A stretch of 64,000 nt of DNA from Clostridia bacterium. GTDB taxonomy: Bacteria; Bacillota; Clostridia; Oscillospirales; CAG-272. The stretch spans positions 6,108 through 70,107 of the forward strand of contig JAFYBN010000125.1 of NCBI GenBank assembly GCA_017540175.1, given 5' to 3'. This document shows positions 1 through 64,000 of this stretch, one piece after another. How positions within the stretch are numbered: position 1 is the first letter of the stretch; each line of letters opens with the position of its first letter. The notes beneath the pieces were generated by a model. That model did not search any database, was not told the DNA's origin, and was given only the letters and a program-made list of their open reading frames with translations. The position numbers were made by a program, and so were the translations under genes.

Positions 1-102
1 GGAGCTTTCTTCCGAAGGAGACAGGCTCGCCGTCCGGCGTGAAACGCGCGAGGATCTTCTGGCGCTTGATCTTTAATCATTCCAGACGGGAGGCAGACCT
101 TA

Positions 103-765
103 TTGAGCACTTCCAGACTGATCGAGTTTTTGTTCGTCATACCGTGCGTTCTCATCGCCCTGAGCGTTCATGAGGTCTCGCACGGCTGGATGGCATACAA
201 GCTCGGCGACCCCACGGCGAAAAACATGGGCCGCCTGACGCTCAATCCCTTAAAGCACCTCGATCCGATCGGCACCCTGTGCATGATCTTCTTCCACTTC
301 GGATGGGCGCGTCCCGTTCCGATCAACACGCGGTATTTCAAGAACAACAAGCGCGACACCGCGCTGACCGCTGCCGCGGGACCGATCTCGAACTTCATCA
401 TGGCGTTCGCCGGCGTGCTGTTTTTCCAGATTTTCGCCGTCATTTTCGCGCATCATCCGGCGCAGTCCGAGTTCGCCGTTCATCTGCAGTCCGGCGTTCT
501 CACGCTCTTCTACACCTTCCATGTTCTGAACCTGTCGCTCGGGCTGTTCAACCTCATTCCCGTGCCTCCGCTCGACGGCTCGCGCATTTTTCTCGTGTGG
601 TTGCCGCCGAAGTACTATTTCGGCGTGATGCAATACGAGCGCTATATCCAGATCGCTCTGCTGATCCTCCTGTGGACAGGGCTGTTGACCCTTCCGCTCG
701 GGAAAGCGGTCAACGCGATCTCGGGCGGCATGGCATGGTTCGCGGATCTGATCATCCCCGGATAA
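103..765 (+). CDS. Site-2 protease family (peptidase M50) membrane zinc metalloprotease
   Basis: 220-aa ORF, TTG start 9 nt after GGGAGG; HEVSHG (HExxH) inside the first hydrophobic helix; second M50 motif NLIPVPPLDGSR; several further TM helices. Confidence 0.85.
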   Translation: MSTSRLIEFLFVIPCVLIALSVHEVSHGWMAYKLGDPTAKNMGRLTLNPLKHLDPIGTLCMIFFHFGWARPVPINTRYFKNNKRDTALTAAAGPISNFIMAFAGVLFFQIFAVIFAHHPAQSEFAVHLQSGVLTLFYTFHVLNLSLGLFNLIPVPPLDGSRIFLVWLPPKYYFGVMQYERYIQIALLILLWTGLLTLPLGKAVNAISGGMAWFADLIIPG

Positions 766-769
766 CGCC

Positions 770-1540
770 ATGATCCAATACAAGCTCGAAACCTTCGAGG
801 GGCCGCTCGATCTGCTGCTGTCCCTCGTCGCGAAGCATAAGCTCGATATCAGCGACATCCCGATCGATCTGCTCTGCGAGCAGTACATGGCGTACATCAA
901 GGACGCCGAGGAGCACGACGTCGCGCTCGCCTGCGAATTCCTTCTGATGGCGAGCGAGCTCATGCTCATCAAAAGCCGGATGCTCCTGCCGCGCGATCCC
1001 GCATCGTCGGAGGACCCGCGCAAGCCCCTTGTCGACGCCCTCATCGAATATCAGCGCGCGAAGCTCGCGGCGGGCGAGCTGTCCGATCTCTTCCGTCTCT
1101 ACGGCGGACGGACGGCGAAGGAACAGGACGACGTCTCCCCCGACCGGACCTATGTCGCCGACCACGCGGTCGATCTGCTCCGCGCCGCGCTCGTCCACGT
1201 ATTCACGGAGACGAAATTCTCCGAAAAGACCGTGCGGGAAGAATTCTCCGGCATCGTCAATGCCCCCCGCATTCCGGTGGAGGACGTGATCGCCCGTCTG
1301 ATCGGAGGTCTGCGCGAAAAGAACGCGGATCTCGAAGACTATTTCCGCCGTTCGGAGAGCCGCGCGGAGGTCATCGCGAAATTCATCGGGATCCTCGAAC
1401 TTTTGAAATTCCACATCATCGAGCTGCGCGAATCGATCACCGAGGAAAACGTCACCGACGTGTACTCCCACGCCGAAATCGTTCTCATTGCCACGGACGA
1501 GGAGATCGCCGCCGCCCAGCTTGAATCGAACGATTATTGA
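770..1540 (+). CDS. scpA: Segregation and condensation protein A (kleisin)
   Basis: 256 aa; N-terminus MIQYKLETFEGPLDLLLSLVAKHKLDISDIPI is the conserved ScpA start; ATG 4 nt after the upstream stop; followed by scpB. Confidence 0.9.
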   Translation: MIQYKLETFEGPLDLLLSLVAKHKLDISDIPIDLLCEQYMAYIKDAEEHDVALACEFLLMASELMLIKSRMLLPRDPASSEDPRKPLVDALIEYQRAKLAAGELSDLFRLYGGRTAKEQDDVSPDRTYVADHAVDLLRAALVHVFTETKFSEKTVREEFSGIVNAPRIPVEDVIARLIGGLREKNADLEDYFRRSESRAEVIAKFIGILELLKFHIIELRESITEENVTDVYSHAEIVLIATDEEIAAAQLESNDY

Positions 1541-1555
1541 TCGCAAAGGTATTCC

Positions 1556-2179
1556 ATGGACAAAAACCTTGAAGAAGAAATCGTATTTTACACCCCGGAG
1601 CAGCAGTTCGCCGTCATCGAGGCTTGTCTGTTCGCGGCGGGTCATCCTCTGAGCTATGAAAAGCTCGGCGAGGTCCTTCGGATCACCCCGGGAGAATGCG
1701 CCGATGTCGTGGAGAAAATGGCGTCCCTGTACAACAGCGGGGACGGCTTCCCCCGCGGCGTCATCCTCGTACGCTTTCCGGATTCCTGCCAGCTCTGCAC
1801 GAAGGAGATCTATTCGACCGAGATCCGGCAGGCGCTCGGCATCCGGCGGGGCGGTCATCTCTCGCAGTCCCTGCTCGAGGTGCTCGCGATCGTCGCGTAC
1901 AACCAGCCGAGCACGCGCGCCTTTGTCGACGCGGTCCGGGGCGTGGATTCGAGCTACGCGGTGGGCGCGCTGCTCGAGAAAAATCTCATCGAACCCTGCG
2001 GAAAACTGGACGCGCCCGGCCGTCCGACGCTCTACCGCACCACGACGGATTTTCTCCGCGTGTTCGGGATCGCGAGTCTGAACGAGCTGCCCGCGGTCCG
2101 CGTCAAAAACGACGCGGGTGAAACCGTCGAAATCACGCCGGAGCATAAGCCGGAACCGGATCCCTCGCCGGCGGAATAA
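1556..2179 (+). CDS. scpB: Segregation and condensation protein B
   Basis: 207 aa; ScpB winged-helix patterns IEACLFAAGHPLSYEKL and LEVLAIVAYNQPSTRAFVDAVRG; immediately downstream of scpA. Confidence 0.9.
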   Translation: MDKNLEEEIVFYTPEQQFAVIEACLFAAGHPLSYEKLGEVLRITPGECADVVEKMASLYNSGDGFPRGVILVRFPDSCQLCTKEIYSTEIRQALGIRRGGHLSQSLLEVLAIVAYNQPSTRAFVDAVRGVDSSYAVGALLEKNLIEPCGKLDAPGRPTLYRTTTDFLRVFGIASLNELPAVRVKNDAGETVEITPEHKPEPDPSPAE

Positions 2180-2218
2180 GCGCGTCTCTGAGGAAACACG
2201 GAAAGGAGGTCATGCCCC

Positions 2219-2926
2219 TTGATCGTTTTGTATATCCTGCTCGGCATCGTGCTCTTCTTCGCACTACTCTTCTGGATGAAGGTCAGGGTCTTTGTCCGCC
2301 TCGAGGACGAAATGACGCTCCGCGCCGGTTACGGACCGATCGTTTTGACCCTTGTTCCGAAGAAAAAGAAAAAGCCCGTGAGCATCAAGGACTTTACTTA
2401 TAAAAAGCATCAGAAGCGCCTCGCGAAGGACAGAGCCGCCGCGGAGAAAAAAGCGCTGAAGAAGAAAAAGAAGAAGGAAGAAAGCGATAAGAAGAAAAAA
2501 GCCAAGGAGCTCGAAAAGAAGGTCCAGAAGCTTGCCGAAAAGCACGACGGGGACAAGGACGTGAACAAGATCGCGTTCATCGTCGATCTCGTCAAATTGG
2601 GACTGGGCGAGCTCGCGGCGTTCCCCGGCTATCTCCACACGGATATCAAAATGCTCGACATCACCGTCGCCTCCGACGAGGCGGCAAGCACGGCGATCAA
2701 GTACGGAGCGATCTCGGCGGCGGTTTACAATCTGCTCGAGATCCTGAGAGCCAAGACCGTCATGCGCGCGCGGAAAAACGCCGTCATCGACGTACGCCCC
2801 GATTTCTGCTCGGAAAAAACCATATTCCATGTGGATTTCAGCGTCAAGATCCGCGTCTTCTCCTTCGTCCGCATCGGCTGGCACTTCCTTGTCTGGTTTG
2901 TGAAGCAGAAAATGAAGCGGGACTGA
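2219..2926 (+). CDS. DUF2953/YtfI-like membrane-anchored sporulation-associated protein
   Basis: 235 aa; TTG start 10 nt after GGAGG; N-terminal TM helix, Lys-rich linker, C-terminal globular part; sits directly upstream of ytfJ as DUF2953 genes do in spore formers. Assigned from architecture and position only. Confidence 0.55.
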   Translation: MIVLYILLGIVLFFALLFWMKVRVFVRLEDEMTLRAGYGPIVLTLVPKKKKKPVSIKDFTYKKHQKRLAKDRAAAEKKALKKKKKKEESDKKKKAKELEKKVQKLAEKHDGDKDVNKIAFIVDLVKLGLGELAAFPGYLHTDIKMLDITVASDEAASTAIKYGAISAAVYNLLEILRAKTVMRARKNAVIDVRPDFCSEKTIFHVDFSVKIRVFSFVRIGWHFLVWFVKQKMKRD

Positions 2927-3026
2927 TTCCCGCGACGTGCGGGCATTCCCCGCTTTCCCGATCCCAACCGTCGTCAGTAATCCTTATATATTATGAATAC
3001 GATATCATTTCATACGGAGGTTCACC

Positions 3027-3467
3027 ATGGCTGAAAACAGACTCGGCGAAATGAACAAGAATTCCATCGATTCCCTCGCGGGACTGATCGACCCCAACGC
3101 CGTCGTCGGCACGCCCATCGAAACGGCGAGCGGAACCACCATCATCCCGATCACGAAGATGTCGGTCGGCTACGCGTCCGGCGGCGTGGACTACGCGTCG
3201 AAGAAGGACGTTTCCGGCAAGCCCGGCAATTTCGGCGGAGGCGGCGGAACGGGACTCACAGTCTCCCCGGTCGCGTTCATCGTGGTACAGCCGGACGGAA
3301 ACGTCTCCCTGCTCAACGTCGGCGCGCCCGCGCCGAGCGGCGGCTCCGCGCCCTCCGTGCCCGCGGATTCCGTTTCCCAGGTCGTCGGGTTCCTCGAACG
3401 CTCCCCCGATCTGATCGAGCGCATCAAGGCGATTTTCTCGAAGAAAAAAGAAGAAAACAAGATCTGA
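3027..3467 (+). CDS. ytfJ: Sporulation protein YtfJ (GerW family)
   Basis: 146 aa; TIIPITKMSVGYASGG and GGGGTGLTVSPVAFIVV motifs typical of YtfJ/GerW; GGAGG RBS before the ATG. Confidence 0.8.
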   Translation: MAENRLGEMNKNSIDSLAGLIDPNAVVGTPIETASGTTIIPITKMSVGYASGGVDYASKKDVSGKPGNFGGGGGTGLTVSPVAFIVVQPDGNVSLLNVGAPAPSGGSAPSVPADSVSQVVGFLERSPDLIERIKAIFSKKKEENKI

Positions 3468-3561
3468 CGATCATTTCCGCGCATAAATGTGCCTCAGCCG
3501 GGTATGCTGTGAGCAGAAAACGCGAGTTTTCGACGAATCACTGTTGCCCGGCGGAGGTTTT

Positions 3562-4668
3562 ATGAAACGCACACTTGCCCTTCTTTTGGCCGTGCTCCTG
3601 CTTCTTTTGCCCTGCGCGTCCGTCCCCGTATCTGCCGGCGCGCCGGGTACTTCCGCGCGCGCCGCTTTTCTCATGGAGGCGGGCGGGGCTGTTCTCTACG
3701 AAAAGAACGCGGACGAGCGTCTTCCGATGGCGAGCACCACGAAGATCATGACGGCGCTTGTCGCGCTCGACTGCCTTGATCCGGACGCTCTTGTCACGGT
3801 TCCTCCCGAGGCGTGCGGTGTGGAGGGCTCAAGCGTCTATCTCTCCCCCGGCGAAAAGCTCACGGCGCGCGATCTGCTCGCCGCCGTTCTGCTTGAAAGC
3901 GCGAACGACGCGGCAGCCGCTCTCGCGTTCGCGGCGGCGGGCGGCATCGAACCCTTCGCGGAGCTGATGAACGAAAAGGCCGCGCAGCTCGGGCTTATGT
4001 CGACCCATTTCGTCAATCCGCACGGGCTGGACGACGAGGAGCACTACACGACCGCCCGCGACCTCGCGCGGTTGACCGCAGAAGCGCTCCGAAACGATTT
4101 GTTCCGCTCCCTCGTCGGCATGAAAAACGCCGTCATCGAACGGGATGGGCCCGGTCCGCGCGCGCTCATCAACCACAACCGCCTGCTCCGTATGTCCGAG
4201 GACGTGATCGGCGTCAAGACCGGCTATACGAAGCGCAGCGGGAGGTGTCTTGTTTCCGCGGCGCAAAAGGACGGCGTGCTTCTGATCGCCGTCACGCTTT
4301 CGGACCCCGACGACTGGGACGACCATCTCGCGCTTCACGCCTACGGCTTCTCCCGGTGCCGCCGCGTCATCCTCGCGGAGGCGGGGGAGATCGTGCTGCG
4401 CGTCCCCTGCGCAGGCGCGCCGGACGGTTTCGTGACCGCCTCGAATCCCTCAGCACTCTCGCTCTGCCTGACGGACAGCCCGGCTCTGTCCCGCGTGATC
4501 GAGGGAGAGCGGCTCTTGTTCGCGCCCGTCGAAAAAGGGACGCGGATCGGCGTCGTCACGTTTTACGCGGACGGAAAACCCGTCGCCTCCCTTCCCCTCC
4601 TCGCCGCGGAATCGATTCCCGCTCCGGAGGAGAAATCCTTCTTCGGTTTTTTCCGGAGGACCCGATGA
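3562..4668 (+). CDS. dacB: D-alanyl-D-alanine carboxypeptidase (peptidase S11)
   Basis: Track ORF 3487..4668. Start placed at signal peptide MKRTLALLLAVLL (ATG 3562). SxxK active site ASTTKIMT, SxN (ESANDAA) and KTG (VKTGYT) motifs. Position after scpAB mirrors B. subtilis dacB. Confidence 0.85.
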   Translation: MKRTLALLLAVLLLLLPCASVPVSAGAPGTSARAAFLMEAGGAVLYEKNADERLPMASTTKIMTALVALDCLDPDALVTVPPEACGVEGSSVYLSPGEKLTARDLLAAVLLESANDAAAALAFAAAGGIEPFAELMNEKAAQLGLMSTHFVNPHGLDDEEHYTTARDLARLTAEALRNDLFRSLVGMKNAVIERDGPGPRALINHNRLLRMSEDVIGVKTGYTKRSGRCLVSAAQKDGVLLIAVTLSDPDDWDDHLALHAYGFSRCRRVILAEAGEIVLRVPCAGAPDGFVTASNPSALSLCLTDSPALSRVIEGERLLFAPVEKGTRIGVVTFYADGKPVASLPLLAAESIPAPEEKSFFGFFRRTR

Positions 4669-5405
4669 ACGAAATCAGATTATCGAAATACCTGACCGAC
4701 TGCGGCGTGATGTCCCGGCGCGCCGCGGATCGGGAAATCACCGCCGGGACGATCACCGTCAACGGAGAGAGGGCGGTTCTCGGCCAGAAGATCGATCCGG
4801 AGACGGACGTGATCCTCTGGCGCGGGAAAAGGATCCGCGCGCGGGTGTTCTCGGACGAGCATCCGCATACTTATATTCTTCTGAACAAGCCCGTCGGCTA
4901 CGTCACGACGATGAAGGACGACGGGGGGAGAAAAACCGTCGCCGATCTGACGCAAAACGTCGGGACGCGGGTCTATCCCGTCGGGCGGCTCGATTACTAT
5001 TCGGACGGGCTCTTGCTCATGACGGACGACGGCGAGCTGACGAACCGCATTCTTCACCCCTCCCACGAGATCCCGAAGCGGTATCTCGCGACGATCCATT
5101 CCCTGCTGACCGAGGAGGACCTCGAAGCGCTCGCGGAACCGTTCGAGCTCGACGGGTACATGCTCCGTCCGTTCGGCGTCGAATTCGTCCGGTACGAGAA
5201 GTCGAACGGCGTCCCTTCCACGGTCGTGCGCTTCACGCTCTACGAGGGCCGCAACCGCGAGATCCGGAGAATCTGCGCGCGGTACGGGGCGAAGCTCTCC
5301 CGGCTGACGCGCGTCTCCATCGGCGAGCTGACCCTCGACGGCATCCCCTCCGGCAAGTGGCGGCCCCTGAACGACGAGGAGCTGCGCTACGTCAAATCCC
5401 TGTAA
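4665..5405 (+). CDS. rluB: rRNA pseudouridine synthase, RsuA/RluB family
   Basis: Inner start of track ORF 4245..5405 at MNEIRLSKYL (ATGA overlap with the dacB stop); S4 domain followed by catalytic motif VYPVGRLDYYSDGLLLMTDDGEL. Confidence 0.85.
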   Translation: MNEIRLSKYLTDCGVMSRRAADREITAGTITVNGERAVLGQKIDPETDVILWRGKRIRARVFSDEHPHTYILLNKPVGYVTTMKDDGGRKTVADLTQNVGTRVYPVGRLDYYSDGLLLMTDDGELTNRILHPSHEIPKRYLATIHSLLTEEDLEALAEPFELDGYMLRPFGVEFVRYEKSNGVPSTVVRFTLYEGRNREIRRICARYGAKLSRLTRVSIGELTLDGIPSGKWRPLNDEELRYVKSL

Positions 5406-5441
5406 ACGGCGGCGACGCGCGCCGCATGAAAAGAGGAAACT

Positions 5442-5849
5442 ATGTTTGTTGTTCAACCCGTCCGCTCGCGCGAGATGCAAGAATCGCTCGCGCACATCGC
5501 GGAATGCCCGTTTTACGAGAATACCTACGCTTTCTTCGCCGCCGATCTGACCGACGACGCGTCGGAAGTGACGAAGATTCTCGGGCTCGCGCAGTTCACC
5601 TACGCGCCGGAGGAGGCGGTCTTCCTCTCGATCAAGGCCGTGCCCGGCTCCGAGGACGACGAGGCGATCATCGTGATGGTGCGCGCCGTCATGGCGTTTC
5701 TCAACCGCGCGGAGATCCCCTTCGTGTACGCGGCGGAGGGCTCGGCGGATCCCGCGTATCTCAAAAAGCTCGGCTTCCGTCCGACGGAGGACGGCAGGCA
5801 GGGCATCGATCTTCAGAAGTTTTACCGCTCGCACGGGCATGAGGCGTAA
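5442..5849 (+). CDS. Hypothetical protein (possibly GNAT-fold related)
   Basis: 135-aa ORF, ATG after AAGAGGAAA; only weak resemblance to acetyltransferase C-termini (YLKKLGFRP); followed by a strong terminator. Confidence 0.5.
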   Translation: MFVVQPVRSREMQESLAHIAECPFYENTYAFFAADLTDDASEVTKILGLAQFTYAPEEAVFLSIKAVPGSEDDEAIIVMVRAVMAFLNRAEIPFVYAAEGSADPAYLKKLGFRPTEDGRQGIDLQKFYRSHGHEA

Positions 5850-5859
5850 TATACAAAGA

Positions 5860-5895
5860 AAACGGAGACGTCCCGAAGGACTCTCCGTTTTTTTG
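5860..5895. terminator. Bidirectional rho-independent terminator between convergent genes
   Basis: Stem CGGAGACGTCC / GGACTCTCCG with CGAA loop (5863-5887), flanked by an A-run upstream and TTTTTTT downstream. Confidence 0.8.
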
Positions 5896-5919
5896 TTGAA
5901 GGGGGACGTTGCTTTCCGG

Positions 5920-7119
5920 TCACAGTCTCTCAGCGACGGCGTTCAGGAATTCGAGCGTGGTGACTTTTTTCTTGGTCGGCAGTTTCGAAAGAAGCCAGAG
6001 GTCGCCGGTCATCACGCCGTCCTCGATGGTCTTGACGCACGCCGCCTCGAGCCGGTCGGCGAAGGCGCAGAGCTCGGGGAGCTCGTCCAGCTCGCCGCGC
6101 TTGCGGAGTGCGCCCGTCCACGCATAGATCGTGGCGACGCTGTTCGTGGAGGTCTCCTCGCCCTTGAGGTATTTGTAATAATGCCGCTGGACGGTGCCGT
6201 GCGCTGCCTCGTATTCGTACGCCCCGGTCGGGGAGACGAGCACGGAGGTCATCATGGCGAGCGAGCCGTACGCCGTTGCGAGCATGTCGCTCATGATGTC
6301 GCCGTCATAATTCTTGCACGCCCAGACAAATCCGCCCTCGCTGCGCACCACGCGGGCGACCGCGTCGTCGATCAGGGTATAGAAATACGTGATCCCGAGC
6401 TCTTCGAACTTTGCGCGGAACTCGTTTTCGTAAATCTGTGCCCAGATATCCTTGAAGCGGTGGTCGTAGGTCTTCGAGATGGTGTCCTTCGCCGCGAACC
6501 AGAGGTCCTGCTTCGTGTCGGCGGCATAGCGGAACGCGCACCGGGCAAAGCTCGAAATCGACGCGTCGGTGTTGTGGATGCCCTGCGCGATGCCCGCGGA
6601 ATTCTTAAATTCCTGAATGAGATGCCTCGTCTCGTTCCCCTCGGCGTCCGTGATGACGAGCTCGGCTTTGCCTCCGGCCGGGACCTTCGCCTCCACGTTC
6701 TTGTAGACGTCTCCGTAGGCGTGACGCGCTATGGTGATGGGCTTCTTCCAGGTCGGGAGGTAGGGCTCGATGCCTTTGACGAGGATGGGCGCGCGGAAGA
6801 CGGTCCCGTCCATGACGGCGCGAATGGTTCCGTTCGGAGATTTCCACATTTCCTTCAGTCCGTACTCCGTGACACGCGCGGCGTTGGGGGTGATGGTCGC
6901 GCACTTCACCGCAACGCCGTATTTCAGCGCCGCCTCGGCGGACTCGGTGGTCACGCGGTCGTCCGTCGCGTCCCGGTTTTTCAGCCCGAGGTCGTAGTAT
7001 TCGGTTTTGAGCTCCACATGGGGCTCGATGAGGATGTCCTTGATCCACTTCCAGATCACCCGGGTCATCTCGTCCCCGTCCATTTCGACGAGGGGCGTTT
7101 TCATCTGAATCTTCGCCAT
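5920..7119 (-). CDS. icd: NADP-dependent isocitrate dehydrogenase (about 400-aa homodimeric type)
   Basis: ATG 7119 lies 6 nt after AAGGAG (the track ORF begins one codon earlier at GTG 7122); AKIQMKTPLVEMDGDEMTRVIWKWIKD... matches this IDH family end to end. Confidence 0.92.
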   Translation of the reverse strand: MAKIQMKTPLVEMDGDEMTRVIWKWIKDILIEPHVELKTEYYDLGLKNRDATDDRVTTESAEAALKYGVAVKCATITPNAARVTEYGLKEMWKSPNGTIRAVMDGTVFRAPILVKGIEPYLPTWKKPITIARHAYGDVYKNVEAKVPAGGKAELVITDAEGNETRHLIQEFKNSAGIAQGIHNTDASISSFARCAFRYAADTKQDLWFAAKDTISKTYDHRFKDIWAQIYENEFRAKFEELGITYFYTLIDDAVARVVRSEGGFVWACKNYDGDIMSDMLATAYGSLAMMTSVLVSPTGAYEYEAAHGTVQRHYYKYLKGEETSTNSVATIYAWTGALRKRGELDELPELCAFADRLEAACVKTIEDGVMTGDLWLLSKLPTKKKVTTLEFLNAVAERL

Positions 7120-7129
7120 CACAAACTCC

Positions 7130-9064
7130 TTATTTCAGCTTCGCTTTCGTGTAGTCGAGCAGACCGCCGCAGAGCAGGATGTCGCGCATCCGGGGGCTCA
7201 GCTCGCATTTCGTTTCGAATTCCCTGCCGCGGGTGAGGTTCTTCACCTTCACGGCTCCTCCGGCGCGCACCTGATCTCTGAGGTCCTCCACGGCGAGGAT
7301 GTCGCCCTGACGGATGTTTTCGTAATCCTCGTCGCTCGTGAACTCGAGGGGAAGGATGCCCGCGTTGATCAGGTTCTGCTTATGGATGCGGGCGAAGGAT
7401 TTCACGATCACCGCCTTCACGCCGAGATACAGAGGCGCGAGCGCGGCGTGTTCGCGGGAAGAGCCCTGCCCGTAGTTCGAGCCGCCGACGACAATGGATT
7501 TGCCGAGCGCGAGCGCGCGGGACGGGAAGCTCTCGTCGCAGACCTCGAAGCAGTGCTTCGAGATTTCAGGAATATTGGAGCGCAGGGGAAGGATCTTCGC
7601 GCCCGCGGGCATGATGTGGTCGGTCGTGATGTTGTTGCCGACCTTGAGCGAGCATTCCGCCGTCAGGTGATCGGCAAGAGGCTCGGTCTTCGGGTACTCC
7701 TTGATGTTGGGACCGCGCAGGATCGCGATCTTTTCCGCGTCCTTCGGGGAGGCGGGCGGGGTGATCATGTTGTCGTTCACGCGGAAGGTCTCGGGCATGG
7801 GCTTGATCTCAAGCTCGCCGAGCTCGCGCGGGTCGGAGAAGACGCCCGCGACGGCGGACGCCGCCGCGACCTCGGGGGAGACGAGATAGACCTGCGCGTC
7901 GCGGGTGCCGGAGCGGCCCTCGAAATTGCGGTTGAAGGTGCGCAGGGAAATGCCGCCGGAATTCGGGGACTGCCCCATCCCGATGCAGGGACCGCACGCG
8001 GATTCGAGAATGCGCGCGCCCGCCCCGATGATATCGGCGAGGGAACCGTCCTCCGCCATCATGGCGAGCACCTGCTTTGAGCCGGGGGAGACGGAGAGCG
8101 ACACGTCCGGATGGACCGTTCTGCCTTTCAGGATCGCGGCGACCTTGTGCATGTCGGCAAGGGAGGAGTTCGTGCAGGAGCCGATGCAGACCTGATCGAT
8201 CTTCATGCCTTTCAGCTCGGTCGCGGATTTGACGTTGTCGGGAGAATGGGGGCACGACGCCATCGGCTCGAGCGCGGAGAGGTCGATTTCGACGACCTCG
8301 TCGTATTCCGCGTCCGCATCCGCCGCAAGGGGCAGCCAGACGTCCTCCCTGCCCTGCGCCCGGAGGAATGCGAGAGTGTTTTCATCCGAGGGGAAGATCG
8401 AGGTCGTCGCGCCGAGCTCCGCGCCCATGTTCGTGATCGTGGCGCGTTCCGGGACGCTCAGGGTCTTCACACCCTCGCCGGTGTATTCGATGATCTTGCC
8501 GACGCCGCCCTTGACGCTCAGGATCGAAAGCAGCTTCAGGATCACGTCCTTCGCGGCGACCCAGGGGCTGAGCTTGCCCGTGAGCTCGACTTTCACGATC
8601 TTCGGATAATTGATGTAATACGCGCCGCCGCCCATCGCGACCGCCACGTCCAGTCCGCCCGCTCCGATCGCGAGCATGCCCAGGCCGCCGCCCGTGGGGG
8701 TGTGGCTGTCCGAGCCGATGAGGGTCTTGCCCGGCGCGCCGAAGCGCTCGAGATGCACCTGATGGCAGATGCCGTTGCCCGGGCGGGAATAATAGATCCC
8801 GTGCTTCTTCGCAACGGAGGCGATGAAGCGGTGGTCGTCCGCGTTCTCGAAGCCGGACTGGAGGGTGTTGTGGTCAATGTAGGCGACGCTGCGCTCCGTT
8901 CTGACCTGGGAGATGCCCATCGCTTCGAATTCGATGTACGCCATCGTGCCCGTCGCGTCCTGCGTGAGCGTCTGGTCGATTTTCAGACCGATCTCGGAGC
9001 CCTTCTTGAATTCCCCGTCGGCGAGGTGGGAGAGCATGATTTTTTCCGCGAGTGTGAGTCCCAT
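7130..9064 (-). CDS. Aconitate hydratase
   Basis: Track ORF 7130..9229; start placed at MGLTLAEKIM (ATG 9064); aconitase motifs IGSDSHT, GSCTNSS, CGPCIGMGQ and swivel-domain GSSREHA; stop codon overlaps the icd RBS. Confidence 0.9.
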   Translation of the reverse strand: MGLTLAEKIMLSHLADGEFKKGSEIGLKIDQTLTQDATGTMAYIEFEAMGISQVRTERSVAYIDHNTLQSGFENADDHRFIASVAKKHGIYYSRPGNGICHQVHLERFGAPGKTLIGSDSHTPTGGGLGMLAIGAGGLDVAVAMGGGAYYINYPKIVKVELTGKLSPWVAAKDVILKLLSILSVKGGVGKIIEYTGEGVKTLSVPERATITNMGAELGATTSIFPSDENTLAFLRAQGREDVWLPLAADADAEYDEVVEIDLSALEPMASCPHSPDNVKSATELKGMKIDQVCIGSCTNSSLADMHKVAAILKGRTVHPDVSLSVSPGSKQVLAMMAEDGSLADIIGAGARILESACGPCIGMGQSPNSGGISLRTFNRNFEGRSGTRDAQVYLVSPEVAAASAVAGVFSDPRELGELEIKPMPETFRVNDNMITPPASPKDAEKIAILRGPNIKEYPKTEPLADHLTAECSLKVGNNITTDHIMPAGAKILPLRSNIPEISKHCFEVCDESFPSRALALGKSIVVGGSNYGQGSSREHAALAPLYLGVKAVIVKSFARIHKQNLINAGILPLEFTSDEDYENIRQGDILAVEDLRDQVRAGGAVKVKNLTRGREFETKCELSPRMRDILLCGGLLDYTKAKLK

Positions 9065-9148
9065 GGGAAACGTTCCTTCTTTCGATGAATAATTTTGAAC
9101 GAAACGCTGTATATTTTCTGTATATCTGTTATAAATATGCCGATCAAT

Positions 9149-9177
9149 ATTATACCACACAATCTCCCTTCTGTCAA
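9149..9177 (-). promoter_or_regulatory. SigmaA-type promoter for acn-icd
   Basis: Minus strand reads TTGACA (9177-9172), 17-nt spacer, TGgTATAAT (-10 at 9154-9149). Confidence 0.6.
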
Positions 9178-9271
9178 GAGGATTCGCGAATTCCCCCCTC
9201 TCACACCCTTTTCTCGGTAAATTCCGCACAAAATTTTTTTCTGAGACCGAAACATCCGTGCAATTCTCCGA

Positions 9272-9301
9272 TTGACAGCGGACGCGGAAATATGGTATAA
9301 T
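9272..9301 (+). promoter_or_regulatory. SigmaA-type promoter for the pyr operon
   Basis: TTGACA 9272-9277, 18-nt spacer, extended -10 TGgTATAAT (TATAAT 9296-9301). Confidence 0.6.
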
Positions 9302-9386
9302 ATCAAAAATCAGCGGTCGGTTCCCGTGCCGGAATCAAAGCCTTCCGGACGGCGCGATTCGCCCGCTCCGATTTCCGGAGGGTACC

Positions 9387-10604
9387 ATGAGGGTTTGCAC
9401 AAAGGTGACGCGCGCCGAACTCGGGGAACTGTTTTCTTCCCTCCGTCCCCGCATCGATCTTTCAGACACCTCCGTTTCTTCCACCGATAAAATAGCCGTT
9501 TTTCCCGGTTTCTGCGACGTGCACGTGCATTTTCGCGAACCGGGTTTTTCATATAAAGAGACCATCGCGACGGGCTCCCTCGCCGCCGCGCGCGGCGGAT
9601 ATACCGCCGTCTGCGCCATGCCGAACCTGAATCCGGTTCCCGATTCGCGCGAACACCTCGAAGAGGAGCTTCAGCTGATCCGGGACGGCGCGGTGATCGA
9701 CGTCCTTCCCTACGGCGCGCTGACCGTCGGAGAAAAGGGCGAGGCGCTCGCCGACCTTGAGGGAATGGCTCCCGACGCCGCCGCCTTTTCGGACGACGGA
9801 CGCGGGGTGCAGTCTGAGTCCCTCATGCGCGAGGCGATGATCCGGGCGAAATCTCTCGGAAAAATCGTCGCGGCGCACTGCGAGGACAATTCCCTGCTCC
9901 GGGGCGGATACATTCATGCGGGGGCGTATGCCGCGGCGCACGGACACCGGGGCATCGTCTCGGAAAGCGAATGGGGTCCGATCGCGCGCGATCTGCGTCT
10001 CGCGAAGGAGACGGGCTGCGCGTACCACGTCTGCCACATCTCCTGCCGGGAAAGCGTCGAGCTCATCCGGGCGGCGAAGGCTGAGGGCGTGGACGTGACC
10101 TGCGAGACCGCGCCGCATTACCTCCTTCTTGACGACAGCATGCTCGAGGAGGACGGACGGTTCAAAATGAATCCCCCGCTCCGCTCGGCAGGCGACCGCG
10201 AAGCGCTCGTCGAGGCGCTCGCGGACGGGACGGTCGACATGATCGCCACCGACCACGCGCCGCACTCCGCCGAAGAAAAGGCAAGGGGCCTCGAGAAAAG
10301 CGCGTTCGGCATCGTCGGGCTCGAGACGGCGTTCCCCGCGCTGTACACAGGTCTCGTGAAAACGGGGCTCATCTCCCTCGGGCGGCTGATCGAAGCGTTC
10401 GCATACGCGCCGCGGGAGCGATTCGGCATCGGGCTCGGGGAAAGCTATACGGTCTGGGATCTCGGCGAAGAATTCACCGTCGACCCCGCAGAATTTCTCT
10501 CGAAGGGCAGATCTACGCCGTTTGAAGGGCGTCGGTTTTCCGGAGTCTGCCTCAAAACGGTATGGAACGGAAAAACCGTCTGGGAACGGAAAACAAACGG
10601 CTGA
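9387..10604 (+). CDS. pyrC: Dihydroorotase
   Basis: 405 aa; metal-binding FPGFCDVHVHFREPG (HxH) and later DHAPH; GGAGG 5 nt before the ATG; first gene of the pyr cluster. Confidence 0.9.
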   Translation: MRVCTKVTRAELGELFSSLRPRIDLSDTSVSSTDKIAVFPGFCDVHVHFREPGFSYKETIATGSLAAARGGYTAVCAMPNLNPVPDSREHLEEELQLIRDGAVIDVLPYGALTVGEKGEALADLEGMAPDAAAFSDDGRGVQSESLMREAMIRAKSLGKIVAAHCEDNSLLRGGYIHAGAYAAAHGHRGIVSESEWGPIARDLRLAKETGCAYHVCHISCRESVELIRAAKAEGVDVTCETAPHYLLLDDSMLEEDGRFKMNPPLRSAGDREALVEALADGTVDMIATDHAPHSAEEKARGLEKSAFGIVGLETAFPALYTGLVKTGLISLGRLIEAFAYAPRERFGIGLGESYTVWDLGEEFTVDPAEFLSKGRSTPFEGRRFSGVCLKTVWNGKTVWERKTNG

Positions 10605-10652
10605 GGCGGCATTGATCAAAGTTGATTCACTCTCACACGGAGGATTAAGAAT

Positions 10653-13600
10653 ATGGCAAAGAGAACGGACGTAAAGAAGGTACTCATCATCGGTTCGGGT
10701 CCCATCGTCATCGGACAGGCAGCGGAATTTGACTACGCGGGGACGCAGGCGTGCCTCGCGCTGAAGGAGGAGGGCTATGAGGTCATCCTCTGCAATTCCA
10801 ACCCCGCCACCATCATGACCGACACGCAGATCGCGGACAAGGTCTACATGGAACCCCTGACCCTCGAATACATCGCGAAGATCCTGCGCTACGAGCGCCC
10901 GGACGCCATCGTCCCCGGCATCGGCGGTCAGACCGGTCTGAATCTCGCCATGCAGCTGGAAAAGAAGGGCGTGCTGCGCGAATGCGGGGTCGAGCTGCTC
11001 GGCACCCCGTTCACGAGCATCGAAAAGGCGGAGGACCGCGAGCTGTTCAAGGAAATGTGCGAATCCATCGGCGAGCCGGTAATCCCTTCCGAAATCACCT
11101 ACTCCCTCGAGGAGGCGCGCGCGGCGGCGGAGCGGATCGGCTATCCCGTCGTGCTCCGGCCCGCGTTCACCCTCGGCGGCACGGGCGGCGGCTTTGCGAA
11201 CAACCCGGAGGAGCTCGAGGACATCGGCTCGAGCGCCTTCCGTCTCTCCCCCGTGCACGAGGTGCTCGTCGAGAAATCGGTCAAGGGCTACAAGGAAATC
11301 GAATTCGAGGTCATGCGCGACTCGAACGACCACGCCATCACGATCTGCGGCATGGAAAACGTGGACCCGGTCGGCGTGCACACCGGCGACTCCATCGTCG
11401 TTGCCCCGATCCTCTCCCTGAACGACCACGATCTCAAAATGCTGAACGATTCGGCGATCAAGATCATCCGCGAGCTGAAGATCGAGGGCGGGTGCAACGT
11501 CCAGTTCGCGCTGAATCCGACGTCGAGCGAATACTTCCTCATCGAGGTCAACCCGCGCGTGTCCCGCTCCTCCGCGCTCGCGTCGAAGGCGTCCGGTTAT
11601 CCGATCGCCCGCGTCACGGCGAAGATCGCGCTGGGCATGGCGCTCGAGGACATTCCCGTGGCGGGCGGCACAGCGGCGACCGAGCCCTCGCTCGATTACA
11701 TAGTCGCGAAGTTCCCGCGCTTCCCGTTCGACAAATTCTCCGACGCGCCGAACACCCTCGGCACGCAGATGAAGGCGACCGGCGAGGTCATGGGCATCGG
11801 CTCGAACCTCGAGGAATGCTTCCTCAAATCCGTGCGCTCGCTGGAAACCGGCGTGCATCACCTGCACCTCGCGAAATTCGATTCGAAGACGGATGAGGAG
11901 CTGCTTGATTATATCTCCGAATTCCGGGACGATAATATCTACGCGGTCACGGAGCTTTTGCGCCGCGGCACCCCGATCGAAAAGCTGCACGAGATCACGA
12001 TGATCACCGAGCTCTTCCTCGAGTCGATCAAGAAGATCGTGGAGATGGAGAATACCCTGCGCTCGAACCCCGGCGACGTCGACCTGCTCCGTGCGGCGAA
12101 GAAGATGGGATTCGCGGACAAGACCGTCGCGGGACTCTGGAACACGACCGAGATGGATGTGTACGACACGAGACTGAAAGAGGGCATCGTCCCCGTCTTC
12201 CGCATGGTCGACACCCTGCACACGGGGAAATACATCGCCTACCTCTACTCCTCCTATACCGGGAAGAACGACTCCCGCCTCGGGACGAAGAAAAAGATCG
12301 TCGTGCTCGGCGCGGGCCCGATCCGCATCGGCCAGGGCGTGGAATTCGACTACTCCACCGTTCACGCCGTACAGACCATCAAGCGGGAGGGCTATGAGGC
12401 GATCATCATCAACAACAACCCGGAGACCGTTTCGACGGACTACACCACCGCCGACAAGCTGTATTTCGAGCCTCTGACGCCCGAGGACATCATGGCGATC
12501 CTCAATTTCGAGAATCCCGAGGGCGTGATCGCATCGCTCGGCGGACAGACCGCCGTCAATCTCGCCGAGCCCCTGATGAAGCGCGGCGTGAAGATCATCG
12601 GCACCGACTGCGACGCCATCGAGCGCGCGGAAAACCGGGACGCTTTCGAAAAGCTGTTGCTGGATCTCGGCATCCCCCAGCCGAACGGACGCGCCGTGAC
12701 CTCCATCGAGGAAGGCGTGCGCGCGGCGGAGGAGATCGGCTATCCGGTGCTTGTCCGCCCGAGCTTCGTCCTCGGCGGGCGCGCCATGCAGATCGTCGCG
12801 AAGGAAGAGCATCTGCGCCGCTACCTCAAGACTGCCGTGGAGATCGACGTGGACAAGCCCGTGCTCGTCGACAAGTACATCGGCGGCAAGGAGGTCGAGG
12901 TCGACGCCATCTGCGACGGGCGGGACGTCTTCGTGCCCGGCATCATGGAGCTGGTGGAGCGCACCGGCATTCACTCCGGCGACTCGATCTCCCTCTACCC
13001 GACCCTCTCCATCTCCGACAAGGTGAAGGGCACCATTCTCCAGTACGCGAAAAAGCTCGGGCTGGGCATCGGCATCATCGGGCTTTACAACATCCAGTTC
13101 ATCGTCGACAAAAACGACAACGTCTACATCATCGAGGTCAACCCGCGTTCCTCCCGCACGGTTCCCTTCCTCTCTAAGGCGACGGGCTTCTCCCTCGCGG
13201 ACATCGCGACCGAGGTCATCCTCGGCAAGAGCCTGAAGGAACAGGGCTTCTTCGATCTCTATCCCGAAGAAAAGAAGCGGTATTACGTCAAGGCTCCGGT
13301 CTTCTCCTTCCAGAAGATCAAGGGGCTGGACGCCTACCTCTCCCCCGAAATGAAATCCACGGGCGAAGCGATCGGCTACGACGACAAGCCCCACCGCGCG
13401 ATGTACAAGGCGCTCGTCGCCTCGGGCATGCGCATCGTGAACTACGGCACGGTGATCTTCACCCTCGCGGACGAGGACAAGGAAGAAGCCCTTCCGCTCG
13501 CGCGCCGCTTCTACGACATGGGCTTCAACATCGAAGCGACCACGGTCACGGCGAACTTTTTGAAGGATCACGGCGTGCGCACGAGACTGCTGCACAAGCC

Positions 13601-13829
13601 GAGCGAGGGTTCGACGGAGATCGTCGACGCCATCCGCGCGGGCTACGTGAGCTACGTCATCAACACGAGAGCGATCCTCTCCGGCTTCCACACCATTGAC
13701 GGCGTCGCCATCCGCCGCGCCGCCACGGAATCGGGCGTGACCATGTTCACCTCGCTCGACACGGTGAGCGTTCTGCTCGACGTGCTGGAAGAGACGACGC
13801 TCAAGATCTCTACGATCGACGCGAAATAA
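10653..13829 (+). CDS. carB: Carbamoyl-phosphate synthase large subunit
   Basis: 1058 aa; diagnostic N-terminus KKVLIIGSGPIVIGQAAEFDYAGTQA, repeated in the second ATP-grasp half (KKIVVLGAGPIRIGQGVEFDY); MGS-like C-terminus. Confidence 0.95.
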   Translation: MAKRTDVKKVLIIGSGPIVIGQAAEFDYAGTQACLALKEEGYEVILCNSNPATIMTDTQIADKVYMEPLTLEYIAKILRYERPDAIVPGIGGQTGLNLAMQLEKKGVLRECGVELLGTPFTSIEKAEDRELFKEMCESIGEPVIPSEITYSLEEARAAAERIGYPVVLRPAFTLGGTGGGFANNPEELEDIGSSAFRLSPVHEVLVEKSVKGYKEIEFEVMRDSNDHAITICGMENVDPVGVHTGDSIVVAPILSLNDHDLKMLNDSAIKIIRELKIEGGCNVQFALNPTSSEYFLIEVNPRVSRSSALASKASGYPIARVTAKIALGMALEDIPVAGGTAATEPSLDYIVAKFPRFPFDKFSDAPNTLGTQMKATGEVMGIGSNLEECFLKSVRSLETGVHHLHLAKFDSKTDEELLDYISEFRDDNIYAVTELLRRGTPIEKLHEITMITELFLESIKKIVEMENTLRSNPGDVDLLRAAKKMGFADKTVAGLWNTTEMDVYDTRLKEGIVPVFRMVDTLHTGKYIAYLYSSYTGKNDSRLGTKKKIVVLGAGPIRIGQGVEFDYSTVHAVQTIKREGYEAIIINNNPETVSTDYTTADKLYFEPLTPEDIMAILNFENPEGVIASLGGQTAVNLAEPLMKRGVKIIGTDCDAIERAENRDAFEKLLLDLGIPQPNGRAVTSIEEGVRAAEEIGYPVLVRPSFVLGGRAMQIVAKEEHLRRYLKTAVEIDVDKPVLVDKYIGGKEVEVDAICDGRDVFVPGIMELVERTGIHSGDSISLYPTLSISDKVKGTILQYAKKLGLGIGIIGLYNIQFIVDKNDNVYIIEVNPRSSRTVPFLSKATGFSLADIATEVILGKSLKEQGFFDLYPEEKKRYYVKAPVFSFQKIKGLDAYLSPEMKSTGEAIGYDDKPHRAMYKALVASGMRIVNYGTVIFTLADEDKEEALPLARRFYDMGFNIEATTVTANFLKDHGVRTRLLHKPSEGSTEIVDAIRAGYVSYVINTRAILSGFHTIDGVAIRRAATESGVTMFTSLDTVSVLLDVLEETTLKISTIDAK

Positions 13830-13876
13830 GCGCGTATGCTGCGGAGAGCCGCGGCGCGCAAACGAAAGGAAACCGC

Positions 13877-14611
13877 ATGAAACAGGAGAAACTCACCGTT
13901 CTCTCGAACCGCCCTCTCACAAAAGGCGTCTACGAAATGAAGCTCGCCGGGGACACGAGCGCGTTTTCCCGCCCGGGGCAGTTTCTGAACATCGCGCTCG
14001 AAGGCTTCTATCTCCGCCGTCCGATCTCCGTCTGCGATCTCGACGGGGATACGATCACGATCCTTTATAAGGTCGTCGGGCACGGGACCGAAGCGATGAG
14101 CGCCTACGGTCCCGGCAAGGAGCTCGACATTCTGTGCGGGCTCGGCAACGGGTATGACACCTCGAAAAGCGGTCAGAATCCCCTTCTGATCGGGGGCGGC
14201 GTCGGCATCCCTCCGCTCTACGGGCTGGCAAAAGCCCTCGTCGCCGAGGGCAAGCACGTCACGGCGATCCTGGGCTTCAACACGGCAGAGGAGATCTTTT
14301 ACGAAAATGAATTCCGATCCCTCGGCGCGGACTGCATCGTCGCGACGGCGGACGGCTCGGCGGGTGTCCGAGGCTTCGTCACGGACGCTCTGCCGGATAA
14401 TTACAGCTATTTCTACACCTGCGGCCCCGAGCCGATGCTGAAAGCCGTGTACCGCGCGTCGAAGACCTCCGGTCAGTTCAGCTTCGAGGAGCGCATGGGC
14501 TGCGGATTCGGCGCATGCATGGGCTGTTCGTGCAAAACCGTGACGGGGTACAAGCGCATCTGCCGCGAAGGACCCGTACTCGAAAAGGAGGAGATCCTAT
14601 GGGAAAAATGA
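13877..14611 (+). CDS. pyrK: Dihydroorotate dehydrogenase electron-transfer subunit
   Basis: 244 aa; ferredoxin-reductase-like fold with C-terminal 2Fe-2S cysteines CGFGACMGCSC...C; immediately precedes pyrD. Confidence 0.9.
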   Translation: MKQEKLTVLSNRPLTKGVYEMKLAGDTSAFSRPGQFLNIALEGFYLRRPISVCDLDGDTITILYKVVGHGTEAMSAYGPGKELDILCGLGNGYDTSKSGQNPLLIGGGVGIPPLYGLAKALVAEGKHVTAILGFNTAEEIFYENEFRSLGADCIVATADGSAGVRGFVTDALPDNYSYFYTCGPEPMLKAVYRASKTSGQFSFEERMGCGFGACMGCSCKTVTGYKRICREGPVLEKEEILWEK

Positions 14612-15510
14612 GCGTGAACCTCTGCGGGATCGAGCTCTCGAATCCCGTCATCCCCGCGTCCGGCACCTTCGGCTACGGGTATGAATTCGCCGAGCTCTAC
14701 GACATCAACATTCTCGGCACCTTCTCCTTCAAGGGCACGACGCGCGAGGCGCGCTTCGGCAACCCCACGCCCCGCATCGCGGAGTGCCGCGCGGGGCTCA
14801 TCAACGCGATCGGACTGCAGAACCCGGGCGTCGACCGCGTGATCGCCGAGGAGCTTCCGAAGCTCAAAAAGGTCTTTCACAAGCCCGTCATGGCGAACGT
14901 CAGCGGGTTTTCGCTCGAAGAGTACGTCGAGGTCTGCTCCCGGCTTGACCGCGAGGAGCAGGTCGGCTGGCTCGAAGTCAACATCAGCTGCCCGAACGTG
15001 AAAAAAGGCGGCGCGTCCTTCGGCATGACGCCCGAGGGAGCGGCCGCGGTGACGAAGGCGGTCAAGGCCGTGACGAAAAAGCCCTGCATCATGAAGCTCA
15101 CGCCGAACGTGACGGACATCGTCTCCATCGCGAAGGCGTGCGAGGACGCGGGCGCGGACGGCGTCAGCCTCATCAACACCATGTACGGGATGCGCATCGA
15201 TCTCAAAACGAAGCGTCCCGTGATCGCGAACCGCATGGGCGGCTATTCCGGTCCCGCGACCTTCCCCGTCGCCCTCCGCATGGTCTATCAGGTGTACGCG
15301 GCGGTGAAGATCCCCATCGTCGGCATCGGCGGCGTCAGCACGGCGGAGGACGTCGTGGAAATGATGCTCGCGGGCGCGACCGCGGTGGGCGTGGGCGCGG
15401 CGAACTGTGTGGAACCGTTCGCCTGCCGGAACATCGTCGAAGACCTGCCCCGGGTCATGGACAAATACGGGATCGAAAATCTTTCCGATATCATAGGAGG
15501 CGCGCAGTAA
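14599..15510 (+). CDS. pyrD: Dihydroorotate dehydrogenase, class 1B catalytic subunit
   Basis: Inner start ATG 14599 after AAGGAGGAG (overlaps the pyrK end; ATG 14608 is an alternative); motifs [22 protein letters not shown]. Confidence 0.92.
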
Positions 15511-16211
15511 TGGGCAAGGACGTCATCATCGCATGCGATTTCCCGTCGGCGGACGAAACGCTCCGGTTTCTCGACCGGTTCACCGGTAAAAAGCCCTTCG
15601 TCAAGATCGGCATGGAGCTCTTTTACGCCGAGGGTCCGTCGATCGTGCGCCGGCTCAAGGAGAGAGGACACAGGGTCTTCCTCGATCTGAAGCTGCACGA
15701 CATTCCGAACACGGTGAAAAAAGCCATGGCGGTCCTGTCCGCGCTGGACGTCGACATCGTGAACTGCCATGCGTCCGGCACGGTCCGGATGATGGAGGCC
15801 GCCCGCGAAGGGCTGACCCGTCCGGATGGGAGCCGTCCCCTGCTCATCGCGGTGACCCAGCTCACCTCGACCGATCAGGAGGCGATGGAAAACGATCTTC
15901 TGATCAAATCCCCGATTCAAGAGGTCGTCGCGCACTACGCGTCGAACGCGAAGAAAGCAGGGCTCGACGGCGTGGTCTGCTCCCCGCTCGAGGCGGCGAA
16001 GGTCCACGCGCTCTGCGGCGCGGACTTTCTCACCGTCACCCCCGGCATCCGTTTTGCGGACGGGGACGTCGGCGACCAGAAGCGCGTCATGACCCCCGCG
16101 GCGGCGCGTGAGATCGGCTCAGACTACATCGTCGTCGGCCGTCCCGTGACCGCGGCGGCGGATCCGGTCGAAGCGTACGAGCGCTGCGTACGCGAATTCG
16201 TCGACCGCTGA
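15510..16211 (+). CDS. pyrF: Orotidine 5'-phosphate decarboxylase
   Basis: Inner start at [11 protein letters not shown] (TAATG overlap with the pyrD stop); motifs [12 protein letters not shown] and IVVGRPV. Confidence 0.92.
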
Positions 16212-16329
16212 AGGAACGCGGCCTTTCGAAAACAAGCCCGCAAAGAGCCATACATAATAATCTGTAAGAAGTACGGCGCCGTCAAAACGGCGGAACCGTC
16301 CCGGAGATAAAAAAGAAGGAGGATCTTTC

Positions 16330-16971
16330 ATGCTCGAGCGACTCATCGCCAAAGACCTTTTGAAAATCAAGGCGGTCTTCTTCCGCCCGGACGAGCCCTT
16401 TACCTGGGCTTCCGGCATCAAGAGCCCCGTCTACTGCGACAACCGCCTGACCCTCACCGCGCCGGACGTGCGGGGAGACGTTGAGAACGGACTCGCCGCG
16501 CTGATCCGCGAGAATTATCCGGACGCCGAGGTCCTCATGGGCACCTCGACCGCCGGGATCGCGCACGCTGCCATCACCGCCCACCTCATGGGACTGCCGA
16601 TGGGCTACGTCCGCTCCGGCGCGAAGGACCACGGGCGGCAGAATCAGATCGAAGGAAAACTCGAAAAAGGACAGAAGGTCGTCGTCGTGGAGGATCTGAT
16701 CTCGACCGGCGGCTCCGTGCTCGAGGTCGTAAACGTTCTCCGGGAAGCGGGCGCGGACGTGCTCGGGATCGTCTCGATCTTTACCTACGGAATGAAAAAG
16801 GGTCTCGAACGGCTCGCGGAGGCGGGGGTCAAGAACGTGTCCCTCACAAACTTCGACGTCGTCGCTGAAGTTGCCGCGGAGGAGAACTACATCGCTCCGG
16901 CGGACGTCGCGCGGCTGATCGCGTTCCGGAACAACCCCTCGGACGAGAGCTGGATCGGAGGGGCGAAATGA
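16330..16971 (+). CDS. pyrE: Orotate phosphoribosyltransferase
   Basis: 213 aa; PRPP-binding motif [13 protein letters not shown]; AAGGAGG RBS. Confidence 0.92.
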
Positions 16972-17888
16972 GAAGCGTCATCGACATTCCCGATCTCTCC
17001 CCTGCGGAAATCGACGAGCTGATCGACACCGCGCAGGACATCATCGACCATCCCGCGGCGTATGCCGACCGGTGCCGGGGCAAAAAGCTCGCGACCCTCT
17101 TCTTTGAGCCGTCGACGCGCACCCGACTGAGCTTCGAGGCCGCCATGTACGAGCTCGGCGGCGCGGTGCTCTCCGTCACGGACGCGGCGTCCTCCTCGGC
17201 TTCGAAGGGCGAGAGCGTCGCGGACACGGCGAAGGTCATCAGCTGCTACGCGGACATCATCGCCATGCGCCACCCGAAGGAAGGCGCGGCGCTCGTCGCG
17301 GCGAACAACGCGACGGTCCCCGTGATCAACGCGGGCGACGGCGGTCACTGCCATCCCACGCAGACGCTTGCCGACCTTTTCACCATCTTCCGCGAGAAGG
17401 GCGGCTTCTCCGGGCTGACCGTCGGGCTGTGCGGCGACCTCAAATTCGGACGTACGGTGCACTCTCTGATCAACGCGCTCTCCCGGTACGACGGGATGAA
17501 TTTCGTTCTGATCTCGCCCGAGGAGCTGAAGCTGCCGAGCTACGTGAAGGAGGAATCCCTCAAGGCGCGGGGCCTTCCCTACCGCCAGACGACGAGCCTC
17601 GAGGACGCGATGCCCTCGCTCGACGTGTTGTACATGACGCGCGTGCAGCGGGAGCGCTTCTTCAACGAGGAGGACTACCTCCGCCTGAAGGACAGCTACA
17701 TTCTGACGCCGCAGAAGCTCGCGGCGGCGAAATCCGATCTCTGCATCATGCACCCCCTGCCGCGCGTGAACGAAATCAGCGTCGCGGTCGACCGGGATCC
17801 CCGCGCCTGCTATTTCAAGCAGGTGCTCTACGGAAAATACATGCGGATGGCTCTCATCCTGAAGCTGCTTGCGGAGGCTGCCATATGA
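16968..17888 (+). CDS. pyrB: Aspartate carbamoyltransferase catalytic subunit
   Basis: ATGA overlap with pyrE; carbamoyl-phosphate site [22 protein letters not shown]. Confidence 0.93.
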
Positions 17889-18301
17889 ACATTGATTCGA
17901 TCCATACGGGCATCGTCATCGACCACATCACGGCGGGCAGGAGCATGAAGCTCTACGATCTTCTGAACCTCGGCTCCCTCGACTGCTCCGTCGCCATCAT
18001 TCAGAACGCCGTGAGCCGGAAAATGGGGCGCAAGGACATCATCAAGATCGACGCGGACATTCCCCTGAACTTCGACGTCATCGGCTTCGTCGATCCCGGC
18101 GCGACCGTGAACGTCATCCGGGACGGCAAGCTCGCCGAAAAGCGCACGATCCCCATGCCGGAATATCTCGTGAACGTCATCCGGTGCAAGAATCCGCGCT
18201 GCATCACCACGACCGAGCAGGAGCTCGACCACATTTTCCGCCTCACCGATCCGAAGCACGAGATCTACCGCTGCATTTACTGCGAGACAAAAGCGAACTG
18301 A
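17885..18301 (+). CDS. pyrI: Aspartate carbamoyltransferase regulatory subunit
   Basis: Inner start [15 protein letters not shown] (ATGA overlap with pyrB); C-terminal zinc cysteines CKNPRCIT ... YRCIYCE. Confidence 0.9.
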
Positions 18302-18326
18302 GCGCGAAAAGCGCCGTCCCCATACC

Positions 18327-18360
18327 GCCGCGCTTCCGAAAGGATCCCGCGGCGTTTTTC
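18327..18360 (+). terminator. Rho-independent terminator after the pyr operon
   Basis: CGCCGCG (18327-18333) pairs with CGCGGCG (18349-18355); inner TCC-GAAA-GGA; followed by TTTTT. Confidence 0.7.
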
Positions 18361-18397
18361 GAAAGCAGTCACAAATGCGCGAGTTTGCGCATAACTG

Positions 18398-18426
18398 TTG
18401 ACAAATCCGTAAAAATGCGGCATAAT
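18398..18426 (+). promoter_or_regulatory. SigmaA-type promoter for the kinase/isomerase pair
   Basis: TTGACA 18398-18403, 17-nt spacer, CATAAT 18421-18426; dyad ATGCGC-N6-GCGCAT (18375-18392) just upstream. Confidence 0.55.
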
Positions 18427-18458
18427 GAAAGCAGTATCAAACGAGAAAGGACAACATC

Positions 18459-20030
18459 ATGAATCTGAAAACCTGCACTCTCGGCATCGAGCTCGGCTCC
18501 ACCCGCATCAAGGGCGTTCTGCTCGACGAGAATCACAAAATCGCCGCGTCCGGTTCCTTCGACTGGGAAAACCGGCTGGAAAACGGCATCTGGACCTATC
18601 CCATCGAAGAGGTGGCTGCCGGGATGCGCGCGTGCTACAAGGCGCTCGCGGATGATTACCGCGCGAAATTCGGCGAAGAGCTCACCACCGTCGGCGCGAT
18701 CGGCGTCTCCGGCATGATGCACGGCTACCTCGCGTTCGACAAGGACGGGAATCTGCTCGTTCCCTTCCGCACCTGGCGCAACACCATCACGGGAGAAGCG
18801 GCGGAAAAGCTTACCGCGCTCTTCGGCTTCAACATTCCCCAGCGCTGGAGCGTCGCCCATCTTTATCAGGCGGTTCTGAACAAGGAAGAACACCTCCCCC
18901 GCCTCGATCACATCACCACCGTCGCGGGATACCTGCATGAAAAGCTCACGGGACGCCGCGTGCTCGGCATCGGCGAGGCGTCGGGCGTGTTCCCGATCGA
19001 CAGCTCCACGCTCGATTACGACGCCGCGATGCTCGCGAAATTCACCGATCTGCTCGCCCCGCTCGGCTTCGGCTGGACGCCCGTCTCCGTGCTCCCGTCC
19101 GTCCTTACGGCGGGTGAAAACGCGGGATATCTCACCGAGGAGGGAGCCCTGTTCCTCGATCCGACCGGGACCCTGAGGCCCGGTATTCCCTTCTGCCCGC
19201 CGGAGGGCGACGCGGGGACCGGCATGACGGCGACCGACTCGGTCCGGCTCTACACGGGCAACGTCTCCGCAGGCACGTCCGATTTCGCGATGGTCGTCGT
19301 CGACCACCAACCGGGCGTTCACCGCGAGATCGACATGGTGACGACCCCGGACGGGCTTCCCGTCGCCATGGTGCACTGCAACAACTGCACGTCCGACATC
19401 AACGCGTGGGTCGGACTCTTCGGCGAGTTCGCGAAACGCGCCGGGCTCGAGATCTCAAAGCCCGCGCTCTGTGACCTGCTTCTCCTGTCCGCGCTCGAGG
19501 GAGATGCGGATTGCGGCGGCGTGATCTCCTACAACTATTTCTCCGGCGAGGGCATCACGGACGTGAACGAAGGGCGTCCCGTCGTCGTGCGTCAGCCGGA
19601 CAGCGCGTTCAATCTCCCGAACTTCATGCGCGCGCACCTGCTCTCCGCGCTCGCGACCTTAAAGATCGGCCTTGACATTCTCACGAACGAGGAAAAGCTG
19701 CGCATCGACAAGCTCTTCGGGCACGGCGGCTTCTTCAAGACCGAGGTCGCGGGGCAGAAAATGCTCTCCGCCGCCGCGGGCGTTCCGGTTTCCGTCATGA
19801 AGACGGCGGAAAGCGGCGGCCCCTACGGCATGGCGCTGCTCGCGGCGTACATGCTGAACCGCGCGGACGGCGAGGGACTCGCGGACTACCTCGACAACCG
19901 CGTCTTCGCCGACGCCGAGACCTCCACCCTCATGGCAAGCCACGAAGACATTGAAGGCTTCAACGTCTTCCTCGCGCGCTACCGCAAGGCGTTCCCGGTC
20001 GAGCTCGCGGCGATCGAAACGGTCAGGTGA
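18459..20030 (+). CDS. FGGY-family carbohydrate kinase (xylulokinase-like; substrate not assignable)
   Basis: 523 aa; actin-fold phosphate-1 motif LGIELGSTRIKGV at the N-terminus; overall FGGY-like layout. Confidence 0.8.
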   Translation: MNLKTCTLGIELGSTRIKGVLLDENHKIAASGSFDWENRLENGIWTYPIEEVAAGMRACYKALADDYRAKFGEELTTVGAIGVSGMMHGYLAFDKDGNLLVPFRTWRNTITGEAAEKLTALFGFNIPQRWSVAHLYQAVLNKEEHLPRLDHITTVAGYLHEKLTGRRVLGIGEASGVFPIDSSTLDYDAAMLAKFTDLLAPLGFGWTPVSVLPSVLTAGENAGYLTEEGALFLDPTGTLRPGIPFCPPEGDAGTGMTATDSVRLYTGNVSAGTSDFAMVVVDHQPGVHREIDMVTTPDGLPVAMVHCNNCTSDINAWVGLFGEFAKRAGLEISKPALCDLLLLSALEGDADCGGVISYNYFSGEGITDVNEGRPVVVRQPDSAFNLPNFMRAHLLSALATLKIGLDILTNEEKLRIDKLFGHGGFFKTEVAGQKMLSAAAGVPVSVMKTAESGGPYGMALLAAYMLNRADGEGLADYLDNRVFADAETSTLMASHEDIEGFNVFLARYRKAFPVELAAIETVR

Positions 20031-20034
20031 CAAA

Positions 20035-20910
20035 ATGAAAACAGGCGTCTGCTCGACGGATTTTGAAAGATCCCCCCTGCTCTCCCCCGCCGCGCTCTTT
20101 GAGAAGATCAAATCGCTCGGCTTCGACGCCGTACAGTTTTCCTTCACCTCCGTCACGGGCGTCGATTACGAGCCGAGCGGGCTGATCGAGATCCCGGAAG
20201 AGATCCCGCTGAAAACCGTTCTCGACGTGTATCGGGCATCCGAGAAAATCGCCCTGCCCGTCGGGGTCATCAACGCGACCTTCAACATGACGCACCCCGA
20301 CCGCCTCGTGCGTGAAGAGGGACTGCGGCGCTTCGCGAAACTCGCCGAGATCGCGTCCGCCATCGGCTGTCCCATCCTCTCGCTCTGCACCGGGACGCGC
20401 AATACCGCGCACCTCTGGCGGCCTTCACCGGACAACGGCGCCCCCGAGGCGTGGGAAACCATGCTCAGCACGGTGCGGCGCGCCGCACAGATCGCGGAGA
20501 AGGCGGGCGTGTGTCTCGCGGTCGAAACGGAGGCGTCGAACGTGGTCTCCACGCCGGAGAAGGCGCGCCGTCTGCTCGACGAGATCGGTTCTGCGAACCT
20601 CGGCATGATTCTCGATCCGGCGAATCTCTTCCTGCCCGGAGAGGCGAGACCGGAGAACGCGCGCTCCTCCCTGGACCGGGCGTTCGAATGCTTCGGCTCC
20701 GAGATCCTGCTCGCGCACGGAAAGGATATCCGCGCGGGGGACGGCATCGATTTCTGCGGGACGGGGCTCGGGATGGTCGATTTCCCCTATCTCGCAGGGA
20801 AACTGCGCGCATCCGGTTTCCGCGGCGCGATGTACCTCCACGGCATCTACGACGAAGCGGACATGCCGCGCGCCCTTTCCTTCTGGAAAAAGGCGGAAGG
20901 TACACGGTGA
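20035..20910 (+). CDS. Sugar phosphate isomerase/epimerase (xylose-isomerase-like TIM barrel)
   Basis: Inner start MKTGVCSTDF (ATG 20035) of track ORF 19951..20910; LAVETEASNVVSTPEKARRLLDEIGSANLGMILDPANL is typical of this family. Confidence 0.75.
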   Translation: MKTGVCSTDFERSPLLSPAALFEKIKSLGFDAVQFSFTSVTGVDYEPSGLIEIPEEIPLKTVLDVYRASEKIALPVGVINATFNMTHPDRLVREEGLRRFAKLAEIASAIGCPILSLCTGTRNTAHLWRPSPDNGAPEAWETMLSTVRRAAQIAEKAGVCLAVETEASNVVSTPEKARRLLDEIGSANLGMILDPANLFLPGEARPENARSSLDRAFECFGSEILLAHGKDIRAGDGIDFCGTGLGMVDFPYLAGKLRASGFRGAMYLHGIYDEADMPRALSFWKKAEGTR

Positions 20911-20976
20911 CGACACATCGCAGCGACAATAGACAATATCCACAAAAACAAGCCTGAAATTTATCAACGAAAAAGC

Positions 20977-21023
20977 CGGAAAAACGGAGTTGTTCACAAA
21001 ATTGTCTACAATTCCGTTTTCCG
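20977..21023. repeat. Long inverted repeat (candidate operator or RNA hairpin) upstream of the FtsX/ABC pair
   Basis: CGGAAAAACGGAGTTG (20977-20992) pairs with CAATTCCGTTTTCCG (21009-21023): 15 pairs and one bulged A by hand. The 16-nt spacer plus the start of the right arm carries tandem TTGT-N2-ACAA palindromes. An extended -10 TGcTATAAT follows at 21027-21035. Confidence 0.6.
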
Positions 21024-21098
21024 CCGTGCTATAATAATTTAAGTATATTCATCTCCGCCCGCGCGCGGATAATTTCTGACAGGGAGCGGATTTCTGTT

Positions 21099-23402
21099 TT
21101 GGAAAGAGTATTTGAGTATCTGAAACGAAGCATCACCATCGCGTGGAAGACGGTATTTTTCAATTTCCTGCAATACCTTCCGTTCTTCATCGCGATCATC
21201 ATCGTTCAGCTTCTCTACGGCATGATGACGGTGTCGAACGACAACAACAACCGTGTCGAATATCAGCACGTCATGGAGCACTACGACTACCACATGGTGC
21301 TGAAGGGACTGAACGGCGACCAGGCGCGCTACCTGCTCGAGGACAAGGGCGCGGTTTTCAAAAGCGACGTCGTGTTCGACGTAGTCAATTACGAACAGTA
21401 CAAGAACAACTTCAACGGAGAAGAGCGCTTTGACATCTATCTCCGGTTCAAGGGCGAAACGCAGGGCGAACTGAACCAGTCTGTGAAGCGCTTCACGTCC
21501 GGCTACGAAAAAGCGCTTGCACAGCTGGGCGCGGAGGGCACGTCGTTCACCAAATCCATAACGACGCTGCTCAACTTCGAGAAAAACCAAAGGGCGAACG
21601 CCATCACCTTTGTCATCATCACGCTGGTGCTGCTCGCGCTCTCCATCTTCCTGCTGACCTCGCTGTACAACATCCGGATCAATCAGTATAAATTCCAGTA
21701 CGGTATTTATCTGACCTTCGGCGCGGACTTCAAGATGCTGTTCTCGACATGCTTCTGGGAGCTCTTCGTCATTTTCGTCGTGACCTTCATCCCGACCATG
21801 ATGCTCTCGACGTTCATCTCCTGGATGTTCTACCGTGTATCGGGCTACGGATTCCTCTTCAACGGTCTGTCGATCCTGAAGACCTTCCTCTTCACCCTGG
21901 TCGTCATTCTCGCCTCCTGCTGGACGCCGATGAAGATCATGTCGGTGAAGGACCCGATGGGACTCATCATCACCGAGGACAACTCGAACCTCGTCACCTC
22001 TCCGCGGCGTTCCTTCAACATCTTCGCGGAAAAGTTCCCGACTAAATACGAATTCTATTCGATCTGGCGTTTCCGGAAATACAACATCCAGCTTCTTTCC
22101 TCCGCGATCGTATTCTGCGCCCTGTTCATCATGGGTCTTTACATGGCGGACATCTACAACACAGACCTGAATTATCCGCGTCCGCAGTTTGAGGTGGACC
22201 TGAAGGATTCGGGCTTCGAATACGACGAGCTGATGAGCAAGGAGCTCTACGCCATGGACGGCGTGCGGGCGGTCGAAATCAACGACAACTCGACGGAAGC
22301 GATGGACATCGCCTCGCACATGCTCGTGAAGTCCTCCCACGTCCGCCTCTTCAAAAACCTCGTGACCTACAGCGGCACGGAGTTCCCCGAGGCACAGAAC
22401 GGCAACTGGCGCGTCTCAAACGACGTGGTCTACACCGCTCTGCCCGAGGAGCAGATCCAGATCCTCGAGGATTATGACATCAAGCTTCTCGACAGTCTCT
22501 CCAGCCTGAGCGACTGCATCAAGGATCCGCAGTACGTCATCGTCGGCGACTCCGTCTCGAACGTTCCCACCTTCAAGTACAAGGTCGGCGACGAGATCTG
22601 GATCGGCGTCAAGACGGGACAGATCCGTTCGGTCGACTCGAACTCGACGGGACGCGCGCTGCTCAAGAGTCAGGTTTCCTACTTCCACTTCGAATACCAC
22701 AAGTTCATCATCGGCGCGATCATCTACGACATTCCCTCCGGCTCCACGCCGATCTTCATGAACCTCGACAACTACAAGACGATCACGGGCAAGACGCCGA
22801 AGGCGACCTCGTTCAGCATCTATGTCGATCACGGGATCACGCCCGACGCGGTGAACGCTTTGTACGCCGATATCCGCGACTGGAGCCACGATTACGGCGA
22901 CGTCAAGGTTTCGAACACGGACATCACCCTGCTCAACGCCATTACCCGCGACAAGCACTACGGCGAGCTTTACATCGCGATCTCCCTTTTGATCCTCTGC
23001 ATCTCCCCGCTGATCTGGTTCTTCTCCCAGACCCTCTATTACACGAAGCGCGAGCGGGAGTTCAACATTCTCCAGTCCCTCGGCGCGATCGGAAAGGAGA
23101 TACGGCAGATCTACCTGCAGGGCGGTCTGTGCATGGCGACCATGTCGCTCATTGTATCGATCATTCTGAGCTACGCGGGCAGTTACCTCTTGTTCTACGT
23201 CTACAACGTCGTCGTGCCGTACTTCACCAAAGAGAACGTGCGCTACGTCTTCTACATGCCTTGGTACGCCATCCTGACGAGCATCGTCATGTCCGTCTTC
23301 TGCGGCTTCTTCTCCACCTACCTGCCCTTCCGCAGCTATTACAAGCACCGTTATTCGCTTGAAAACGGCGGCGCGGGCAAGGAATTCGGCGCGGACGAAT
23401 AA
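21099..23402 (+). CDS. ABC transporter permease, FtsX-like, duplicated (about 8 TM helices)
   Basis: 767 aa, TTG start; two groups of hydrophobic helices, each preceded by a large soluble segment, as in MacB/FtsX-type permeases; followed by its ATPase. Confidence 0.8.
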   Translation: MERVFEYLKRSITIAWKTVFFNFLQYLPFFIAIIIVQLLYGMMTVSNDNNNRVEYQHVMEHYDYHMVLKGLNGDQARYLLEDKGAVFKSDVVFDVVNYEQYKNNFNGEERFDIYLRFKGETQGELNQSVKRFTSGYEKALAQLGAEGTSFTKSITTLLNFEKNQRANAITFVIITLVLLALSIFLLTSLYNIRINQYKFQYGIYLTFGADFKMLFSTCFWELFVIFVVTFIPTMMLSTFISWMFYRVSGYGFLFNGLSILKTFLFTLVVILASCWTPMKIMSVKDPMGLIITEDNSNLVTSPRRSFNIFAEKFPTKYEFYSIWRFRKYNIQLLSSAIVFCALFIMGLYMADIYNTDLNYPRPQFEVDLKDSGFEYDELMSKELYAMDGVRAVEINDNSTEAMDIASHMLVKSSHVRLFKNLVTYSGTEFPEAQNGNWRVSNDVVYTALPEEQIQILEDYDIKLLDSLSSLSDCIKDPQYVIVGDSVSNVPTFKYKVGDEIWIGVKTGQIRSVDSNSTGRALLKSQVSYFHFEYHKFIIGAIIYDIPSGSTPIFMNLDNYKTITGKTPKATSFSIYVDHGITPDAVNALYADIRDWSHDYGDVKVSNTDITLLNAITRDKHYGELYIAISLLILCISPLIWFFSQTLYYTKREREFNILQSLGAIGKEIRQIYLQGGLCMATMSLIVSIILSYAGSYLLFYVYNVVVPYFTKENVRYVFYMPWYAILTSIVMSVFCGFFSTYLPFRSYYKHRYSLENGGAGKEFGADE

Positions 23403-23447
23403 GCGCCCCGAAATCATACCGTTCGATCGAGAAAGGAATACGATTTT

Positions 23448-24182
23448 ATGGCAAATACAACTCCCGAATACATGCTCCAGACGGAGAGCGTCATCAAGCA
23501 GTACAAGCAGTACGATACCGTCATCACGGCTGTCAACCGCGCGTCCATCAAGGTCGAGGCGGGCGAATTCGTCGCCATCATCGGCACGTCCGGCTCCGGT
23601 AAATCGACGTTTCTCCACATCTGCGCTGGGCTTGACTCCTGCGACGCTGGGCGCGTTCTGATCCGCGGTCAGGATATCACGAAAATGTCGGCGGACGAGC
23701 TGAGCCGCTTCCGCGGGAGCAACATGGGCTTCGTCTTCCAGCGCCACAACCTCATTCCGCAGTTCACCGCGCTCGAAAACATCCTGATCCCGACCATGAT
23801 GTGCAACAAGCCGGAGCTTTCCTATCAGGAGACTCTGAGGCGTCTCGTGGAGACCCTCCAGCTCACCGAACGTCTCAACCACCTCCCATCCGAGCTTTCC
23901 GGCGGTCAGCAGCAGCGCGTCGCCATCGCCCGCGCGATGATCAACATGCCGGACATCCTCTTCGCCGACGAGCCGACCGGCAACCTTGACCGCGCCAACG
24001 CGGACGAGGTGCTGAAGCTGCTCCTCAAAACGCGTCAGGACATGGGTCAGACCCTGATCATGGTCACGCACGACCTTTCCATTGCCGAGCACGCGGACCG
24101 CATCTTCCGCATGGAAAACGGTCACCTCTCGCTCGAGCGCGACTACATCGGCGGCACGAAGCGCACCGTCACGTCGTACTGA
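23448..24182 (+). CDS. ABC transporter ATP-binding protein (MacB/LolD-like)
   Basis: Walker [10 protein letters not shown], signature LSGGQQQR, Walker [10 protein letters not shown]-loop VTHD. Confidence 0.92.
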
Positions 24183-24198
24183 ACCGCATCGCGAATAC

Positions 24199-24236
24199 AG
24201 GATCGAACGCGCCGCCTGCTCGTTCGATCCTTTTTT
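24199..24236 (+). terminator. Rho-independent terminator
   Basis: AGGATCGAACG (24199-24209) pairs with CGTTCGATCCT (24221-24231), followed by TTTTT. Confidence 0.8.
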
Positions 24237-24395
24237 CGATGAAAATGCCGCGCGGGAAGCGCGGCATCGGCCCGAAAACCGGAGAAACGCGCCATCCCCC
24301 GGTATAAGTCCTCCCCTTCCGATCAAGCCGCCGTATGTTTTTCGTCCTCCGCGCATAGGATCGACCGTACCGATTCCTCCGGAGGTGCCCGCGTC

Positions 24396-25172
24396 TTGCG
24401 AAACCGAGTGATCCCGAAACGTCTTGCCGTGTTTTTCTCCTCCGCCGCCCTGCTCCTCTTTTCCGTCCTGTGCTCCGCGGCGGGACTTGTCCTCGTCCGC
24501 ACGGCGCGGCTGCCCGAGGCGCCGGCTGTGCAGACGGCGGAGAGCGTGCCGCAGAACTCCGTACCGCTGCTCGTCGTCGATCCCGGTCACGGAGGACAGG
24601 ACGGGGGCGCGTCCGCCGAGGGCGGTGACGTGCTCGAAAAAGACCTCAACCTCGCGGTCTCGGGAAACGTCGCCGATCTCTGCGCCGTCTTCGGCCTTCC
24701 CGTCCGGCTGACGCGGACCGAAGACGTGCTGCTCTACGATTACTTCGGGGACCTTGACGATTACACGGGCAAGCAGAAAACCTACGATCTGAAAAACCGT
24801 CTCCGCATCGCGGAGGAATCCGGCGCGCGGCTTCTCGTGAGCGTTCATATGAACCAGTTCCCTCAGGCAAGCTGCCGGGGCTTTCAGGTCTATTATTCCC
24901 CGAACGACCCGGATTCCCGCGTCGCGGCACAGCGGATACAGTCCGCCGCGCGCTCGTTCCTCGACCGGGAGAACGACCGCGAAATCAAGCCCGCCACGTC
25001 GGCGATCTACCTTTTAAAGCACGTCCGCATTCCCGCCGTTCTCGCGGAATGCGGGTTTCTCTCGAATCCGGAGGAACGCGCCCTGCTCGTTTCCCCGGAT
25101 TACCGGCGGCGTCTCGCGGCGGTCCTCTTTGTTCCCGCCGCGGATTACCTTGCCGAACAAATCCATGACTGA
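24396..25172 (+). CDS. cwlD: N-acetylmuramoyl-L-alanine amidase, CwlD-like
   Basis: TTG start 8 nt after GGAGGTG; N-terminal TM anchor, then Amidase_3 domain (VVDPGHGGQDGGA ... AECGFLSN). Confidence 0.7.
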   Translation: MRNRVIPKRLAVFFSSAALLLFSVLCSAAGLVLVRTARLPEAPAVQTAESVPQNSVPLLVVDPGHGGQDGGASAEGGDVLEKDLNLAVSGNVADLCAVFGLPVRLTRTEDVLLYDYFGDLDDYTGKQKTYDLKNRLRIAEESGARLLVSVHMNQFPQASCRGFQVYYSPNDPDSRVAAQRIQSAARSFLDRENDREIKPATSAIYLLKHVRIPAVLAECGFLSNPEERALLVSPDYRRRLAAVLFVPAADYLAEQIHD

Positions 25173-25184
25173 CCGGAGGTTCAA

Positions 25185-26249
25185 ATGCCCGTTTTTCTGT
25201 CGAACCGCACAGAACCGACCCCGTACCCGCAGACCGGCGATTCCGTCCTGACGGTGAGGGACGGCGGCGGAAGGATCTGCGCTTATCTGCCCGCTTCGCC
25301 CGCATCGCCCGCTTCCAGGGAGGAGCTTATGCGTCTTCTCCCCGAGCTTTTCCGCGGCACGGCACAGCGGGGTGAGAGCACGCTCTTTCTGCCCGCCCTT
25401 CCGCTCAGCCCCGCGGAAATCACGGATTGTGCCGGTGAGTACGCGGACGAGCTGACGGTTTATATCGCAAGCCGGAAGATCCCCCTCGCCTTTCCCGATC
25501 TGAACGAGCGGATCGGAGCAGCTGCCTTTTCACACCGTCCTTCCGCTCCGACCTCTGCCCGGTTCGCACCGGACTCCTTCTCGCACGTCGAAAACGCGCG
25601 TCTTCCGTACGCCGCGGCTGAAAAGAAGGCCGAAAAACGGAAGAAGGAGAGTTTGGCACAGCGGCTGAGAAGACCGCGGAAAAACGGAAAGGACGCCGCT
25701 CAATACGAGCCGACGGAAGCTCCGCTGATCCCGCCGGCGCAGGCGTTCGGTCATGCAGCCCCGCTCCCGTCGGAGACTCGTGAGGATGCGGACGAGCCCG
25801 TTTTTGAAGACGCCGCATTCGCCGAGAGCGAAGCTTTCATCCGACCGGCGGAGGCTCCCCCCGTCCTCTCCCCCCAGCCGCAGTCCCTGAGCGACGCGGT
25901 GCGCATGATCGATGAGAGCTTTTCCGAAATGCTGCTGCGCAAGATCGACGAGCGCGGGATGAAGGACTCGGAATGCTACCGCCGCGCAAACGTGGACCGC
26001 AAGCATTTCTCGAAAATCCGAAGTGATCCGCATTACCGCCCGAGCAAGCCGACCGTGCTGGCCTTTGCCATCGCGCTCGAGCTGAGTCTCGCCGAAACGG
26101 AGGAAATGCTCCTCAAGGCGGGCTTCGCGCTCTCCCCGTCCTCCGCGTTCGACATCATTATCCGCTACTTCATCGAGCGGGGGAATTACAATATTTTCGA
26201 AATCAACGAGGCGCTTTATTCGTTCGATCAGACGCAGCTCGGCGCGTAA
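25185..26249 (+). CDS. Hypothetical protein with C-terminal helix-turn-helix domain
   Basis: 354 aa; unknown N-terminal part, Pro/Ala/Glu-rich linker. The C-terminal about 100 aa ([49 protein letters not shown]) resembles XRE-like HTH modules common in Clostridia. Confidence 0.6.
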
Positions 26250-26348
26250 GGCGTGAAAATGTCGCTTGGCGGGCGACCATTTCGCCGCCTCCCTGTGGTA
26301 GAATATGTCCGTAAACAAAAAACACCACCACACAGGGAGGATTTCAAA

Positions 26349-26984
26349 ATGAAAAAGGGACTGACCGAACTCGTATTCATTCTCGACAAGAGCGGTTCCA
26401 TGGCGGACCTCACCGACGACACCATCGGGGGCTTCAACTCCATGATCGCGAAGCAGAAGGAGGAGGACGGGGAATGCCTCGTCACGACCGTGCTCTTCGC
26501 AAACGAAGCGGCCACCGTGCACGACCGCGTACCGCTCGCGAAAATCGAGCCGATGACCCGCCGGGATTACTGCGCCGCCGGGTGCACCGCCCTGTTCGAC
26601 GCGGTCGGGAGCACCGTGCGCCACATCGAGACCATCCACCGCTATGCGCGCGAGGAAGACCGCCCCGAGCGCACCCTCTTCGTCATCACGACCGACGGCA
26701 TGGAAAACGCAAGCCGTCAGTTCAGCGGCGCTGAGGTCAAGTCGCTCGTGGAAAAGGCGAAGAGTGAACAGGGCTTCGAATTCCTCTTCCTCGCCGCGAA
26801 CATCGACGCCGCGGCGGGCGCGCAGACCATCGGGATCGCGCAGGAGTGCGCCATGCCCTATATCGCGGACAAAAAGGAAACGAACCGCCTCTACCGCCGC
26901 ATTTCCAAAACCGTCGGCGCGTTCCGCGGAGGCGTCGCCCCGGAGGCATGCTTCGACATGATGCGGGAAGACAAGGACGACTGA
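26349..26984 (+). CDS. von Willebrand factor type A domain protein
   Basis: Inner start MKKGLTELVFILDKSGSM (ATG 26349 after GGGAGGA); MIDAS motif DKSGS (DxSxS) and later TDG. Confidence 0.8.
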   Translation: MKKGLTELVFILDKSGSMADLTDDTIGGFNSMIAKQKEEDGECLVTTVLFANEAATVHDRVPLAKIEPMTRRDYCAAGCTALFDAVGSTVRHIETIHRYAREEDRPERTLFVITTDGMENASRQFSGAEVKSLVEKAKSEQGFEFLFLAANIDAAAGAQTIGIAQECAMPYIADKKETNRLYRRISKTVGAFRGGVAPEACFDMMREDKDD

Positions 26985-27124
26985 ACCTAGAATCCCGAGA
27001 GGCGGATCCCCGAACGGCATTCGGCGGTCCGCAGCTGCCGGATAACCGCGAAACGGATTCCGATGGATCACCGAGCCGGGCTCCGGCTGAGTCCGGCGTT
27101 TTTCACTGACAGAACCCATAGAAA

Positions 27125-27160
27125 AAGCCTGCTTGCCGAAAATCGGCGGGCAGGCTTTTC
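27125..27160. terminator. Bidirectional rho-independent terminator
   Basis: 14-bp stem AAGCCTGCTTGCCG / CGGCGGGCAGGCTT (two G-U pairs), AAAAT loop, A-run upstream and a T-run downstream; lies between convergent genes. Confidence 0.75.
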
Positions 27161-27183
27161 GCTTCGCTTGTTTTTGAGGGCTA

Positions 27184-28476
27184 TTATTTCTTTCTCTTGA
27201 TCCCGTCGAAGATCTTCTGCATCCACTTCGGCGCCTTCCATGCGCGTTCCTTGTTCTCGATGATCGCCCGGTAATCCTGGTCCTGATAATACTCGCCCGT
27301 TTCGACCGGAAGTCCCTTTTCCGTGAGCCGCTTTTCCGTGATCTCCTTGACGAAGGCGTAGATCACCGCGAACAGGGGCACGCCGAAGAACATGCCGAAC
27401 ACGCCGAACAGCCCGCCCGTAATGGTGATCGATACGATGACCCAGAGCGGCGAGAGCCCGATGAAATTGCCGAGGATCTTCGGACCGATGACGTTGCCGT
27501 CAAGCTGCTGGAGAAGGAAGACCATGAGAATGAACCAGAACGTCATTTTCGGCTCGGCGATCAGGACGAAGAACGCCGACGGAATCGCGCCGATGATGGG
27601 ACCGAAGAACGGAATGACGTTGGTGATGCCGATGATCATGGAGATCAGCGCGGGATAGGGCATGCGGAAGATCGACATGAGGATGAAGCACAAAAAACCG
27701 ATGATGACGGAATCGAGGATCTTGCCGTTGATGAATCCGCCGAAGGTATGATCGGTCATGGCCGTATAATGGACGATGCGCTCATACGTCGGTTCCTTGA
27801 AGATCGATTTGAACAGCTTCTTCACCTGTGCGAACAGGCTCTCCTTGAAGAGGAGGAAGTAGATGCCGAAGACAATGCCGAGCAGAACGTTCTTCGCCTC
27901 GGTCGCGAAGGTGCTGACGTAGGAGGTCGCGCCGGACAGAAGCGTCTGGATATTGTTGTAGAACCATTCGATCGCCTTCGTGACGAATTCCCCGAGCCGG
28001 GTCCTCCACTCGCTGAACAGGTCGGATTCGATGATCGGCTCGAGCAGACGGTTGTCCGTCGTGAAATTGTTGAACCAGTTCTGAACGGAAAACGCGTATT
28101 CCCGCATCCGCTCCGTGAGCGTGCGCACGCTGTCCGCGATCTGGGGAATGACCGCGCCCATGAAGAGGGCGATGATGGAGAGAAATACCGCGTAGGTCAA
28201 AATCAGCGCGAGGGTGCGGACGAGCTTTTTCCTCGGCTTCTTTTTTTCGATGAAGGAGAAAACATGCTTCTCGAAGAACCTGAGCAGCGGCCACAGGATA
28301 TAGGCGACGATCATGGCGTAAAGCAGGGGCTTCGCCGCGCCGATGAAGGTCGAGAAGAATTTCCCGATTTCGGATCGCCAGATATATAAGAGGACGACGG
28401 CAAGCAGGATGGCGCCGACTGTCACGAGTATGCCGATCAGCTTGTTCCGGTCATGCTTCGACCAGTCAAATTTCAA
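27184..28476 (-). CDS. AI-2E family transporter (PerM/YtvI-like)
   Basis: Track ORF 27184..28518 starts at a GTG overlapping the upstream gene. I prefer TTG 28476, 7 nt after AAGGAG. Multiple TM helices and a conserved C-terminal half typical of AI-2E permeases. Confidence 0.8.
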   Translation of the reverse strand: MKFDWSKHDRNKLIGILVTVGAILLAVVLLYIWRSEIGKFFSTFIGAAKPLLYAMIVAYILWPLLRFFEKHVFSFIEKKKPRKKLVRTLALILTYAVFLSIIALFMGAVIPQIADSVRTLTERMREYAFSVQNWFNNFTTDNRLLEPIIESDLFSEWRTRLGEFVTKAIEWFYNNIQTLLSGATSYVSTFATEAKNVLLGIVFGIYFLLFKESLFAQVKKLFKSIFKEPTYERIVHYTAMTDHTFGGFINGKILDSVIIGFLCFILMSIFRMPYPALISMIIGITNVIPFFGPIIGAIPSAFFVLIAEPKMTFWFILMVFLLQQLDGNVIGPKILGNFIGLSPLWVIVSITITGGLFGVFGMFFGVPLFAVIYAFVKEITEKRLTEKGLPVETGEYYQDQDYRAIIENKERAWKAPKWMQKIFDGIKRKK

Positions 28477-28511
28477 AGCGTTCGCTCCTTTCCCTGGATT
28501 CGCGCGGCGTC

Positions 28512-29588
28512 TTACCACGCGGGGATGTCGCAGAGAGGAAGAATTTCATAGCCCTGCCCCCGGATCCAGTCGATCAGCATGCCGAGCATATCGGCGTTCG
28601 TCGAGGATTCGGCGTGCAGGAGATATACCGCGCCCGGGTGCAGACCGAGCTTCGCGGTTCCGAGCCCGGCCTCCACGCTCGGCTGCCACGTCTCGTGCCA
28701 GTCGTCGTAGGCGAACGACCACAGCACCGTGCGGTATCCGAGCTTGGCCTCCAGCCGGAGCAGCCATTCGTTGACCGAGCCCTTGGGCGGTCTCATATAG
28801 ATCATATCCGGCGCGTAGGGAAACGCCTCCTTCAGCGCCGCTTCGGTCTGCTTCATTTCGTCGACGACCTCATCGACAGTCAATTCGGGCAGCGCGGGGT
28901 GGGTATTCGTGTGGCTCCCCACGATGTGCCCCTCGTTCAGCATTCGCCCGACGAGCTCCGGATTATTCCGGATATACGTTCCCGTGACGAAAAACGTACC
29001 GGGAACCCGCTTTTCGGCAAGAGTGTCGAGGATCTTTCCGGTCACGCCGGTTTCATATCCGCAGTCGAAGGTAAGATACATGCACTTCTTCGTCTCGTCG
29101 CCGCGGTAGATCGCGCCGTACTTCCGAAACGCCTCGAGCGTCGCCTCTTTGCGGTCGGCGGTCGTTCCGGGCACCGCCCAGTGATAGGTCACCTCGCCCG
29201 TCGCCGTGTCGTAGGTCGTCTTTCCCGGGAACCAGTCGTCCGGATCGGGCTCCTTTACGGCATCGGGGAAGCGGGCGCGGGAGAAGGTCTCCATCTCGGA
29301 AAGGGTCGCCTCTCCGGAGGTGTCGCGCGCGGGGAAACGGTAGAGATACGAGCCGTTTTCGATCTTCCACTGGACCTTGTAAAACGGCGCGAGCGAATCG
29401 ACAGGCTTTTCGGGAACGTCCCATACCTCGCCCGCCCACGGGTCATAGACCGGGACGGCTTTCTTCGTCACCCTGCCCACGCCGTATTCGCTCGGCGGAT
29501 CGGGGGGGAGCTCCGGGGAGGAGCAGGCAAACAGCGAGAGGACCAGCACAAGCGGCAAAAGCCAAATGACGGCTCGTTCGAACTTCAT
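28512..29588 (-). CDS. Polysaccharide deacetylase (NodB domain) lipoprotein, PdaA-like
   Basis: Start at MKFERAV (ATG 29588 after GGGAGGA); lipobox LSLFAC; NodB motifs LTFDCGY and HIVGSHTNTHP. Confidence 0.85.
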   Translation of the reverse strand: MKFERAVIWLLPLVLVLSLFACSSPELPPDPPSEYGVGRVTKKAVPVYDPWAGEVWDVPEKPVDSLAPFYKVQWKIENGSYLYRFPARDTSGEATLSEMETFSRARFPDAVKEPDPDDWFPGKTTYDTATGEVTYHWAVPGTTADRKEATLEAFRKYGAIYRGDETKKCMYLTFDCGYETGVTGKILDTLAEKRVPGTFFVTGTYIRNNPELVGRMLNEGHIVGSHTNTHPALPELTVDEVVDEMKQTEAALKEAFPYAPDMIYMRPPKGSVNEWLLRLEAKLGYRTVLWSFAYDDWHETWQPSVEAGLGTAKLGLHPGAVYLLHAESSTNADMLGMLIDWIRGQGYEILPLCDIPAW

Positions 29589-29625
29589 TTCATCCTCCCA
29601 TTGCCTGAGAAATCCATCCGTAAAT

Positions 29626-29654
29626 ATTATACACGATGGACGCTTCCATTGCAA
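29626..29654 (-). promoter_or_regulatory. SigmaA-type promoter for the deacetylase and AI-2E genes
   Basis: Minus strand reads TTGCAA (29654-29649), 17-nt spacer, TGtTATAAT (-10 at 29631-29626). Confidence 0.55.
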
Positions 29655-29767
29655 GAGAGAAGCGGCGCAAATCCGAAAAATATTTTCCGTCGGCGCACTT
29701 TGCCCCTGTACTTTTCTCAGCTTCCGTGGTATAATGAAGCCATGCAGAAAAACAACGGAGACGCCCG

Positions 29768-31150
29768 ATGAAATCCTCGAAAACCGTATATGTATGCCGC
29801 GAATGCGATTATCAGAGCGCGAAATGGCTCGGACGCTGCCCCCAATGCGAGGCCTGGAATTCCTTTGAAGAAGAAACCTATGCCGCCCCTCCGAAAACCG
29901 CGTCCGCCGCGCGGCGAACCGCGGGCGGGGAGAGCGAGCGCGCCGTCCTCTTCAAGGATTTTTCCGTGCCGGAATATCTGCGTCGCAAGACGGGCATCGG
30001 CGAGCTCGACCGGGTGCTCGGCGGCGGTATCGTGGAGGGCTCCGTCGTGCTCTTCGCCGGGGAACCCGGCATCGGCAAATCGACGCTGCTCATGCAGCTC
30101 TGCGGAAAAATCGGCGATTCGACGAAGGCGCTCTACGTCTCCGGCGAGGAGTCGAAGGCGCAGCTCAAAATGCGCGCGGACCGGCTCGGCATTTCCGGCT
30201 CCTCCCTGTATGTGCTGACGGAGACCTCCATCGAAAGGATCCTTGCGGAATACGACCGCGTGAAGCCGGAGCTCATGATCGTCGACTCCATTCAGACCGT
30301 AACCGCGGACGGGGTGGCCTCCGCGAGCGGGAGCGTGACGCAGGTGCGGGAATGCGCGTCCATGCTGATCGGGCGCGCGAAGGCGGACGGCGCGTCCGTC
30401 GTCATCGTGGGGCACGTCAACAAGGAGGGCGGCATTGCCGGTCCGAAGGTGCTCGAACACATGGTGGACGCGGTGATCTACTTTGAAGGCGAACGGAGTC
30501 TGCCCCACCGCGTCGTCCGCGCCGTCAAGAACCGCTTCGGCTCGACGAACGAGATCGGCGTGTTTGAAATGACGGAGAAGGGACTGGAACAAGTCGCGAA
30601 CCCCTCCGCCATGCTGCTCGAGGGACGCCCAGTGGGCGTGAGCGGAAGCTGCGCGGCGTGCGTCATGGAGGGCAGCCGTCCCCTCATCGCGGAAATCCAG
30701 GCGCTTGTGACGCCCACCGTCTTCCCCTCCCCGCGGCGCACGGCGAACGGCATCGACTACAACCGCATGTGCCTGCTGCTCGCAGTGCTCGAAAAACGGC
30801 TCGGACTGAAATTCTCCGCGTGCGACGTATATCTCAACGTCATCGGCGGGATGCGGCTCGACGAGCCCGCCATCGACGCGGCGGCCTGCCTCGCGATGAT
30901 TTCCTCCCTCAGAGACATCCCCATCCCGGACGACCTGATCTCCTTCGGGGAGCTCGGTCTTTCGGGAGAGTTCCGTTCCGTCGCGTCCGCCGAGCAGCGC
31001 GTCAGCGAAGCCTTCCGCCTCGGCTTTACGAAAATCGCCCTGCCGAAGCGGTGCGCGTCCAAGCTCACGCTGCCGGACGCCGGCGTCGAGCTCATCCCGA
31101 TGAACGGGATCTACGACGCCTTAAGAATCTTCAAAAGCGACGGGAATTGA
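29768..31150 (+). CDS. radA: DNA repair protein RadA
   Basis: 460 aa; zinc finger CRECDYQSAKWLGRCPQCEAWN, Walker A GEPGIGKST, KNRFG motif, Lon-like C-terminal domain. Confidence 0.95.
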   Translation: MKSSKTVYVCRECDYQSAKWLGRCPQCEAWNSFEEETYAAPPKTASAARRTAGGESERAVLFKDFSVPEYLRRKTGIGELDRVLGGGIVEGSVVLFAGEPGIGKSTLLMQLCGKIGDSTKALYVSGEESKAQLKMRADRLGISGSSLYVLTETSIERILAEYDRVKPELMIVDSIQTVTADGVASASGSVTQVRECASMLIGRAKADGASVVIVGHVNKEGGIAGPKVLEHMVDAVIYFEGERSLPHRVVRAVKNRFGSTNEIGVFEMTEKGLEQVANPSAMLLEGRPVGVSGSCAACVMEGSRPLIAEIQALVTPTVFPSPRRTANGIDYNRMCLLLAVLEKRLGLKFSACDVYLNVIGGMRLDEPAIDAAACLAMISSLRDIPIPDDLISFGELGLSGEFRSVASAEQRVSEAFRLGFTKIALPKRCASKLTLPDAGVELIPMNGIYDALRIFKSDGN

Positions 31151-31171
31151 CGCGCCGACGATCATTTGCCC

Positions 31172-31200
31172 TTGACAAACCTGCGTCGGCGTGATAAGAT
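31172..31200 (+). promoter_or_regulatory. SigmaA-type promoter
   Basis: TTGACA 31172-31177, 17-nt spacer, TAAGAT 31195-31200; the -35 sits inside an 8-bp inverted repeat CGCCGACG ... CGTCGGCG. Confidence 0.45.
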
Positions 31201-31235
31201 ATAACCGGACACAGGCTTAAGAGGTACATGGGCTT

Positions 31236-31937
31236 ATGATGATCATCAATTGTATCGGACACAGCGGGTTTTCCGTCGAAACAGAAACCCACATGTTCAT
31301 ATTTGATTTCTGGCGCGGAAGTCTTCCCCGTCTCCCGATGAAGAAAAAGCTCTATGTTTTTGTCTCGCATTCCCATGAGGATCATTTCAACCCGAATATC
31401 TTCAGCCTCTGCCGCGAGCATCCGAACGTCCATTACATCCTCTCGAACGACGTTCCGCTCGCCGAGGCGAGAGTCCGCGGCGTGACGGAATGCGTCGTCG
31501 CGGAGGGAGGCATGGACATCCGCCTCGAAAGCCGCCTGCGCCTCAAGGCGCTGCCCTCCACCGACATCGGCGTGGCGTATCTCGTCTGTCTCAACGGGCG
31601 GAACATCTTTCACGCCGGGGACCTCAATCTCTGGCTCTGGGACGACATGAGCGAGAGCGAGATTTACGACATGCACATGCGCTTCCGCGAATACACGCGG
31701 GGACTGCGCGGCTTCCAGATCGACACGGCGTTTCTTCCCTTGGATACCCGTCTCGGCATTTATTACACCAAGGGCTTTGAGTATTACATGAAAAACTTCC
31801 GCATCAACCACGCCATTCCGATGCACCTCTACGCGCCGTCCACCGTGGTCGACGATTTCCGGTACATGCCGTCCGCGCGGGATTACAGCGACCGGATCAT
31901 CAAAATGGACGCGGGGAGCAGGGTCACCCTGCCGTAA
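31236..31937 (+). CDS. MBL-fold metallo-hydrolase
   Basis: 233 aa; metal motif VSHSHEDHF (HxHxDH). Confidence 0.75.
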   Translation: MMIINCIGHSGFSVETETHMFIFDFWRGSLPRLPMKKKLYVFVSHSHEDHFNPNIFSLCREHPNVHYILSNDVPLAEARVRGVTECVVAEGGMDIRLESRLRLKALPSTDIGVAYLVCLNGRNIFHAGDLNLWLWDDMSESEIYDMHMRFREYTRGLRGFQIDTAFLPLDTRLGIYYTKGFEYYMKNFRINHAIPMHLYAPSTVVDDFRYMPSARDYSDRIIKMDAGSRVTLP

Positions 31938-32022
31938 GCGGAAGAAAGCGGAATATCAAAAAACCCCTCTTTGACAAAAAGGGCGGGCTTTTTGCGCGTT
32001 CCGACCTTTTTACGGAGAAAAC

Positions 32023-32661
32023 ATGAAGGATCTTTTCGAACTGTTCAAAAAAATCGCCGCGGAAAAGCAGCAGTCCGGCGGCGCGCCGGAGTTTCTCGTC
32101 GTCGGGCTCGGCAATCCGGGCATGGGCTACGTTTTCACCCGGCACAACGCGGGATTTCTCGCCATGGACTTCCTCGCCGAAAAGCTCGGGGTGGAACTGA
32201 AACAATCGAAATTCAAATCGCTGACGACCGCCGCCGCGATCGGCGGACGCCGCGTGCTGCTCATGAAGCCCCAGACCTACATGAACAACTCGGGCGAGGC
32301 GGTGCGCGCCGCCGCCGATTTCTACCATATCCCGCCGGAGAACATCCTTGTGATCTCCGACGACGCGGCGCAGGAGCCGGGCAGGATGCGCGTCCGCCGC
32401 TCCGGCTCGGACGGCGGGCAGAAGGGTCTGCGCTCCATCATCGAGCACCTCGGCACCGACGCCTTCCCCCGCATCCGGATCGGGGTGGGGCAAAAGCCCC
32501 GCGCCGATTACGACATGGCGGACTGGGTGCTCGGCAAGATCCCCGAAGAGGATCAGAAGAAGCTCTTTTCCGTCTTCGGATGCGTCGCCGACGCTGTTCC
32601 CCTCATTTTGAACGGCGGGATCGAGGACGCCATGAGCAAATTCAACGGCGTGAAATTCTGA
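32023..32661 (+). CDS. pth: Peptidyl-tRNA hydrolase
   Basis: 212 aa; FLVVGLGNPG and TRHNAGF motifs; upstream of mfd as in many Firmicutes. Confidence 0.93.
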   Translation: MKDLFELFKKIAAEKQQSGGAPEFLVVGLGNPGMGYVFTRHNAGFLAMDFLAEKLGVELKQSKFKSLTTAAAIGGRRVLLMKPQTYMNNSGEAVRAAADFYHIPPENILVISDDAAQEPGRMRVRRSGSDGGQKGLRSIIEHLGTDAFPRIRIGVGQKPRADYDMADWVLGKIPEEDQKKLFSVFGCVADAVPLILNGGIEDAMSKFNGVKF

Positions 32662-32718
32662 CCGCCCGGGCAAGGCGGACCGATCCGCTGCCCGGAGCCC
32701 GCAAACGGATACGATACC

Positions 32719-35700
32719 ATGATCAATTATTCCCTTCTCACCGATCTTTTCCGCCTCAACCGGGACTATACCGCTCTGACCTCCGCGCTGACCGCTCCCG
32801 TCTGGGGACGCAGAAAGCCCTACGTCGTCAACGGACTCTCGGCAGGCGCGGAGCATATCTTCACGGCGGCGTTCGCCGAGGACTTCGCTTCCTCCGAGAC
32901 CCCGCCCGTTCTCCTCTACCCGGACGAAAAGCGTGCCGTCAAGGCGCGGGATTTTCTTCTGTCCCTCGGCGTCCGCGCCGCGCACTTCCCCGCCCGGGAA
33001 TACTGCTTCTCGAACGTCGCCTCGTCCCATGACACCGAAGGGGCGCGGCTGACCGTGCTTGCGGGGCTCCTCGGTCTGCTCGGGGACGGGGAAACGCCCG
33101 CCGTGATCACGACGACCCCGGAGGCGGTCCTGCAGATCACCATGCCGCCCTCCCTGCTCGAGGACCGGTGCGTGACCGTGGACGCCTCCGTCGCGCTCGA
33201 CACCGAACAGCTCGCCGCGCGTCTCTCTGGCGCAGGGTACGTCCGGGTCGATCTTGTGGAAGCGCCGGGACAGTTCGCCCTCCGCGGCGGCATCGTCGAC
33301 GTCGATCCCCCGTCCGGCAGCGCGGTCCGCATCGAGCTCTTCGGAGACGAGATCGACCGGATGGGATATTTCTCCGTCGAGACCCAGCGGTTCACCGATT
33401 TCTCGCCGGACCGGATCGTCTTCCCGCCCGTGCGCGAGCTGATCTTCACCGAGGACACGAAACGGGATCTCGAGGACGCGGTCCGCCGCCATATCCGCCG
33501 TCTCGGGCAGTCGAGCAGACGGGACGCGGAGACCGAGGACCGGCGCGCGCGCGCCGTGCTCATTCTCGAAGCGGAGCTTGCCTCCCTTGAAAACGGGCTC
33601 GAGCTGAACTTTGCCGACAAATACCTCCCGATCGTGTATCCGGAGCAGAACTGCTTTCTCGATTACGCGGACGGGATCTTCTTCCTCTTCGACGCCGCGG
33701 CGTGCGCGGAGCGCACGGACGCCTCCGCCGCTCTTGTGGAGCAGAGCCTCTCGACGATGAGCGAGCAGTACGAACTGCCCCCCATGCCGGACGGGTTGTG
33801 GACGAGGGAGTTTTCGGAAATCCCCGCGCGGCAGGAAGCCCCTACCGTTCTCTCCGACGCGCTTTCGCGCTCCCCCGCCAACGTCAGCCCCGCCGCCGTG
33901 TTCCTCTTCAACACGCGGCACGTGCCCGCCTACGCGGGGAATCTGAATCTCTTCTTCGACGATCTCGGACGCTTCGCGGATGAAAAATACCTCTGCGCCG
34001 TCCTGTGCTCCTCGGAGATCGAGAAAAACGGGCTGATCGAGAACCTCACGCTGAGCGGCAGGACCGCCGCCTCCGCGGAGGACGGCGTCTCGCTCGATTT
34101 CGCCGCGCTCCTCAAATCCGCAAACCCGCCCGTTTTGTTCATGACCGGAGAGTTCCCCGGCGGTTACGCGCTCGCGTCCCCGAAATTCATCCTCATGGAT
34201 TTCTCGAAGGAAGCGGCGCGACCCTCGCACGGGCGTTATCTGCGGCAGGCGAAAAAGAAAAAATCCGCCTCGGAGGCGATCCTTTCCTATGCCGACCTCG
34301 AGGTGGGGGACTTTGTGGTGCACGACGCCTACGGCATCGGGCAGTACATGGGGCTCGAAAACCTCGTCATCGACGGCTCCGCACGCGATTACGTCTCCAT
34401 CCGCTACGCCGGGACCGACAAGCTCTTCCTCCCGGTCGACCAGCTCGACCACGTTTCGAAATACATCGGCGCGGGCAGCGACTCCGGCGCGGTGAAGCTC
34501 TCGAAAATGGGCGGCGCGGACTGGACGCGCGCGAAAACGCGGGCAAAGACCGCCACGCGCGAAATGGCGAAGGAGCTCATCGATCTCTACGCGCGGCGCA
34601 AGCGCACGAAGGGCATCGCGTTCGACCCGGACGACGAGCTGTGCCGCGAATTTGCCTCCGCGTTCGAATACGAGGAAACGGACGGACAGCTTCAGGCGAT
34701 CGAGGACATCCGGCGCGACATGGAGAGACCTTATCCCATGGACCGCCTGCTGTGCGGCGACGTGGGCTACGGCAAGACCGAAGTCGCGCTCCGCGCCGCG
34801 TTCAAGGCGGTGATGAGCGGGAAGCAGGTCGCCGTGCTCGTCCCGACGACCATTCTTGCCTATCAGCACTATCAGACCTTCCTCGCCCGTATGCGCGCCT
34901 TCCCCGTTCAGGTCGACATGCTCTCCCGCTTCCGCAAGCCGAATGAGCTGGCGGCCTCCGTCCGCAAGCTCGCGCGGGGCGACACGGACATCATCATCGG
35001 CACGCACCGGCTGATCTCCGCCGACATCAAATTCCGTGATCTCGGGCTTATCATCATCGACGAGGAACAGCGGTTCGGCGTTGCGCAGAAGGAAAAGCTC
35101 AAACAGCTCTCGGTCGGCGCGGACGTGCTCACCCTGACGGCGACCCCGATCCCGCGGACGCTGAACATGGCGATGGGCGGCATCGTGGACATGAGCGTCC
35201 TCGAAGACGCGCCCGGCCTGCGCACCCCCGTTCAGACCTACGTCATGGAATACGACGAGGCGATCCTGAACGAGGCGATCCGTCGGGAACTGCGGCGCGG
35301 CGGGCAGGTCTTCTACCTGTACAACAAGGTCGAAAGTATCTACGGCGTCGCCGACCGCATCGAAGCAGCGATCCCGGACGCGCGCATCGCGGTCGCGCAC
35401 GGGAAAATGGACCGGGACGCGATCGAGGAGGTGTGGGACTCCCTCATTCGCGGTGAGGTGGACATTCTTGTCTGCACCACCATCATCGAGACCGGCGTCG
35501 ATATCCCGAACGCGAACACCCTCATCATCGAAAACGCGGAGAACTACGGGCTGTCCCAGCTCCACCAGATCCGCGGGCGCGTCGGGCGCTCCAGCACGCG
35601 CGCGTTCGCCTATTTCACCTACCGCAAGGGCAAGACGCTGACGGACGTCGCGGAAAAACGGCTTTCCGCCATCCGGGAATACGCGGAGTTCGGCGCGGGC

Positions 35701-36330
35701 TTCCGCATCGCGCTCAGGGACCTCGAGATCCGCGGCGCGGGCAATCTGCTCGGCGCGCAGCAGCACGGGCACCTCGACGCGGTGGGCTACGATCTCTACA
35801 TGCGCCTGCTCGAGGAGGCCGTGATCGAGGAAAAGGGCGAAGAGGTGAAAAAAGCCCTTCCCGACTGCGCCGTGGACGTCCGCTGCGACGCGTTCCTGCC
35901 GAAAAACTACATTCCCTCCGCACCCCAGCGCATGGATCTCTACAAGCGCATCGCGCGCGTGGAGACCGAGGACGATTACGACGACATCATCGAGGAGCTC
36001 TGCGACCGCTACGGCGAGCCCTCGAGCGCGGCGGTCAACCTGTGCCGGATCGCTCGCATCCGCGCGCTCGGCAGAATGGCGGGATTTACGAAGATCGAGG
36101 AAAAGGACGGCTCGACCCGCCTCTACACGACAAACATCGACCCCGCCGCAGTCCAGACCCTCGCGCGGACCTACCCGACCCTCGGCGTCCGCGTGAATCT
36201 GGGGCAGACGCCCTACATCGCCGTGAAGACCGCGAAAAACATGCGCAACACGGAATTCCTCAAGGAAATGCTCGCGAAATACGTTTCCTTCCTTCCGAAA
36301 CCCGCCGGTCAACCCCAAAACGCTGAATGA
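32719..36330 (+). CDS. mfd: Transcription-repair coupling factor
   Basis: 1203 aa; UvrB-homology N-terminal region, CarD-like RNAP-interaction domain (GDFVVHDAYGIGQY), SF2 helicase motifs GDVGYGKTEVA, DEEQRFGV, TATPIPRT, RGRVGR. Confidence 0.95.
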   Translation: MINYSLLTDLFRLNRDYTALTSALTAPVWGRRKPYVVNGLSAGAEHIFTAAFAEDFASSETPPVLLYPDEKRAVKARDFLLSLGVRAAHFPAREYCFSNVASSHDTEGARLTVLAGLLGLLGDGETPAVITTTPEAVLQITMPPSLLEDRCVTVDASVALDTEQLAARLSGAGYVRVDLVEAPGQFALRGGIVDVDPPSGSAVRIELFGDEIDRMGYFSVETQRFTDFSPDRIVFPPVRELIFTEDTKRDLEDAVRRHIRRLGQSSRRDAETEDRRARAVLILEAELASLENGLELNFADKYLPIVYPEQNCFLDYADGIFFLFDAAACAERTDASAALVEQSLSTMSEQYELPPMPDGLWTREFSEIPARQEAPTVLSDALSRSPANVSPAAVFLFNTRHVPAYAGNLNLFFDDLGRFADEKYLCAVLCSSEIEKNGLIENLTLSGRTAASAEDGVSLDFAALLKSANPPVLFMTGEFPGGYALASPKFILMDFSKEAARPSHGRYLRQAKKKKSASEAILSYADLEVGDFVVHDAYGIGQYMGLENLVIDGSARDYVSIRYAGTDKLFLPVDQLDHVSKYIGAGSDSGAVKLSKMGGADWTRAKTRAKTATREMAKELIDLYARRKRTKGIAFDPDDELCREFASAFEYEETDGQLQAIEDIRRDMERPYPMDRLLCGDVGYGKTEVALRAAFKAVMSGKQVAVLVPTTILAYQHYQTFLARMRAFPVQVDMLSRFRKPNELAASVRKLARGDTDIIIGTHRLISADIKFRDLGLIIIDEEQRFGVAQKEKLKQLSVGADVLTLTATPIPRTLNMAMGGIVDMSVLEDAPGLRTPVQTYVMEYDEAILNEAIRRELRRGGQVFYLYNKVESIYGVADRIEAAIPDARIAVAHGKMDRDAIEEVWDSLIRGEVDILVCTTIIETGVDIPNANTLIIENAENYGLSQLHQIRGRVGRSSTRAFAYFTYRKGKTLTDVAEKRLSAIREYAEFGAGFRIALRDLEIRGAGNLLGAQQHGHLDAVGYDLYMRLLEEAVIEEKGEEVKKALPDCAVDVRCDAFLPKNYIPSAPQRMDLYKRIARVETEDDYDDIIEELCDRYGEPSSAAVNLCRIARIRALGRMAGFTKIEEKDGSTRLYTTNIDPAAVQTLARTYPTLGVRVNLGQTPYIAVKTAKNMRNTEFLKEMLAKYVSFLPKPAGQPQNAE

Positions 36331-36347
36331 ACCTGAAAGGCAGTCCT

Positions 36348-37421
36348 ATGAAAAAACTCCTGACCCTCTCCCTCATCCTCGTTCTTCTGTTCACCTCCTG
36401 CGCCGGGGGCAAGTCCGTCATGCGCTTCGGAGGCGCATCGATCAACGAGGGCGAATTCACGTACTACCTCGCCACCTACAAGGCGCGCTTCGCGTCGACC
36501 TATTCCGACTTCAAAGACAACGCGGCGTTTTACTCCCAGATCATCGGCGAGAAAACCGCGGGGGAATATCTCTTCGACGAAGTCGTGCACAACGTGAGCA
36601 TGACCCTCGTCTGCGACGCGCTCTTTTCCGAATACCGCCTTTCCCTTGCCGATTCCGTTCAAAGGGAGGTGGATGAGTATGTCGCGTCCTTCCTCGACAA
36701 CTATGCGGACGGGAACAAGAACGTGCTCAATCAGGCGCTCGGCGTCTACGGCGTCAATATGAAGATGTGGAAGGAGATCCTGCTCCGCGACGCGCGCGCG
36801 TCGGCGCTGTTCGACTATCTCTACGGCTCCTCCGGCACGGTCGGCGTGAACGACGACGACCGGGCGGCGTATCTCGCCGAGAATTACGTCCATGTGCGCC
36901 ACATCTACGTAAACGACAAGTACACGTACGAAATCGACGCAAACGGCGATCCCGTTTACGGCTCGGACGGGTATCAGAACAAGGTTCCCCTCTCCCCCGA
37001 CGCGCTCGCCGCGAAAAAAGCGGTGGTCGACGCCATCGACGAGTCGCTTGCCGAGGGCGGGGATTTTGAAGAGATCTACGAGGCGTTCTCGGAGGACAAG
37101 TATTACAAAAACGGATACTACATCACGCGGGACATGAATTTCGTCTCCGGCATCGTCACCTCGGCGTTCGATCTCGAGATCGGCAAATGGATCAAGCTCG
37201 AAAGCGACGTGGGCACCCACTACATCATGCGTCTGCCCCTCGGCGAGAAGCCGTGGAAGGACGAGAGCTGTGCCGACTTCTTCGACGGCTTTGACACCGC
37301 CGTCGCCGCGGAGTGCTTCACCGCCATGATCGAAGCCCGCCTCGGGGAGATCGAATATGACAGCGACCTGCTTGAAACCTTCTCCCTTGAGGATTCTCCG
37401 ATGAATTCGAGGTTCCAGTGA
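36348..37421 (+). CDS. Lipoprotein, possibly PrsA/SurA-like chaperone
   Basis: Start at MKKLLTLSLILVLLFTSCAG (lipobox; ATG 36348; an upstream ATG 36327 overlaps the mfd stop). The position after mfd matches foldase genes in Clostridia, but I see no clear PPIase motif. Confidence 0.55.
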   Translation: MKKLLTLSLILVLLFTSCAGGKSVMRFGGASINEGEFTYYLATYKARFASTYSDFKDNAAFYSQIIGEKTAGEYLFDEVVHNVSMTLVCDALFSEYRLSLADSVQREVDEYVASFLDNYADGNKNVLNQALGVYGVNMKMWKEILLRDARASALFDYLYGSSGTVGVNDDDRAAYLAENYVHVRHIYVNDKYTYEIDANGDPVYGSDGYQNKVPLSPDALAAKKAVVDAIDESLAEGGDFEEIYEAFSEDKYYKNGYYITRDMNFVSGIVTSAFDLEIGKWIKLESDVGTHYIMRLPLGEKPWKDESCADFFDGFDTAVAAECFTAMIEARLGEIEYDSDLLETFSLEDSPMNSRFQ

Positions 37422-37477
37422 GGGAGCAGTCCGCGGTAAGCGGGGCGCAGATCATACGGATATTTCGGACAACAAAC

Positions 37478-37538
37478 AACGCGCGGCTTCCGACCGCCGG
37501 ATCATTTCCAGTTCGTCGGATGACGCGCGTTCTTTTTT
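37478..37538 (+). terminator. Rho-independent terminator (long branched hairpin)
   Basis: Outer arms AACGCGCG (37478-37485) and CGCGCGTT (37524-37531), inner TCCGAC/GTCGGA helix, then CTTTTTT. Confidence 0.55.
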
Positions 37539-37547
37539 ACCCAAGAA

Positions 37548-38645
37548 TCAGAACGTTCTTTCCTCTCCGTCGGGGACGGCGCGGACGGTCCTCCTCGCCC
37601 CGTCGACCTCGATCAGACCGCCGACGTAGGTCTCCGTGCCGTCGGCGCGCTTTTTCGAGGGGATGGAGCAGACGGCGGTGAGAAAATCCGCGTTCCGCTT
37701 TTCGGGGGTGTGGGGATCGATGAAATACGCCCGGTGCATGTGGCCCGCGAGCAGCAGATCGATGCCGATCTTCTCAAGCAGGCGCGTCCAGTACTCGTAG
37801 AGTTCGTCCGCGACGTTGAAGGGGTATTCGAACCGCTCGACGATAGGAACATGGCAGATCGCGAGCTTGGTCTTCACGCCCTGTGCCTCGTATTCTTCCA
37901 CCCGGTTTTCGATGAGGGATTCGAGGTACGCGGTCTCGCGCTTTCGGAAGGTGTCGAACAGGATCGTGCCGCCGTACTCGGGGTTATAGTCCCATTTGTC
38001 TTCGCCGCAGTCCAGCACAACGCCCCAGAGAGAGCCCTGCCGGAAGGAATAAAAGGTTTCCCGCCGTCCGCCGCGGAACGCCGTGGGGATGTAGTTCACG
38101 AGATCCTGTGCGGCGTATCCCCTTGTGTCGTGGTTGCCGCGGGAATAGATCACGGGCTTTTCCCCGTGCGACGCGCCCGACGCGAGCGCGAACGCGGTCT
38201 CGAAGTTTTCGAGGGAGTAGCTGTGCTCGTTGATGTCGCCGTTTAAGACAATGAGGTCGCAGTCTCCGACCTCACGGTAGAGCTCGAGCGGGGTCTTTGT
38301 GCGCGCGTGGGTATCGGCAAAATGGAAGACGCGGTATTTGTCCGCGGGCAGCGGGGTGAAGCGGTATTCCCGTCTCAGCTTTTCCGTGCCCTCGGGAAAA
38401 TAGGGCTTCTTGTCCGCGTACTCGACGAAAACCGCCGTATAACGGCCCGCCGCGTTCAGAATCTCGCCGGGCACGGGGATCTTGTGGACCTTGCCGTAAA
38501 AGAGCAGTCCGGCCTCCTCGTCGGTATAGCGCTCGCCGCCGATTTCGATCCAGCCGATGCCCGCCGTCGCGGTGAGGAAGATGATCTGATAATCCCGCCC
38601 GACGACAAAGACGGCGGGGTCGTAAAGCAAAGGCGTGTTTTCCAT
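37548..38645 (-). CDS. Metallophosphoesterase
   Basis: Inner start MENTPLLYDP (ATG 38645) of track ORF 37548..38873; motifs FADTHA, LNGDINEH, GNHD. Confidence 0.8.
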   Translation of the reverse strand: MENTPLLYDPAVFVVGRDYQIIFLTATAGIGWIEIGGERYTDEEAGLLFYGKVHKIPVPGEILNAAGRYTAVFVEYADKKPYFPEGTEKLRREYRFTPLPADKYRVFHFADTHARTKTPLELYREVGDCDLIVLNGDINEHSYSLENFETAFALASGASHGEKPVIYSRGNHDTRGYAAQDLVNYIPTAFRGGRRETFYSFRQGSLWGVVLDCGEDKWDYNPEYGGTILFDTFRKRETAYLESLIENRVEEYEAQGVKTKLAICHVPIVERFEYPFNVADELYEYWTRLLEKIGIDLLLAGHMHRAYFIDPHTPEKRNADFLTAVCSIPSKKRADGTETYVGGLIEVDGARRTVRAVPDGEERTF

Positions 38646-38677
38646 GTTGTCCTCCGTGTCTCTTCGGTCCCTGCCGT

Positions 38678-39400
38678 TCAGATCACGAGCTCCATTCCGT
38701 CCTCGACGGTCCCGTAGGCGTAAGGATGGGGCGCGGCGAGCTGACGGGCGAGGGCCTCGTGCCAGCGCGGGCTGATGTGGGTGTGCAGGATCTTCTTCGC
38801 CTTCGTGCGGTCGAAGACGGGGATGCAGTCGTCGGGAGAAAAGTGCGCGAGCTCGCACAGGATGAGATCGCACTCCAGTTCAAACGCCGGAGCGGGAAAA
38901 TCGACCGACGGGTGGCGCAGGTCACCGGTGAACAGCACGCGCTTGCCCTCCGACTCGACGAAAAACGAAAAGGCGTTTTTGCAGTGCTGATTCCGCACGG
39001 CGGTGACGCGCAGGTTTTCGTCCTCATAGGTCACGCCCTCCTTCACCGTGCCGAGCGTGATGCCGTCCCGGATCTCTCCGCTCTGGTTCACGGCGATCCA
39101 CGCCCTGAGGGGCGGGATGAGGTCCTCGTCCGGCAGAAGCACGGTCGGGGAGGCGGATTTGAAATACCAGTTCGCGAGGTCGACGAAGGAGATCACGCCG
39201 TTGGTGTGATCCCCGTGGGGATGGGTGCAGATCACGAGGCGCACGTCGGAGAAGGCGACGCCGAGCCGCCGCAGGTCCTCGACGGTCTGGGTCCCCATGT
39301 CGATAATATAATACGCTCCGTTCACTTCAAGCAGGCAGGACGAACAGCGCCGGTGGGGTTCCGGTACGCCGTGGCTCGTGCCGATCATCGTCAGACGCAT
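38678..39400 (-). CDS. MBL-fold metallo-hydrolase (RNase Z-like)
   Basis: 240 aa; THPHGDHT (HxHxDH) motif. Confidence 0.8.
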   Translation of the reverse strand: MRLTMIGTSHGVPEPHRRCSSCLLEVNGAYYIIDMGTQTVEDLRRLGVAFSDVRLVICTHPHGDHTNGVISFVDLANWYFKSASPTVLLPDEDLIPPLRAWIAVNQSGEIRDGITLGTVKEGVTYEDENLRVTAVRNQHCKNAFSFFVESEGKRVLFTGDLRHPSVDFPAPAFELECDLILCELAHFSPDDCIPVFDRTKAKKILHTHISPRWHEALARQLAAPHPYAYGTVEDGMELVI

Positions 39401-39439
39401 GGAAACGCTCCTTTCAAAAAATCAGCCGATCAGCCCTGA

Positions 39440-41215
39440 TCACTTGATCAGCTTTTCAAGCTCCGCGAGCGTCCGCTCGAATTCCTTCATCGCGCTTTCC
39501 ACGACCGCGGGGGAGGTGAGATCGACCCCCGCGATCTTCAGTTCATTGATCGGATAATCCGAGCCGCCCGTGGAAAGGAAGCGGAGATAGTCCGCCGCTT
39601 CCCCGGTCTCGAAGATGCGGGAGGCGATGGCGACCGCGGAGCAGAAGCCCGTCGCGTAGACGTAAACGTAGAACGCGCGGTAGAAATGAGGGATGAACGC
39701 CCATTCGTATTTGATCTCGTCGCGGGTCGCGGCGTTCGGGTAATATGCCTTCTCAAGCTCCTCATAGAGGCCGCACAGCACGTCCGCGGTGAGCGGGGTG
39801 CCGGACGCCTCCAGCTCGTGGGCGCGGTACTCGAACTCGGCGAACAGAGTCTGACGGAACACCGTCGTGCGGAAGCCCTCGAGGAAATTGTTGAGGACGC
39901 ACGCCCTGCGCTTCGGATCGGTTTCGACGCTGAGAAGGTATTTCGTGAGCAGGACCTCGTTCACGGTCGACGCGACCTCCGCCACAAGGAGCTTGTACCC
40001 CGAAAGGGCGTAGGGCTGCGTCTCGGACGAAAGATAGGAGTGCATGGAATGTCCGAGCTCGTGCGCGAGCGTGAACGCGTCGTCCAGCGTATCGCTGTAA
40101 TTCAGCTTCACGAAGGGATGCACGCCGTAAACCCCGGAGGAAAACGCGCCGCTCTCCTTGCCGGGCGTCTCGTAGACGTCGATCCAGTTTTCGTCGAACG
40201 CGCGGGCGATGACGGAGCGGTACTCCTCGCCGAGCGGCTTTACCGCCTCGAGCACGAGCCGCTTCCCTTCCTCGTACGGCACGGTCCAGCCAAGCGCGGG
40301 CACCATCGGGGTATAGAGATCGTACACGTCCAGCGCATTCAGTCCGAGCGCGCGCTTTCTCAATTCGAGATAGCGCTCCATGAGCGGAACGGAGGCGCGG
40401 ATCGCCGCGATCAGGGAATCGTAAACGCTTTCGGGGACGTTCGAACGGGCGAGGGACGCCGCGCGCGCGGACGGAAAGCCGCGCAGGGACGCCTTCAGAT
40501 TGTCCTGCTTCACGGAGCCGCCGTAGAGGCTCGCGAACGTGCCCTTATACGCGCCGTAGGTGCCGAACATGGCGCAAAACGCCGCGTCGCGCACGTCCTT
40601 TTGTTCGCTCTCGCGGAGAACACGGAAATTCCCCGCCGTCAGCCCGACCTCTTCCCCGTTTTCGCCGAGCGTTTTCGGGAGCTTCATTTCGACGTCGGTA
40701 AAAATCTGATAGGTTTCGGACGGCGTGCCGGTAATCTTGCCGATGCCCGCCAAAATGGATTCGGATTTCTCGTCGAGCACATGGGCGCTCAGGCGCGTGG
40801 AGTCGTCTATGAGATGCGCGTATTTCTTCAGCAGCTCATAGGTCAAAAACTCCGCGAGCTTCTCGGCGGGGATCGCCGTCAGCTCGGGATCGAAAAACGC
40901 GGTCGCGGTTCCCGCTTTGACCGAGAGCGAGACGACCATGGCCCGTCTCCGCAAAAAAGCGGCGTCCCCTCCGTCCAAAGCGCAGCCGAGGAAGGCGTAG
41001 CTCCCCACGCGCGCGGTTTTCTCGTCAAACGCCGCGACGGTGTCGTACGCCCGGCAGAGCGACTCGGCGGAATCGCCGAGCGTGCCCTTTAAGGCGGCGA
41101 GGGCCGGGATCGCGGCGTCGCATTCCGCGTACGCCTTTTCCCATTCCTCCGGGGACGCGAAAATGTCCCCGAGGTTCCATTTATACTCCTGCGGGATCTC
41201 GTTACGATTGCGCAT
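39440..41215 (-). CDS. pepF: Oligoendopeptidase F (peptidase M3B)
   Basis: Inner start MRNRNEIPQEYKWNLGDIF (ATG 41215); zinc motif HELGHSMH. Confidence 0.9.
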   Translation of the reverse strand: MRNRNEIPQEYKWNLGDIFASPEEWEKAYAECDAAIPALAALKGTLGDSAESLCRAYDTVAAFDEKTARVGSYAFLGCALDGGDAAFLRRRAMVVSLSVKAGTATAFFDPELTAIPAEKLAEFLTYELLKKYAHLIDDSTRLSAHVLDEKSESILAGIGKITGTPSETYQIFTDVEMKLPKTLGENGEEVGLTAGNFRVLRESEQKDVRDAAFCAMFGTYGAYKGTFASLYGGSVKQDNLKASLRGFPSARAASLARSNVPESVYDSLIAAIRASVPLMERYLELRKRALGLNALDVYDLYTPMVPALGWTVPYEEGKRLVLEAVKPLGEEYRSVIARAFDENWIDVYETPGKESGAFSSGVYGVHPFVKLNYSDTLDDAFTLAHELGHSMHSYLSSETQPYALSGYKLLVAEVASTVNEVLLTKYLLSVETDPKRRACVLNNFLEGFRTTVFRQTLFAEFEYRAHELEASGTPLTADVLCGLYEELEKAYYPNAATRDEIKYEWAFIPHFYRAFYVYVYATGFCSAVAIASRIFETGEAADYLRFLSTGGSDYPINELKIAGVDLTSPAVVESAMKEFERTLAELEKLIK

Positions 41216-41255
41216 GGCGTTTCCTTTCCGTCTCCGGCGCGATGTCCGGCGCGAT

Positions 41256-42089
41256 TTATTTTCTGTACCGTCTTCCGGTCTTTTCAAGGTAGCGGCTCAC
41301 GCTCCCGATCCAGTCGGTCTGGATGATGTCGAAGCGGTCGGCGCACCAGCCCCAGCCGAACTCCGGATCGCCGAGGATTGCGGCGTCGTCCGTATGCCCC
41401 GCCGAGAGCACCGCCTTGTAATTATACACGATGGCGTTGACCCACGCGAGCTTGCCGTCCTTTTTGAGATGCTCGCGGTAGACGTCGCTCGCCGTGGAAT
41501 CCTGCTCGGTCGTGAAAAGCAGCTCCGCGCCGATGTAGTTGATGTTGCGGCGCTTCAGGGATTCGTGGGTGTCGCCCGTTTCCTTGATGACCGGGAGGAA
41601 CTGGATGTCCGGCGCGTATTTTTCCACGATGTCGAGCTGTTCCTTCTTCGGCGCGCATTTTAAGATGATCTGATCCTTCATGTCGTGCCGCTTGACGACC
41701 TCGATGATGGCGGCGGGATTGTCGCCGAATTTGTCGATGTTGATGAAGCAGCGGTCTTTGAGATGCTCGAGCGTCTCGTCGAGGGTGTTCACGCCGAAGG
41801 TCGTGCGCGTCCCGTCCACGTTGCAGAGGCGGAGTTCGCGCACCTCAGCCGCGGTCATTTTCGGAATGCTCACATCCATGCAGAACTGCCTTTTTTCCAT
41901 GCCCGGATGGAAGATGAAGAGTTCGCCGTCCGCCGAGCGGGTCACGTCGAGCTCGATCATGTCCGCGCCCTCCGCGATGGCGAAATCAAAGGACGCGATG
42001 GTGTTGCAGGGGATGTTGCCGCCGAAAATGCCCCGATGCGCGCAGAGGATGATCCGCTCCCGCGCCGTTTCCAGAATATCGAATTTCAT
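41256..42089 (-). CDS. Glycerophosphodiester phosphodiesterase family protein
   Basis: 277 aa; GDPD signatures CAHRG and IELDV near the N-terminus. Confidence 0.85.
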   Translation of the reverse strand: MKFDILETARERIILCAHRGIFGGNIPCNTIASFDFAIAEGADMIELDVTRSADGELFIFHPGMEKRQFCMDVSIPKMTAAEVRELRLCNVDGTRTTFGVNTLDETLEHLKDRCFINIDKFGDNPAAIIEVVKRHDMKDQIILKCAPKKEQLDIVEKYAPDIQFLPVIKETGDTHESLKRRNINYIGAELLFTTEQDSTASDVYREHLKKDGKLAWVNAIVYNYKAVLSAGHTDDAAILGDPEFGWGWCADRFDIIQTDWIGSVSRYLEKTGRRYRK

Positions 42090-42109
42090 GGTTGCCTCCT
42101 GTGGATTCT

Positions 42110-43729
42110 TTATCCTCTTTTTCTGATGTTTTTAAGCTCATTCACGGTCACGACGCGGAACAGGAAAATCAGGAACGCGTACAGGACCCCCGCCGCGAGG
42201 ATGGCTGCGGCTCCCCCGACCTTCACGCCGAGCCAGCGCTCAAGCGGCATGAACAGGAAATATGCGGCGCCTCCCATCAAAAGCGCCGCGGCCGCCGTTT
42301 TCGCCGCGCTGACAAGGATCGGCTTCGCGCAGCCCTTCATGAAGGAGCGCAGGAAGAAGAGATTCATGCCGATCATCACGACGTAACAAACGCAGGTGGC
42401 AAGCGGCGCGCCCTTGATGTTGAGCGCGGGGATGCCGACCAGCACGGTCGTGAGCACGCACTTGATGATGCCGCCGACGGTCAGGCTCACAAGCGGCAGA
42501 TTGACCTTGCCGAACGCCTGCAGGATCGCGCCCGTTACGGAGACGACCGCGTACAGAATGACGGCTATGCCGAAGGTCGCGAGCATGAAGATGCCCTCAG
42601 CCGCGTTTTCATCCGAATAGAGGATGAGAAAGATCGGCTTCGCGAGCACGAGCATCCCGATTCCGGCGGGAAGTGCGAGCATGAGGGAGTAGCGGAAGCA
42701 GTTCGTGAGATTTTTCTTCACCTCGTCCCTGTCCCGCGCCGTGTACGCCGCCGTCAGCACGGGAAGGATGGCGACCGTAAAGGGCACGATGAACGCCGAG
42801 GGGAAATTGAAGATTTTCTTCGCGTTTCCGAACACACCGTTGAGTCCCTTCGCCGTATCGTAATCGAAGAGCAGTCCGGTAAGCGAGAACGGACCGATGC
42901 GGATGCCGTCCTGCAGAAGATGCATGATGATGAAATTGTCGATCACGTTCACAACGCTCATCACCGACGCGCCGAGGGAAACGGGGATCGCGATGCGGAA
43001 CAGCTCCTTCACGATCTGCTTTGTCGTGCGGGTCTGCAGCCCGGAAAAAGTCTTTTCGCGGTCAAAGCTCCGCTTGCGGAAGAAGAGGAACACGACGGCG
43101 AGAATCGCGCCGACCGATACGCCGGAAATGGCCGCCGCGGAGGAGGTGCCGTCGCCCGCGCCGGCTCTCATGACGACAACGGCAAGCGCGATGCCCAGCC
43201 CGAGCTTGACCAGAGCCTCGATCACCTGCGAGATCGCCGTGTGGATCATGACGGAGTGTCCCTGGAAATACCCGCGCAGGGCGGACATGACGAACGAGCA
43301 GAACGCGGTCACGGAAAGGACGCGTATGGAAAGCCCCGCGTCGGGATTGCCGATGAGCCCCGCGAGCCAGTCGCCGAAGATGAACATGAACGCCGCCACG
43401 AAAGCGCCGATCGCGGCGAAGAGGCGGGACGCCACCTCGTAGATGCGCTTTGCCTCGTCATGGTTGCCGCTCACGAGGGTTTCGGAAATCATGCGCGAAA
43501 CGGCGACGGGGAGACCCGCAGACGCCAGCACGGCGAACATATTGTAAATATCGTACGCGCTGTAAAAAACGCCCATCCCGCTTGTGTGGATGATCCGCGC
43601 GATAGGAAAGGTAAAGAGAAGTCCCGCGAGCTTGACGAACGCGGTGGAAACGGTCAGAATGAACGCACCCTCGAGAAAAGAGCCGCGCCGGTTGATATTG
43701 TTCGATGCCAAAACGTATGAACCTCGCAT
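42110..43729 (-). CDS. MOP-superfamily polysaccharide/lipid II flippase, SpoVB-like
   Basis: 539 aa, about 14 hydrophobic helices; N-terminus GSFLEGAFILTVSTAFVKLAGLLFTFPIARI resembles SpoVB/MurJ-type proteins; exact start uncertain. Confidence 0.75.
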   Translation of the reverse strand: MRGSYVLASNNINRRGSFLEGAFILTVSTAFVKLAGLLFTFPIARIIHTSGMGVFYSAYDIYNMFAVLASAGLPVAVSRMISETLVSGNHDEAKRIYEVASRLFAAIGAFVAAFMFIFGDWLAGLIGNPDAGLSIRVLSVTAFCSFVMSALRGYFQGHSVMIHTAISQVIEALVKLGLGIALAVVVMRAGAGDGTSSAAAISGVSVGAILAVVFLFFRKRSFDREKTFSGLQTRTTKQIVKELFRIAIPVSLGASVMSVVNVIDNFIIMHLLQDGIRIGPFSLTGLLFDYDTAKGLNGVFGNAKKIFNFPSAFIVPFTVAILPVLTAAYTARDRDEVKKNLTNCFRYSLMLALPAGIGMLVLAKPIFLILYSDENAAEGIFMLATFGIAVILYAVVSVTGAILQAFGKVNLPLVSLTVGGIIKCVLTTVLVGIPALNIKGAPLATCVCYVVMIGMNLFFLRSFMKGCAKPILVSAAKTAAAALLMGGAAYFLFMPLERWLGVKVGGAAAILAAGVLYAFLIFLFRVVTVNELKNIRKRG

Positions 43730-43877
43730 CTTGATTCGATCGTATTATTTTACCACATCTCCCGTTAGGTGTCAACTTCTTCGGGGCGTTTTTTCGGCTC
43801 TTTCCCGATTTTCGGGCCGGGATTTTCACCCGGTTTTTCAAACCGCTTTTGAGCCGCGGGTTTTTCATGGCGCCGGC

Positions 43878-43906
43878 TTGACAAGCGCGGGGAACTATGA
43901 TAGAAT
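43878..43906 (+). promoter_or_regulatory. SigmaA-type promoter for the binding-protein gene
   Basis: TTGACA 43878-43883, 17-nt spacer, TAGAAT 43901-43906; preceded by phased T-tracts. Confidence 0.55.
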
Positions 43907-43951
43907 TTGAGAAAGGAATCTGTTGAAACCAAGGCAAAAAGGAGAATCACC

Positions 43952-45442
43952 ATGAAACAAAAGCTCTGTCTTCTGCTCGCGCTCTGCCTCCTCCTGACGC
44001 TTTTCGCCTCCTGCTCCGAAAAGCCGGGCGACGAGAGCGCGCCTGAGGCGCAAAACCCCGCCGCTGACCCCGCCGCCGCGGAGGAAGAGGTCGATCCGAC
44101 CGCCCTGCTCTACGCGGATCTGCCGACGGGAAGCTACGACGGCTTCACCTTCTCGTTCGCGAACAACATCAGCAATTTCGCCTACACGATCATGTCCGCC
44201 GAGGAGATCACCGGCGAGGGCATCAACGACGCTGTTTTCAACCGGAACAAAAAAGTTGAAGAAGAACTGAACATCGTCATAGACGAACAGCTCATGAGCT
44301 ACAACGAAGTCACGAGCACCATGAACACGGCGATCGCCGCGGACGACACGGCTTACTCCTGCTTCTGGAACGAGGCGGGCTTCGTCTCGCCGTTCGCAAT
44401 CGGCGGAAAGCTCGTGGACGTGAACACCGTCGACGCCGTCAATCTTTCGAAGCCGTGGTGGGAAGGCGGCGCGATGGAGGAGATCAAGATCCTCGACAAG
44501 CTCTTCTACCTCGTTGGCGACATCCACCTCATGTTCAAGGAATCGTTCTGGATGACGGGCTACAACCGGAACATCCTCGACGAGAACCAGCTCGAAAATC
44601 CCTACGACCTCGTCAAGGAGGGTAAGTGGACCCTTGATAAGATGCAGGTCATGATGCAGACCGCCGCAAGCGATCTCGACGGCAACGGCACGATGGACGG
44701 GGCGGACCGCTTCGGCGTCACCTGCTACTCCGGGTGCGTCAATCCGCTGTACATGGCGGCGGACGAGGTGCTGATCGCCCGAAACGCGGACGGCATTCCG
44801 GAAAACCTCGATCTCGGCGACCGCTTCTACAGCGTGTACGATAAGATCGTGAACACCTTCTTCTCCGCGGACGCGCTGAACACATACGTCTGCATGGACG
44901 GCAAGACCCAGAACATCTCGCAGTATCAGGACGGATGGCACGGCGTCTTCCTCTCCGGGCACGCGCTCTTCTATCTCGAGCCCATCGGCTCGCTGAAAAA
45001 GCTGCGCGACATGGACGCGGAATTCGGCATCGTTCCCTTCGCGAAGTATGACGACGCGCAGGCGAACTACGTCACCTACATCGCCAACTACGCGGCGATG
45101 TGCGGCATCCCGATCACGAATCCCGATCTCGACCGCACCGGCACGATCCTTGAAAACCTCTGCGCGTACTCCCACGGCGATCTGAGGACCGCCTACGTGG
45201 ACACCACGCTCAACTTCAAGTACATCCGCGACGCGGAGAGCAAGGAAATGCTCGATCTCATCCTCTCCTCCGGGCGGTTTAACCTCTGCGATCTGCTCAG
45301 CGTGACCGCCGTCAAGGACGCGATCGCGAACGCGGCGTCGAGCGGCACGACGGGGGTCGCCTCCTCCATCGCGAAGACCAAGAAGCCCGCGGACAAGATG
45401 CTCGAGAAGAACCTCTCGAAGGTGCTGGCGTCCGGGGAATAA
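43952..45442 (+). CDS. Extracellular solute-binding lipoprotein (large family-1 sugar ABC type)
   Basis: Start MKQKLCLLLALCLLLTLFASCSEK (lipobox; ATG 43952 after AAAAAGGAG); about 500-aa SBP architecture; no permease genes adjacent. Confidence 0.75.
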   Translation: MKQKLCLLLALCLLLTLFASCSEKPGDESAPEAQNPAADPAAAEEEVDPTALLYADLPTGSYDGFTFSFANNISNFAYTIMSAEEITGEGINDAVFNRNKKVEEELNIVIDEQLMSYNEVTSTMNTAIAADDTAYSCFWNEAGFVSPFAIGGKLVDVNTVDAVNLSKPWWEGGAMEEIKILDKLFYLVGDIHLMFKESFWMTGYNRNILDENQLENPYDLVKEGKWTLDKMQVMMQTAASDLDGNGTMDGADRFGVTCYSGCVNPLYMAADEVLIARNADGIPENLDLGDRFYSVYDKIVNTFFSADALNTYVCMDGKTQNISQYQDGWHGVFLSGHALFYLEPIGSLKKLRDMDAEFGIVPFAKYDDAQANYVTYIANYAAMCGIPITNPDLDRTGTILENLCAYSHGDLRTAYVDTTLNFKYIRDAESKEMLDLILSSGRFNLCDLLSVTAVKDAIANAASSGTTGVASSIAKTKKPADKMLEKNLSKVLASGE

Positions 45443-45459
45443 GGTAATACCGCAAGAAA

Positions 45460-45487
45460 ACGGCGGGGAATTATCCCTGCCGTTTTT
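45460..45487. terminator. Bidirectional terminator shared by convergent genes
   Basis: 10-bp stem ACGGCGGGGA / TCCCTGCCGT (one G-U pair), loop ATTA, A-run before and TTTTT after; the miaA stop codon (45471-45473) lies in the loop. Confidence 0.75.
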
Positions 45488-46451
45488 GCGTATGACGCCT
45501 GAAAATCTCCGCCGCTTGTGCGAGCAGCTTTTCGGGGGACTTCATGGCTCCGTTTTCGTCCGGGGCGAGGCGGTACGCCTCCGGGTAACGCCGGAACCAG
45601 ATCATCTGCCGCTTGGCATAGTGCCTCGTCGCAAGCTTGATCGCCGCGGCGACGTCTTCGAGCGCGCATTCCCCGCGGAAATACGGCAAAAACTCCTTAT
45701 ATCCGATCGCCTGCGCGGCGGTCTGCGATACGGGCCGCCCGGAGAGCAACAGGGCGCGCGCCTCCTCTTCGAGTCCGCTCTCCATCATCAGCTCCACTCT
45801 CCGGTCGATGCGGGCGTACAAGAGGGCGCGGTCCTCAAAGGTCAGAATGATCGGGCAGTCGTCGTAGGGGATCTCGCCCCCGATCTGCTCCCGGTCGATT
45901 TCCGTTTTCGTGCGCCCGGACACGCGGCAGACCTCGATGGCGCGGACCACGCGCTTGACGTTGTTCGGATGGATCCCCGCCGCGGCATCCGGGTCGAGCT
46001 CTTCGAGCACATGGTGCAGGGCTTCGTTTCCGTGTTCGGCGGCATAGGCGTAAAGCTCATCCCGCAGCGACTCGTCCTTCACGGTTTCGGTAAAGCCCGA
46101 AATCTTCATCAAGGAGTCGTGGTACATCCCGGTGCCGCCGCAGAGGATCGGGAGCCTGCCTCTTTTCGCGATGTCCGCGACCGCTTCCCCCGCGAGCCGC
46201 GCGTAATCGGCGGCGGAGAAATCCTCTTCCGGCTCCGCGATGTCGAGGAGCCAATGGGCGATCCCCGCGCGTTCATCCGGATCGGGCGTCGCCGTGCCGA
46301 TGTCCATGCCGCGGTAAAGCTGCATGGAATCACAGGAGACGATCTCCCCGTCAAACAGGCGCGCCAGCCCGACCGCGAGCGCGGTCTTTCCGGACGCGGT
46401 CGGTCCGAGGACGGAGAGGGTCTTGATTTTTGTTTCAGTAGTCTTTTCCAT
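45471..46451 (-). CDS. miaA: tRNA dimethylallyltransferase
   Basis: Inner start MEKTTETKIKTLSVLGPTASGKT (ATG 46451); P-loop GPTASGKT, DSMQLYRGMDIGT motif. Confidence 0.92.
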   Translation of the reverse strand: MEKTTETKIKTLSVLGPTASGKTALAVGLARLFDGEIVSCDSMQLYRGMDIGTATPDPDERAGIAHWLLDIAEPEEDFSAADYARLAGEAVADIAKRGRLPILCGGTGMYHDSLMKISGFTETVKDESLRDELYAYAAEHGNEALHHVLEELDPDAAAGIHPNNVKRVVRAIEVCRVSGRTKTEIDREQIGGEIPYDDCPIILTFEDRALLYARIDRRVELMMESGLEEEARALLLSGRPVSQTAAQAIGYKEFLPYFRGECALEDVAAAIKLATRHYAKRQMIWFRRYPEAYRLAPDENGAMKSPEKLLAQAAEIFRRHTQKRQG

Positions 46452-46457
46452 GGGAAT

Positions 46458-46486
46458 ATTATACCACGGCACGGCGCCCCTGTCAA
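46458..46486 (-). promoter_or_regulatory. Consensus sigmaA promoter abutting the miaA ATG
   Basis: Minus strand reads TTGACA (46486-46481), 17-nt spacer, TGgTATAAT (-10 at 46463-46458); only 6 nt separate the -10 from the ATG. Confidence 0.55.
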
Positions 46487-46547
46487 CGCGCAATGTGCTG
46501 TGGGGGCGAAATTCGCCCCGAATTCACGAGAATTAACAATTCCCCGG

Positions 46548-46576
46548 TTGCATTCCCTGCCGCGCCGTGCTAAACT
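46548..46576 (+). promoter_or_regulatory. SigmaA-type promoter
   Basis: TTGCAT 46548-46553, 17-nt spacer, TGcTAAACT (-10 at 46571-46576). Confidence 0.45.
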
Positions 46577-46646
46577 ATGCGTGAAGTATATCCCCGCTTC
46601 ACGCCGCATACACTCGCCCGGTCAATTCTCTCCGGGAGGGCTTGTG

Positions 46647-47183
46647 ATGCCGGAACACGGACCGTTCGTTTCACGCGCGGCAAGGCTTTTCATCCGCTGG
46701 TTCTTGGTTTTCCTGCTCGGAGCCTTCGCCGGCGCGGCTCTGTCGCTCTGCGCGCGCGCTCCCCTTTCGGTCGGACGGCTCCCGTCCGATTTCCGCGGCG
46801 CGGTCCGCTTCTTCGGCACCGCCTGCCGCTCGAACGCGGTCTTGCTCGCCGCGGCGGCTCTGTTCATGCCATCCGCGCTGTGCCGTTCCGTTTTGGCGCT
46901 CGGCGTGTTGCATAAAGGCGCGGCGTTCGGCTGTTCGCTCGGCATGGCGTCGCGCGGACTGCTCGCCGTCTCCCACCCCGTCCCCGTATTTCTCATTTAC
47001 TTCGCTTCGTGCCTTCTTATTCTCGCGCTCGCCTCGCTGACCGAGCGGCTCAGCGCCGCCGTATGCCGTCAGGCGAGCCGTCCCCGTCGCGTTCTCCGTC
47101 TTGCGGGCGCGTATCTCTGCCCGTGGGCGGTCTGCTCCGGCGGCGTCTTCGGGTTGACTTTACTCGGGACGTGCTTCCTTTGA
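46647..47183 (+). CDS. Hypothetical integral membrane protein
   Basis: 178 aa from ATG 46647 (GGGAGGG upstream), the 3' part of track ORF 45486..47183; 4-5 hydrophobic helices; no recognisable motif. Confidence 0.5.
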   Translation: MPEHGPFVSRAARLFIRWFLVFLLGAFAGAALSLCARAPLSVGRLPSDFRGAVRFFGTACRSNAVLLAAAALFMPSALCRSVLALGVLHKGAAFGCSLGMASRGLLAVSHPVPVFLIYFASCLLILALASLTERLSAAVCRQASRPRRVLRLAGAYLCPWAVCSGGVFGLTLLGTCFL

Positions 47184-47225
47184 GCGTGCCCCGTCCCCAT
47201 CATTCTTTTGTGAAGGAGGCTTCCC

Positions 47226-48239
47226 ATGCCGGACTTCAATCCAAACAATCCGCGCGAAAATCTGTCCCTCGACGAGATCGAAGAACAGGAACAGGCGGAA
47301 AAGAAAGCCAAAAAGGCGAAATTCAATATCTTCAACCGCGCCTTCCGGGACGGTCAGGGCGTATCGAAGGAAGAGATCGCCATATCCAAAAACCCGACCC
47401 TCGCGAATTTCTTCAAGCTCACGGGGCGCAAGATCAACCAGCTTCTCTCCCTCAACCTCATCATGATCGTCGGCAATTTCCCGATCTTCTTCTTCCTTCT
47501 GTCCATGACGGGGTATTTCTCGATCCACACGACCTCGCCGTATTACGCCGTCTGCGCGCCCCTGCGCGGCGCGATGCTTTTCCATCAGTCCCCCGCCACC
47601 GCCGCGCTCTGGACGCTCTACGGAAAGCAGGCAGAGGTCACGGTGCACACGACGGCGGACAAGGTCCTGCTCGCGATGACCCTGCTTCTTCTCGTGACCT
47701 TCGGACCCGTGCGCGTTGGCATTACCTACATCATGAGGAAAATGTTCTGCGGCGAGCCGATTTTCATGAAGGATTATTTCTTCTACGCCATCAAGCGGGA
47801 CTGGAAGCGCGCCCTGCTAGTCGGCATTCTCGATCTCGGCGTGATCGGCATTCTGATCTATGACATCATTTTCTTCCGCATGAACTACAATCTGAGCATG
47901 CTGATGAGCGTGATGTTCTTCATGTCGTCGGGACTCTTGCTCCTCTACTTCTTCATACGGCCCTATCTCTATCTGATCCTCGTGACCTTCACGATCTCGG
48001 TGCCGAAGATGTACAAGAACTCGATTTACTTCACCGTCCTCGGACTGAAGCGCAACCTCATGCTCCTCCTCGGCGTCGCGGCGACCCTCTTGCTCGAATA
48101 TCTGCTCCTGTCCGTCTATTTCCCGCTCGGCGTGATCGTCCCGTTCGTCATCCTGCCCTCGTTCCTCATGTTCATGGGTGTGTACGCCGCGTATCCCAAA
48201 ATCAAGCAATACATGATCGACCCGTTCTACGAAACCTGA
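47226..48239 (+). CDS. DUF624/YesL-like membrane protein
   Basis: 337 aa; GAAGGAGG RBS; charged N-terminus then helices resembling YesL-family proteins (LSLNLIMIVGNFPIFFF). Confidence 0.6.
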   Translation: MPDFNPNNPRENLSLDEIEEQEQAEKKAKKAKFNIFNRAFRDGQGVSKEEIAISKNPTLANFFKLTGRKINQLLSLNLIMIVGNFPIFFFLLSMTGYFSIHTTSPYYAVCAPLRGAMLFHQSPATAALWTLYGKQAEVTVHTTADKVLLAMTLLLLVTFGPVRVGITYIMRKMFCGEPIFMKDYFFYAIKRDWKRALLVGILDLGVIGILIYDIIFFRMNYNLSMLMSVMFFMSSGLLLLYFFIRPYLYLILVTFTISVPKMYKNSIYFTVLGLKRNLMLLLGVAATLLLEYLLLSVYFPLGVIVPFVILPSFLMFMGVYAAYPKIKQYMIDPFYET

Positions 48240-48255
48240 AATCAGGACGCACGAC

Positions 48256-48311
48256 CGGGGCTTGTGCGCCGACTCCGACAAACGGAGGAGCGGCGGAAGC
48301 CCCGTTTTTTT
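48256..48311 (+). terminator. Rho-independent terminator (long imperfect hairpin)
   Basis: CGGGGCTT (48256-48263) pairs with AAGCCCCG (48297-48304), further internal pairing, followed by TTTTTTT. Confidence 0.6.
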
Positions 48312-48315
48312 GTTT

Positions 48316-49083
48316 TTACATATTCTTCCGGATCCGCTCGAAGGCTCCCTTCTCCAGCCGCGAAACCTGCGCCTGCGAGATCCCGATCTCCTCGGCGATC
48401 TCCATCTGCGTCTTTCCGGCGTAGAAGCGCTTCGTGATGATCTCGCGCTCCTTTGGGCTGAGCTTTGAGATCGCTTCCTTCAGCGCGATGTCCTCCAGCC
48501 AGAGCTCGTCGTCGGCGTCCGTGTCGCGGATCTGATCCATCACGCAGACGGAATCCCCGCCGTCGCTGTACACAGTATCGTAAAGGGAAACGGGCTCCGT
48601 GATCGCCTCGAGCGCCCTGCCGACGTCCTCCGGCTTCTCCCCGATGGCGGCGGCGATCTCCTCGAGTCCCACCTCGCCGTCGACCGAAAGCCTTTCCCGC
48701 GCGGCGAGAGCCCGATAGGCGAGATCGCGCACCGAACGGCTCACGCGGATGACGTTGTTGTCCCTGAGATACCGCCGGATCTCTCCTAAAATCATCGGGA
48801 CGGCGTAGGTCGAAAATTCCACGTCGAGCTCCGTGTTGAAATTGTCCACCGCCTTGATGAGTCCGATGCATCCGACCTGGAACAGATCGTCCATGCACTC
48901 CCGGCGAGTCGAAAACCGCTGCAGCAGGCGAAGCACAAGGCGCAGGTTGCCTTCGATCAGGACGTCCCGCGCCGCGGCGTCGCCCGCGCGCGATTTTTTG
49001 AGAAGCTCCTTCATCTCCTGCGAGGTGAGCCGGGGCAGTCTTGCGGTGTTCACCCCGCAGATTTCAACTTTTCCGCCGTACAT
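48316..49083 (-). CDS. sigG: RNA polymerase sporulation sigma factor SigG
   Basis: 255 aa; KVEICGVNTARLPRLTSQEMKELL ... GNLRLVLRLLQRF ... DDLFQVGCIGLIKAVDNF ... FSTYAVPMILGEIRRYLRDNNVIRVSRS tracks B. subtilis SigG nearly residue for residue. Confidence 0.9.
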   Translation of the reverse strand: MYGGKVEICGVNTARLPRLTSQEMKELLKKSRAGDAAARDVLIEGNLRLVLRLLQRFSTRRECMDDLFQVGCIGLIKAVDNFNTELDVEFSTYAVPMILGEIRRYLRDNNVIRVSRSVRDLAYRALAARERLSVDGEVGLEEIAAAIGEKPEDVGRALEAITEPVSLYDTVYSDGGDSVCVMDQIRDTDADDELWLEDIALKEAISKLSPKEREIITKRFYAGKTQMEIAEEIGISQAQVSRLEKGAFERIRKNM

Positions 49084-49113
49084 AAAAGCCCTCCGTTCGG
49101 TAATACCTTCGTG

Positions 49114-49143
49114 AGTATTGCCGGGGAGGGCGGGAAATTATGC
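49114..49143 (-). promoter_or_regulatory. Forespore (sigmaF/sigmaG-class)-like promoter upstream of sigG
   Basis: Minus strand reads GCATA (49143-49139), 16-nt spacer, GGCAATACT (49122-49114); compare the published sigmaF consensus GCATR-N15-GGHRARHTX. The match is imperfect. Confidence 0.4.
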
Positions 49144-49170
49144 GCGTTTCGTTCTGGCAAGTCCTGCCGC

Positions 49171-50190
49171 TTACTTTGTCTCCTGCTTCACGAGCGCGAT
49201 GCTGAGCGTGCCGAGATCGCTTGCCGAATACCGCAGAGAGTTCGGCTGGTAGGCTTTCACGGCGGGGATGGAGAACATCGCCTTGTTTTCGAAGAGATCC
49301 TTCGCCGCGGCGAGAGCGGCGGCCTTGTTCGGGTATTTGATCCGGATTTCGGGACCGACGTGCTTTTCGATGAAGGCGGCGGTGCTTTCGCAGTCGTATC
49401 CGTCGAGGCAGAGTCCGCTTTTGACGTAGTAATTGCACGCGTTCGCCGTGCACTTCGGGACGTTTTGTCCGCTCTCGATCGTGTGGTTGTACAGGATGGT
49501 CGCGGTGTCTACGCAGAAATAGTCGTGGACGCGGAATCCGCCGCCGCCCGCGTAGATCGGGTCGTCCCACGTCACGTCGACGTGGTACCACTCGCCCTCA
49601 AGCTCGACGATGTTCCATTCGTGGGGCGCGCCGCTTCTCAGATCCGTGCCGTGGATGCGCGCGCACGGGATGCCGAGCCGCCCCGTGAGGACCTGCAGCG
49701 CCGCGGAATATCCGGAGCAGACCGCGTGATGGCGGACCAGACATCCGTACGCTCCGGTGCTCTCGGATTTCTCCACGCCCGGACCGTTCGAGATCACGAG
49801 CTCTGCCGCGCCCTTATCGTATTCCGTCTCGTCCACGAGCGTGTCGTGGCAGAACAGGAGCTTGTCATACGGGGTTTTCAGCTTCTCGGCGCGGTTCACG
49901 ATCTTCTGAACAGCTTCATTGAAGCGCTCGATCCTCTCGTCAAGGATCTGCCCTTGTGAGCGAAAGGCGGGCTCGAGCCGGATCGTGGTGCCGTTCTGAT
50001 CCGTTCTCTTCATGTATTTTGCGCTGCCGGTGAGCCAGAAAATCTCCGGGTGATCGGCGAGGACTTTTTTGAATACGTCGAACACCTCGCCGGAGCAGTC
50101 ATAGGAAAAGATCAGGGCCTTCTCCCGCGCGGCGAGTCCCGCCTCGATCTCCTTGTACAGGTCGTGTTTTTCCGTGTTGTTGTCCGTCAT
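49171..50190 (-). CDS. Transglutaminase-like cysteine peptidase domain protein
   Basis: Inner start MTDNNTEKHD (ATG 50190 after GGAGGCG); Cys-His-Asp core HHAVCSGYS ... PHEWN ... HVDVTWDD. Confidence 0.8.
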   Translation of the reverse strand: MTDNNTEKHDLYKEIEAGLAAREKALIFSYDCSGEVFDVFKKVLADHPEIFWLTGSAKYMKRTDQNGTTIRLEPAFRSQGQILDERIERFNEAVQKIVNRAEKLKTPYDKLLFCHDTLVDETEYDKGAAELVISNGPGVEKSESTGAYGCLVRHHAVCSGYSAALQVLTGRLGIPCARIHGTDLRSGAPHEWNIVELEGEWYHVDVTWDDPIYAGGGGFRVHDYFCVDTATILYNHTIESGQNVPKCTANACNYYVKSGLCLDGYDCESTAAFIEKHVGPEIRIKYPNKAAALAAAKDLFENKAMFSIPAVKAYQPNSLRYSASDLGTLSIALVKQETK

Positions 50191-50237
50191 AGACGCCTCC
50201 TTCAATTCGTTCGTTCTTCCGTTCTTTGCCTGAGTTC

Positions 50238-51524
50238 TCAAAGTCCCGTATAGCCGCCCGTCTCCGTGATTCGGCTTTGGACGGCCGTGGCGTCCGCTTG
50301 CTGTACGCACGTGCCGTTTTTGCGCGCGATCGCCGCGGCGATGCCCGCCGCCTCGCCCGTGGTCGAGCAGATGGGCATGATGCGGATCGACGCCTGGGCC
50401 TCGTGGGTCGCCGAAATGCAGCGCCCGCCGACGAGGAGGTTTTCGCACTCCTCCGCCTTCGGCGTGAGGGAGCGGTAGGGGATGGTGTACCAGGTGCCCT
50501 CGGCGAAATAATAATGGCTCGTGCCGGTCCCCTCCGGGTTGTGGATGTCGATGTCATAGTTTCCGGCGGCTATGGCATCCGGGAATTTCGTGCACGCGAC
50601 GAGGTCCTCCCCCGTGAGCACATACGCGCCGTCGAGCATGCGGCTTTCCCGCACGCCGATGCTTGCCGCCGTTTCGATGAGCTTCGCGTTCTCAAGTCCC
50701 GGGATTTGATTCTCGCGGAAGAAATCGAGCAGTTCTCTGACCTGCCGCCTTGCCTCCGCCTCCGCGCGGGAGACGTCGAAGGGATCGACCGGATTCAGCT
50801 TCACCACCCGCGTCGTGTTGAAGTGGAGCACGCCGTCGATGGGATAATCGAACACGAGGATGTTCTCGCGCGGATTGGAGAAGCGTCCCGCCTCGAGCCA
50901 TTCGCGGTGCAGGCGGCTCCACGTCTCACGGTTCGCGAAAAAGGTCTTTTTGTCGGCGTTCACCATGCGGAAGCACAGCGTCATCGGCTGGCAGAGATTG
51001 TCGCCCGGTCTGCCGAGCCTTGTGGACACGCCCGCCATGACGCAGAGATCGGCGTCCCCCGTCGCGTCGACGAACATGTCCGCGCAGAAGGTCAGCACGC
51101 CGGATTTCGTCGCGGCGTCGACCGAGACGATCCTTGCCCCTTCCTTCTTCACGCCGCAGAGCGTCGCGTGAAACAGGACCGTGACACCCGACTCCGCGGT
51201 TTTTTCGTCGAGGATGAGCTTCACGTCCTCGTCTAGGTACGAGCTGTCGCCGCGGATGCCGCCGCGCTCGCGCAGAGCGTCCACAAGCTCCCGCAGAAAG
51301 CCGCGGCTCAGCTCATGTCTGTGCCGCGCTCCGTTTTCGTCCGTCACCGTGGTGGTATAGGGCATGAAGGGGAAAATCAGATTCCCGGACAGCGCTCCGC
51401 CGAGCGATCCCGCCGCCTCGATGAGGAGCACCCGCTCGCCCATTCTCGCCGCCGCGACCGCCGCCGCGCAGCCGGTCAGGCCGCCGCCGACCACGATCAC
51501 ATCGTATTTGTTCTCACAAAGCAT
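50238..51524 (-). CDS. FAD-dependent oxidoreductase
   Basis: Inner start MLCENKYDVIVVGGGLTGCAAA (ATG 51524 after GGGAGG); dinucleotide-binding GxGxxG; own extended -10 TGtTATAAT (TATAAT at 51561-51556). Confidence 0.85.
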   Translation of the reverse strand: MLCENKYDVIVVGGGLTGCAAAVAAARMGERVLLIEAAGSLGGALSGNLIFPFMPYTTTVTDENGARHRHELSRGFLRELVDALRERGGIRGDSSYLDEDVKLILDEKTAESGVTVLFHATLCGVKKEGARIVSVDAATKSGVLTFCADMFVDATGDADLCVMAGVSTRLGRPGDNLCQPMTLCFRMVNADKKTFFANRETWSRLHREWLEAGRFSNPRENILVFDYPIDGVLHFNTTRVVKLNPVDPFDVSRAEAEARRQVRELLDFFRENQIPGLENAKLIETAASIGVRESRMLDGAYVLTGEDLVACTKFPDAIAAGNYDIDIHNPEGTGTSHYYFAEGTWYTIPYRSLTPKAEECENLLVGGRCISATHEAQASIRIMPICSTTGEAAGIAAAIARKNGTCVQQADATAVQSRITETGGYTGL

Positions 51525-51563
51525 CTCATGCCTCCCGTTATGTTTGTTTGATGCCATTATAAC

Positions 51564-51594
51564 AGAAAACCCCGGATATTGCAAGTATCCGGGG
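51564..51594 (-). terminator. Rho-independent terminator closing the nif-like operon
   Basis: Minus strand reads CCCCGGATA-CTTGCAA-TATCCGGGG followed by TTTTCTGTT, 17 nt after the hydF stop. Confidence 0.8.
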
Positions 51595-51611
51595 AAAAAG
51601 AGAAGTTCGAA

Positions 51612-52811
51612 TCAATCGTTCAAAACGGGTTTCAGCGCGCGGGAGAGGATGCCGTTCATCTCGGCGATGGCGACGCCGTAGTTCACCATGGGAACGCCCG
51701 CCTCGGCACATCGCGCCATGCGGCTTTTCATTTCCCGCTCGTTCAGCATGCACCCGCCGCAATGAACGACGACGCTGTATTCCGAGAGATCGTCCGGGAA
51801 CTCGCCGCCGGAGGTGAAGGAGAAGGACGGCTCGGCGTGGGAATAATTCCGGATCCACATGGGGAGCTTCACCGTGCCGATGTCTCCGCACTGCCGCCTG
51901 TGGGAGCATCCCTCGGCGATCAGCACGCGGTCCCCGTCCCCGAGGGAGCGCAGAGCCTCCGCGCCGCGCACGAGCGCGCCCAGCTCGCCCTTATACCGCG
52001 CGAACAGGATGGAGAACGAGGTGAGGGGCACGTCCTCTGGCACGAGCTTTGAGACCCGCGCGAACGCCTGCGAATCCGTGATGACGACGGCGGGCTTTTC
52101 ACAGAGCGACGCCAGAGCGCCGGGGAGCTCCGTGTCCCGGACGCAGACGACCGCCGCGCCCGCCTCGAGCAGGTCGCGGATGACCTGCTGCTGGGGCAAA
52201 ATCAACCGTCCCTTCGGCGCGGCGTCGTCGATGGGGATGACGAGCACGGCGCAGTCTCCCGGCTTCACGAGATCGGCGGCGACGTGCTTTTCGACCCGTC
52301 CCGCGGAGCCGAGCGCGGCGATTTTCGCCCGCAGCGCGTCGATCCCCTCTCCCGTGAGCGCGGAGACGGCGATCCCGTCTTCCACGGCTACGGATTCGAC
52401 CACGAGATCGCTCTTGTTGTATGCGATCACATACGGGATGTTTCTCTCCCGGAAGACGGCGAGCAGGGCGCGGTCATCATCGCCGAGCCCGACGGACGCG
52501 TCGACCGTCAGCACGGCGACGTCAACGCCGCTCATGGCCTGTTTCGCCCGCTCGACGCGCAGGGAGCCGAGCTCGCCCTCGTCGTCGATGCCGGGGGTGT
52601 CGATCAGCACAACGGGACCGAGCGGCAAAAGCTCCATCGCCTTCTTGACGGGGTCGGTCGTCGTGCCCTTCACGGGGGAGACGACGGCGATCTTCTGGTT
52701 TGCGACGGCGTTCATCAGGCTCGATTTCCCGGCGTTGCGCATGCCGAAAAAGCCGATGTGAACACGCTCGCCGGACGGGGCCTCGTTCAGGGACGCGAGA
52801 TTCTTTTCCAT
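51612..52811 (-). CDS. hydF: [FeFe]-hydrogenase-type maturation GTPase HydF
   Basis: 399 aa; GTPase motifs GMRNAGKSS, DTPG, NKSD; C-terminal cluster motif CSH...HCGGC (the CxH / HCxxC signature of HydF). Confidence 0.85.
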   Translation of the reverse strand: MEKNLASLNEAPSGERVHIGFFGMRNAGKSSLMNAVANQKIAVVSPVKGTTTDPVKKAMELLPLGPVVLIDTPGIDDEGELGSLRVERAKQAMSGVDVAVLTVDASVGLGDDDRALLAVFRERNIPYVIAYNKSDLVVESVAVEDGIAVSALTGEGIDALRAKIAALGSAGRVEKHVAADLVKPGDCAVLVIPIDDAAPKGRLILPQQQVIRDLLEAGAAVVCVRDTELPGALASLCEKPAVVITDSQAFARVSKLVPEDVPLTSFSILFARYKGELGALVRGAEALRSLGDGDRVLIAEGCSHRRQCGDIGTVKLPMWIRNYSHAEPSFSFTSGGEFPDDLSEYSVVVHCGGCMLNEREMKSRMARCAEAGVPMVNYGVAIAEMNGILSRALKPVLND

Positions 52812-52834
52812 ATGCCGATCCTTCCCTTTTCCGC

Positions 52835-53940
52835 TCAGAACGCCGAAGCGGCGGACGACGGGTCGAAGATGCGGTTCGCCTGTTCGTCGGTGAGCTCGAT
52901 GCCGAAGACCTCGCGGTAGTACGCCCTGGTCTCCGCCGTGATGTCGATGTCGGCGAAGAGTTCGGGATAGACGGTCTTCGCCATCCAGAGCAGCGTCACG
53001 GGCGTGTCGACGCCGCAGGTGTAGCTGCGGTACATGCCGAGGGGCATTTTATAGACCTTGCCGTTCTTCACGGCGTCGACCTCGCTCCAGTCGTAGTTGC
53101 CCACGGTGTTATTGATGAGATCGGCAGGTTTTGCGGGGTTGAAGTTCGTGATGAGGATCTTCTGCGGGTTCCACGCGTAGATCTGTTCCATCGTCACGGC
53201 GGTGGAATTGTCCGTTTCCATTTCCGAGCCGACGTTGTACGCGCCGACCGCGTCCGCCCACCACTGACCGAAGAAATGCCTGCCGGAGGTGGTGATGGTC
53301 GTTTCGTTGTACTGGAAGAGGAAGAACACTTTCTCAGCAGTGTCCAGCGCGGCAACTCTGTCCTGAACGCGCTGATACACGTCCGCGCTGTAGGTCTTGA
53401 CCTTTTCGGCGCGGTCCTTGTTCGCGGGGAAGATCTCGGAGAGCAGAAGGATCCAGTTGTTCAGGGTTTCGATGGCGTCGTAATCCCATTTGCCCGCGGC
53501 GACCGAGATGCCGGGGATGCCCGCGTTTTTGAGCTGTTCGCCGATCTGGGGCGTGCTGCCGTAGAAGACGACGTCGGGCTCGAGCTTCATGAGCTCTTCG
53601 ATGTTGACGGTCGTGCCGTCGATGAAGTCCGTTTTCGCGTCAAGGATCTCCGGATAGAGCTCGGAGAGCAGGCTGTTTTTCGCGGCGGTCATGCTCGGGG
53701 GAGCCATTCCGACGATCTTTTCGGCGGAATCGAAGAACACGGCGAGCACGCTCACGAGGGGGTAGATGTCACAGACGACGATGCGGTTGATCTCTGCGGG
53801 CACCTCGACGACGTTGCCGCGTGGTCGGTGACGGTCACTTTGCCGTCGGTCTTTTCGGTTTTACCCGCGCACCCGGCAAACGCGCCCGAGAGCATGAGGA
53901 CGGCGAGGAGTGCGGAAATGAGACGGAGGGAGGTTTTCAT
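52835..53940 (-). pseudogene. Chelate (iron-siderophore/cobalamin/heme type) ABC substrate-binding lipoprotein, frameshifted
   Basis: The signal peptide and lipobox ORF (53940..53752, MKTSLRLISALLAVLMLSGAFAGC) and the binding-domain ORF (53803..52835, ...VPAEINRIVV...) are in different frames. Restoring one G in GACCACGCGGC near 53817-53822 gives continuous ...VTVTDHAGNVVEVPAEINRIVV... Confidence 0.8.
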
Positions 53941-55112
53941 AAATCAAATTCCTTTCTGAACTTGTTGAAATCACGGATGAGGTCGGGAATATCCCGGCGG
54001 AACATACGCCCGGAAAAGCCCTCGTGCGGCAGCGGGACAAAGCGCGCCGTTTTCGGGACGATCGGGCGGTAGAGCGGATCGGCGATCACGGTTTCCGCGT
54101 TCTTGAGCAGGGGGGCGAGATCGTCCTCGTCAACCGCCATGGGGCAGCCGGACGCGGTGAGAAGCGGGTCGGTGTCGGTCGCGGAAACCGCGCGGGTGGG
54201 CACGCCGCTCTCAAGCGTCAGAGCGCGGGCGAGGGAGCATGCCGTCACGCCCTCGCCGATGACGACGCGGCGGGCGTCCGATTCTCCGATCCCGATCACG
54301 CGGCATTCTCCGTCATCCGCCGACTTGCGGAGCAGGGAAAAGAGTTCTTCGGCATACCGGTCGCCAACGGGCGTGCCGACGACGTACGGGGTGCCGAACC
54401 GCTCCTTCAGAACCTTTGCCGCGCCCATGCCCGCGCCGGACACGACGAGATTGACCGCCGCGGAGGCGCTTTTTTTGAGCTCGTCGAGGGACGAGCCCAT
54501 CGCCCAGCGGGAGAGGACGGAAAAGCCGTTTGCCTCAAGCAGGTCCTTCATGGCGGCGTCGGCGCCGAGGACGGAAAAATCGAGCGGGGTCAGTCCGAGA
54601 AGATTGACGGGGATGCCCTTTTGAACTGTTCCTTGATTGTCCTGCACGGTCACAAACCGTTCAGCGACCGCGGCGAGCGCCGCTGACGCGCCCCAGACAT
54701 AGGAGCGCATTCCGTTCGTGTCGAAGCCGAACGAGGGGATCCCCGTACGGTCTTCGATCTGCCGCGCGACCGCGGCGAAATCCACGCCGGTCATCATGGG
54801 AATCGGCGTTCCGGCGATCGCGACGAACGCGGGCTTCAGTTCCCGCGCGGCCTTCACGACGTCGCCGATCAGCTTTTCGTCGTCGCCGAGCATCGCCTCG
54901 ACCTCCGTCAGGGCGGAAATAAAGACAAGGCTGTCGTGATCGTACCAGCGCGGCTCGTCGTGGGTATTGTAGGTGGAATTGCATCCGGAGGCGTCGTGCA
55001 TGACGGTCATGCCGCCGAGCTCGAAGAGCGCCGACGCGACGCCGGAGGTGTCCCCCGCGTAGGTGGAGATGATCCTTGCAGTCTGCTTTACTGACATAAG
55101 CCGCACCCCCAT
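53937..55112 (-). CDS. Nitrogenase component 1-type oxidoreductase, beta-like subunit (NifK/BchB/BchZ-like)
   Basis: 391 aa; HDASGCNSTY cluster loop, AFVAIAGTPIP, overall Oxidored_nitro layout; start ATG 55112 or ATG 55097, both overlapping the upstream gene; TGA overlaps the next ATG. Confidence 0.8.
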   Translation of the reverse strand: MGVRLMSVKQTARIISTYAGDTSGVASALFELGGMTVMHDASGCNSTYNTHDEPRWYDHDSLVFISALTEVEAMLGDDEKLIGDVVKAARELKPAFVAIAGTPIPMMTGVDFAAVARQIEDRTGIPSFGFDTNGMRSYVWGASAALAAVAERFVTVQDNQGTVQKGIPVNLLGLTPLDFSVLGADAAMKDLLEANGFSVLSRWAMGSSLDELKKSASAAVNLVVSGAGMGAAKVLKERFGTPYVVGTPVGDRYAEELFSLLRKSADDGECRVIGIGESDARRVVIGEGVTACSLARALTLESGVPTRAVSATDTDPLLTASGCPMAVDEDDLAPLLKNAETVIADPLYRPIVPKTARFVPLPHEGFSGRMFRRDIPDLIRDFNKFRKEFDL

Positions 55113-56404
55113 CCCTTGATCCCGATGAGTCCCCGGGTGTCCTTTTCTTCAAGGAAGGCTTCGGTCATGAGCTCTGCCGTACGGATCACCGCGTCGAAGC
55201 CCCAAAGCCCGCCGTTTTCGACGACGTTCACAAAGTGCGGGGACGAGGTGAAGTAAGCGGCCTTCTGCCCGACGGCGAGCGTACGCGGATCGCCGTCCCG
55301 GGGCATGACGCGCATCGAGGGGTGCACCGTCGGCCAGATCATGAGCTGCGGCGCTTCGTGTTTCAGAGCTTCGAAATCCTCTTTTTCCTCCCCCGTGAAG
55401 GAGTCCGCGTAGATCCGCTTCACCCGGAAGCCATGCTTCAAAAGGAGCCGGGCAAGGCTCAGGGGACGGGAGAACGCCGTGTAATCGATCACGACGGGCA
55501 CGTCGCCGATCACCCGCTTCGCCTCCCGCATCGCCGCCTCACATTCCGCTCTATTCTGTGACCAGTCGGGGACGGGAATGCCGAGCGCGGCACAGAGCTT
55601 TTCGTACTGCGCTTCGATCTCGTCCGCGTCGAAGCTGAACGGGAGGTGGAGATGCTTCATGCCGTGCTTTTCGGCGAGCATTTTCCCGGCGGGAATCGCG
55701 GCGGGCTGGGTTGTCAGCGCGAACGCGGCGCGGGCGAGCTCAAGGTATTCGGAAAAGGTTTTCGCCTGCTGGATTTCGGAGTGCCGGAAGCCGTTTTCAC
55801 GGAGAAGAGCCGTGAAATCCCCTTCTTCGACGGCGAAATCCCCGCCGACGGAGAGGACGGTCTTCGGGTCGTGTTCCTTCGGATCGAGCAGGCTGTAAAG
55901 CTGACGCCGCATGAGCTGATCGGGCGTCAGACCGGATTTGCGCATGATGGGGTTCATATAGCAGTCCGTGAACCGCACGGAGGGAAAGCGTCTTCCGAGC
56001 TCCCCGTAGGCGAGCGTGAGATCGGTTCCCATGAAATGGTGGACGCAGCTCGTATAGACGAGCACGGCGGGCGGCAGGGACGGCAGTTTTTCGAGGATGT
56101 CCGTAACACCCTCGACGAGCAGATTTTCGAGATCGCCGTCAAGCACGTTGTTTTCGCGGACCGCCACGGTCGAAAAGCGCTCCGACGCGCCCATTTCCGC
56201 CGCGGTGAGCACCACGCCGCGCAGGCATCCCTGCGCGCAGACGAAGATCTCGTGCGCTTCGGGCACAAGCATGCCCGTGTGCGCGATGTTCCACGTTCCG
56301 CGTGCGGGAGCCGCGTATTCGAGCCCCGCGTCAAACGGCGCGGGGAAGGAAGCCTCCGATATGGGAAGGGGCTTTCCCTCTTTTTCGCCGAGCTTTCGGA
56401 TCAT
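55088..56404 (-). CDS. Nitrogenase component 1-type oxidoreductase, alpha-like subunit (NifD/BchN/BchY-like)
   Basis: 438 aa; N-terminal cysteines in FVCAQGCLRG and VYTSCVHHF; Oxidored_nitro-like three-domain layout; ATGA overlap with the nifH-like gene. Confidence 0.8.
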   Translation of the reverse strand: MIRKLGEKEGKPLPISEASFPAPFDAGLEYAAPARGTWNIAHTGMLVPEAHEIFVCAQGCLRGVVLTAAEMGASERFSTVAVRENNVLDGDLENLLVEGVTDILEKLPSLPPAVLVYTSCVHHFMGTDLTLAYGELGRRFPSVRFTDCYMNPIMRKSGLTPDQLMRRQLYSLLDPKEHDPKTVLSVGGDFAVEEGDFTALLRENGFRHSEIQQAKTFSEYLELARAAFALTTQPAAIPAGKMLAEKHGMKHLHLPFSFDADEIEAQYEKLCAALGIPVPDWSQNRAECEAAMREAKRVIGDVPVVIDYTAFSRPLSLARLLLKHGFRVKRIYADSFTGEEKEDFEALKHEAPQLMIWPTVHPSMRVMPRDGDPRTLAVGQKAAYFTSSPHFVNVVENGGLWGFDAVIRTAELMTEAFLEEKDTRGLIGIKGWGCGLCQ

Positions 56405-57162
56405 ATTCCCTCCTGTGCAGCTGCGATCACGGCGTCCGCGAGCGCGCGGTACTCAGCCGCGGTCTCGCTGTCCGGAAAAGCTTCGATCACGGTCTTCATG
56501 AGCTCTTCGGCGTCCGTCACCGTATCGCTGCGGCTGATCGAGCCGACGACGCGGGAGCCGATCTTCCCGGCGAGCGCGCCGACCTTTTCGTCCTCGTTTT
56601 TCACGTTCCGGCGGTTCAAAATCAGCCCGCCGAAGGTGGCGTAGCCGCGGTTTTTGAAACCGTCGACCGCCGCGGCGATGTTCTCGGCGGCGTGAAGCGA
56701 CATGTTCTCCCCGGAGGTCACGACGAAGACCTGTTCCGCGTAGCCGGGTCGCATGGGCATGGTGAAGCCGCCGCACACGACGTCGCCAAGCACGTCGTAA
56801 AAGACGACGTCCGGCTGATAGACCTCGTACGCTCCTTTTTCGCGGAGCTTTTCGAGCGCGGCAATGATCCCTCTTCCGGCACATCCCGTACCCGGCGCGG
56901 GACCGCCCGCCTCGACGCAGATCACGTCCGCGTACCCCCAGCAGGTCATGTCCGAGAGCGAGAAATCGTTTCCCCTCTCCCGCACGAGATCGAGCACGGA
57001 CGGCAGTTCCCGTCCGCCGCGCAGAAGAAGGGTGGAATCCGCCTTCGGGTCGCAGCCGATCTGCATAACGCTGAGGCCTCTTTCGCCCAGCGCCGCCGCG
57101 ACGTTTGCCGCCGTGGTCGATTTCCCGATGCCGCCCTTTCCGTAGATCGCGATTCGTTTCAT
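56401..57162 (-). CDS. NifH/BchL/CfbC-family ATP-dependent reductase (iron protein homologue)
   Basis: 253 aa; P-loop YGKGGIGKST, switch I GCDPKADST, cluster cysteines in GTGCAGRG and DVVCGGF. Confidence 0.9.
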   Translation of the reverse strand: MKRIAIYGKGGIGKSTTAANVAAALGERGLSVMQIGCDPKADSTLLLRGGRELPSVLDLVRERGNDFSLSDMTCWGYADVICVEAGGPAPGTGCAGRGIIAALEKLREKGAYEVYQPDVVFYDVLGDVVCGGFTMPMRPGYAEQVFVVTSGENMSLHAAENIAAAVDGFKNRGYATFGGLILNRRNVKNEDEKVGALAGKIGSRVVGSISRSDTVTDAEELMKTVIEAFPDSETAAEYRALADAVIAAAQEGI

Positions 57163-57980
57163 ATCTGTTCTCCTTTGTCCGCGTCATCCGCGAGCCGGAC
57201 CGGGAGGATCCCGCGGACCCTCGTCCCGTCCGCTTCAAACTCGCCGACGACCGTTTCGACGCCGAACGCCTCCCGGATGTGGTCCCGGGTGACGATGATG
57301 TCGGTTTCACCGAACAGGGCGCGCCCGTCTTTGCCGAGCAGAAGCGAACGGTCGGCGTGCTGCAGCGCGTGTTCGGGATAATGCGTATTGAAAATGACCG
57401 CCATGCCGCCCTTTGCGAGGGAGCGCAGCGTTTCGAGCACAATGAGCCGGTTTTTGAAATCGAGGTTCGATTCCGGCTCGTCCAAAATGAGAAGCTCCGG
57501 TTTCGCCGCGAGGGCGCGCGCGATGAGGACCATCTGCGCCTCTCCCCCGCTGAGCTCGTCGAACCGGCGTCCGAGCAGGGCGGAAATGCCGAGCTCTGCC
57601 GCGAGAGAACGCACGAAGCCGCGCTCCTCTTCTCCGGGGGAGGAGAAGACGCCGATCCGGCCCGTGCACCCGAGCAGGATCATGTCCTCGACGGCGAGGG
57701 AAACCGGATTGCCCCTTGCCTGCGGGACATAGGAGATCCGTCTCCAGAGCTGGCGGGACGGAATGCTTCCAAGCTCCGTGCCGTCGATGAGGGTGCGACC
57801 CGCGCTCCACGGCAGAAAGCCCGCCATACAGCGCAGCAGGGTCGTCTTCCCCGCCCCGTTGGGACCGAGAACGGCGACGAGCTGACCGGAGCTCACGGAA
57901 AAACTGAGCTCGGAAAGCACGGGCTTTCCTTTTTTGTACGCGAAGGACGCGTTTTCAACCGTCAGATTCACAGCCTCCAC
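57159..57980 (-). CDS. ABC transporter ATP-binding protein, FepC/FecE/BtuD type
   Basis: Walker A GPNGAGKTT, signature LSGGEAQ, Walker B LILDEPES; ATGA overlap with the nifH-like gene. Confidence 0.9.
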   Translation of the reverse strand: MEAVNLTVENASFAYKKGKPVLSELSFSVSSGQLVAVLGPNGAGKTTLLRCMAGFLPWSAGRTLIDGTELGSIPSRQLWRRISYVPQARGNPVSLAVEDMILLGCTGRIGVFSSPGEEERGFVRSLAAELGISALLGRRFDELSGGEAQMVLIARALAAKPELLILDEPESNLDFKNRLIVLETLRSLAKGGMAVIFNTHYPEHALQHADRSLLLGKDGRALFGETDIIVTRDHIREAFGVETVVGEFEADGTRVRGILPVRLADDADKGEQI

Positions 57981-58987
57981 CCCTCCGTTCTGCGCATGAG
58001 ATAAATGAAGAACGGCGCGCCGATGACGGCGGTCAGGATCGAGACCGGCAGATCGGACGCGGTCATGGACCGCGCGGCGGTATCAACAACCGTGAGGAAG
58101 CCCGCCCCAATGAAGACCGACGCCGGGAGCAGGGAGAGCTGGTTCGATCCCCATTTCATCCGGCAGATGTGGGGGACGAGCAGTCCGACCCACCCGACCT
58201 GTCCGCACATGGAGACGACGGACGCAGTCATGACGGCGGCGCATCCGATCACCGTGCCGCGCAGAAGCTTCAGATTGACCCCCGCGGCGCGCGCCTCGTC
58301 CTCGCTCAGCGGGAGCAGGTTCATCCGCCAGCGCAGAAGCAGGAGCACGGTGAGTCCGATCAGGATGGGCGGCGCGCCGAGCAGCAGCTCGCCGTACCCC
58401 GCGGAGCCGAGATTGCCCATCAGCCAATAGGTGATGGCGGGGAGCTCGGATTCGGTATCCGCCGTCAGCTTCGCCCACGAAACGAGGGCGTTGAACAGGG
58501 AGCCGATCATGATGCCCGCGAGCACCGTGCCGCTCAGTCCCCTTCCCGCTCTTCCGGAGCCCGTAAGGGTCGTGAGCAGGATCGCCAAAATGCCGAAGCC
58601 GAGCGCGAAGAGCTGGATGCCGACGAGCTTCATGCCGCAGAGCATTCCGAGCGCCGCGCCGAACGACGCGCCGGACGCCACGCCGAGAGTGTCGGGCGTT
58701 GCGAGGGGGTTTGAAAACAGGCTTTGGAACGAGCATCCTGCGGCGGAAAGCCCCGCTCCGGCGAGCATGGCGAGCAGGATGCGCGGGAGCCGCACATGCC
58801 ACAGTGTCGATTCCACAAAGCCGGACGGCAGCGATCCCCCCGTCAGGTGCCCGACGACGGAATGCCACAGATCGGCGGGCGTGACGGAATACCGCCCGAT
58901 CATGAGCGCGCACAGCCCCGCGATCACGGGGATGAACGGCAGGATGATCGCCGCGGGGCGGACGCGTCTTTTTTTCTTTTCGTTCAT
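57968..58987 (-). CDS. FecCD-family chelate ABC transporter permease
   Basis: 339 aa, about 9-10 TM helices; typical FecCD/BtuC pattern (RLPRILLAMLAGAGLSAAG, ATPDTLGVASGASFGA). Confidence 0.9.
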   Translation of the reverse strand: MNEKKKRRVRPAAIILPFIPVIAGLCALMIGRYSVTPADLWHSVVGHLTGGSLPSGFVESTLWHVRLPRILLAMLAGAGLSAAGCSFQSLFSNPLATPDTLGVASGASFGAALGMLCGMKLVGIQLFALGFGILAILLTTLTGSGRAGRGLSGTVLAGIMIGSLFNALVSWAKLTADTESELPAITYWLMGNLGSAGYGELLLGAPPILIGLTVLLLLRWRMNLLPLSEDEARAAGVNLKLLRGTVIGCAAVMTASVVSMCGQVGWVGLLVPHICRMKWGSNQLSLLPASVFIGAGFLTVVDTAARSMTASDLPVSILTAVIGAPFFIYLMRRTEGWRL

Positions 58988-59241
58988 TCTTTTGAGATAA
59001 CGCCGGAATAGGCGGTTTTAACGCTCACGCCGTCGAGGCGTCCGATTTTGCCGGAGAGCGCTGCGATTTTGTCCTGCGGGGCGTCCAGCGCGATGGAGAT
59101 GATGCTCACGCCGCGCCTGCGGTACGGGATGCCCATTCTTCCGATGATATATTCGCCGGTTTCATGCAGAAGCGAATTCAGCGCTTCGACCGAGGCGGCG
59201 TTCTCGACGATGATGCTCATGACGGCGACTCTGGTTTCCAT
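58984..59241 (-). CDS. TM1266-like small ACT/NikR-C-like protein (annotated elsewhere as putative iron-only hydrogenase system regulator)
   Basis: 85 aa; VAVMSIIVENAASVEALNSLLHE...IIGRMGIPY...IALDAPQDKIAALSGKIGRLDGVSVK follows the pattern I recall for the TM1266 family; first gene of the operon, ATGA overlap with the permease. Confidence 0.65.
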   Translation of the reverse strand: METRVAVMSIIVENAASVEALNSLLHETGEYIIGRMGIPYRRRGVSIISIALDAPQDKIAALSGKIGRLDGVSVKTAYSGVISKE

Positions 59242-59395
59242 GTTGACCTCCGAACAAAAAACTGCCGTGCTCTCACTGAAAGCACGGCAGCGCGAAAACT
59301 CCGGTATGACCGGGATATCACCTGTGTCCGCCGCCTTTCAGTCAGAACGTATCTTTCTGTCAGGCCCCGCGGCGATGTGCCGCGGCGACGGTGAT
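59242..59395 (-). promoter_or_regulatory. Structured 5' leader with terminator/antiterminator alternatives (candidate riboswitch or attenuator)
   Basis: About 150 nt between the -10 and the ATG. Contains a GC hairpin CCGCGGC-ACATC-GCCGCGG (59367-59385), a tandem CUGACNGAAAG repeat, and a helix GUCGCCG (59389-59383) / CGGCGGAC (59333-59326). An antiterminator strand (59342-59328) is complementary to the terminator 5' arm (59290-59275); the terminator is 59255-59290. Confidence 0.6.
59255..59290 (-). terminator. Leader terminator upstream of the nif-like operon
   Basis: Minus strand reads CTGCCGTGCT-TTCAGTGAG-AGCACGGCAG followed by TTTTTTG, ending 13 nt before the ATG and just upstream of the GGAGG RBS. 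Confidence 0.8.
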
Positions 59396-59424
59396 AGTAT
59401 AACCCGCTTTTTCAAAAAAGTCAA
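59396..59424 (-). promoter_or_regulatory. SigmaA-type promoter of the nif-like operon
   Basis: Minus strand reads TTGACT (59424-59419), 17-nt spacer, TATACT (59401-59396). Confidence 0.6.
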
Positions 59425-59478
59425 TGGATGAATTGTGAATTTCGATCCGCGAAGAAGTTGTCGCGGGGAGGCGCGCCG

Positions 59479-60537
59479 TCAGTCGATTTTGATCTCGGCG
59501 TGACACTCGGCGGAGGCATAAATGCCGTCGAGCATTTTCTGAACCACGAGCGCGTCTTCGATCGGGGAGATCGGAGTCTTGCCCTCGTCCAGGCAGGAGA
59601 AGAAGTGACGGATCTCCTCCTCGTAGAAGTCGTTGCCCTTGACTTCGATCTTTTCGTTCGTCAGCTTGCCGTTTTCGTCCACGCCGTACACCGTGAGGGG
59701 ATCGAAGGAGCAGCCGGCCTTCGTGCCGTAGAGCTTCGAATAGAATTCCTCCGCGCCGTTGATGGTCCACGACGCTTCGGCGATCATGGCCTTGCCGTCC
59801 TCGAAGCGGAAGAAGACCGCGGCGGAGTCCTCCACGTTGAAGATCGGGGGTTCCGGACGGTCTGCAAGACCCTCGCCCCAGGTAAAGGACGCCTCGGAAT
59901 TGTTTCTTCCGATGCGGTAGGACGTTTCCGCGGAGACGGAAACCGGCTTCGGTTTGCCCATCAGATACCACGTGCGGTCAATGGCGTGCACGCCGATGTC
60001 AAGGACGGGACCGCCGCCCGCGATCTCCTTGTTGGTGAACCAGCCGCCGGGCACGCCGCGCCGTCTGACGTACGCGGTCTTCGCGAGGTAGATATCCCCG
60101 AAAACGCCCGCGTCGCGCAGTTCGATGAATTTCTGCTGTTCCGCCCCGTAGCGGGTGCAGACCGCGAGCATGAACGTGACGCCCGCCTTCTTCACGGCGT
60201 CCGCCATCGCCTTGCCCTGCTCGAGATTCGCGGCAAGGGGCTTTTCGCAGAGCACGTGCTTGCCCGCGTTCGCCGCCGCGATGGTAACGGGCGCGTGCGC
60301 CGCGGTCCACGTGCAGCAGTCGATGACCTCGACCTCGGGTTCATTCGCGAGCAGCTCCTCCACGGAGGCGTAATAATGGGGAATGCCGTACTTTTCGGCG
60401 GCGTTTTTCGCCCGCTCGATCACAATGTCCGCGACCGCGACGAGCTCAACCTTGTCCTTCATTCTCTCGTAGGACGGGAAATGCGCGTATCCCGCGATGC
60501 TCCCGCAGCCCACGACGGCAACCTTCCATTTTTTCAT
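59479..60537 (-). CDS. Gfo/Idh/MocA family oxidoreductase
   Basis: 352 aa; N-terminal Rossmann KVAVVGCGSIAGYAH, EKPLA motif (LCEKPLAAN). Confidence 0.85.
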   Translation of the reverse strand: MKKWKVAVVGCGSIAGYAHFPSYERMKDKVELVAVADIVIERAKNAAEKYGIPHYYASVEELLANEPEVEVIDCCTWTAAHAPVTIAAANAGKHVLCEKPLAANLEQGKAMADAVKKAGVTFMLAVCTRYGAEQQKFIELRDAGVFGDIYLAKTAYVRRRGVPGGWFTNKEIAGGGPVLDIGVHAIDRTWYLMGKPKPVSVSAETSYRIGRNNSEASFTWGEGLADRPEPPIFNVEDSAAVFFRFEDGKAMIAEASWTINGAEEFYSKLYGTKAGCSFDPLTVYGVDENGKLTNEKIEVKGNDFYEEEIRHFFSCLDEGKTPISPIEDALVVQKMLDGIYASAECHAEIKID

Positions 60538-60588
60538 GATGGTGATCCTTTCCTGTTGTCTTCGGGCTTGCCCGAGATTACGTCTTTT

Positions 60589-60617
60589 AGTATAGCGGAA
60601 TCGCGCCGGAAAATCAA
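60589..60617 (-). promoter_or_regulatory. SigmaA-type promoter for the Gfo/Idh/MocA gene
   Basis: Minus strand reads TTGATT (60617-60612), 17-nt spacer, TATACT (60594-60589). Confidence 0.45.
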
Positions 60618-60786
60618 GAGCGGACGGGAATTTTTCGGGCGTATTTTGCCGCGCGCGGGAAGTTTTTGCGCGCCGACTCAGCCCCGCGCCGCACTCGGAC
60701 GCAAATTACCAGATTTTTTGCATGGCAATTCGGTGCGCGCGGGATTATAATGATGGTAACAGAAATCAGCACATTCGGAGAACGGT

Positions 60787-61338
60787 ATGGAACTCATTGT
60801 CATCAGCGATTCGCAGATCAAGCTCATGCTTTCCGGGAGCGATATGGCGCCCTATTCCGGCACGGCGGGGGAGATCGTGCGCCAGATCCTGCGCGACGCA
60901 CAGCGGCTCCCGGGCATCGGGCAGCTCGACGGGCGCGTTTTTGTCGAATACTATCCGTCGAAGGGGGGAGGCTGCGAGATGTTCGTCACGCGGCTGTGCG
61001 CGCCGCATTCCGTCGGCACGGGCGGGGGATGCGAGCTTGTTCTGAAGCCGGAGCGGGAAGGACCTGCACGCGGACGAAAAACGGTTTATTCCTTCCCGGC
61101 GATGGCCGATCTGCTCGCCTGCTGCGCCGCCCTTCTGCGGCTGCCCTACGCGGGGGAGAGCGCCGCCTATTATGATCCCGTGAAAAAGACGTATTACCTC
61201 ACCCTGGACGCGCCGACCTCCGTTGCCGCGGAACACCTCGGCTCGCTCTGCCCCTCGGACGCGCTTTACTACATAAACGAGCACTGCGACGTGGTCTGCG
61301 CGGAAAACGCCGCAGGGAAGCTGGGCGTTCTGGCGTAA
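60787..61338 (+). CDS. Adaptor protein MecA-like (short form)
   Basis: 183 aa; N-terminal MELIVISDSQIKLMLS and C-terminal YSF...YYL...L.EH pattern resemble MecA family proteins; by-eye similarity only. Confidence 0.6.
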   Translation: MELIVISDSQIKLMLSGSDMAPYSGTAGEIVRQILRDAQRLPGIGQLDGRVFVEYYPSKGGGCEMFVTRLCAPHSVGTGGGCELVLKPEREGPARGRKTVYSFPAMADLLACCAALLRLPYAGESAAYYDPVKKTYYLTLDAPTSVAAEHLGSLCPSDALYYINEHCDVVCAENAAGKLGVLA

Positions 61339-61362
61339 TCACAGTTTATTCATAAATTTCGG

Positions 61363-61391
61363 TTGAACTTTCCGCGCGGGCGTGATATGAT
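61363..61391 (+). promoter_or_regulatory. SigmaA-type promoter
   Basis: TTGAAC 61363-61368, 17-nt spacer, TATGAT 61386-61391. Confidence 0.5.
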
Positions 61392-61424
61392 GGTTTCGAC
61401 ATCAACAATCGGAGCGCTCTGAAT

Positions 61425-62984
61425 ATGGCAGACATTGAATATCCCCGCGTCGTGAGCGAACGGTCGCCGCGCGAGTGGATCCCGGGCTGTCCCGTACAGG
61501 TGAAGAAACTGCGCCTCACGCGCGAATCCGCCGAAAGCGGACTTTCCCTCACCGTTTTTACGACCTCCTGCGGCGATTTCGGGGTCGAATCCGTCACGCT
61601 CGACCTCTCCTACCAAAACGAACGCCGGGAACACCTCGGCACGGACGAGGGCGTCACGGTGAAGCCCGGGGAATCCGCGCCTGTTCCCGTTTCGTATGAG
61701 AAAGCTGCCCATCCATACGCCGTCGTGCGCGCGGTCAAGCTCTCGTCGGGCGAACTGTGGGAGAATCCGGACAAGGATCCGGGCAAACCCCTGCCCGATC
61801 AAAAGGTTTGGTGGCAGACCGACCCGCTCACCGAAACCGCCCGCCGGGTGTGCGAGGGTGTCGTGGAGCCGCGGTTCGTTCCGGACGAGCCGGACGGCCT
61901 CGACGGCGCGTGGCGCTGCGCGTGCGGTCAGGTCAATCTCGCGTCCGCCGGAAAATGCGGCGCGTGCGGCTGCGCGAAAAGCTGGCTTGACACCCACCTC
62001 GACCGCGCGTATCTCGAAAAACGCCGCGCGGAATTCGAAGAGCATGCCGGCAAACAGCACCAGCGCAAAAAAACAAAAGCCGGCATCTCGCTCGGCGACC
62101 GCGCAAAGGCGATCCTGATCGCAGCGTCCGCCGCCGCGCTCGTCGCTTTGATCATCCTGACCGTCAGCGTCATCATCCCCGCAGTCCGCTATGCCCGCGC
62201 GGACGCGCTCGCCGAAGAGGGAGAGTTCGATCGTGCGATCGGCATTTTCACCGATCTCGGCTCGTACAAGGATTCCGAGAAACGGCTTGCCGACGTGATA
62301 TATCGAAAAGCACAGGCCATCACGGGGCTCGAAAAAGTCAACATGACGACGCATGAGAAGTCCCCGTGGTTCCTCATCACCGAGGACGGCGTGCTCTCGT
62401 TCCGCAAGGACGACTACGAAAAGGCGAACAAGAACGCGCCGCTGAGATGGCAGAACTTCATCGTGCCCGACATGGTGGACGGCGTCATCGTCCGCGAGCT
62501 CGACCGGAACTTCTTTATGAACTGCAAGGACTTGACGTCCGTCACCCTGACGGACTGCCTCGAAGTTCTCGGCGAGCAGACCTTCTATAACTGCGAAGCC
62601 CTCACCGCGGTGAGCTTCGGCAAAAACGTCCGCGTGATCGGTCCGCGCGCGTTCGTGAACTGCAACGCGCTCGAGACGCTCACGATCCCCGACACGGTCG
62701 AATCCCTAGGCTTCCGCGCGTTCAACAACTGCCTGAACCTGAAAAAGGTCGTGCTCGGCAAGGGGATCACCCGCGTTGAAGAATACACGTTCAGCCGCTG
62801 CGCGAGCCTCAAAAGCGTGACCTTTTCTTCCCCGCCCTCCGACATCGTCGGAAATGCCTTCTCCGACTGCGAATCCCTCGAGACGATCTACTGCCGCTTC
62901 GGGGAAAGCGAATGGGACCCGACCTTCCCGGAAGCGGGCGAGGCGGATCCCCTCGGCGGCGCGGCGCTGAATTTCGACAACTGA
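61425..62984 (+). CDS. Membrane-anchored leucine-rich repeat (BspA-type) protein with N-terminal zinc-ribbon
   Basis: 519 aa; CxC...CxxC ribbon WRCACGQVNLASAGKCGACGC, one TM helix (ILIAASAAALVALIILTVSVII), C-terminal repeats of the FxNCxxLxxVxIP type. Confidence 0.8.
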   Translation: MADIEYPRVVSERSPREWIPGCPVQVKKLRLTRESAESGLSLTVFTTSCGDFGVESVTLDLSYQNERREHLGTDEGVTVKPGESAPVPVSYEKAAHPYAVVRAVKLSSGELWENPDKDPGKPLPDQKVWWQTDPLTETARRVCEGVVEPRFVPDEPDGLDGAWRCACGQVNLASAGKCGACGCAKSWLDTHLDRAYLEKRRAEFEEHAGKQHQRKKTKAGISLGDRAKAILIAASAAALVALIILTVSVIIPAVRYARADALAEEGEFDRAIGIFTDLGSYKDSEKRLADVIYRKAQAITGLEKVNMTTHEKSPWFLITEDGVLSFRKDDYEKANKNAPLRWQNFIVPDMVDGVIVRELDRNFFMNCKDLTSVTLTDCLEVLGEQTFYNCEALTAVSFGKNVRVIGPRAFVNCNALETLTIPDTVESLGFRAFNNCLNLKKVVLGKGITRVEEYTFSRCASLKSVTFSSPPSDIVGNAFSDCESLETIYCRFGESEWDPTFPEAGEADPLGGAALNFDN

Positions 62985-62992
62985 AAGCAAAA

Positions 62993-63024
62993 ACAGGCTG
63001 ATCCTCAACCGGGGTTCAGCCTGT
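62993..63024. terminator. Bidirectional rho-independent terminator
   Basis: ACAGGCTGA (62993-63001) pairs with TCAGCCTGT (63016-63024); A-run before, TTTTATT after; lies between convergent genes. Confidence 0.7.
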
Positions 63025-63025
63025 T

Positions 63026-64000
63026 TTATTCGAGTTCTCGTTCGAAATAATACTTCTTCGAATGCGTGCAGACGCTTTCCACGATGCCGATGCAGATATA
63101 CATGGAAAGCAGCGAGGACGGCCCGTAGGAGAGGAAGGGGCAGGTGATGCCCACCACGGGCAGCATCGCCAGACACATGCCCACGTTTTCCGTCGCCTGC
63201 ACAAGGATCATGCCGGCGATGCCGATGCAGATGTAGGACGCGTAATTCTTGCGCGTGCTCCGCGCGATCCATAGGATCCGAAGGACGAGCGTCACGAGCA
63301 GCGCGAGATACAGAAAGGTTCCGAGAAAGCCGAATTTCTCCGCGAGCACCGCGAAGATGAAATCCGAATAGCCCGCCTTGAACAGCGAAAAATACTTTGT
63401 CCCGCCGGAAAAGCCCGCGCCGCGGAAGCCGCCGGCTATGATGCACTCGCGGCTCGCGATCGCCTGCATACCTGCGTCCAGCGGATCGAGATCGGGATTG
63501 AAGCCGAACAGCACGCGGTTCTGCTGCCTGACCGTGAGGCGGTTCCAGAGCCATGGGAACACGAGCACCCCGGCACCGAGCGCCCCCGCGAAATACCAGA
63601 GCGAAAGCCCCGCCCCGAAAATCATCACGGTGAGGATGCCGATGTACACGAGCGCCATGCCGTCATCCCCCTGCCAGAGGATGAGCCCGACGTAAAGCCC
63701 CGCGTGGACCGCCAGCTGCAGCACGGACAGGGGATGGTTCAGCTTGTCCTTCACCCGGTCGAGGTGCATGGCAAAGGATATGATCATGAGAATCTTGACG
63801 AATTCCGCCGGCTGGATCGAAATATTGCCGATGGAGATCCAGTTCTCGTTGCCCATGTGCCCCGAGCCGAAGATCTTGACGGCGATGACCATCGCGATGG
63901 AAAGCGGAATGAGGAACCACCGCAGCTTTTTGAACAGCGCGTCGTAATCGAGGAAGGTCATCACGAGCATCGCGACGATGCCTGCGGCGGACGCGAGCAG
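63026..64000 (-). CDS. FtsW/RodA/SpoVE family peptidoglycan polymerase (5' end beyond the window)
   Basis: Track ORF 63026..63970; the frame stays open to position 64000 (…LLASAAGIVAMLVMTF…), so the N-terminus lies outside. SEDS-family motifs QPAEFVKI and LPVVGITCPFLSYGPSS. Confidence 0.85.
   Translation of the reverse strand: MLASAAGIVAMLVMTFLDYDALFKKLRWFLIPLSIAMVIAVKIFGSGHMGNENWISIGNISIQPAEFVKILMIISFAMHLDRVKDKLNHPLSVLQLAVHAGLYVGLILWQGDDGMALVYIGILTVMIFGAGLSLWYFAGALGAGVLVFPWLWNRLTVRQQNRVLFGFNPDLDPLDAGMQAIASRECIIAGGFRGAGFSGGTKYFSLFKAGYSDFIFAVLAEKFGFLGTFLYLALLVTLVLRILWIARSTRKNYASYICIGIAGMILVQATENVGMCLAMLPVVGITCPFLSYGPSSLLSMYICIGIVESVCTHSKKYYFERELE

Follow-up and report, generated by a model that had tools for sequence, protein, structure and literature searches.

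Operon layout

The minus strand of the window, which is the whole 64-kb stretch of DNA that was analysed, carries at 51562–59424 a single promoter, a structured leader and eight tightly coupled genes followed by a terminator. The genes encode, in this order, a TM1266-like protein, a FecCD permease, an ABC ATPase, a NifH-like protein, two Oxidored_nitro proteins, a binding lipoprotein and HydF:

59396–59424, minus strand: sigma-70-type promoter, TTGACT-17 nt-TATACT (10 of 12 consensus matches)
59321–59368, minus strand: conserved leader RNA element, three-helix hairpin with purine-rich internal loops (covariance model R1)
59325–59342, minus strand: antiterminator strand (3' half of the hairpin and downstream bases), complementary to the leader terminator in its 5' arm and loop
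59254–59291, minus strand: leader intrinsic terminator, 14-bp stem then T run (terminator search and fold)
58984–59241, minus strand: TM1266-like ACT-fold protein, 85 aa (PF21699, 108 bits; TIGR03959, 113 bits, cutoff 60.8)
57968–58987, minus strand: FecCD-family permease of a type II ABC importer, 339 aa (PF01032, 266 bits)
57159–57980, minus strand: ABC importer ATPase (ABC_tran), 270–273 aa (profile search)
56401–57162, minus strand: NifH-like ATPase/electron donor, 253 aa (Fer4_NifH, 286 bits)
55088–56404, minus strand: D-like Oxidored_nitro subunit, 438 aa (profile search; AF2 model)
53937–55112, minus strand: K-like Oxidored_nitro subunit, 391 aa (profile search)
52835–53940, minus strand: Peripla_BP_2 substrate-binding lipoprotein, split by a 1-nt deletion (profile search and near-identical contigs)
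51612–52811, minus strand: HydF, [FeFe]-hydrogenase maturation GTPase/scaffold, 399 aa (TIGR03918, 536 bits, cutoff 325)
51562–51594, minus strand: operon terminator, 9-bp stem then T run (terminator search)

All ORFs lie at the coordinates given in a first-pass annotation of this DNA, whose family assignments were upheld by profile searches for every gene, as was its observation that one operon unites a nitrogenase-superfamily reductase, a FecCD-type importer, a TM1266-like protein and HydF. Its TTGACT-17-TATACT promoter was recovered at 59424–59396 (a scan of the region gave 2 promoter-like sites vs 1.1 expected), its strong terminator at 51594 was found again at 51594–51570, and the leader that it called structured (59245–59395, minus strand) has a predicted fold of -70.3 kcal/mol (z = -4.9). 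It had counted nine genes instead of eight because one base is missing from a run of G near 53819, which splits the binding-protein gene into two ORFs (53752–53940 and 52835–53803); the deletion was judged against metagenome contigs that agree at 1155/1156 nt and in which the gene is intact and codes for 368 aa. Four 4-nt overlaps (58987/58984, 57162/57159, 56404/56401 and 53940/53937), a 25-nt overlap of the D and K genes (55112/55088) and a spacing of 23 nt between the binding-protein stop and the hydF start follow from the ORF coordinates, in agreement with the earlier reading. The overlap at 57980/57968 is 13 nt long with a GTG start, but the calls on near-identical contigs begin the ATPase three codons later, which makes the permease/ATPase junction another 4-nt overlap. 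As annotated before, hydE, hydG and hydA were not found in the 64-kb window and nifB, nifE, nifN and nifV were not recognised there, the family-model scan covering the ORFs of the operon.

A deep-branching nitrogenase-like enzyme

The P-loop and both [4Fe-4S] cysteines (C94, C130) of the NifH-like protein are invariant, and its scores are under the NCBIfam cutoffs (nifH 316.5 vs 394; CfbC 316.8 vs 402). The two Oxidored_nitro subunits score 66 and 98 bits with their family model. The D-like subunit has four invariant cysteines (C56, C60, C120, C148) and a C-terminal GCGxC motif, and the K-like subunit has a single one (C44). In the alignments C120 corresponds to the NifE cysteine that binds its cluster, the position of NifE C250/NifD C275 is not a cysteine, and P-cluster and FeMo-co ligands are absent from the D/K pair; the 3+1 cysteine set fits one putative inter-subunit [4Fe-4S] cluster. 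The AF2 model of D (pLDDT 94) has the nitrogenase component-1 fold and is roughly equidistant (TM-score 0.57–0.67) from NifN, NifK, NifE, VnfK, MarD/K and ChlN/BchN. A D-family profile matched NifE best and over nearly its full length (E = 2e-17), with BchN farthest (3e-6), and the K profile also matched NifE best; a single-sequence search of D against every solved chain gave E = 0.4. The D/K pair is deep-branching and stands outside every solved nitrogenase-family group, not within NifDK or NifEN, a placement that the first-pass annotation had named as one that would refute its proposal. The reductase belongs to the nitrogenase superfamily, as annotated, but is not NifDK, NifEN, DPOR, COR, CfbCD or Mar.

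With NifH/NifEN the enzyme shares its layout of three components (a NifH-like ATPase and two Oxidored_nitro proteins that form a heterodimer), the 3+1 cysteine pattern of the NifEN interface [4Fe-4S] cluster and the occurrence of natural D–K fusions. It differs from NifEN in sequence (12–16% identity), in having no L-cluster cysteine, NifB partner or surrounding nif genes, and in its context of an ABC importer and hydrogenase maturases. DPOR/COR (group V), CfbCD (IV-B), MarBHDK (IV-C), IsrBHDK (IV-F), Nfa (IV-A) and the group VI Nfl of Elusimicrobia likewise combine an ATP-dependent NifH-type reductase with a D/K-type catalytic component without FeMo-co ligands; D/K probably uses a single [4Fe-4S] cluster like DPOR, COR and CfbCD, and linkage to an ABC importer is common to this cluster, Mar and Isr. 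The window proteins score under every curated cutoff for characterised nitrogenase-like enzymes, however, the radical-SAM partner is HydE and not a NifB homologue, the importer is of the FecCD/MolBC and not the sulfonate type, and the cluster lacks a suite of B12-radical-SAM genes such as group VI has. A 2026 review of nitrogenase-like enzymes (Chem Rev, PMC13474568) does not mention a context of importer and hydrogenase maturases, and we found no published description of the operon in the literature.

The importer

The best solved relative of the permease is HI1471/MolB (217.5 bits), which is nearer than FhuB, HmuU or BtuC, and the best importer nucleotide-binding domain for the ATPase is MolC (125 bits). 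The binding protein is remotely similar to MolA (76.6 bits) and matches BtuF and IsdE marginally (21 and 35 bits); its best solved relative, closer than MolA, is 4OVK, a structural-genomics protein without an assigned ligand. The molybdate/tungstate importer MolBC-A (HI1470/HI1471/HI1472) of Haemophilus influenzae, a type II ABC system, is the best relative of all three importer parts among solved structures with a characterised function, and heme, siderophore and B12 importers are more distant. The earlier statement that the window has no Mo-transport gene is untenable in that form, as permease, ATPase and binding protein are each nearest to MolBC-A. MolC has no TM1266-like regulatory domain, whereas the ATPases of most relatives carry one.

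Recurrence and the hydrogenase maturases

We counted at least 2564 D homologues, and relatives are encoded at approximately 455 loci of species-representative genomes; the hosts of the cluster are hundreds of gut and rumen Clostridia. The order TM1266-FecCD-ATPase-[HydE]-H-D-K-SBP-[HydF] is present in all fetched loci whose length allows it to be seen, and the gene order, whose recurrence the first-pass annotation had asked about, is widespread and not unique to this assembly. Most relatives have HydE between ATPase and NifH and, in addition, an ATPase-fused TM1266-like domain (C-terminal, in about 60 of 72 cases; 37% identity to the free protein), which the ATPase of the window's lineage does not have. 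Of the 44 loci with full coverage, both HydE and HydF are found in 24, HydE only in five, HydF only in five and neither in ten. HydG is never inside the cluster in the fetched loci and flanks, and the flanks of 80 loci share no further recurrent gene family. A sister clade (D 28–30% identical) has a six-gene module of nitrogenase-like genes and FecCD importer without Hyd genes, which suggests that importer and reductase are a functional unit; together with the ten clusters without HydE and HydF, it indicates that the core module can work without maturases in cis. The sister-clade promoters contain TTAG...CTAA palindromes resembling DtxR/IdeR operators, and a Fe_dep_repress gene lies near one locus.

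The TM1266-like protein matches PDB 2NZC (E = 2e-12). HydF contains HydF_dimer and HydF_tetramer domains and, as read in its translation, a CxH...HCxxC motif, and the HydE of relatives is bona fide (522–540 bits vs a cutoff of 254.6). The copies linked to nitrogenase-like genes form a similarity group separate from those of canonical maturation operons, with 64.5% identity within the group vs 49.7% to maturase-operon copies for HydE and 61.9% vs 57.0% for HydF.

A leader RNA shared with maturase operons

The conserved leader hairpin (GCCU-GA-CAG-AA-AGA...UCU-GA-CUG-AA-AGGC) is included in the minimum-free-energy fold of the leader and is the sole match of covariance model R1 within the 64 kb (37.7 bits, E = 3e-6). 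Paired cells make up 89% of the hairpin alignment, vs at most 50% after sliding the partner columns, and double changes occur in 35 cells vs 11.5 ± 2.9 in shuffles. The duplex of antiterminator and terminator arm in the window has -22.0 kcal/mol vs -9.9 for shuffled sequences (z = -4.4), and the complementarity is found across relatives (mean z = -2.2; z < -1 in 28 of 30 loci). Hairpin, antiterminator and terminator, the last of which lies directly upstream of the first ribosome-binding site and start codon, compete successively in the leader RNA. The model matches just upstream of the cluster, on the gene strand, in about 55 of 68 loci, and elsewhere in 1.2 Mb has one marginal match only (in the flank of locus L017; 16.9 bits, E = 0.96). 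No family of Rfam 15 matches the element, and the Rfam comparison revealed neither a cobalamin nor any other known riboswitch; it is a conserved and apparently undescribed element. Its build, a structured element with a 3' half that competes with an antiterminator ahead of an intrinsic terminator, resembles that of the off-type riboswitches that attenuate cofactor regulons, such as those of the cobalamin, TPP and Moco classes, and of attenuators that depend on a protein, such as hutP and pyrR. Like cofactor-regulon riboswitches the leader element fronts biosynthesis genes as well as importers; unlike them it is small, with a conserved hairpin of about 33 nt and GA-rich internal loops.

A pattern search with the leader motif returned at least 120 metagenome loci. 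All 114 that have a recognised downstream gene begin with TM1266, HydE, HydF, HydG, FecCD or an SsuA-like binding protein, and locus L093 and five stretches of insufficient length were left without classification. The element fronts canonical TM1266-HydE-HydG-HydF operons (HydE 606 bits, HydG 938 bits), TM1266-linked importer operons and HydE-H-D-K operons without importer, which follow it directly. Being common to TM1266-hydE-hydG-hydF operons, the leader RNA places the window operon in an H-cluster-maturation regulon. With the canonical maturation operon the cluster shares, at equivalog level, TM1266, HydF and, in relatives, HydE, as well as the same leader element with terminator; unlike it, the cluster has no HydG, and the nitrogenase-like enzyme and importer are interleaved with the maturase genes. 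HydF, which had been singled out as an unusual partner, is present in the operon but is no isolated oddity, since HydE lies inside the clusters of most relatives and the leader is shared with maturase operons; the link is to H-cluster maturation as a system. A covarying leader hairpin with an antiterminator/terminator switch, absent from Rfam and common to maturase operons, is new.

Putative function

The locus joins a nitrogenase-like enzyme and a metal-type importer to the builders of the [FeFe]-hydrogenase active site. We tentatively favour, at somewhat less than an even chance, that the operon is one transcription unit of a widespread gene-cluster family in the H-cluster-maturation regulon, in which metal import and reduction would feed HydE/HydF. 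The likely role is to take up a small metal species and reduce it at the expense of ATP so as to feed or serve these maturases. Several points count against this reading: ten of 44 clusters and the sister clade lack HydE and HydF in cis; the binding protein resembles MolA remotely and its best solved relative has no assigned ligand; an off-switch answering to iron sufficiency would be an odd control for maturases; the separate HydE/HydF similarity group would fit specialised paralogues; and, to our knowledge, defined in-vitro H-cluster maturation requires no nitrogenase-like protein.

An unlikely but credible alternative is general metal (iron) acquisition, in which the enzyme would reduce a stable imported chelate to free metal, and HydE, HydF and TM1266 would be co-regulated passengers, hydrogenase maturation being a large iron consumer. 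It would account for the Hyd-free six-gene module of the sister clade with its DtxR/IdeR-like palindromes and nearby Fe_dep_repress gene, for the ten of 44 clusters lacking HydE/HydF in cis and for operons with TM1266 and importer only. In the window's own clade, however, the operon lies not behind a metalloregulator-like operator but behind the RNA element common to hydE-hydG-hydF, HydE and HydF are interleaved in the cluster and not appended, and no siderophore- or heme-binding signature was recognised, the permease being nearer to MolB than to FhuB, HmuU or BtuC. The role of the maturases might also be reversed: HydE and HydF (and HydG through the regulon) would build an organometallic or otherwise unusual iron cofactor for D/K, as NifB does for NifDK, and the substrate of the enzyme would be the imported compound. 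HydE directly upstream of the NifH-like gene, the place of nifB-like genes in Mar, Isr and Nfa clusters, agrees with this, as do the separate similarity group, C148 and the GCGxC motif of D, which are surplus to an interface cluster, and the importer-free HydE-H-D-K operons right behind the RNA element; we nevertheless consider it improbable, given that HydE and HydF score well over equivalog cutoffs like ordinary maturases, are absent in cis from the same ten clusters and the whole sister clade, and are never accompanied by HydG in the cluster.

About equally improbable is the tetrapyrrole form of the first-pass annotation's proposal, in which ATP would drive the reduction or remodelling of a heme, corrinoid or chlorophyll derivative taken up by the importer, as in DPOR, COR and CfbCD; we found nothing that specifically favours it. 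Several single-[4Fe-4S] nitrogenase-like enzymes do have tetrapyrrole substrates (Chem Rev 2026, PMC13474568), heme and B12 systems are among the FecCD/Peripla_BP_2 importers, and gut and rumen, where the hosts live, are rich in such compounds. Against this, no cobalamin or other known riboswitch was found, MolA and MolB are far better matches than BtuF and IsdE, the D fold is equidistant and its profile nearest NifE instead of BchN, K reaches 22 bits with the CfbD model (cutoff 268), tetrapyrrole-pathway genes do not recur in the flanks, and the shared HydE/G/F regulon is left unexplained. The MolBC-A-like importer and the best profile matches of D and K to NifE could finally suggest a genuine nitrogenase, or a scaffold of the NifEN type for FeMo-co assembly, supplied with molybdate. 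That is highly improbable and already contradicted by sequence features: the E-value of 0.4 for D against solved chains, only 3+1 cysteines at P-cluster positions with none at NifD C275/NifE C250, nif equivalog scores that are all 10–20 times under cutoff, and no nifB/E/N/V among the window ORFs scanned or family recurring in the flanks of the 80 loci.

In the favoured reading of metal reduction for H-cluster maturation, the importer would bring in a small metal species, most likely iron in a hard-to-reduce complex and possibly a metal oxyanion. The NifH-like protein would spend ATP to drive low-potential electrons via the single D/K inter-subunit [4Fe-4S] cluster onto the imported compound, and the reduced product would pass to the branch of HydE and HydF, in which the [2Fe] subcluster is assembled. 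Both the free and the ATPase-fused form of the TM1266 domain may sense a product and throttle import, and the whole regulon would be turned off when a ligand, or TM1266 itself, stabilises the leader hairpin. The leader element is nearly always followed first by the gene for TM1266, a small ACT protein that is itself a candidate effector.

The operon at the locus

The minus strand of the window carries, at 51562-59424, the open reading frames that the first-pass annotation had listed there, and all its family assignments were upheld by profile searches with Fer4_NifH, Oxidored_nitro, FecCD, Peripla_BP_2, HydF and TM1266 models. Its count of nine genes has to be lowered to eight, as the binding-protein gene (52835-53940, minus strand) is split by a 1-nt deletion. 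Four near-identical metagenome contigs, which agree with the window at 1155/1156 nt of the region, encode an intact 368-aa protein, and compared with them the window lacks one base of a G run near 53819; the break is thus either a very recent lesion, i.e., a pseudogene, or an assembly error. The first gene is a member of the TM1266 family by equivalog score (TIGR03959, 113 bits, cutoff 60.8) and similarity to PDB 2NZC (E = 2e-12). Next come the importer permease (FecCD) and its ABC ATPase, then a NifH-like protein (H; 286 bits on Fer4_NifH), two members of the Oxidored_nitro family (D, 438 aa, 66 bits; K, 391 aa, 98 bits), and a binding lipoprotein of the Peripla_BP_2 family. The last gene is hydF by score (TIGR03918, 536 bits, cutoff 325.6), by the presence of all three HydF Pfam domains (GTPase, dimerisation, tetramerisation) and by the cluster motif CxH...HCxxC, which appears in the translation as EGCSH...HCGGC.

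A consensus scan recovered the promoter (TTGACT-17-TATACT, 59424-59396) as well as a terminator at 51594-51570, 3' of hydF. As to the translational coupling proposed for the operon, the ORF coordinates yield the overlaps of 4 nt, the one of 25 nt between D and K, and a spacing of 23 nt ahead of hydF. The genes hydE, hydG and hydA had been described as absent from the window, and none was found there. Chance juxtaposition or an assembly chimera is ruled out, because four independent metagenome assemblies contain the same locus with an identical D protein and because the gene order recurs across families. A promoter-like site with a TG extension (TTGCAA-17-TATAAT, 51556-51584, minus strand) lies inside the hydF terminator, just upstream of a gene for a FAD-dependent oxidoreductase (~50238-51524) whose conservation is limited to the closest relatives.

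A nitrogenase-like enzyme outside the characterised groups

With a Fer4_NifH protein and two jointly encoded Oxidored_nitro proteins, the enzyme is a member of the nitrogenase superfamily in the broad sense, and its layout is that of a two-component ATP-driven reductase of the NifH/NifEN or DPOR type. The P-loop GKGGIGKS and both cluster cysteines (C94, C130) of H are invariant. A complex of D and K is supported by natural fusions of the two in one chain (P0136, 850 aa; P0165, 888 aa; P0191, 1010 aa). Searched as single sequences against solved structures, D had no match (E = 0.4) and K matched NifE at 2e-7. A profile of 62 D-family members, run against the same kind of target, matched NifE best (2e-17, nearly full length), followed by VnfD (1e-13), the 'Nitrogenase' chains (519 aa) in two entries for methylthio-alkane reductase, 9FMG and 9D9U (4e-10), and ChlN/BchN (3e-6). 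The AF2 model of D (pLDDT 94) has a nitrogenase component-1 fold that is approximately equidistant from NifN, NifK, NifE, VnfK, MarD/K, and ChlN/BchN (TM-scores 0.57-0.67, 12-16% identity).

Invariant cysteines of D are C56, C60 and C120 in the N-terminal part and C148, in addition to a C-terminal GCGxC motif, and the sole invariant cysteine of K is C44. D C120 is aligned with a NifE cluster cysteine; the NifE C250/NifD C275 column is not cysteine in D, and the position of NifD His442 is N393 by manual alignment. This cysteine set fits one putative inter-subunit [4Fe-4S] cluster as in NifEN, DPOR and CfbCD, and excludes a P-cluster and FeMo-co.

Mo, V and Fe nitrogenases are marked by three P-cluster cysteines each in D and K and by the FeMo-co ligands Cys275 and His442. 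Bona fide NifDK, VnfDK or AnfDK is rejected because the full set of six cysteines and both ligands are lacking and because the nifD model score is 46 bits (cutoff 654). No nifB, nifE, nifN or nifV was recognised in the window, in which the family-model scan covered the ORFs of the operon only, or as a recurrent flank family within 10 kb of 80 homologous loci. NifEN itself is rejected because K reaches 60.6 bits on the nifE model (cutoff 505), neither the nifE nor the nifN model finds D at E = 0.001, and there is no cysteine at the column of the L-cluster ligand NifE C250. H stays under the curated cutoffs for NifH and CfbC alike, and an assignment to CfbCD fails on both models (CfbC 316.8 vs 402, CfbD 22 vs 268) and on the constant presence of two different D/K genes, compared with the homomeric CfbD. 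For DPOR and COR, the BchL (183 vs 345), BchN (25-32 vs 324-420) and BchB (50 vs 490) scores are all below cutoff. The B subunit of these enzymes supplies an aspartate ligand (BchB Asp36), to which the cysteine of an HDxxGC motif in K is a candidate counterpart. In MarBHDK, IsrBHDK and NfaBHDK (groups IV-A, C and F), a P-like plus an L-like cluster would need more cysteines than this set offers; HydE is the sole radical-SAM gene in our clusters, with no NifB-like gene, and for Mar the D profile match to 9FMG/9D9U is weaker than that to NifE. Group VI Nfl of Elusimicrobia has a different gene context, with many B12/HemN-type radical-SAM genes that are not matched here. All curated cutoffs and defining ligands fail, and the enzyme appears to belong to none of the characterised nitrogenase-like groups.

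A recent review distinguishes groups IV-A to F as well as V and VI; the only contexts that it mentions are those of sulfur and tetrapyrroles, and it states that most clades are without function and that gene context has so far been of little help (Chem Rev 2026, PMC13474568). Full-text literature searches returned no description of the cluster or its leader RNA. The enzyme is of a known kind in variant form, set in an unprecedented context.

Recurrence of the cluster and its link to HydE and HydF

Homologues of the D-like protein number at least 2564, and a scan by pattern, with each species represented by a single genome, identified 455 loci that encode a relative. Most carriers belong to the Oscillospiraceae, Lachnospiraceae and Peptostreptococcaceae of rumen and gut, among them the cultured Intestinibacter bartlettii. 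A MAG assigned to another phylum (Flexilinea sp., Chloroflexota, L021) contains the complete cluster with leader RNA and a D protein 60% identical to that of the window, which points to horizontal transfer of the entire unit or else to faulty binning. Among 80 fetched loci the order is fixed as TM1266, FecCD, ATPase, (HydE), NifH-like, D, K, binding protein, (HydF), with the genes in parentheses present in a part of the loci; the concern raised in the first-pass annotation that this order might be unique to one assembly thus falls away. Clustering of flanking ORFs within 10 kb of the 80 loci revealed no recurrent neighbour family. HydA signature motifs were found neither in the window nor within 10 kb of these 80 genome loci. 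In ~60 of 72 cases the ATPase has a C-terminal TM1266-like domain, which is 37% identical to the free TM1266 protein.

The extra radical-SAM gene of the relatives encodes a bona fide HydE (522-540 bits, cutoff 254.6). Among the 44 loci covered at both ends, 24 have both HydE and HydF, five have HydE without HydF, five have HydF without HydE, which is the type of the window, and ten have neither. The cluster-encoded proteins (L001-L086) are 64.5% (HydF) and 61.9% (HydE) identical among themselves across bacterial families and 49.7% and 57.0% identical, respectively, to the copies of the TM1266-hydEGF operons (L087-L206), which suggests a distinct subfamily of HydE and HydF that travels with the cluster. 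The tie to the hydrogenase maturases is stronger than the window alone shows.

A conserved leader RNA with features of an attenuator

Two elements were recognised in the leader of the operon.

Elements of the operon leader
59321-59368, minus strand: leader hairpin element, the single match of the covariance model in the window
59291-59254, minus strand: leader terminator, a 14-bp stem with T run, between promoter and first start codon

Leaders of most homologous loci share the form yCUGA-stem-rAAA...UGA-stem'-rAAGr upstream of the terminator. In an alignment of 33 distinct leaders the three-helix hairpin is 89% paired, a value that drops to at most 50% after sliding of the partner columns, and 35 cells have changes on both sides compared with 11.5 +/- 2.9 in shuffles, none of 500 of which reached 35. 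Essentially the same helices were obtained with RNAalifold, namely the outer helix, P3 and three of four P2 pairs. A strand 3' of the hairpin, overlapping its 3' half, is complementary to the 5' arm of the terminator of its own locus (mean z -2.2; z < -1 in 28 of 30 loci; -22 kcal/mol for the duplex in the window and -9.9 in shuffles), as judged against shuffles of the pairing strand, because terminators share sequence and a comparison across loci is uninformative. From this complementarity and the overlap with the hairpin it follows that hairpin, antiterminator and terminator are mutually exclusive. The leader would thus qualify as an attenuator or riboswitch by its covarying structure and its exclusive antiterminator/terminator platform, and the architecture implies that stabilisation of the hairpin should turn transcription off.

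The covariance model matched ~55 of 68 loci immediately 5' of the cluster and in the orientation of its genes, in three of them twice; its sole other match in 1.2 Mb is marginal (L017 flank, 16.9 bits, E = 0.96). Second copies lie between TM1266 and FecCD in L040 (5952-6001) and L041 (5973-6022), and L086 has two tandem copies (2623-2738), reminiscent of operons with several attenuators. Rfam 15 scans of the window, the window leader (E <= 10), seven relatives, a canonical leader and the sister-clade loci gave no known family at the leaders. Overall, the leader element is apparently a new and well-supported cis-regulatory RNA.

The element defines a regulon with the H-cluster maturases

A motif-pattern scan of metagenome contigs yielded at least 120 loci with the element, and the downstream gene was recognisable in 114 of those listed; in L093, only short unrecognised ORFs follow.

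First gene behind the leader element in the 114 loci with a recognisable downstream gene
TM1266: 90 loci
HydE: 10 loci
HydF: 9 loci
SsuA-like binding protein: 3 loci
FecCD: 1 locus
HydG: 1 locus

In gut metagenomes the element precedes the canonical maturase operon TM1266-hydE-hydG-hydF (HydE 606 bits, HydG 938 bits) and importers linked to TM1266, which are either ABC importers of the SsuA/NrtA family or, with no further genes, of the FecCD type. Other architectures behind the element are the clusters that include nitrogenase-like genes, and hydG, hydE or hydF alone. From this gene set, the regulon consists of H-cluster maturases, TM1266, two kinds of importer, and the nitrogenase-like enzyme. 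Cofactor regulons such as those of B12, TPP and Moco usually show this pattern, in which an element of the off type controls importers as well as biosynthesis genes. The shared element provides the strongest evidence that the operon may belong functionally with [FeFe]-hydrogenase cofactor assembly.

The SsuA/NrtA-family importer is the second importer type of the regulon. Its genes for binding protein, permease and ATPase follow TM1266 in L124, L109, L154, L200, L104 and ~35 other metagenome loci, and the best solved relative of the SsuA-type binding protein is 3HN0, annotated as 'nitrate transport protein'. HydA signature motifs are near just two loci of this TM1266-SsuA type (L127, ~5890-6320; L192, ~10220-10400).

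In nearly all cases the first gene is TM1266, and its domain also occurs fused to the importer ATPase, an arrangement that recalls ModE/ModC or MetJ/MetN. Position and fusion together make TM1266 a good candidate for a sensor, which by this analogy might act on the importer alone or also on the RNA.

The importer and its association with the reductase

The permease is most similar to HI1471 (MolB) of Haemophilus influenzae (217.5 bits), ahead of FhuB (173), heme permeases (134-142) and BtuC (128), and HI1470 (MolC) is the best-matching importer ATPase. The binding protein matches the unnamed structural-genomics protein 4OVK best (162 bits), followed by HI1472 (MolA, 76.6 bits) and the Ni-binding CeuE of H. 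pylori (47 bits), and has only 21 bits to BtuF. Among solved importers, this one is therefore nearest to MolBC-A, although 4OVK outscores MolA for the binding protein. MolBC-A transports molybdate and tungstate. Given its resemblance to the importer parts, the earlier assertion that the window holds no Mo-transport gene is unsafe, and a small metal species may be at least as likely a substrate as a bulky chelate. More distant relatives of D (28-30% identity), which form a sister clade, are encoded in clusters of six genes (H, D, K, binding protein, FecCD, ATPase) that contain no TM1266, HydE or HydF. Importer and reductase thus represent an old functional unit.

Putative role in cofactor assembly

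A putative mechanism builds on what was observed, namely the parts of the system, how they are ordered and conserved, the RNA switch, and the regulon shared with the maturases. The importer would bring in a small metal species, onto which the NifH-like protein, spending ATP, would drive electrons via the [4Fe-4S] cluster of D/K; the product would feed the HydE/HydF branch of [2Fe]-subcluster assembly, and TM1266 may provide feedback. In a bolder form, which we consider improbable, the nitrogenase-like enzyme and the MolBC-like importer would constitute an unrecognised arm of [FeFe]-hydrogenase cofactor synthesis for salvage or alternative supply. The importer would supply an iron species, perhaps an organometallic precursor made beforehand or one assembled in part, which would be reduced by ATP-driven electron transfer on the NifEN-like scaffold and enter at HydE/HydF, bypassing HydG, while the leader RNA, alone or with TM1266, would sense an H-cluster precursor as in the cofactor regulons of B12, TPP or Moco.

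What speaks against a role in maturation is that ten of the 44 clusters, like the sister clade, have the core module but no Hyd genes. The H-cluster pathway is not known to require more than HydE, HydF, HydG and housekeeping proteins, and we know of no nitrogenase-like enzyme needed in defined in-vitro maturation. The similarity group of their own that the cluster-linked HydE and HydF form would also fit a role of these proteins in making a cofactor for the nitrogenase-like enzyme itself. Under the maturation reading, a functional link would add new components to hydrogenase maturation in the dominant H2 producers of animal guts and give the orphan TM1266 family a role.

Few nitrogenase-like enzymes are characterised, and F430 synthesis, methylthio-alkane reduction and isethionate reduction each brought new chemistry. 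The gene context here is unusually rich and consistent, and concerns a deep-branching clade in hundreds of gut and rumen species that is tied physically and by regulation to the machinery that builds the H-cluster. Independently of this link, the leader RNA marks out a regulon that can be tested, comprising the maturases, both kinds of importer and the nitrogenase-like enzyme, and the effector of this RNA is a direct handle on what the system senses. The findings are relevant to the nitrogenase-like, hydrogenase-maturation and riboswitch fields.

Promoter regions of the sister clade

Clusters of the sister clade are without the leader RNA element, and TTAG...CTAA palindromes overlap promoter-like sequences instead (L207, 1205-1230; L208, ~700-730; L209, 8155-8190). 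The palindromes resemble DtxR/IdeR operators, which weakly hints at metal control in this clade. A Fe_dep_repress gene is located 5 kb upstream of the L209 cluster.

Follow-up and report, generated by a model that had tools for sequence, protein, structure and literature searches.

The window analyzed here is a 64,000-nucleotide stretch of a Clostridia bacterium genome, in which three neighboring genes on the reverse strand encode proteins resembling nitrogenase components. The initial annotation had listed these open reading frames together with the motifs FVCAQGC, YTSCVHH, HDASGCNS, and a terminal GWGCGLCQ, all of which are present. The operon that carries the trio has a true TM1266 gene and a true HydF gene on its flanks and also encodes an importer, giving the following arrangement.

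58984..59241, (-): TM1266-family protein, first operon gene (TIGR03959, 113 bits versus a cut-off of 60.8)
57968-58987, (-): BtuC/FecCD-type permease, importer component (profile search)
57159-57980, (-): ABC ATPase, importer component (profile search)
56401..57162, (-): NifH-like ATPase and [4Fe-4S] electron donor, 253 aa (PF00142, 286 bits)
57115-57141, (-): P-loop codons of the NifH-like protein, motif GKGGIGKST
56881-56883, (-): NifH-like C94, aligned to a NifH cluster Cys
56773-56775, (-): NifH-like C130, aligned to a NifH cluster Cys
55088..56404, (-): D-like subunit (alpha/NifE/CfbD-like), subfamily A, 438 aa (PF00148, 66.5 bits)
56225..56239, (-): D-like C56-A-Q-G-C60 loop (FVCAQGC); C60 corresponds to NifD C88, C56 is a non-canonical extra
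56039..56047, (-): D-like C120-V-H122 (YTSCVHH); C120 corresponds to NifD C154, H122 is a subfamily A marker
55091..55114, (-): D-like C-terminal tail GWGCGLCQ (C434, C437), predicted to be flexible
53937..55112, (-): K-like subunit (beta/NifN/BchZ-like), 391 aa (PF00148, 97.6 bits)
55050-55052, (-): K-like D21, invariant, adjoining the NifK C70 position
54981-54983, (-): K-like C44 (HDASGCNS), sole invariant Cys of this subunit
54804-54806, (-): K-like P103, invariant, occupying the NifK C153 position
52835..53803, (-): Peripla_BP_2 substrate-binding protein of the importer, N-terminus provisional
51612..52811, (-): HydF, [FeFe]-hydrogenase maturation GTPase/scaffold (TIGR03918, 536 bits versus a cut-off of 325)

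Both core subunits exceed the PF00148 cut-off of 28.6 bits and thus belong to the component-1 superfamily. As had been remarked previously, they are shorter than NifD and NifK (438 and 391 aa versus 486 and 519 aa). The AF2 model of the D-like protein (pLDDT 94.6, pTM 0.92) gives Foldseek matches to NifN, NifK, NifE, and BchN with TMq values of 0.58-0.68, and a Foldseek probability of 1.00 to NifN/K/E/D and BchN/B likewise indicates the component-1 fold. In a check of the interface geometry, a fused D-K model compared with fused NifEN yields a TM score of 0.34 and an rmsd of 28 A. The genome, which is 93.5% complete, contains only this one PF00148 pair.

The third protein carries the P-loop, the switch I/II regions, and the C94/C130 pair of the NifH/BchL/CfbC family (PF00142), and all of these features are kept when it is aligned with NifH, BchL, and BchX. 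It passes no NCBIfam equivalog, with scores of 317 for CfbC (cut-off 402) and 316 for NifH (cut-off 394). With every needed motif in place, it is equipped for ATP-driven electron delivery, as the initial annotation had expected from the P-loop and the two cysteines. Natural fusions of both the H-D and the D-K type occur. The three genes are best explained as encoding an ATP-dependent electron donor of the NifH type, together with a heteromeric D/K core that has the nitrogenase component-1 fold.

Predicted cysteine ligands at the D/K interface

Candidate ligands were mapped by MAFFT L-INS-i alignment with real NifD, NifE, NifK, and NifN sequences plus BchN, BchB, BchY, and BchZ, taken from annotated plasmids. 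Conservation in the D-like protein was counted on a set of 92 full-length representatives obtained by clustering at 50% identity (64 from subfamily A and 28 from subfamily B). C60 and C120, which align with NifD C88 and C154, are invariant in all 92. In the AF2 model, both are located at helix N-termini that follow adjacent strands, as in the cluster sites of the nitrogenase family. C44 of the K-like protein shares a column with NifK C95, NifN C44, BchZ C35, and BchB Asp36, and is retained in 19 of 19 orthologues and in 5 of 5 natural D-K fusions; D21 and P103 are likewise invariant in these alignments. Conservation of this extent in both subunits shows that the Cys pattern did not arise by chance. 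C44 does not correspond to NifK C70. An earlier hand alignment had assigned the two missing NifK cysteines to the segments SALTE and AIAGTP. The second assignment is sound, because NifK C153 aligns to P103 of AIAGTP, but the C70 position falls near G20 rather than in SALTE. Neither position holds Cys in the K-like protein.

C56 had also been counted among the alpha-side ligands. This residue aligns to the Gly of HGPxGC in NifD, NifE, BchN, and BchY, and occurs in only 74 of the 92 representatives, so it is not a canonical ligand and the family can do without it. There is no counterpart of NifD C62, given that the first Cys of the D-like protein is residue 56 and that a T/W region occupies this column, and the family alignment reveals no conserved N-terminal Cys. 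Because C56 is non-canonical, the NifD C62 counterpart is missing, and K-like C44 corresponds to NifK C95, the conserved canonical ligand set is 2+1. Thus, three of the cysteines originally proposed are indeed invariant, but the proposed 3+1 count is not retained.

Of the six P-cluster positions, only three, equivalent to alpha C88, alpha C154, and beta C95, are Cys. The column of the FeMo-cofactor ligand NifD C275 contains a gap or no Cys, and that of H442 has no His. In addition, no NifB exceeds its cut-off in the 93.5%-complete genome (best score 34.8 bits versus 343). Since three of the canonical P-cluster ligands and both FeMo-cofactor ligands are missing and NifB was not found, binding of a P-cluster or FeMo-cofactor by the pair is excluded on sequence grounds, and the same findings speak against its identity as NifDK, VnfDK, or AnfDK. 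The initial annotation had reached this view as well, and the alignment contains neither six P-cluster ligands nor the Cys/His pair of FeMo-cofactor that would contradict it.

The simplest reading of these sequence patterns, and most likely the correct one, is that each D-K pair carries one cubane [4Fe-4S] at the P-cluster position. D-like C60 and C120 and K-like C44 would hold this cluster, and its fourth iron would lack a conserved Cys. Candidates for the fourth ligand are C56 in the present protein, His122, and K-like Asp21; alternatively, the site may be open to substrate. Position 122 is His in subfamily A, and Asp in both subfamily B and the second paralogue.

A strict all-Cys 3+1 site, in which C56 is obligatory and relatives lacking it use another Cys, is a possibility that we regard as somewhat unlikely. 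Either C56 or C59 is present in 60 of the 64 subfamily A representatives, and the CxxxC spacing could reach one cluster in the AF2 model, where C56 is at the end of strand 51-57 and helix 58-70 has C60 in its opening turn. However, 4 of 64 subfamily A and 12 of 28 subfamily B representatives have neither C56/C59 nor a conserved N-terminal Cys, and H/D122 and K-like D21 are conserved better than C56. Because C56 is missing from 18 of the 92 relatives, an all-Cys site is not a feature of the family.

The C-terminal tail of the D-like protein bears Cys in 50 of 64 subfamily A representatives, compared to 4 of 28 from subfamily B. Its GCxxC motif is kept in the linker of D-K fusions, and the corresponding last block of the AF2 model has a pLDDT of ~56.

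Relationship to known nitrogenase-like systems

In profile and fold searches, NifE, NifN, and NifK rank at or above BchN and BchB, with a profile E-value of 8e-17 for NifE compared to a weaker 6e-7 on the BchN/BchB side. NifEN is the best match by both measures. It is also heteromeric, it has one [4Fe-4S] per pair at the P-cluster site (as predicted for the D/K pair), and its single beta-side Cys, NifN C44, occupies the same position as K-like C44. Moreover, NifEN is a maturase with a NifH partner, and a maturase role is proposed below for the D/K pair. The two systems differ in that NifE contributes three Cys residues (C37, C62, and C124), of which the D-like protein lacks the first, and in that NifE has the NifD C275-equivalent Cys for the L-cluster, which is absent here. 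Assignment as NifEN itself was rejected: the NifE HMM gives 14.8 versus 505 bits, the 3+1 Cys set and the L-cluster Cys are missing, and NifB was not found.

CfbD offers another useful comparison. Two Cys residues per subunit (Cys39 and Cys94) hold its one bridging [4Fe-4S] (review PMC13474568), and the spacing of C60 and C120 is comparable. For the NifH-like protein, the CfbC and NifH profiles give equally good scores. However, CfbD is a homodimer with 2+2 Cys, whereas the D/K pair is heteromeric and its K-like subunit gives one Cys. Identity with CfbCD was rejected on the scores for CfbC (317 versus 402) and CfbD (TIGR03282, 22 versus 268) and on the lack of a methanogen/F430 context.

The initial annotation had likened the cysteine pattern to that of DPOR (BchNB) and COR (BchYZ). 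These enzymes share with the D/K pair an ATP-dependent L/X protein, the beta-side ligand column (BchB Asp36 and BchZ Cys35 at K-like C44), and, by prediction, a single interface [4Fe-4S]. In contrast, BchN and BchY provide all three canonical alpha Cys residues where the D-like protein provides two, the NifK C153 position is still Cys in BchB but Pro in the K-like protein, and no photosynthesis context surrounds the D/K genes. Identity as DPOR or COR was rejected because the three-Cys alpha set is absent and scores are low for BchN (24.6-32.3 versus 324-420), BchB (49.9 versus 490), and BchZ (17 versus 529 bits). NifEN and CfbD are nearer analogues. Nevertheless, neither DPOR/COR nor NifEN shares the invariant set found here (equivalents of alpha C88, alpha C154, and beta C95); in those systems, all three alpha positions are used.

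This 2+1 pattern was already published by Dos Santos et al. 2012 (PMC3464626) for an uncharacterized "NifHEN-like" clade with members Dhaf_1539/1540, Mlab_1040/1039, and representatives from Coprococcus catus and Dorea longicatena. The clade was linked to ABC transporters, hydrogenase maturation proteins, and two linked copies, and was left without an assigned function. As in the present proteins, D/E-like members have Cys at alpha C88 and C154, K/N-like members have Cys at beta C95, and the FeMo-cofactor ligands are missing. By these described features, including the transporter and hydrogenase maturase linkage, the trio would belong to their "red" clade. The absence of HydG, the alternation of importer and Hyp genes, the C-x-His motif, and the C-terminal Cys tail are not described there. 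In our tree, the D-like subfamily is recovered as a separate clade (SH-aLRT support 100%). Group VI NFL proteins, which are next to group V and occur in a radical-SAM-rich neighborhood in Elusimicrobia, Gracilibacteria, and Myxococcales (Meheust et al. 2020), differ by description from the loci studied here, which lack a radical-SAM suite and are carried by Clostridia.

A candidate role in hydrogenase maturation

Subfamily A, defined by its C-x-His motif and C-terminal GCxxC tail, was present in 16 of the genomes sampled. All 16 encode HydE and none has HydG over its cut-off, although missing HydG could sometimes reflect an assembly gap because most genomes are drafts. For comparison, HydG is found in 242 of 399 sampled Clostridia, and HydE occurs in only 4 of 51 genomes that lack both HydG and this nitrogenase-like family. 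HydE also occurs in three genomes that have neither HydG nor a PF00148 gene. The pattern was seen in 12 genomes, was then predicted for 4 new ones, and held in all 4. Seven of the 16 genomes add a second nitrogenase-like trio, with HypD inside the cluster in 5 of 5 two-trio genomes tested. The other 9, including the source genome, have no HypD and instead carry a chelate-type ABC importer; [FeFe]-hydrogenase genes are present in 6 of 6 importer-type genomes tested.

The strongest context of the D/K pair is hydrogenase maturation in genomes where HydG was not found, a link that the initial annotation had not made. HydG and subfamily A are mutually exclusive in the sampled genomes and occupy the same genomic niche, near TM1266, HydE, and HydF. 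HydG is a radical SAM tyrosine lyase of H-cluster maturation whose fold and chemistry are unrelated to those of the D/K pair, and its replacement is read from distribution only. Because subfamily A is found only in genomes with [FeFe]-hydrogenase, HydE, and HydF in which HydG was not found, comparative genomics suggests that it most likely stands in for HydG and contributes to production of the CO/CN-bearing iron unit of the H-cluster. We give roughly even odds (about 0.5) to the joint reading that the D/K pair both holds a three-Cys [4Fe-4S] and serves in this role. In the window, the BtuCD/Fec-type importer takes the place of the second trio and HypFCDE partner module of other species. The D/K enzyme would then use an imported metal compound as its substrate or supply, and the flexible GCxxC tail of the D-like subunit would pass the product towards HydF.

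The importer also invites other explanations. An ATP-driven low-potential trio could reduce an imported metal chelate (a ferric siderophore, haem, or a corrinoid-like compound) to free or transform the metal, with the HydF link reflecting iron supply under a shared regulator. H-D-K genes are joined to FecB/C/E-type genes in varied orders in both subfamilies, and subfamily B, a sister grade that is importer-linked too, is found in genomes that have HydG or that lack any Hyd maturases, including both HydE and HydG. These features of subfamily B, within which subfamily A is nested in the tree, argue that the ancestral job of the family was tied to the importer rather than to hydrogenase. On a Sporomusa termitida plasmid, nitrogenase-like genes of an unrelated clade have a TonB siderophore receptor, a Fec-type importer, and an alpha/beta hydrolase as neighbors, and coupling of metal transport to cofactor assembly was proposed by Dos Santos et al. 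2012 (PMC3464626). We nonetheless consider such a chelate reductase unlikely for subfamily A, since it leaves unexplained why HydG is missing and HydE retained in all 16 of its genomes, why a genome has either the importer or the module of HypFCDE plus second trio in its place, and why the Cys tail is specific to this subfamily.

A reductase resembling DPOR, COR, or CfbCD, whose interface [4Fe-4S] would act on an imported porphyrinoid by reducing one of its C=C bonds, is very unlikely, even though tetrapyrroles are the substrates of every characterized superfamily member with a single [4Fe-4S] (review PMC13474568). The highest scores of the permease and ATPase are indeed to BtuC, corrinoid, and haem transporters, and the substrate-binding protein has a weak likeness to IsdE, but all of these scores are far below the equivalog cut-offs. 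Furthermore, no tetrapyrrole biosynthesis genes occur in the 18 loci examined, profile and fold searches point to nearer relatives than BchN and BchB, and the linkage to hydrogenase maturases would be unexplained.

Returning to a role in H-cluster assembly, we speculate, as a quite unlikely but specific version of this proposal, that the importer-type operon (TM1266, importer, one trio, HydF, and sometimes HydE) lets gut anaerobes lacking HydG and Hyp proteins build the H-cluster from an imported compound that neighbors have made, either a preformed iron-carbonyl/cyanide species or the direct precursor of one. No source of CO or CN was identified in the importer-type genomes. The open iron of the three-Cys cluster and the tail of the D-like subunit would then form the handling site. 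The interest of the three-Cys pair lies in its co-location with importer and hydrogenase-assembly genes in bacteria where HydG was not found. If the speculation is true, this would be the first case in nature of an organometallic cofactor building block being salvaged, and the nitrogenase fold would acquire a new function.

A nitrogenase-like trio between importer genes and HydF

Eight consecutive genes occupy the minus strand of the window from 59241 to 51612, and among them is the H/D/K trio:

Gene 1 (-): TM1266-family protein (TIGR03959, 113 bits)
Gene 2 (-): BtuC/FecCD-type permease
Gene 3 (-): ABC ATPase
Gene 4, 56401-57162 (-): NifH-like protein P0001, 253 aa
Gene 5, 55088-56404 (-): D-like protein P0002, 438 aa (PF00148)
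Gene 6, 53937-55112 (-): K-like protein P0003, 391 aa (PF00148)
Gene 7 (-): Peripla_BP_2 binding protein
Gene 8 (-): bona fide HydF (TIGR03918, 536 bits)

None of the trio proteins reaches the cut-off of the NCBIfam equivalogs for NifD/K/E/N, BchN/B/Y/Z, CfbC/D or NifH. The ORF for the binding protein begins at 53803 and encodes no signal peptide, and its homology to a 407-aa orthologue starts at orthologue residue 79 (window ~53818). This N-terminal region (53803-53940) may contain a sequencing error or a real break, or may merely encode a divergent leader. On the same strand, 27 bases past HydF, lies a FAD_oxidored-family gene (50238-51584, PF12831, 386 bits), which is not conserved beside HydF in the other loci aligned.

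In the assembly from which the window derives (3.9 Mb, 93.5% complete), this is the only PF00148 pair and there is a single true NifH-type gene; neither NifB nor a HydG over the cut-off was found anywhere in it. HydE is encoded outside the window (553 bits, contig C52:16313-17317), and two [FeFe]-hydrogenase-type genes are located on contig C119.

Ligands of the predicted interface cluster

The D-like protein has eight Cys residues, none of which is N-terminal of residue 56, and the K-like protein has four. The residues named in the initial annotation (D-C56, C60, C120, C434 and C437, and K-C44) are all present, and the P-loop and C94/C130 of the H-like protein are intact, as had been claimed. 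To place these residues, the family was aligned with real NifH/D/K/E/N, BchL/N/B and BchX/Y/Z sequences from annotated plasmids.

Equivalent positions in the trio and in reference proteins
D-C60: NifD C88 (Av numbering), NifE C62, BchN C49, BchY C89
D-C120: NifD C154 and equivalents
D-C56: Gly of HGPxGC in every reference
D T37-I40 region, without Cys: NifD C62
K-C44: NifK C95, NifN C44, BchZ C35, BchB Asp36
K-G20: NifK C70
K-P103: NifK C153 and BchB C95

C56 is non-canonical, since all references have the Gly of HGPxGC in its place. An equation of H51-x4-C56 with HGPVGC(88) was rejected on the same alignment, where C60 is the canonical residue. The "3+1" ligand set proposed by analogy with DPOR/COR thus becomes 2+1 canonical Cys and an optional one, and the earlier placement of K-C44 and of "SALTE" was off by one ligand position. 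North and Shafaat, in their review, likewise match the BchB Asp with NifK C95. In the D-like protein, the columns of NifD C275 and H442 hold neither Cys nor His. A role as a real nitrogenase was rejected, given the missing P-cluster and FeMo-cofactor ligands, the single PF00148 pair and the lack of NifB, and on this point the initial annotation was right. As read from the sequences, the cysteine pattern settles that the trio is not a nitrogenase in disguise, and that DPOR-like is too simple a label for it.

Conservation was examined among 254 D-like homologues (E<=1e-30; HMMER, 1.84 billion representatives). C60 and C120 are invariant in all 92 full-length representatives, and C56, C148 and C434 are present in 74, 63 and 46 of these, respectively. 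The family comprises two subfamilies, A (64 representatives, including the window protein) and B (28 representatives). Subfamily A carries a C120-x-His motif, with Gln replacing His in three proteins, has C56 or C59 in 60/64, and ends in a Cys tail, typically KGWGCxSC, in 50/64. Subfamily B carries C120-x-Asp in 26/28, with C56 in only 16 and the Cys tail in only four. Neither subfamily has a conserved N-terminal Cys; a Cys at position 31 in subfamily B was rejected as a stand-in for NifD C62 because only 9/28 representatives have it. For the K-like protein, C44, D21 and P103 are kept in 19/19 whole-genome orthologues and in 5/5 natural D-K fusions, and this same set contains no further conserved Cys. 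From these data we infer a single interface [4Fe-4S] cluster with three invariant Cys ligands and a fourth site that is either variable or open.

Dos Santos et al. (2012, PMC3464626) noted carriers of such genes in Desulfitobacterium, Methanocorpusculum, Coprococcus catus and Dorea longicatena. These authors reported that the D/E-like subunit has two Cys (alpha C88, C154) and its K/N-like partner a single one (beta C95/NifN C44), suggested a non-Cys fourth ligand as in DPOR, and observed two linked copies as well as linkage to ABC transporters and hydrogenase maturation proteins. Because the same features were described there, the cysteine pattern is a rediscovery, with a corrected alignment. 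A 2026 review (PMC13474568), which does not treat the family's own clade, gives two Cys per subunit for CfbD, 1+3 Cys for IsrDK and at most four Cys for group VI. The genomic context of the trio does not fit that described for group VI NFL.

Relatives, fold and natural fusions

In a direct phmmer search, PDB sequences matched the D-like protein no better than E ~0.4, and a family profile was needed. Its matches include NifE (8e-17), VnfD (3e-13), MarD (9FMG/9D9U, 1e-10) and ChlN (6e-7). The profile aligns only from residue 79 onward, and thus does not settle the C56/C60 region. In the AlphaFold2 model (84-sequence alignment, pLDDT 94.6, pTM 0.92), C56 closes strand 51-57, C60 sits in the first turn of helix 58-70, and C120 opens helix 120-124, which follows strand 113-119. 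Confidence in this model is low for the ten C-terminal residues, including the CxxC, so the tail is probably flexible. In a Foldseek comparison to the PDB, TMq was 0.60-0.68 for NifN, NifK, VnfK and NifE, and 0.58-0.60 for BchN. Nothing in the profile or fold searches favours DPOR/COR as the nearest relative. In a quick maximum-likelihood tree, subfamilies A and B and a second paralogue, D2, form one clade (100% SH-aLRT) that excludes NifD/E, BchN/Y and every beta-type subunit. Subfamily A is nested in the B grade of this tree, whose deep branches are long and whose rooting is arbitrary.

The family includes five natural D-K fusions (786-1010 aa) and a single H-D fusion (729 aa) (P0138, P0167, P0193, P0197, P0218 and P0160), which supports a physical H/D/K complex. 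The Cys motif of the D tail is retained in the D-K fusion linker. A natural D-K fusion was modelled confidently (pTM 0.88); its halves align with those of fused NifEN (E 1e-27), with a TM-score of 0.34 and no rigid superposition of the whole.

A possible stand-in for HydG

Among 400 sampled genomes of the class, 17 carry the family. Carriers are spread across at least 11 families, and a D-like gene was found in 0/10 sampled genomes of the window's own taxonomic family, a patchy distribution as expected for horizontal transfer. In the loci compared, H-D-K is coupled with a FecB/C/E-type importer in several gene orders, and in subfamily-A importer loci also with TM1266 and HydF or HydE. Subfamily-A genomes lacking the importer have H2-D2-K2, HypF, HypD and a HypE-like gene adjoining (TM1266)-(H)-D-K-HydF. 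The D2 paralogue (L027, L029, L031, L032 and L045) carries two adjacent Cys at 59-60, like BchY, and lacks C56, and K2 has C39 besides C44 in 2/4 cases; the cluster sites of the two trios in the Hyp-type operon thus differ.

Many importer-type operons (L025, L026, L028, L042-L044) contain an additional TM1266-like gene, lying between the genes for the ABC ATPase and for the H-like protein or HydE. This second copy is more divergent (35-46% identity to that of the window) and is missing from the window operon. A different nitrogenase-like clade occurs on Sporomusa termitida plasmid pSPTER (L038, NZ_CP036260.1 13837-32559), with three canonical Cys spacings in its D-like protein (32, 57, 115) and an H-like protein 64% identical to that of the window. 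These genes follow a Fec-type importer and adjoin a TonB-dependent siderophore receptor, an AraC regulator and an alpha/beta hydrolase. Thus, more than one nitrogenase-like clade is wired to chelate uptake.

HydG exceeds the cut-off in 242 of 399 sampled genomes of class Clostridia, most of which are drafts. In the first 12 subfamily-A genomes HydG was over the cut-off in none and HydE in all, related carriers not being independent (four share one genus). Among 51 genomes chosen for the absence of HydG and the family (hence HydG 0/51), HydE was over the cut-off in four. One of these has a true nitrogenase; the other three (G074, G081 and G120) have no PF00148 gene, and reflect either assembly gaps or another HydG-less arrangement. 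The pattern was predicted beforehand for four new carriers from an order-level sample and held (HydG 0/4, HydE 4/4); three of these lack HypD and are of the importer type, and one has HypD and is of the two-trio type. The importer type includes nine genomes from seven genera, all without HypD, and [FeFe]-hydrogenase genes are present in 6/6 tested. The two-trio type includes seven genomes, with HypD inside the cluster in 5/5 tested. Of the subfamily-B carriers, three have HydG and two lack any Hyd maturase.

On this basis, we propose that the trio takes part in H-cluster maturation in place of HydG. A precursor would be imported in the importer variant, and the Cys tail might serve in a hand-off. 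The main rival is that the family is basically a reductase for an imported chelate, with a merely indirect link to HydF. The importer linkage of subfamily B, within which subfamily A is nested, supports such a function. However, neither the strict absence of HydG from subfamily-A genomes nor the alternation of importer and Hyp genes fits a chelate reductase, and we consider it the less likely of the two.

Our literature search for HydG-less maturation, or for nitrogenase-like genes with HydF, found nothing beyond the 2012 report. The genomic evidence makes testable a loose end from that year, namely nitrogenase-like genes beside hydrogenase maturases. In addition, with the ligands correctly placed, the nitrogenase superfamily can be seen to contain an uncharacterised cluster site, marked by three invariant Cys, a fourth position that varies, a C-x-His/Asp motif and a tail with Cys. 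Does the trio replace HydG in many Clostridia of gut and rumen, and do some species import what others synthesise? If so, the accepted scheme of three maturases for [FeFe]-hydrogenase assembly would change, with a bearing on hydrogen metabolism in gut communities and on heterologous hydrogenase production.

Follow-up and report, generated by a model that had tools for sequence, protein, structure and literature searches.

The TM1266-like gene in the window (the whole 64,000-nt stretch of DNA that was analysed) starts at 59241 on the minus strand and is separated by a spacer of 237 nt from the end of a GFO/IDH/MocA oxidoreductase gene at 59479, and the question raised by this locus is what the RNA transcribed from the spacer does and to which signal it responds. 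An earlier note on this DNA had described a structured leader of a class not recognisable by eye, with mutually exclusive helices arranged as an OFF switch, and had proposed either a new ligand-sensing RNA or a protein-dependent attenuator that reports on whatever the operon imports or makes. Our analysis indicates that the leader very probably belongs to a widespread class of transcription attenuators that has not been described before. The switch is located before TM1266 and genes of [FeFe]-hydrogenase maturation or of transporters in at least 110 species, and so it is probably the way in which these genes are turned off. The features of the locus are collected in Table 1.

Table 1. Features of the leader and the operon behind it, with positions in the window.
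Feature	Positions	Strand	Remarks
Sigma-70-type promoter TTGACT-17-TATACT	59396..59424	(-)	10/12 consensus matches; predicted transcription start near 59389
GC hairpin CCGCGGC-ACAUC-GCCGCGG	59367..59385	(-)	5' insertion, this genome only; overlaps GUCGCCG strand 59389-59383
Sensor hairpin P1	59333..59365	(-)	Conserved; covariance models R1 and R2 score 58-62 bits
Antiterminator 5' strand ACUGAAAGGCGGCGG	59328..59342	(-)	Common to the 3' strand of P1
Spacer hairpin CCGG-UCAUA-CCGG	59300..59313	(-)	Variable; sequence not conserved
Intrinsic terminator	59255..59291	(-)	14-bp stem 59291-59261, then UUUUUUG (six U); 5' arm 59290-59275
RBS GGAGG and start codon ATG of the TM1266-like gene	59251-59247 and 59241-59239	(-)	
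TM1266-like gene	58984..59241	(-)	85 aa; first gene of the operon; candidate trans-acting partner of P1
Downstream genes, probably regulated	51612..58987	(-)	Profile matches; order kept in congeners

The elements listed in the earlier note were all found at their positions on the minus strand, including the promoter upstream of the ~150-nt leader. This promoter is the sole promoter-like site between 58900 and 59700, where shuffled sequences contain 0.3 on average, and the congeners carry a box TTGAC(T/A)...TATA(C/A)T at the equal relative position. Behind the TM1266-like gene follow, in this order, genes for a FecCD permease, an ABC ATPase, a NifH-like protein, two NifD/K-like proteins, a periplasmic binding protein and HydF. 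The same order of eight genes is present in four congeners, with 61-83% amino-acid identity. The window's genome also has a HydA-like gene (C119) and a HydE-like gene (C52), the latter without the motif. No HydG was detected in this genome, an absence which is not proven because the assembly is 93.5% complete.

Folding of the leader gives a minimum free energy (MFE) of -70.3 kcal/mol as compared to -51.3 ± 4.1 kcal/mol for shuffled sequences (z = -4.7), and none of 200 dinucleotide shuffles folds as well as the native sequence. The pairing of GUCGCCG with CGGCGGAC, earlier thought to be a 5' closing helix, is possible on paper, but it overlaps the GC hairpin and has no counterpart in the five congeneric leaders. 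Both this helix and the GC hairpin, which together had been taken for the architecture of an aptamer, belong to a genome-specific insertion that is missing from the congeners (L009-L013) and from all other leaders, and they were rejected as aptamer parts because the relatives do without them. The conserved element lies further downstream. Both copies of the tandem CUGACNGAAAG repeat reported earlier are indeed present, as CUGACAGAAAG (59363-59353) and CUGACUGAAAG (59345-59335), but they are really the two strands of one irregular conserved hairpin, P1. In the window, the three helices of P1 are GCCU/AGGC (P1a), CAG/CUG (P1b) and AGA/UCU (P1c); internal loops GA/AA and AA/GA separate P1a from P1b and P1b from P1c, respectively, and the terminal loop is UACGU.

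The antiterminator that had been drawn by hand pairing, ACUGAAAGGCGGCGG (59342-59328) with CUGCCGUGCUUUCAGU (59290-59275) in the 5' arm of the terminator, is exactly the helix in the ViennaRNA MFE structure of a transcript ending just before the 3' arm of the terminator. A strand common to the sensor and the antiterminator therefore exists as proposed, but it is AAAGG of the 3' strand of P1 itself and not part of the 5' closing helix. The terminator stem, previously given as 10 bp, contains 14 pairs by our count. Thus an intrinsic terminator is situated between the promoter and the first gene, and an alternative helix is exclusive with the sensor helix, as in an attenuator. At the position of the spacer hairpin, unrelated hairpins are found in the congeners and none in shorter leaders. 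Attenuation by a leader peptide was rejected, since neither an AUG nor a conserved small ORF or leader peptide is present in the leader.

BLAST of the leader against 60 relatives reveals homologous leaders in five congeneric species, all of which have the promoter box, a terminator and a TM1266-like gene. Two covariance models were built, R1 from the hairpin and R2 from the matches of the first round. The searches with covariance models gave 14 true matches in about 260 genomes at the level of the family, 20 in 400 genomes at the level of the order and 17 in 400 genomes at the level of the class, the latter drawn from other orders of Clostridia. An exact pattern derived from the consensus and run on a collection of 185,579 species hits at least 119 species among the matches listed, at least 110 of them true, and nearly all of the listed matches are metagenome-assembled genomes (MAGs) of gut or rumen Oscillospirales. 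Four listed matches (Paenibacillus, Thiodiazotropha, Bacteroidales and one Bacillota MAG) are without promoter, terminator and gene context and were set aside as chance. The hairpin class spans several orders of Clostridia and at least 110 species. Every genome with the motif has it in single copy, and a covariance-model search together with a loose regular expression found no second copy in the window's own genome.

Among the checks proposed in the earlier note were a scan against Rfam and a search for conserved, covarying structure in related leaders. The scan agrees with the statement that the class is not recognisable. Rfam 15 gives no match in the 64-kb window at gathering scores, and at E<10 between 59150 and 59520 it gives only a spurious snoRNA on the opposite strand (14.5 bits vs 70). 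Nothing relevant was matched on 20 related TM1266 loci, and the related leader types at these 20 loci (see below) have no Rfam match either. The literature searched on TM1266, TIGR03959, and riboswitches of HydE/HydG or hydrogenase does not describe this RNA. Two known motifs were considered in addition. A hammerhead ribozyme, prompted by CUGA...GAAA, was rejected: the core CUGANGA is absent, with G8 and A9 of the hammerhead lacking because the sequence reads CUGACAG / CUGACUG, and there is no Rfam hammerhead match. A K-turn, prompted by the GA/AA elements, was also rejected, since by inspection there is no 3-nt bulge with G.A/A.G pairs.

The second check found conserved, covarying structure, but in the P1 hairpin. 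The consensus of the hairpin is CCUGACA-N-AAAGA...UCUG-M-N'-UGAAAGG, its core pattern occurs once in the window and in none of 100 shuffles, and the alignment with the five congeneric leaders has the invariant block RCCUGACAGAAAG-N5-CUGACUGAAAGGYGACG. In the relatives the conserved element begins roughly 9-22 nt past the -10 box. Throughout the family, P1a consists of CCU/AGG with a variable closing pair and is followed by a 2x2 internal loop GA/AA; P1b is CAN/N'UG, the second 2x2 loop is AA/G(A or C), P1c is AGA/UCU and the terminal loop is variable. Among 44 distinct sequences found by the covariance models, 94.1% of the cells hold standard pairs, a share that falls to 26-44% if the 3' partners are displaced by 1-3 columns, and none of 500 shuffles attains the native covariation score. 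Compensatory changes are seen in P1b at pair 12:28 (U-G 11, C-G 10, G-C 10, U-A 4, non-standard 7) and in P1c at pair 17:23 (A-U 31, C-G 3, G-C 2, U-A 2) of these 44 sequences, while one locus (L215) combines a compensatory C-G to U-A change in P1a with one extra base pair in P1b. The majority of the helix positions do not vary and are neutral as to the structure; C6, U7, G8, A9 and A68-G71 are invariant in all 44 sequences. The invariance of most helix positions suggests base-specific recognition. The second internal loop is G-C instead of G-A in 18 of 42 sequences, so that dyad symmetry is present only in part of the family.

The mutually exclusive pairings are present well beyond the window. 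Of 131 non-redundant leaders, 119 have a terminator. The pairing energies of AAAGG and the next 12 nt with the 5' arm and loop of their own terminator average -11.7 kcal/mol in the 76 leaders that have distinct tails, compared to -9.7 kcal/mol for the terminator arms of other species; no permutation out of 2000 attains the own-arm value, a result which is supportive and not a probability because relatedness inflates it. When 103 leaders were folded without the 3' arm of the terminator, the partner of AAAGG in the MFE structure is the terminator arm in 66 leaders and CCUGA in nine. The full-length folds contain the terminator in 84 of the 103 leaders and P1a in 77. The default co-transcriptional path would therefore be the antiterminator, that is, read-through. 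The earlier view of the leader as a structured RNA whose helices exclude one another and work as an OFF switch is thus supported, with the direction taken from energy models.

In the mechanism that we propose, P1, an irregular hairpin of 33 nt with invariant purine-rich internal loops, would be transcribed first. The AAAGG of its 3' strand, together with the following 8-12 nt, can pair with the 5' arm of the intrinsic terminator downstream. By default the long antiterminator helix is expected to beat the weak 3-4-bp base of P1, and RNA polymerase would read into the operon. If an effector clamps P1, AAAGG would be sequestered, the antiterminator could not nucleate, the terminator would form and the operon would be OFF. 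P1 would accordingly act as an anti-antiterminator. The likeliest effector might be the 85-aa TM1266-like protein, which would bind the RNA as an oligomer under the control of a small ligand and so bring about attenuation, as in the case of PyrR. The structure of the RNA with its conservation and covariation, the exclusive pairings and the association with genes are observed, whereas the direction of switching and the nature of the effector are inferred.

The gene context suggests what such a switch might control. Layouts behind the 119 pattern loci listed were obtained by tblastn with the window proteins, HydE, HydG and one ECF S component (PF12822), the HydE and HydG queries having been identified by TIGR03956 (582 bits) and TIGR03955 (928 bits). 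The order TM1266-HydE-HydG-HydF is present at 43 of the 119 listed loci and, incomplete at locus or contig ends, at 21. TM1266-HydG(-HydF) is found at nine loci, TM1266-HydF at two, and HydE-HydG(-HydF) or HydE without an intervening TM1266 at four; TM1266 with an ECF S component accounts for 17 loci and an ECF S component alone for one. Therefore, the normal home of the leader is the [FeFe]-hydrogenase maturase operon. The assumption that the leader reports on what the window's operon imports is not supported, since the same leader usually heads hydE-hydG-hydF and elsewhere an ECF S component. A further locus (L262) has the order motif-terminator-TM1266-ECF S. The eight ECF-type genomes tested have no HydG and no HydF above the curated cut-offs. 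The motif is not located before every homologue of the ECF S component (L256-L261 and L263-L266 are without it).

TM1266 is located 65-270 nt downstream of the motif at 104 of the 119 listed loci (about 88%), and it lies directly behind the motif in three otherwise unrelated types of operon (hyd, ECF-S and FecCD/nif-like). In the order-level set, 19 of the 21 matches with at least 26 bits have TM1266 behind the motif. Of the other two, one ends at a contig end, and the other (G322, 30.8 bits) is on a different contig from the TM1266 gene of its genome and is probably a false match. Where the motif directly precedes hydE, hydG or an ECF gene, TM1266 is encoded elsewhere in all of the ten genomes tested; stand-alone TM1266 genes have no upstream motif in the five genomes scanned with the model, even with the filters off. 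On a tree of TM1266, the ECF type requires 2-4 changes and the FecCD type 2, in an alignment of only 85 columns which leaves many forks unresolved. The leader and TM1266 have therefore been kept together as a pair while the cargo was swapped several times. Presence of TM1266 in the same genome is weak evidence for a link, because 244 of 399 sampled Clostridia genomes (61%) have the gene anyway.

The first protein of the operon is a clear member of the TM1266 family, matching PF21699 with 107.9 bits (cut-off 27) and TIGR03959 with 113.3 bits (cut-off 60.8). The family is named 'putative iron-only hydrogenase system regulator', and its role as a regulator is an annotation from genomic context only; no target is described in the literature searched. 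The label 'hydrogenase system' is too narrow, because the family occurs with an ECF transporter in genomes without HydG and HydF. The AF2 model (pLDDT 94.9) reveals a beta-alpha-beta-beta-alpha-beta domain similar to ACT domains and the C-terminal domain of NikR. The closest PDB entry in Foldseek is TM1266 itself (2NZC, E = 4e-10, TM-score 0.86-0.92), and the other structural neighbours are the NikR C-terminal domain (TM-score about 0.8), ACT domains and PII-like domains. The protein has no DNA-binding or other nucleic-acid-binding domain that would account for the label 'regulator', and a search of the structure for RNA-binding relatives returned ligand-sensing ACT, NikR and PII-like domains with one weak match to a ribosomal protein. 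The invariant residues of the family include Arg4, Arg35, Lys75 and a GRMGxPY loop. A nickel site of the NikR type was rejected because there is no Cys and no His cluster; no metal-ligand residue is invariant, and H26, the sole common His of the family, is located outside the invariant or >=90% columns.

Identity of the effector may be approached from these observations. The best reading of the analysis is a PyrR-like attenuation with TM1266 as the mediator, and we give it about an even chance. Its presence in cis at most of the listed loci, its position as first gene in three unrelated types of operon and the persistence of the pair on the tree while the operon type shifts several times all point to TM1266 as the partner of P1. 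The ten exceptional genomes which keep the gene elsewhere, motif-free in the five scanned, are what is expected of a trans-acting factor. The protein itself is a small domain of a ligand-binding type with the invariant basic residues and GRMGxPY loop mentioned above, and it has no nucleic-acid-binding domain to account for the label 'regulator'. However, its structural neighbours sense metals and amino acids, none being an RNA binder. The co-occurrence across genomes is too common to weigh much, and most genomes with TM1266 are without the exact motif; of 20 TM1266 genes sampled in other Clostridia families, only about 12 are preceded by a related leader. Five of these related leaders ('type B') read GUYCUGA-N3-4-CAY-GA-GGG...CCC-AA-RUG-N-AAGGC followed by a terminator, and have in common with P1 an outer module made of a CU/GG helix, a GA/AA loop and a CAY/RUG helix; two ('type C') are longer and have the 3' end CUGAGCGGAAAGGC. 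The dyad symmetry that would suit a homo-oligomer is only partial, given the G-C loops in 18 of 42 sequences and the non-dyadic type B leaders. Finally, a small, near-invariant hairpin placed over biosynthetic and transporter genes is a classic signature of a riboswitch too.

The main rival follows from this last point and appears possible, albeit less probable: the hairpin might be the aptamer of a new riboswitch class, in which direct binding of a small molecule or ion stabilises P1 and leads to termination. TM1266 would then be one of the regulated genes, for example a carrier or buffer of the ligand, and not the regulator. The unpaired purines in the internal loops (G8, A9 and A68-A70) are invariant in 44 of 44 sequences and are flanked by covarying helices, as in a conserved, structured aptamer, and the expression platform is a standard one. 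Besides the hydE/G/F enzymes, the genes controlled encode importers of two kinds, one with an ECF S component and the other a FecCD ABC system; the genomes tested with the ECF importer have no HydG and HydF, and such make-or-import complementarity is typical of riboswitch regulons. The lack of the motif at TM1266 genes located elsewhere (five genomes checked), the small weight of the co-occurrence and the partial dyad symmetry also fit a riboswitch. On the other hand, the structure is very small and simple for an aptamer, a single hairpin with no junction or pseudoknot detected, and it occurs once per genome. One family of 'regulator' proteins without a DNA-binding domain is found behind the motif at about 88% of the listed loci and in unrelated operons, and no one candidate ligand covers hydEGF, the ECF S component and the nitrogenase-like enzyme. 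Both of the readings offered in the earlier note, a new ligand-sensing RNA and a protein-dependent attenuator, are thus still standing.

It is rather unlikely that another trans-acting factor (a protein, small RNA or tRNA) is involved, or that the leader only keeps termination or RNA stability at a constitutive level, independent of any signal. In favour of these readings, the sequence itself points to no particular binder, and there are genomes in which hydE or hydG directly follows the motif. But the antiterminator tracks the arm of its own terminator and the exclusive design is kept across orders, which argues for a regulated decision; TM1266 aside, no gene travels with the motif, and there is neither an AUG nor a conserved leader peptide. 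A chance arrangement of GC-rich helices without function, for which only the unconserved, window-specific GC hairpin and GUCGCCG helix speak, has practically no chance of being correct, being contradicted by the shuffles (core pattern and z-score) and refuted by conservation of the motif in at least 110 species, where its position with respect to promoter, terminator and gene is the same.

Regulation through TM1266 would find its closest parallel in PyrR of the Bacillus pyr operon (RF00515). In both cases the gene of the (here putative) regulator is the first of the controlled operon, the hairpin bound by the protein would be an anti-antiterminator whose 3' strand also belongs to an antiterminator in competition with an intrinsic terminator, protein binding would lead to termination (OFF), and the protein would be gated by a small ligand. 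However, there is no sequence or model match to RF00515, one site per genome is present here instead of three, and the candidate protein is an 85-aa ACT / NikR-C-like domain with putative RNA binding, whereas PyrR has the PRTase fold. TRAP (trp leader) and HutP (hut operon) are likewise small, oligomeric, activated by amino acids and bound to short leader repeats, where they decide between terminator and antiterminator, and hutP, like TM1266, is the first gene of its own operon. In contrast, TRAP and HutP read single-stranded repeats of 3 nt while the conserved element here is a base-paired hairpin with GA/AA internal loops, and HutP antiterminates (ON) where our design predicts OFF. The preQ1-I, guanidine-II/III, nhaA-I Li+ and HMP-PP thiS riboswitches resemble the hairpin element here in that the aptamer is 35-45 nt long, near-invariant and set directly against a terminator or antiterminator. 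Such small single-hairpin riboswitches are also associated with transporter and pathway genes. Unlike them, the leader has no match in Rfam 15, and its near-obligate link to one small 'regulator' protein is atypical.

To our knowledge, control of the HydE/HydG/HydF machinery, which assembles the active site of [FeFe]-hydrogenase, is essentially unknown in bacteria, and we know of no target or mechanism attached to the TM1266 family, a 'putative regulator' since its definition, for which this RNA is a candidate target. An RNA switch located before the hyd genes provides, with a 45-nt RNA and an 85-aa protein, a testable handle on both the control of hydEGF and the role of TM1266. If TM1266 binds the hairpin, the ACT / NikR-C-like domain would join the few attenuation proteins that bind RNA under the control of a ligand; otherwise the hairpin would represent a new riboswitch class. 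The switch also heads transporter operons in genomes without HydG or HydF as well as, in this genus, a nitrogenase-like/importer operon ending in hydF, and the signal may therefore point to a compound or pathway which has so far had no link with the hydrogen metabolism of gut Clostridia.

In the window's genus, the FecCD permease, ATPase and binding protein and a nitrogenase-like reductase are situated between TM1266 and hydF, where the relatives have hydE-hydG. One speculative reading, to which we assign only a slim chance, is that the leader and TM1266 act together as a portable sensor of an H-cluster assembly intermediate or precursor, which is either made via HydE/HydG or imported, and that the genus of the window salvages an external precursor. 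If so, these gut bacteria would recover a metal-chelate or cofactor precursor from outside and process it reductively for the loading of HydF, a case of cross-feeding and a new way of supplying hydrogenase with its cofactor.

The conserved leader motif and TM1266 form a two-gene operon with an ECF S component of family PF12822 in 17 of the 119 species among the pattern matches listed (see table). In one further arrangement (locus L093), the motif directly precedes the ECF S gene in one species, with TM1266 lying 9 kb away. HydG and HydF are absent from all of the tested genomes with the motif/ECF S layout (8/8), so hydrogenase maturation is not the only setting of the TM1266/leader module.

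In the window's genus, the genes that separate TM1266 from hydF encode a FecCD importer, an ABC ATPase, one NifH-like and two NifD/K-like proteins, and a binding protein; this eight-gene order, TM1266 and hydF included, is kept in four congeners with 61–83% amino-acid identity. The genes from the importer to the binding protein hold the exact slot that is occupied by hydE-hydG in relatives. The binding-protein gene of the window appears as a 62-aa ORF and an overlapping 322-aa ORF in a different frame, a layout compatible with a frameshift. Elsewhere in the window's own genome (93.5% complete), HydA-like and HydE-like genes are present and no HydG was detected.

Features discussed in the text (L, loci from other genomes; C, contigs of the window's own genome)
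Feature	Location	Strand	Remark
TM1266 to hydF operon	window 51612-59241	-	counterparts at L276-L279
322-aa ORF, binding-protein gene	window 52835-53803	-	GTG start
62-aa ORF, binding-protein gene	window 53752-53940	-	
5' GC hairpin and flanking complementarities	window 59367-59395	-	
HydA-like gene	C119:9610-10350		
HydE-like gene	C52:16301-17329		
Motif-TM1266-ECF S operons	L083, L087, L096, L105, L111, L119, L127, L262		
Type B leaders	L234, L238, L246, L248, L250		
Type C leaders	L237, L245		
Variant leaders	L240, L249, L236		

In other Clostridia families, TM1266 is preceded by leaders that are related to the motif yet distinct from it (types B, C and variants), none of which has a match in Rfam. 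An outer CUGA...AAGG module and the terminator are common to all of them and the motif, and together they may constitute a single larger RNA superfamily. The 5' GC hairpin and the complementary stretches that flank it (AUCACC...GGUGAU and CCGC...GCGG) are insertions seen solely in the window's own genome, where they could serve as an extension of P1a, the outer helix of the conserved hairpin.

Two further contexts of TM1266 were also observed. In two MAGs labelled Lachnospiraceae (L120 and L131), motif and TM1266 are followed directly by HydF, and hydE and hydG do not lie next to them. At L200 (contig C24 of another genome, G614), a solitary TM1266-like gene without the motif adjoins an ORF encoding a Rex-like repressor, as well as the C-terminal portion of a HydA-like gene, and these neighbours suggest that TM1266 of this genome is in another regulatory context.
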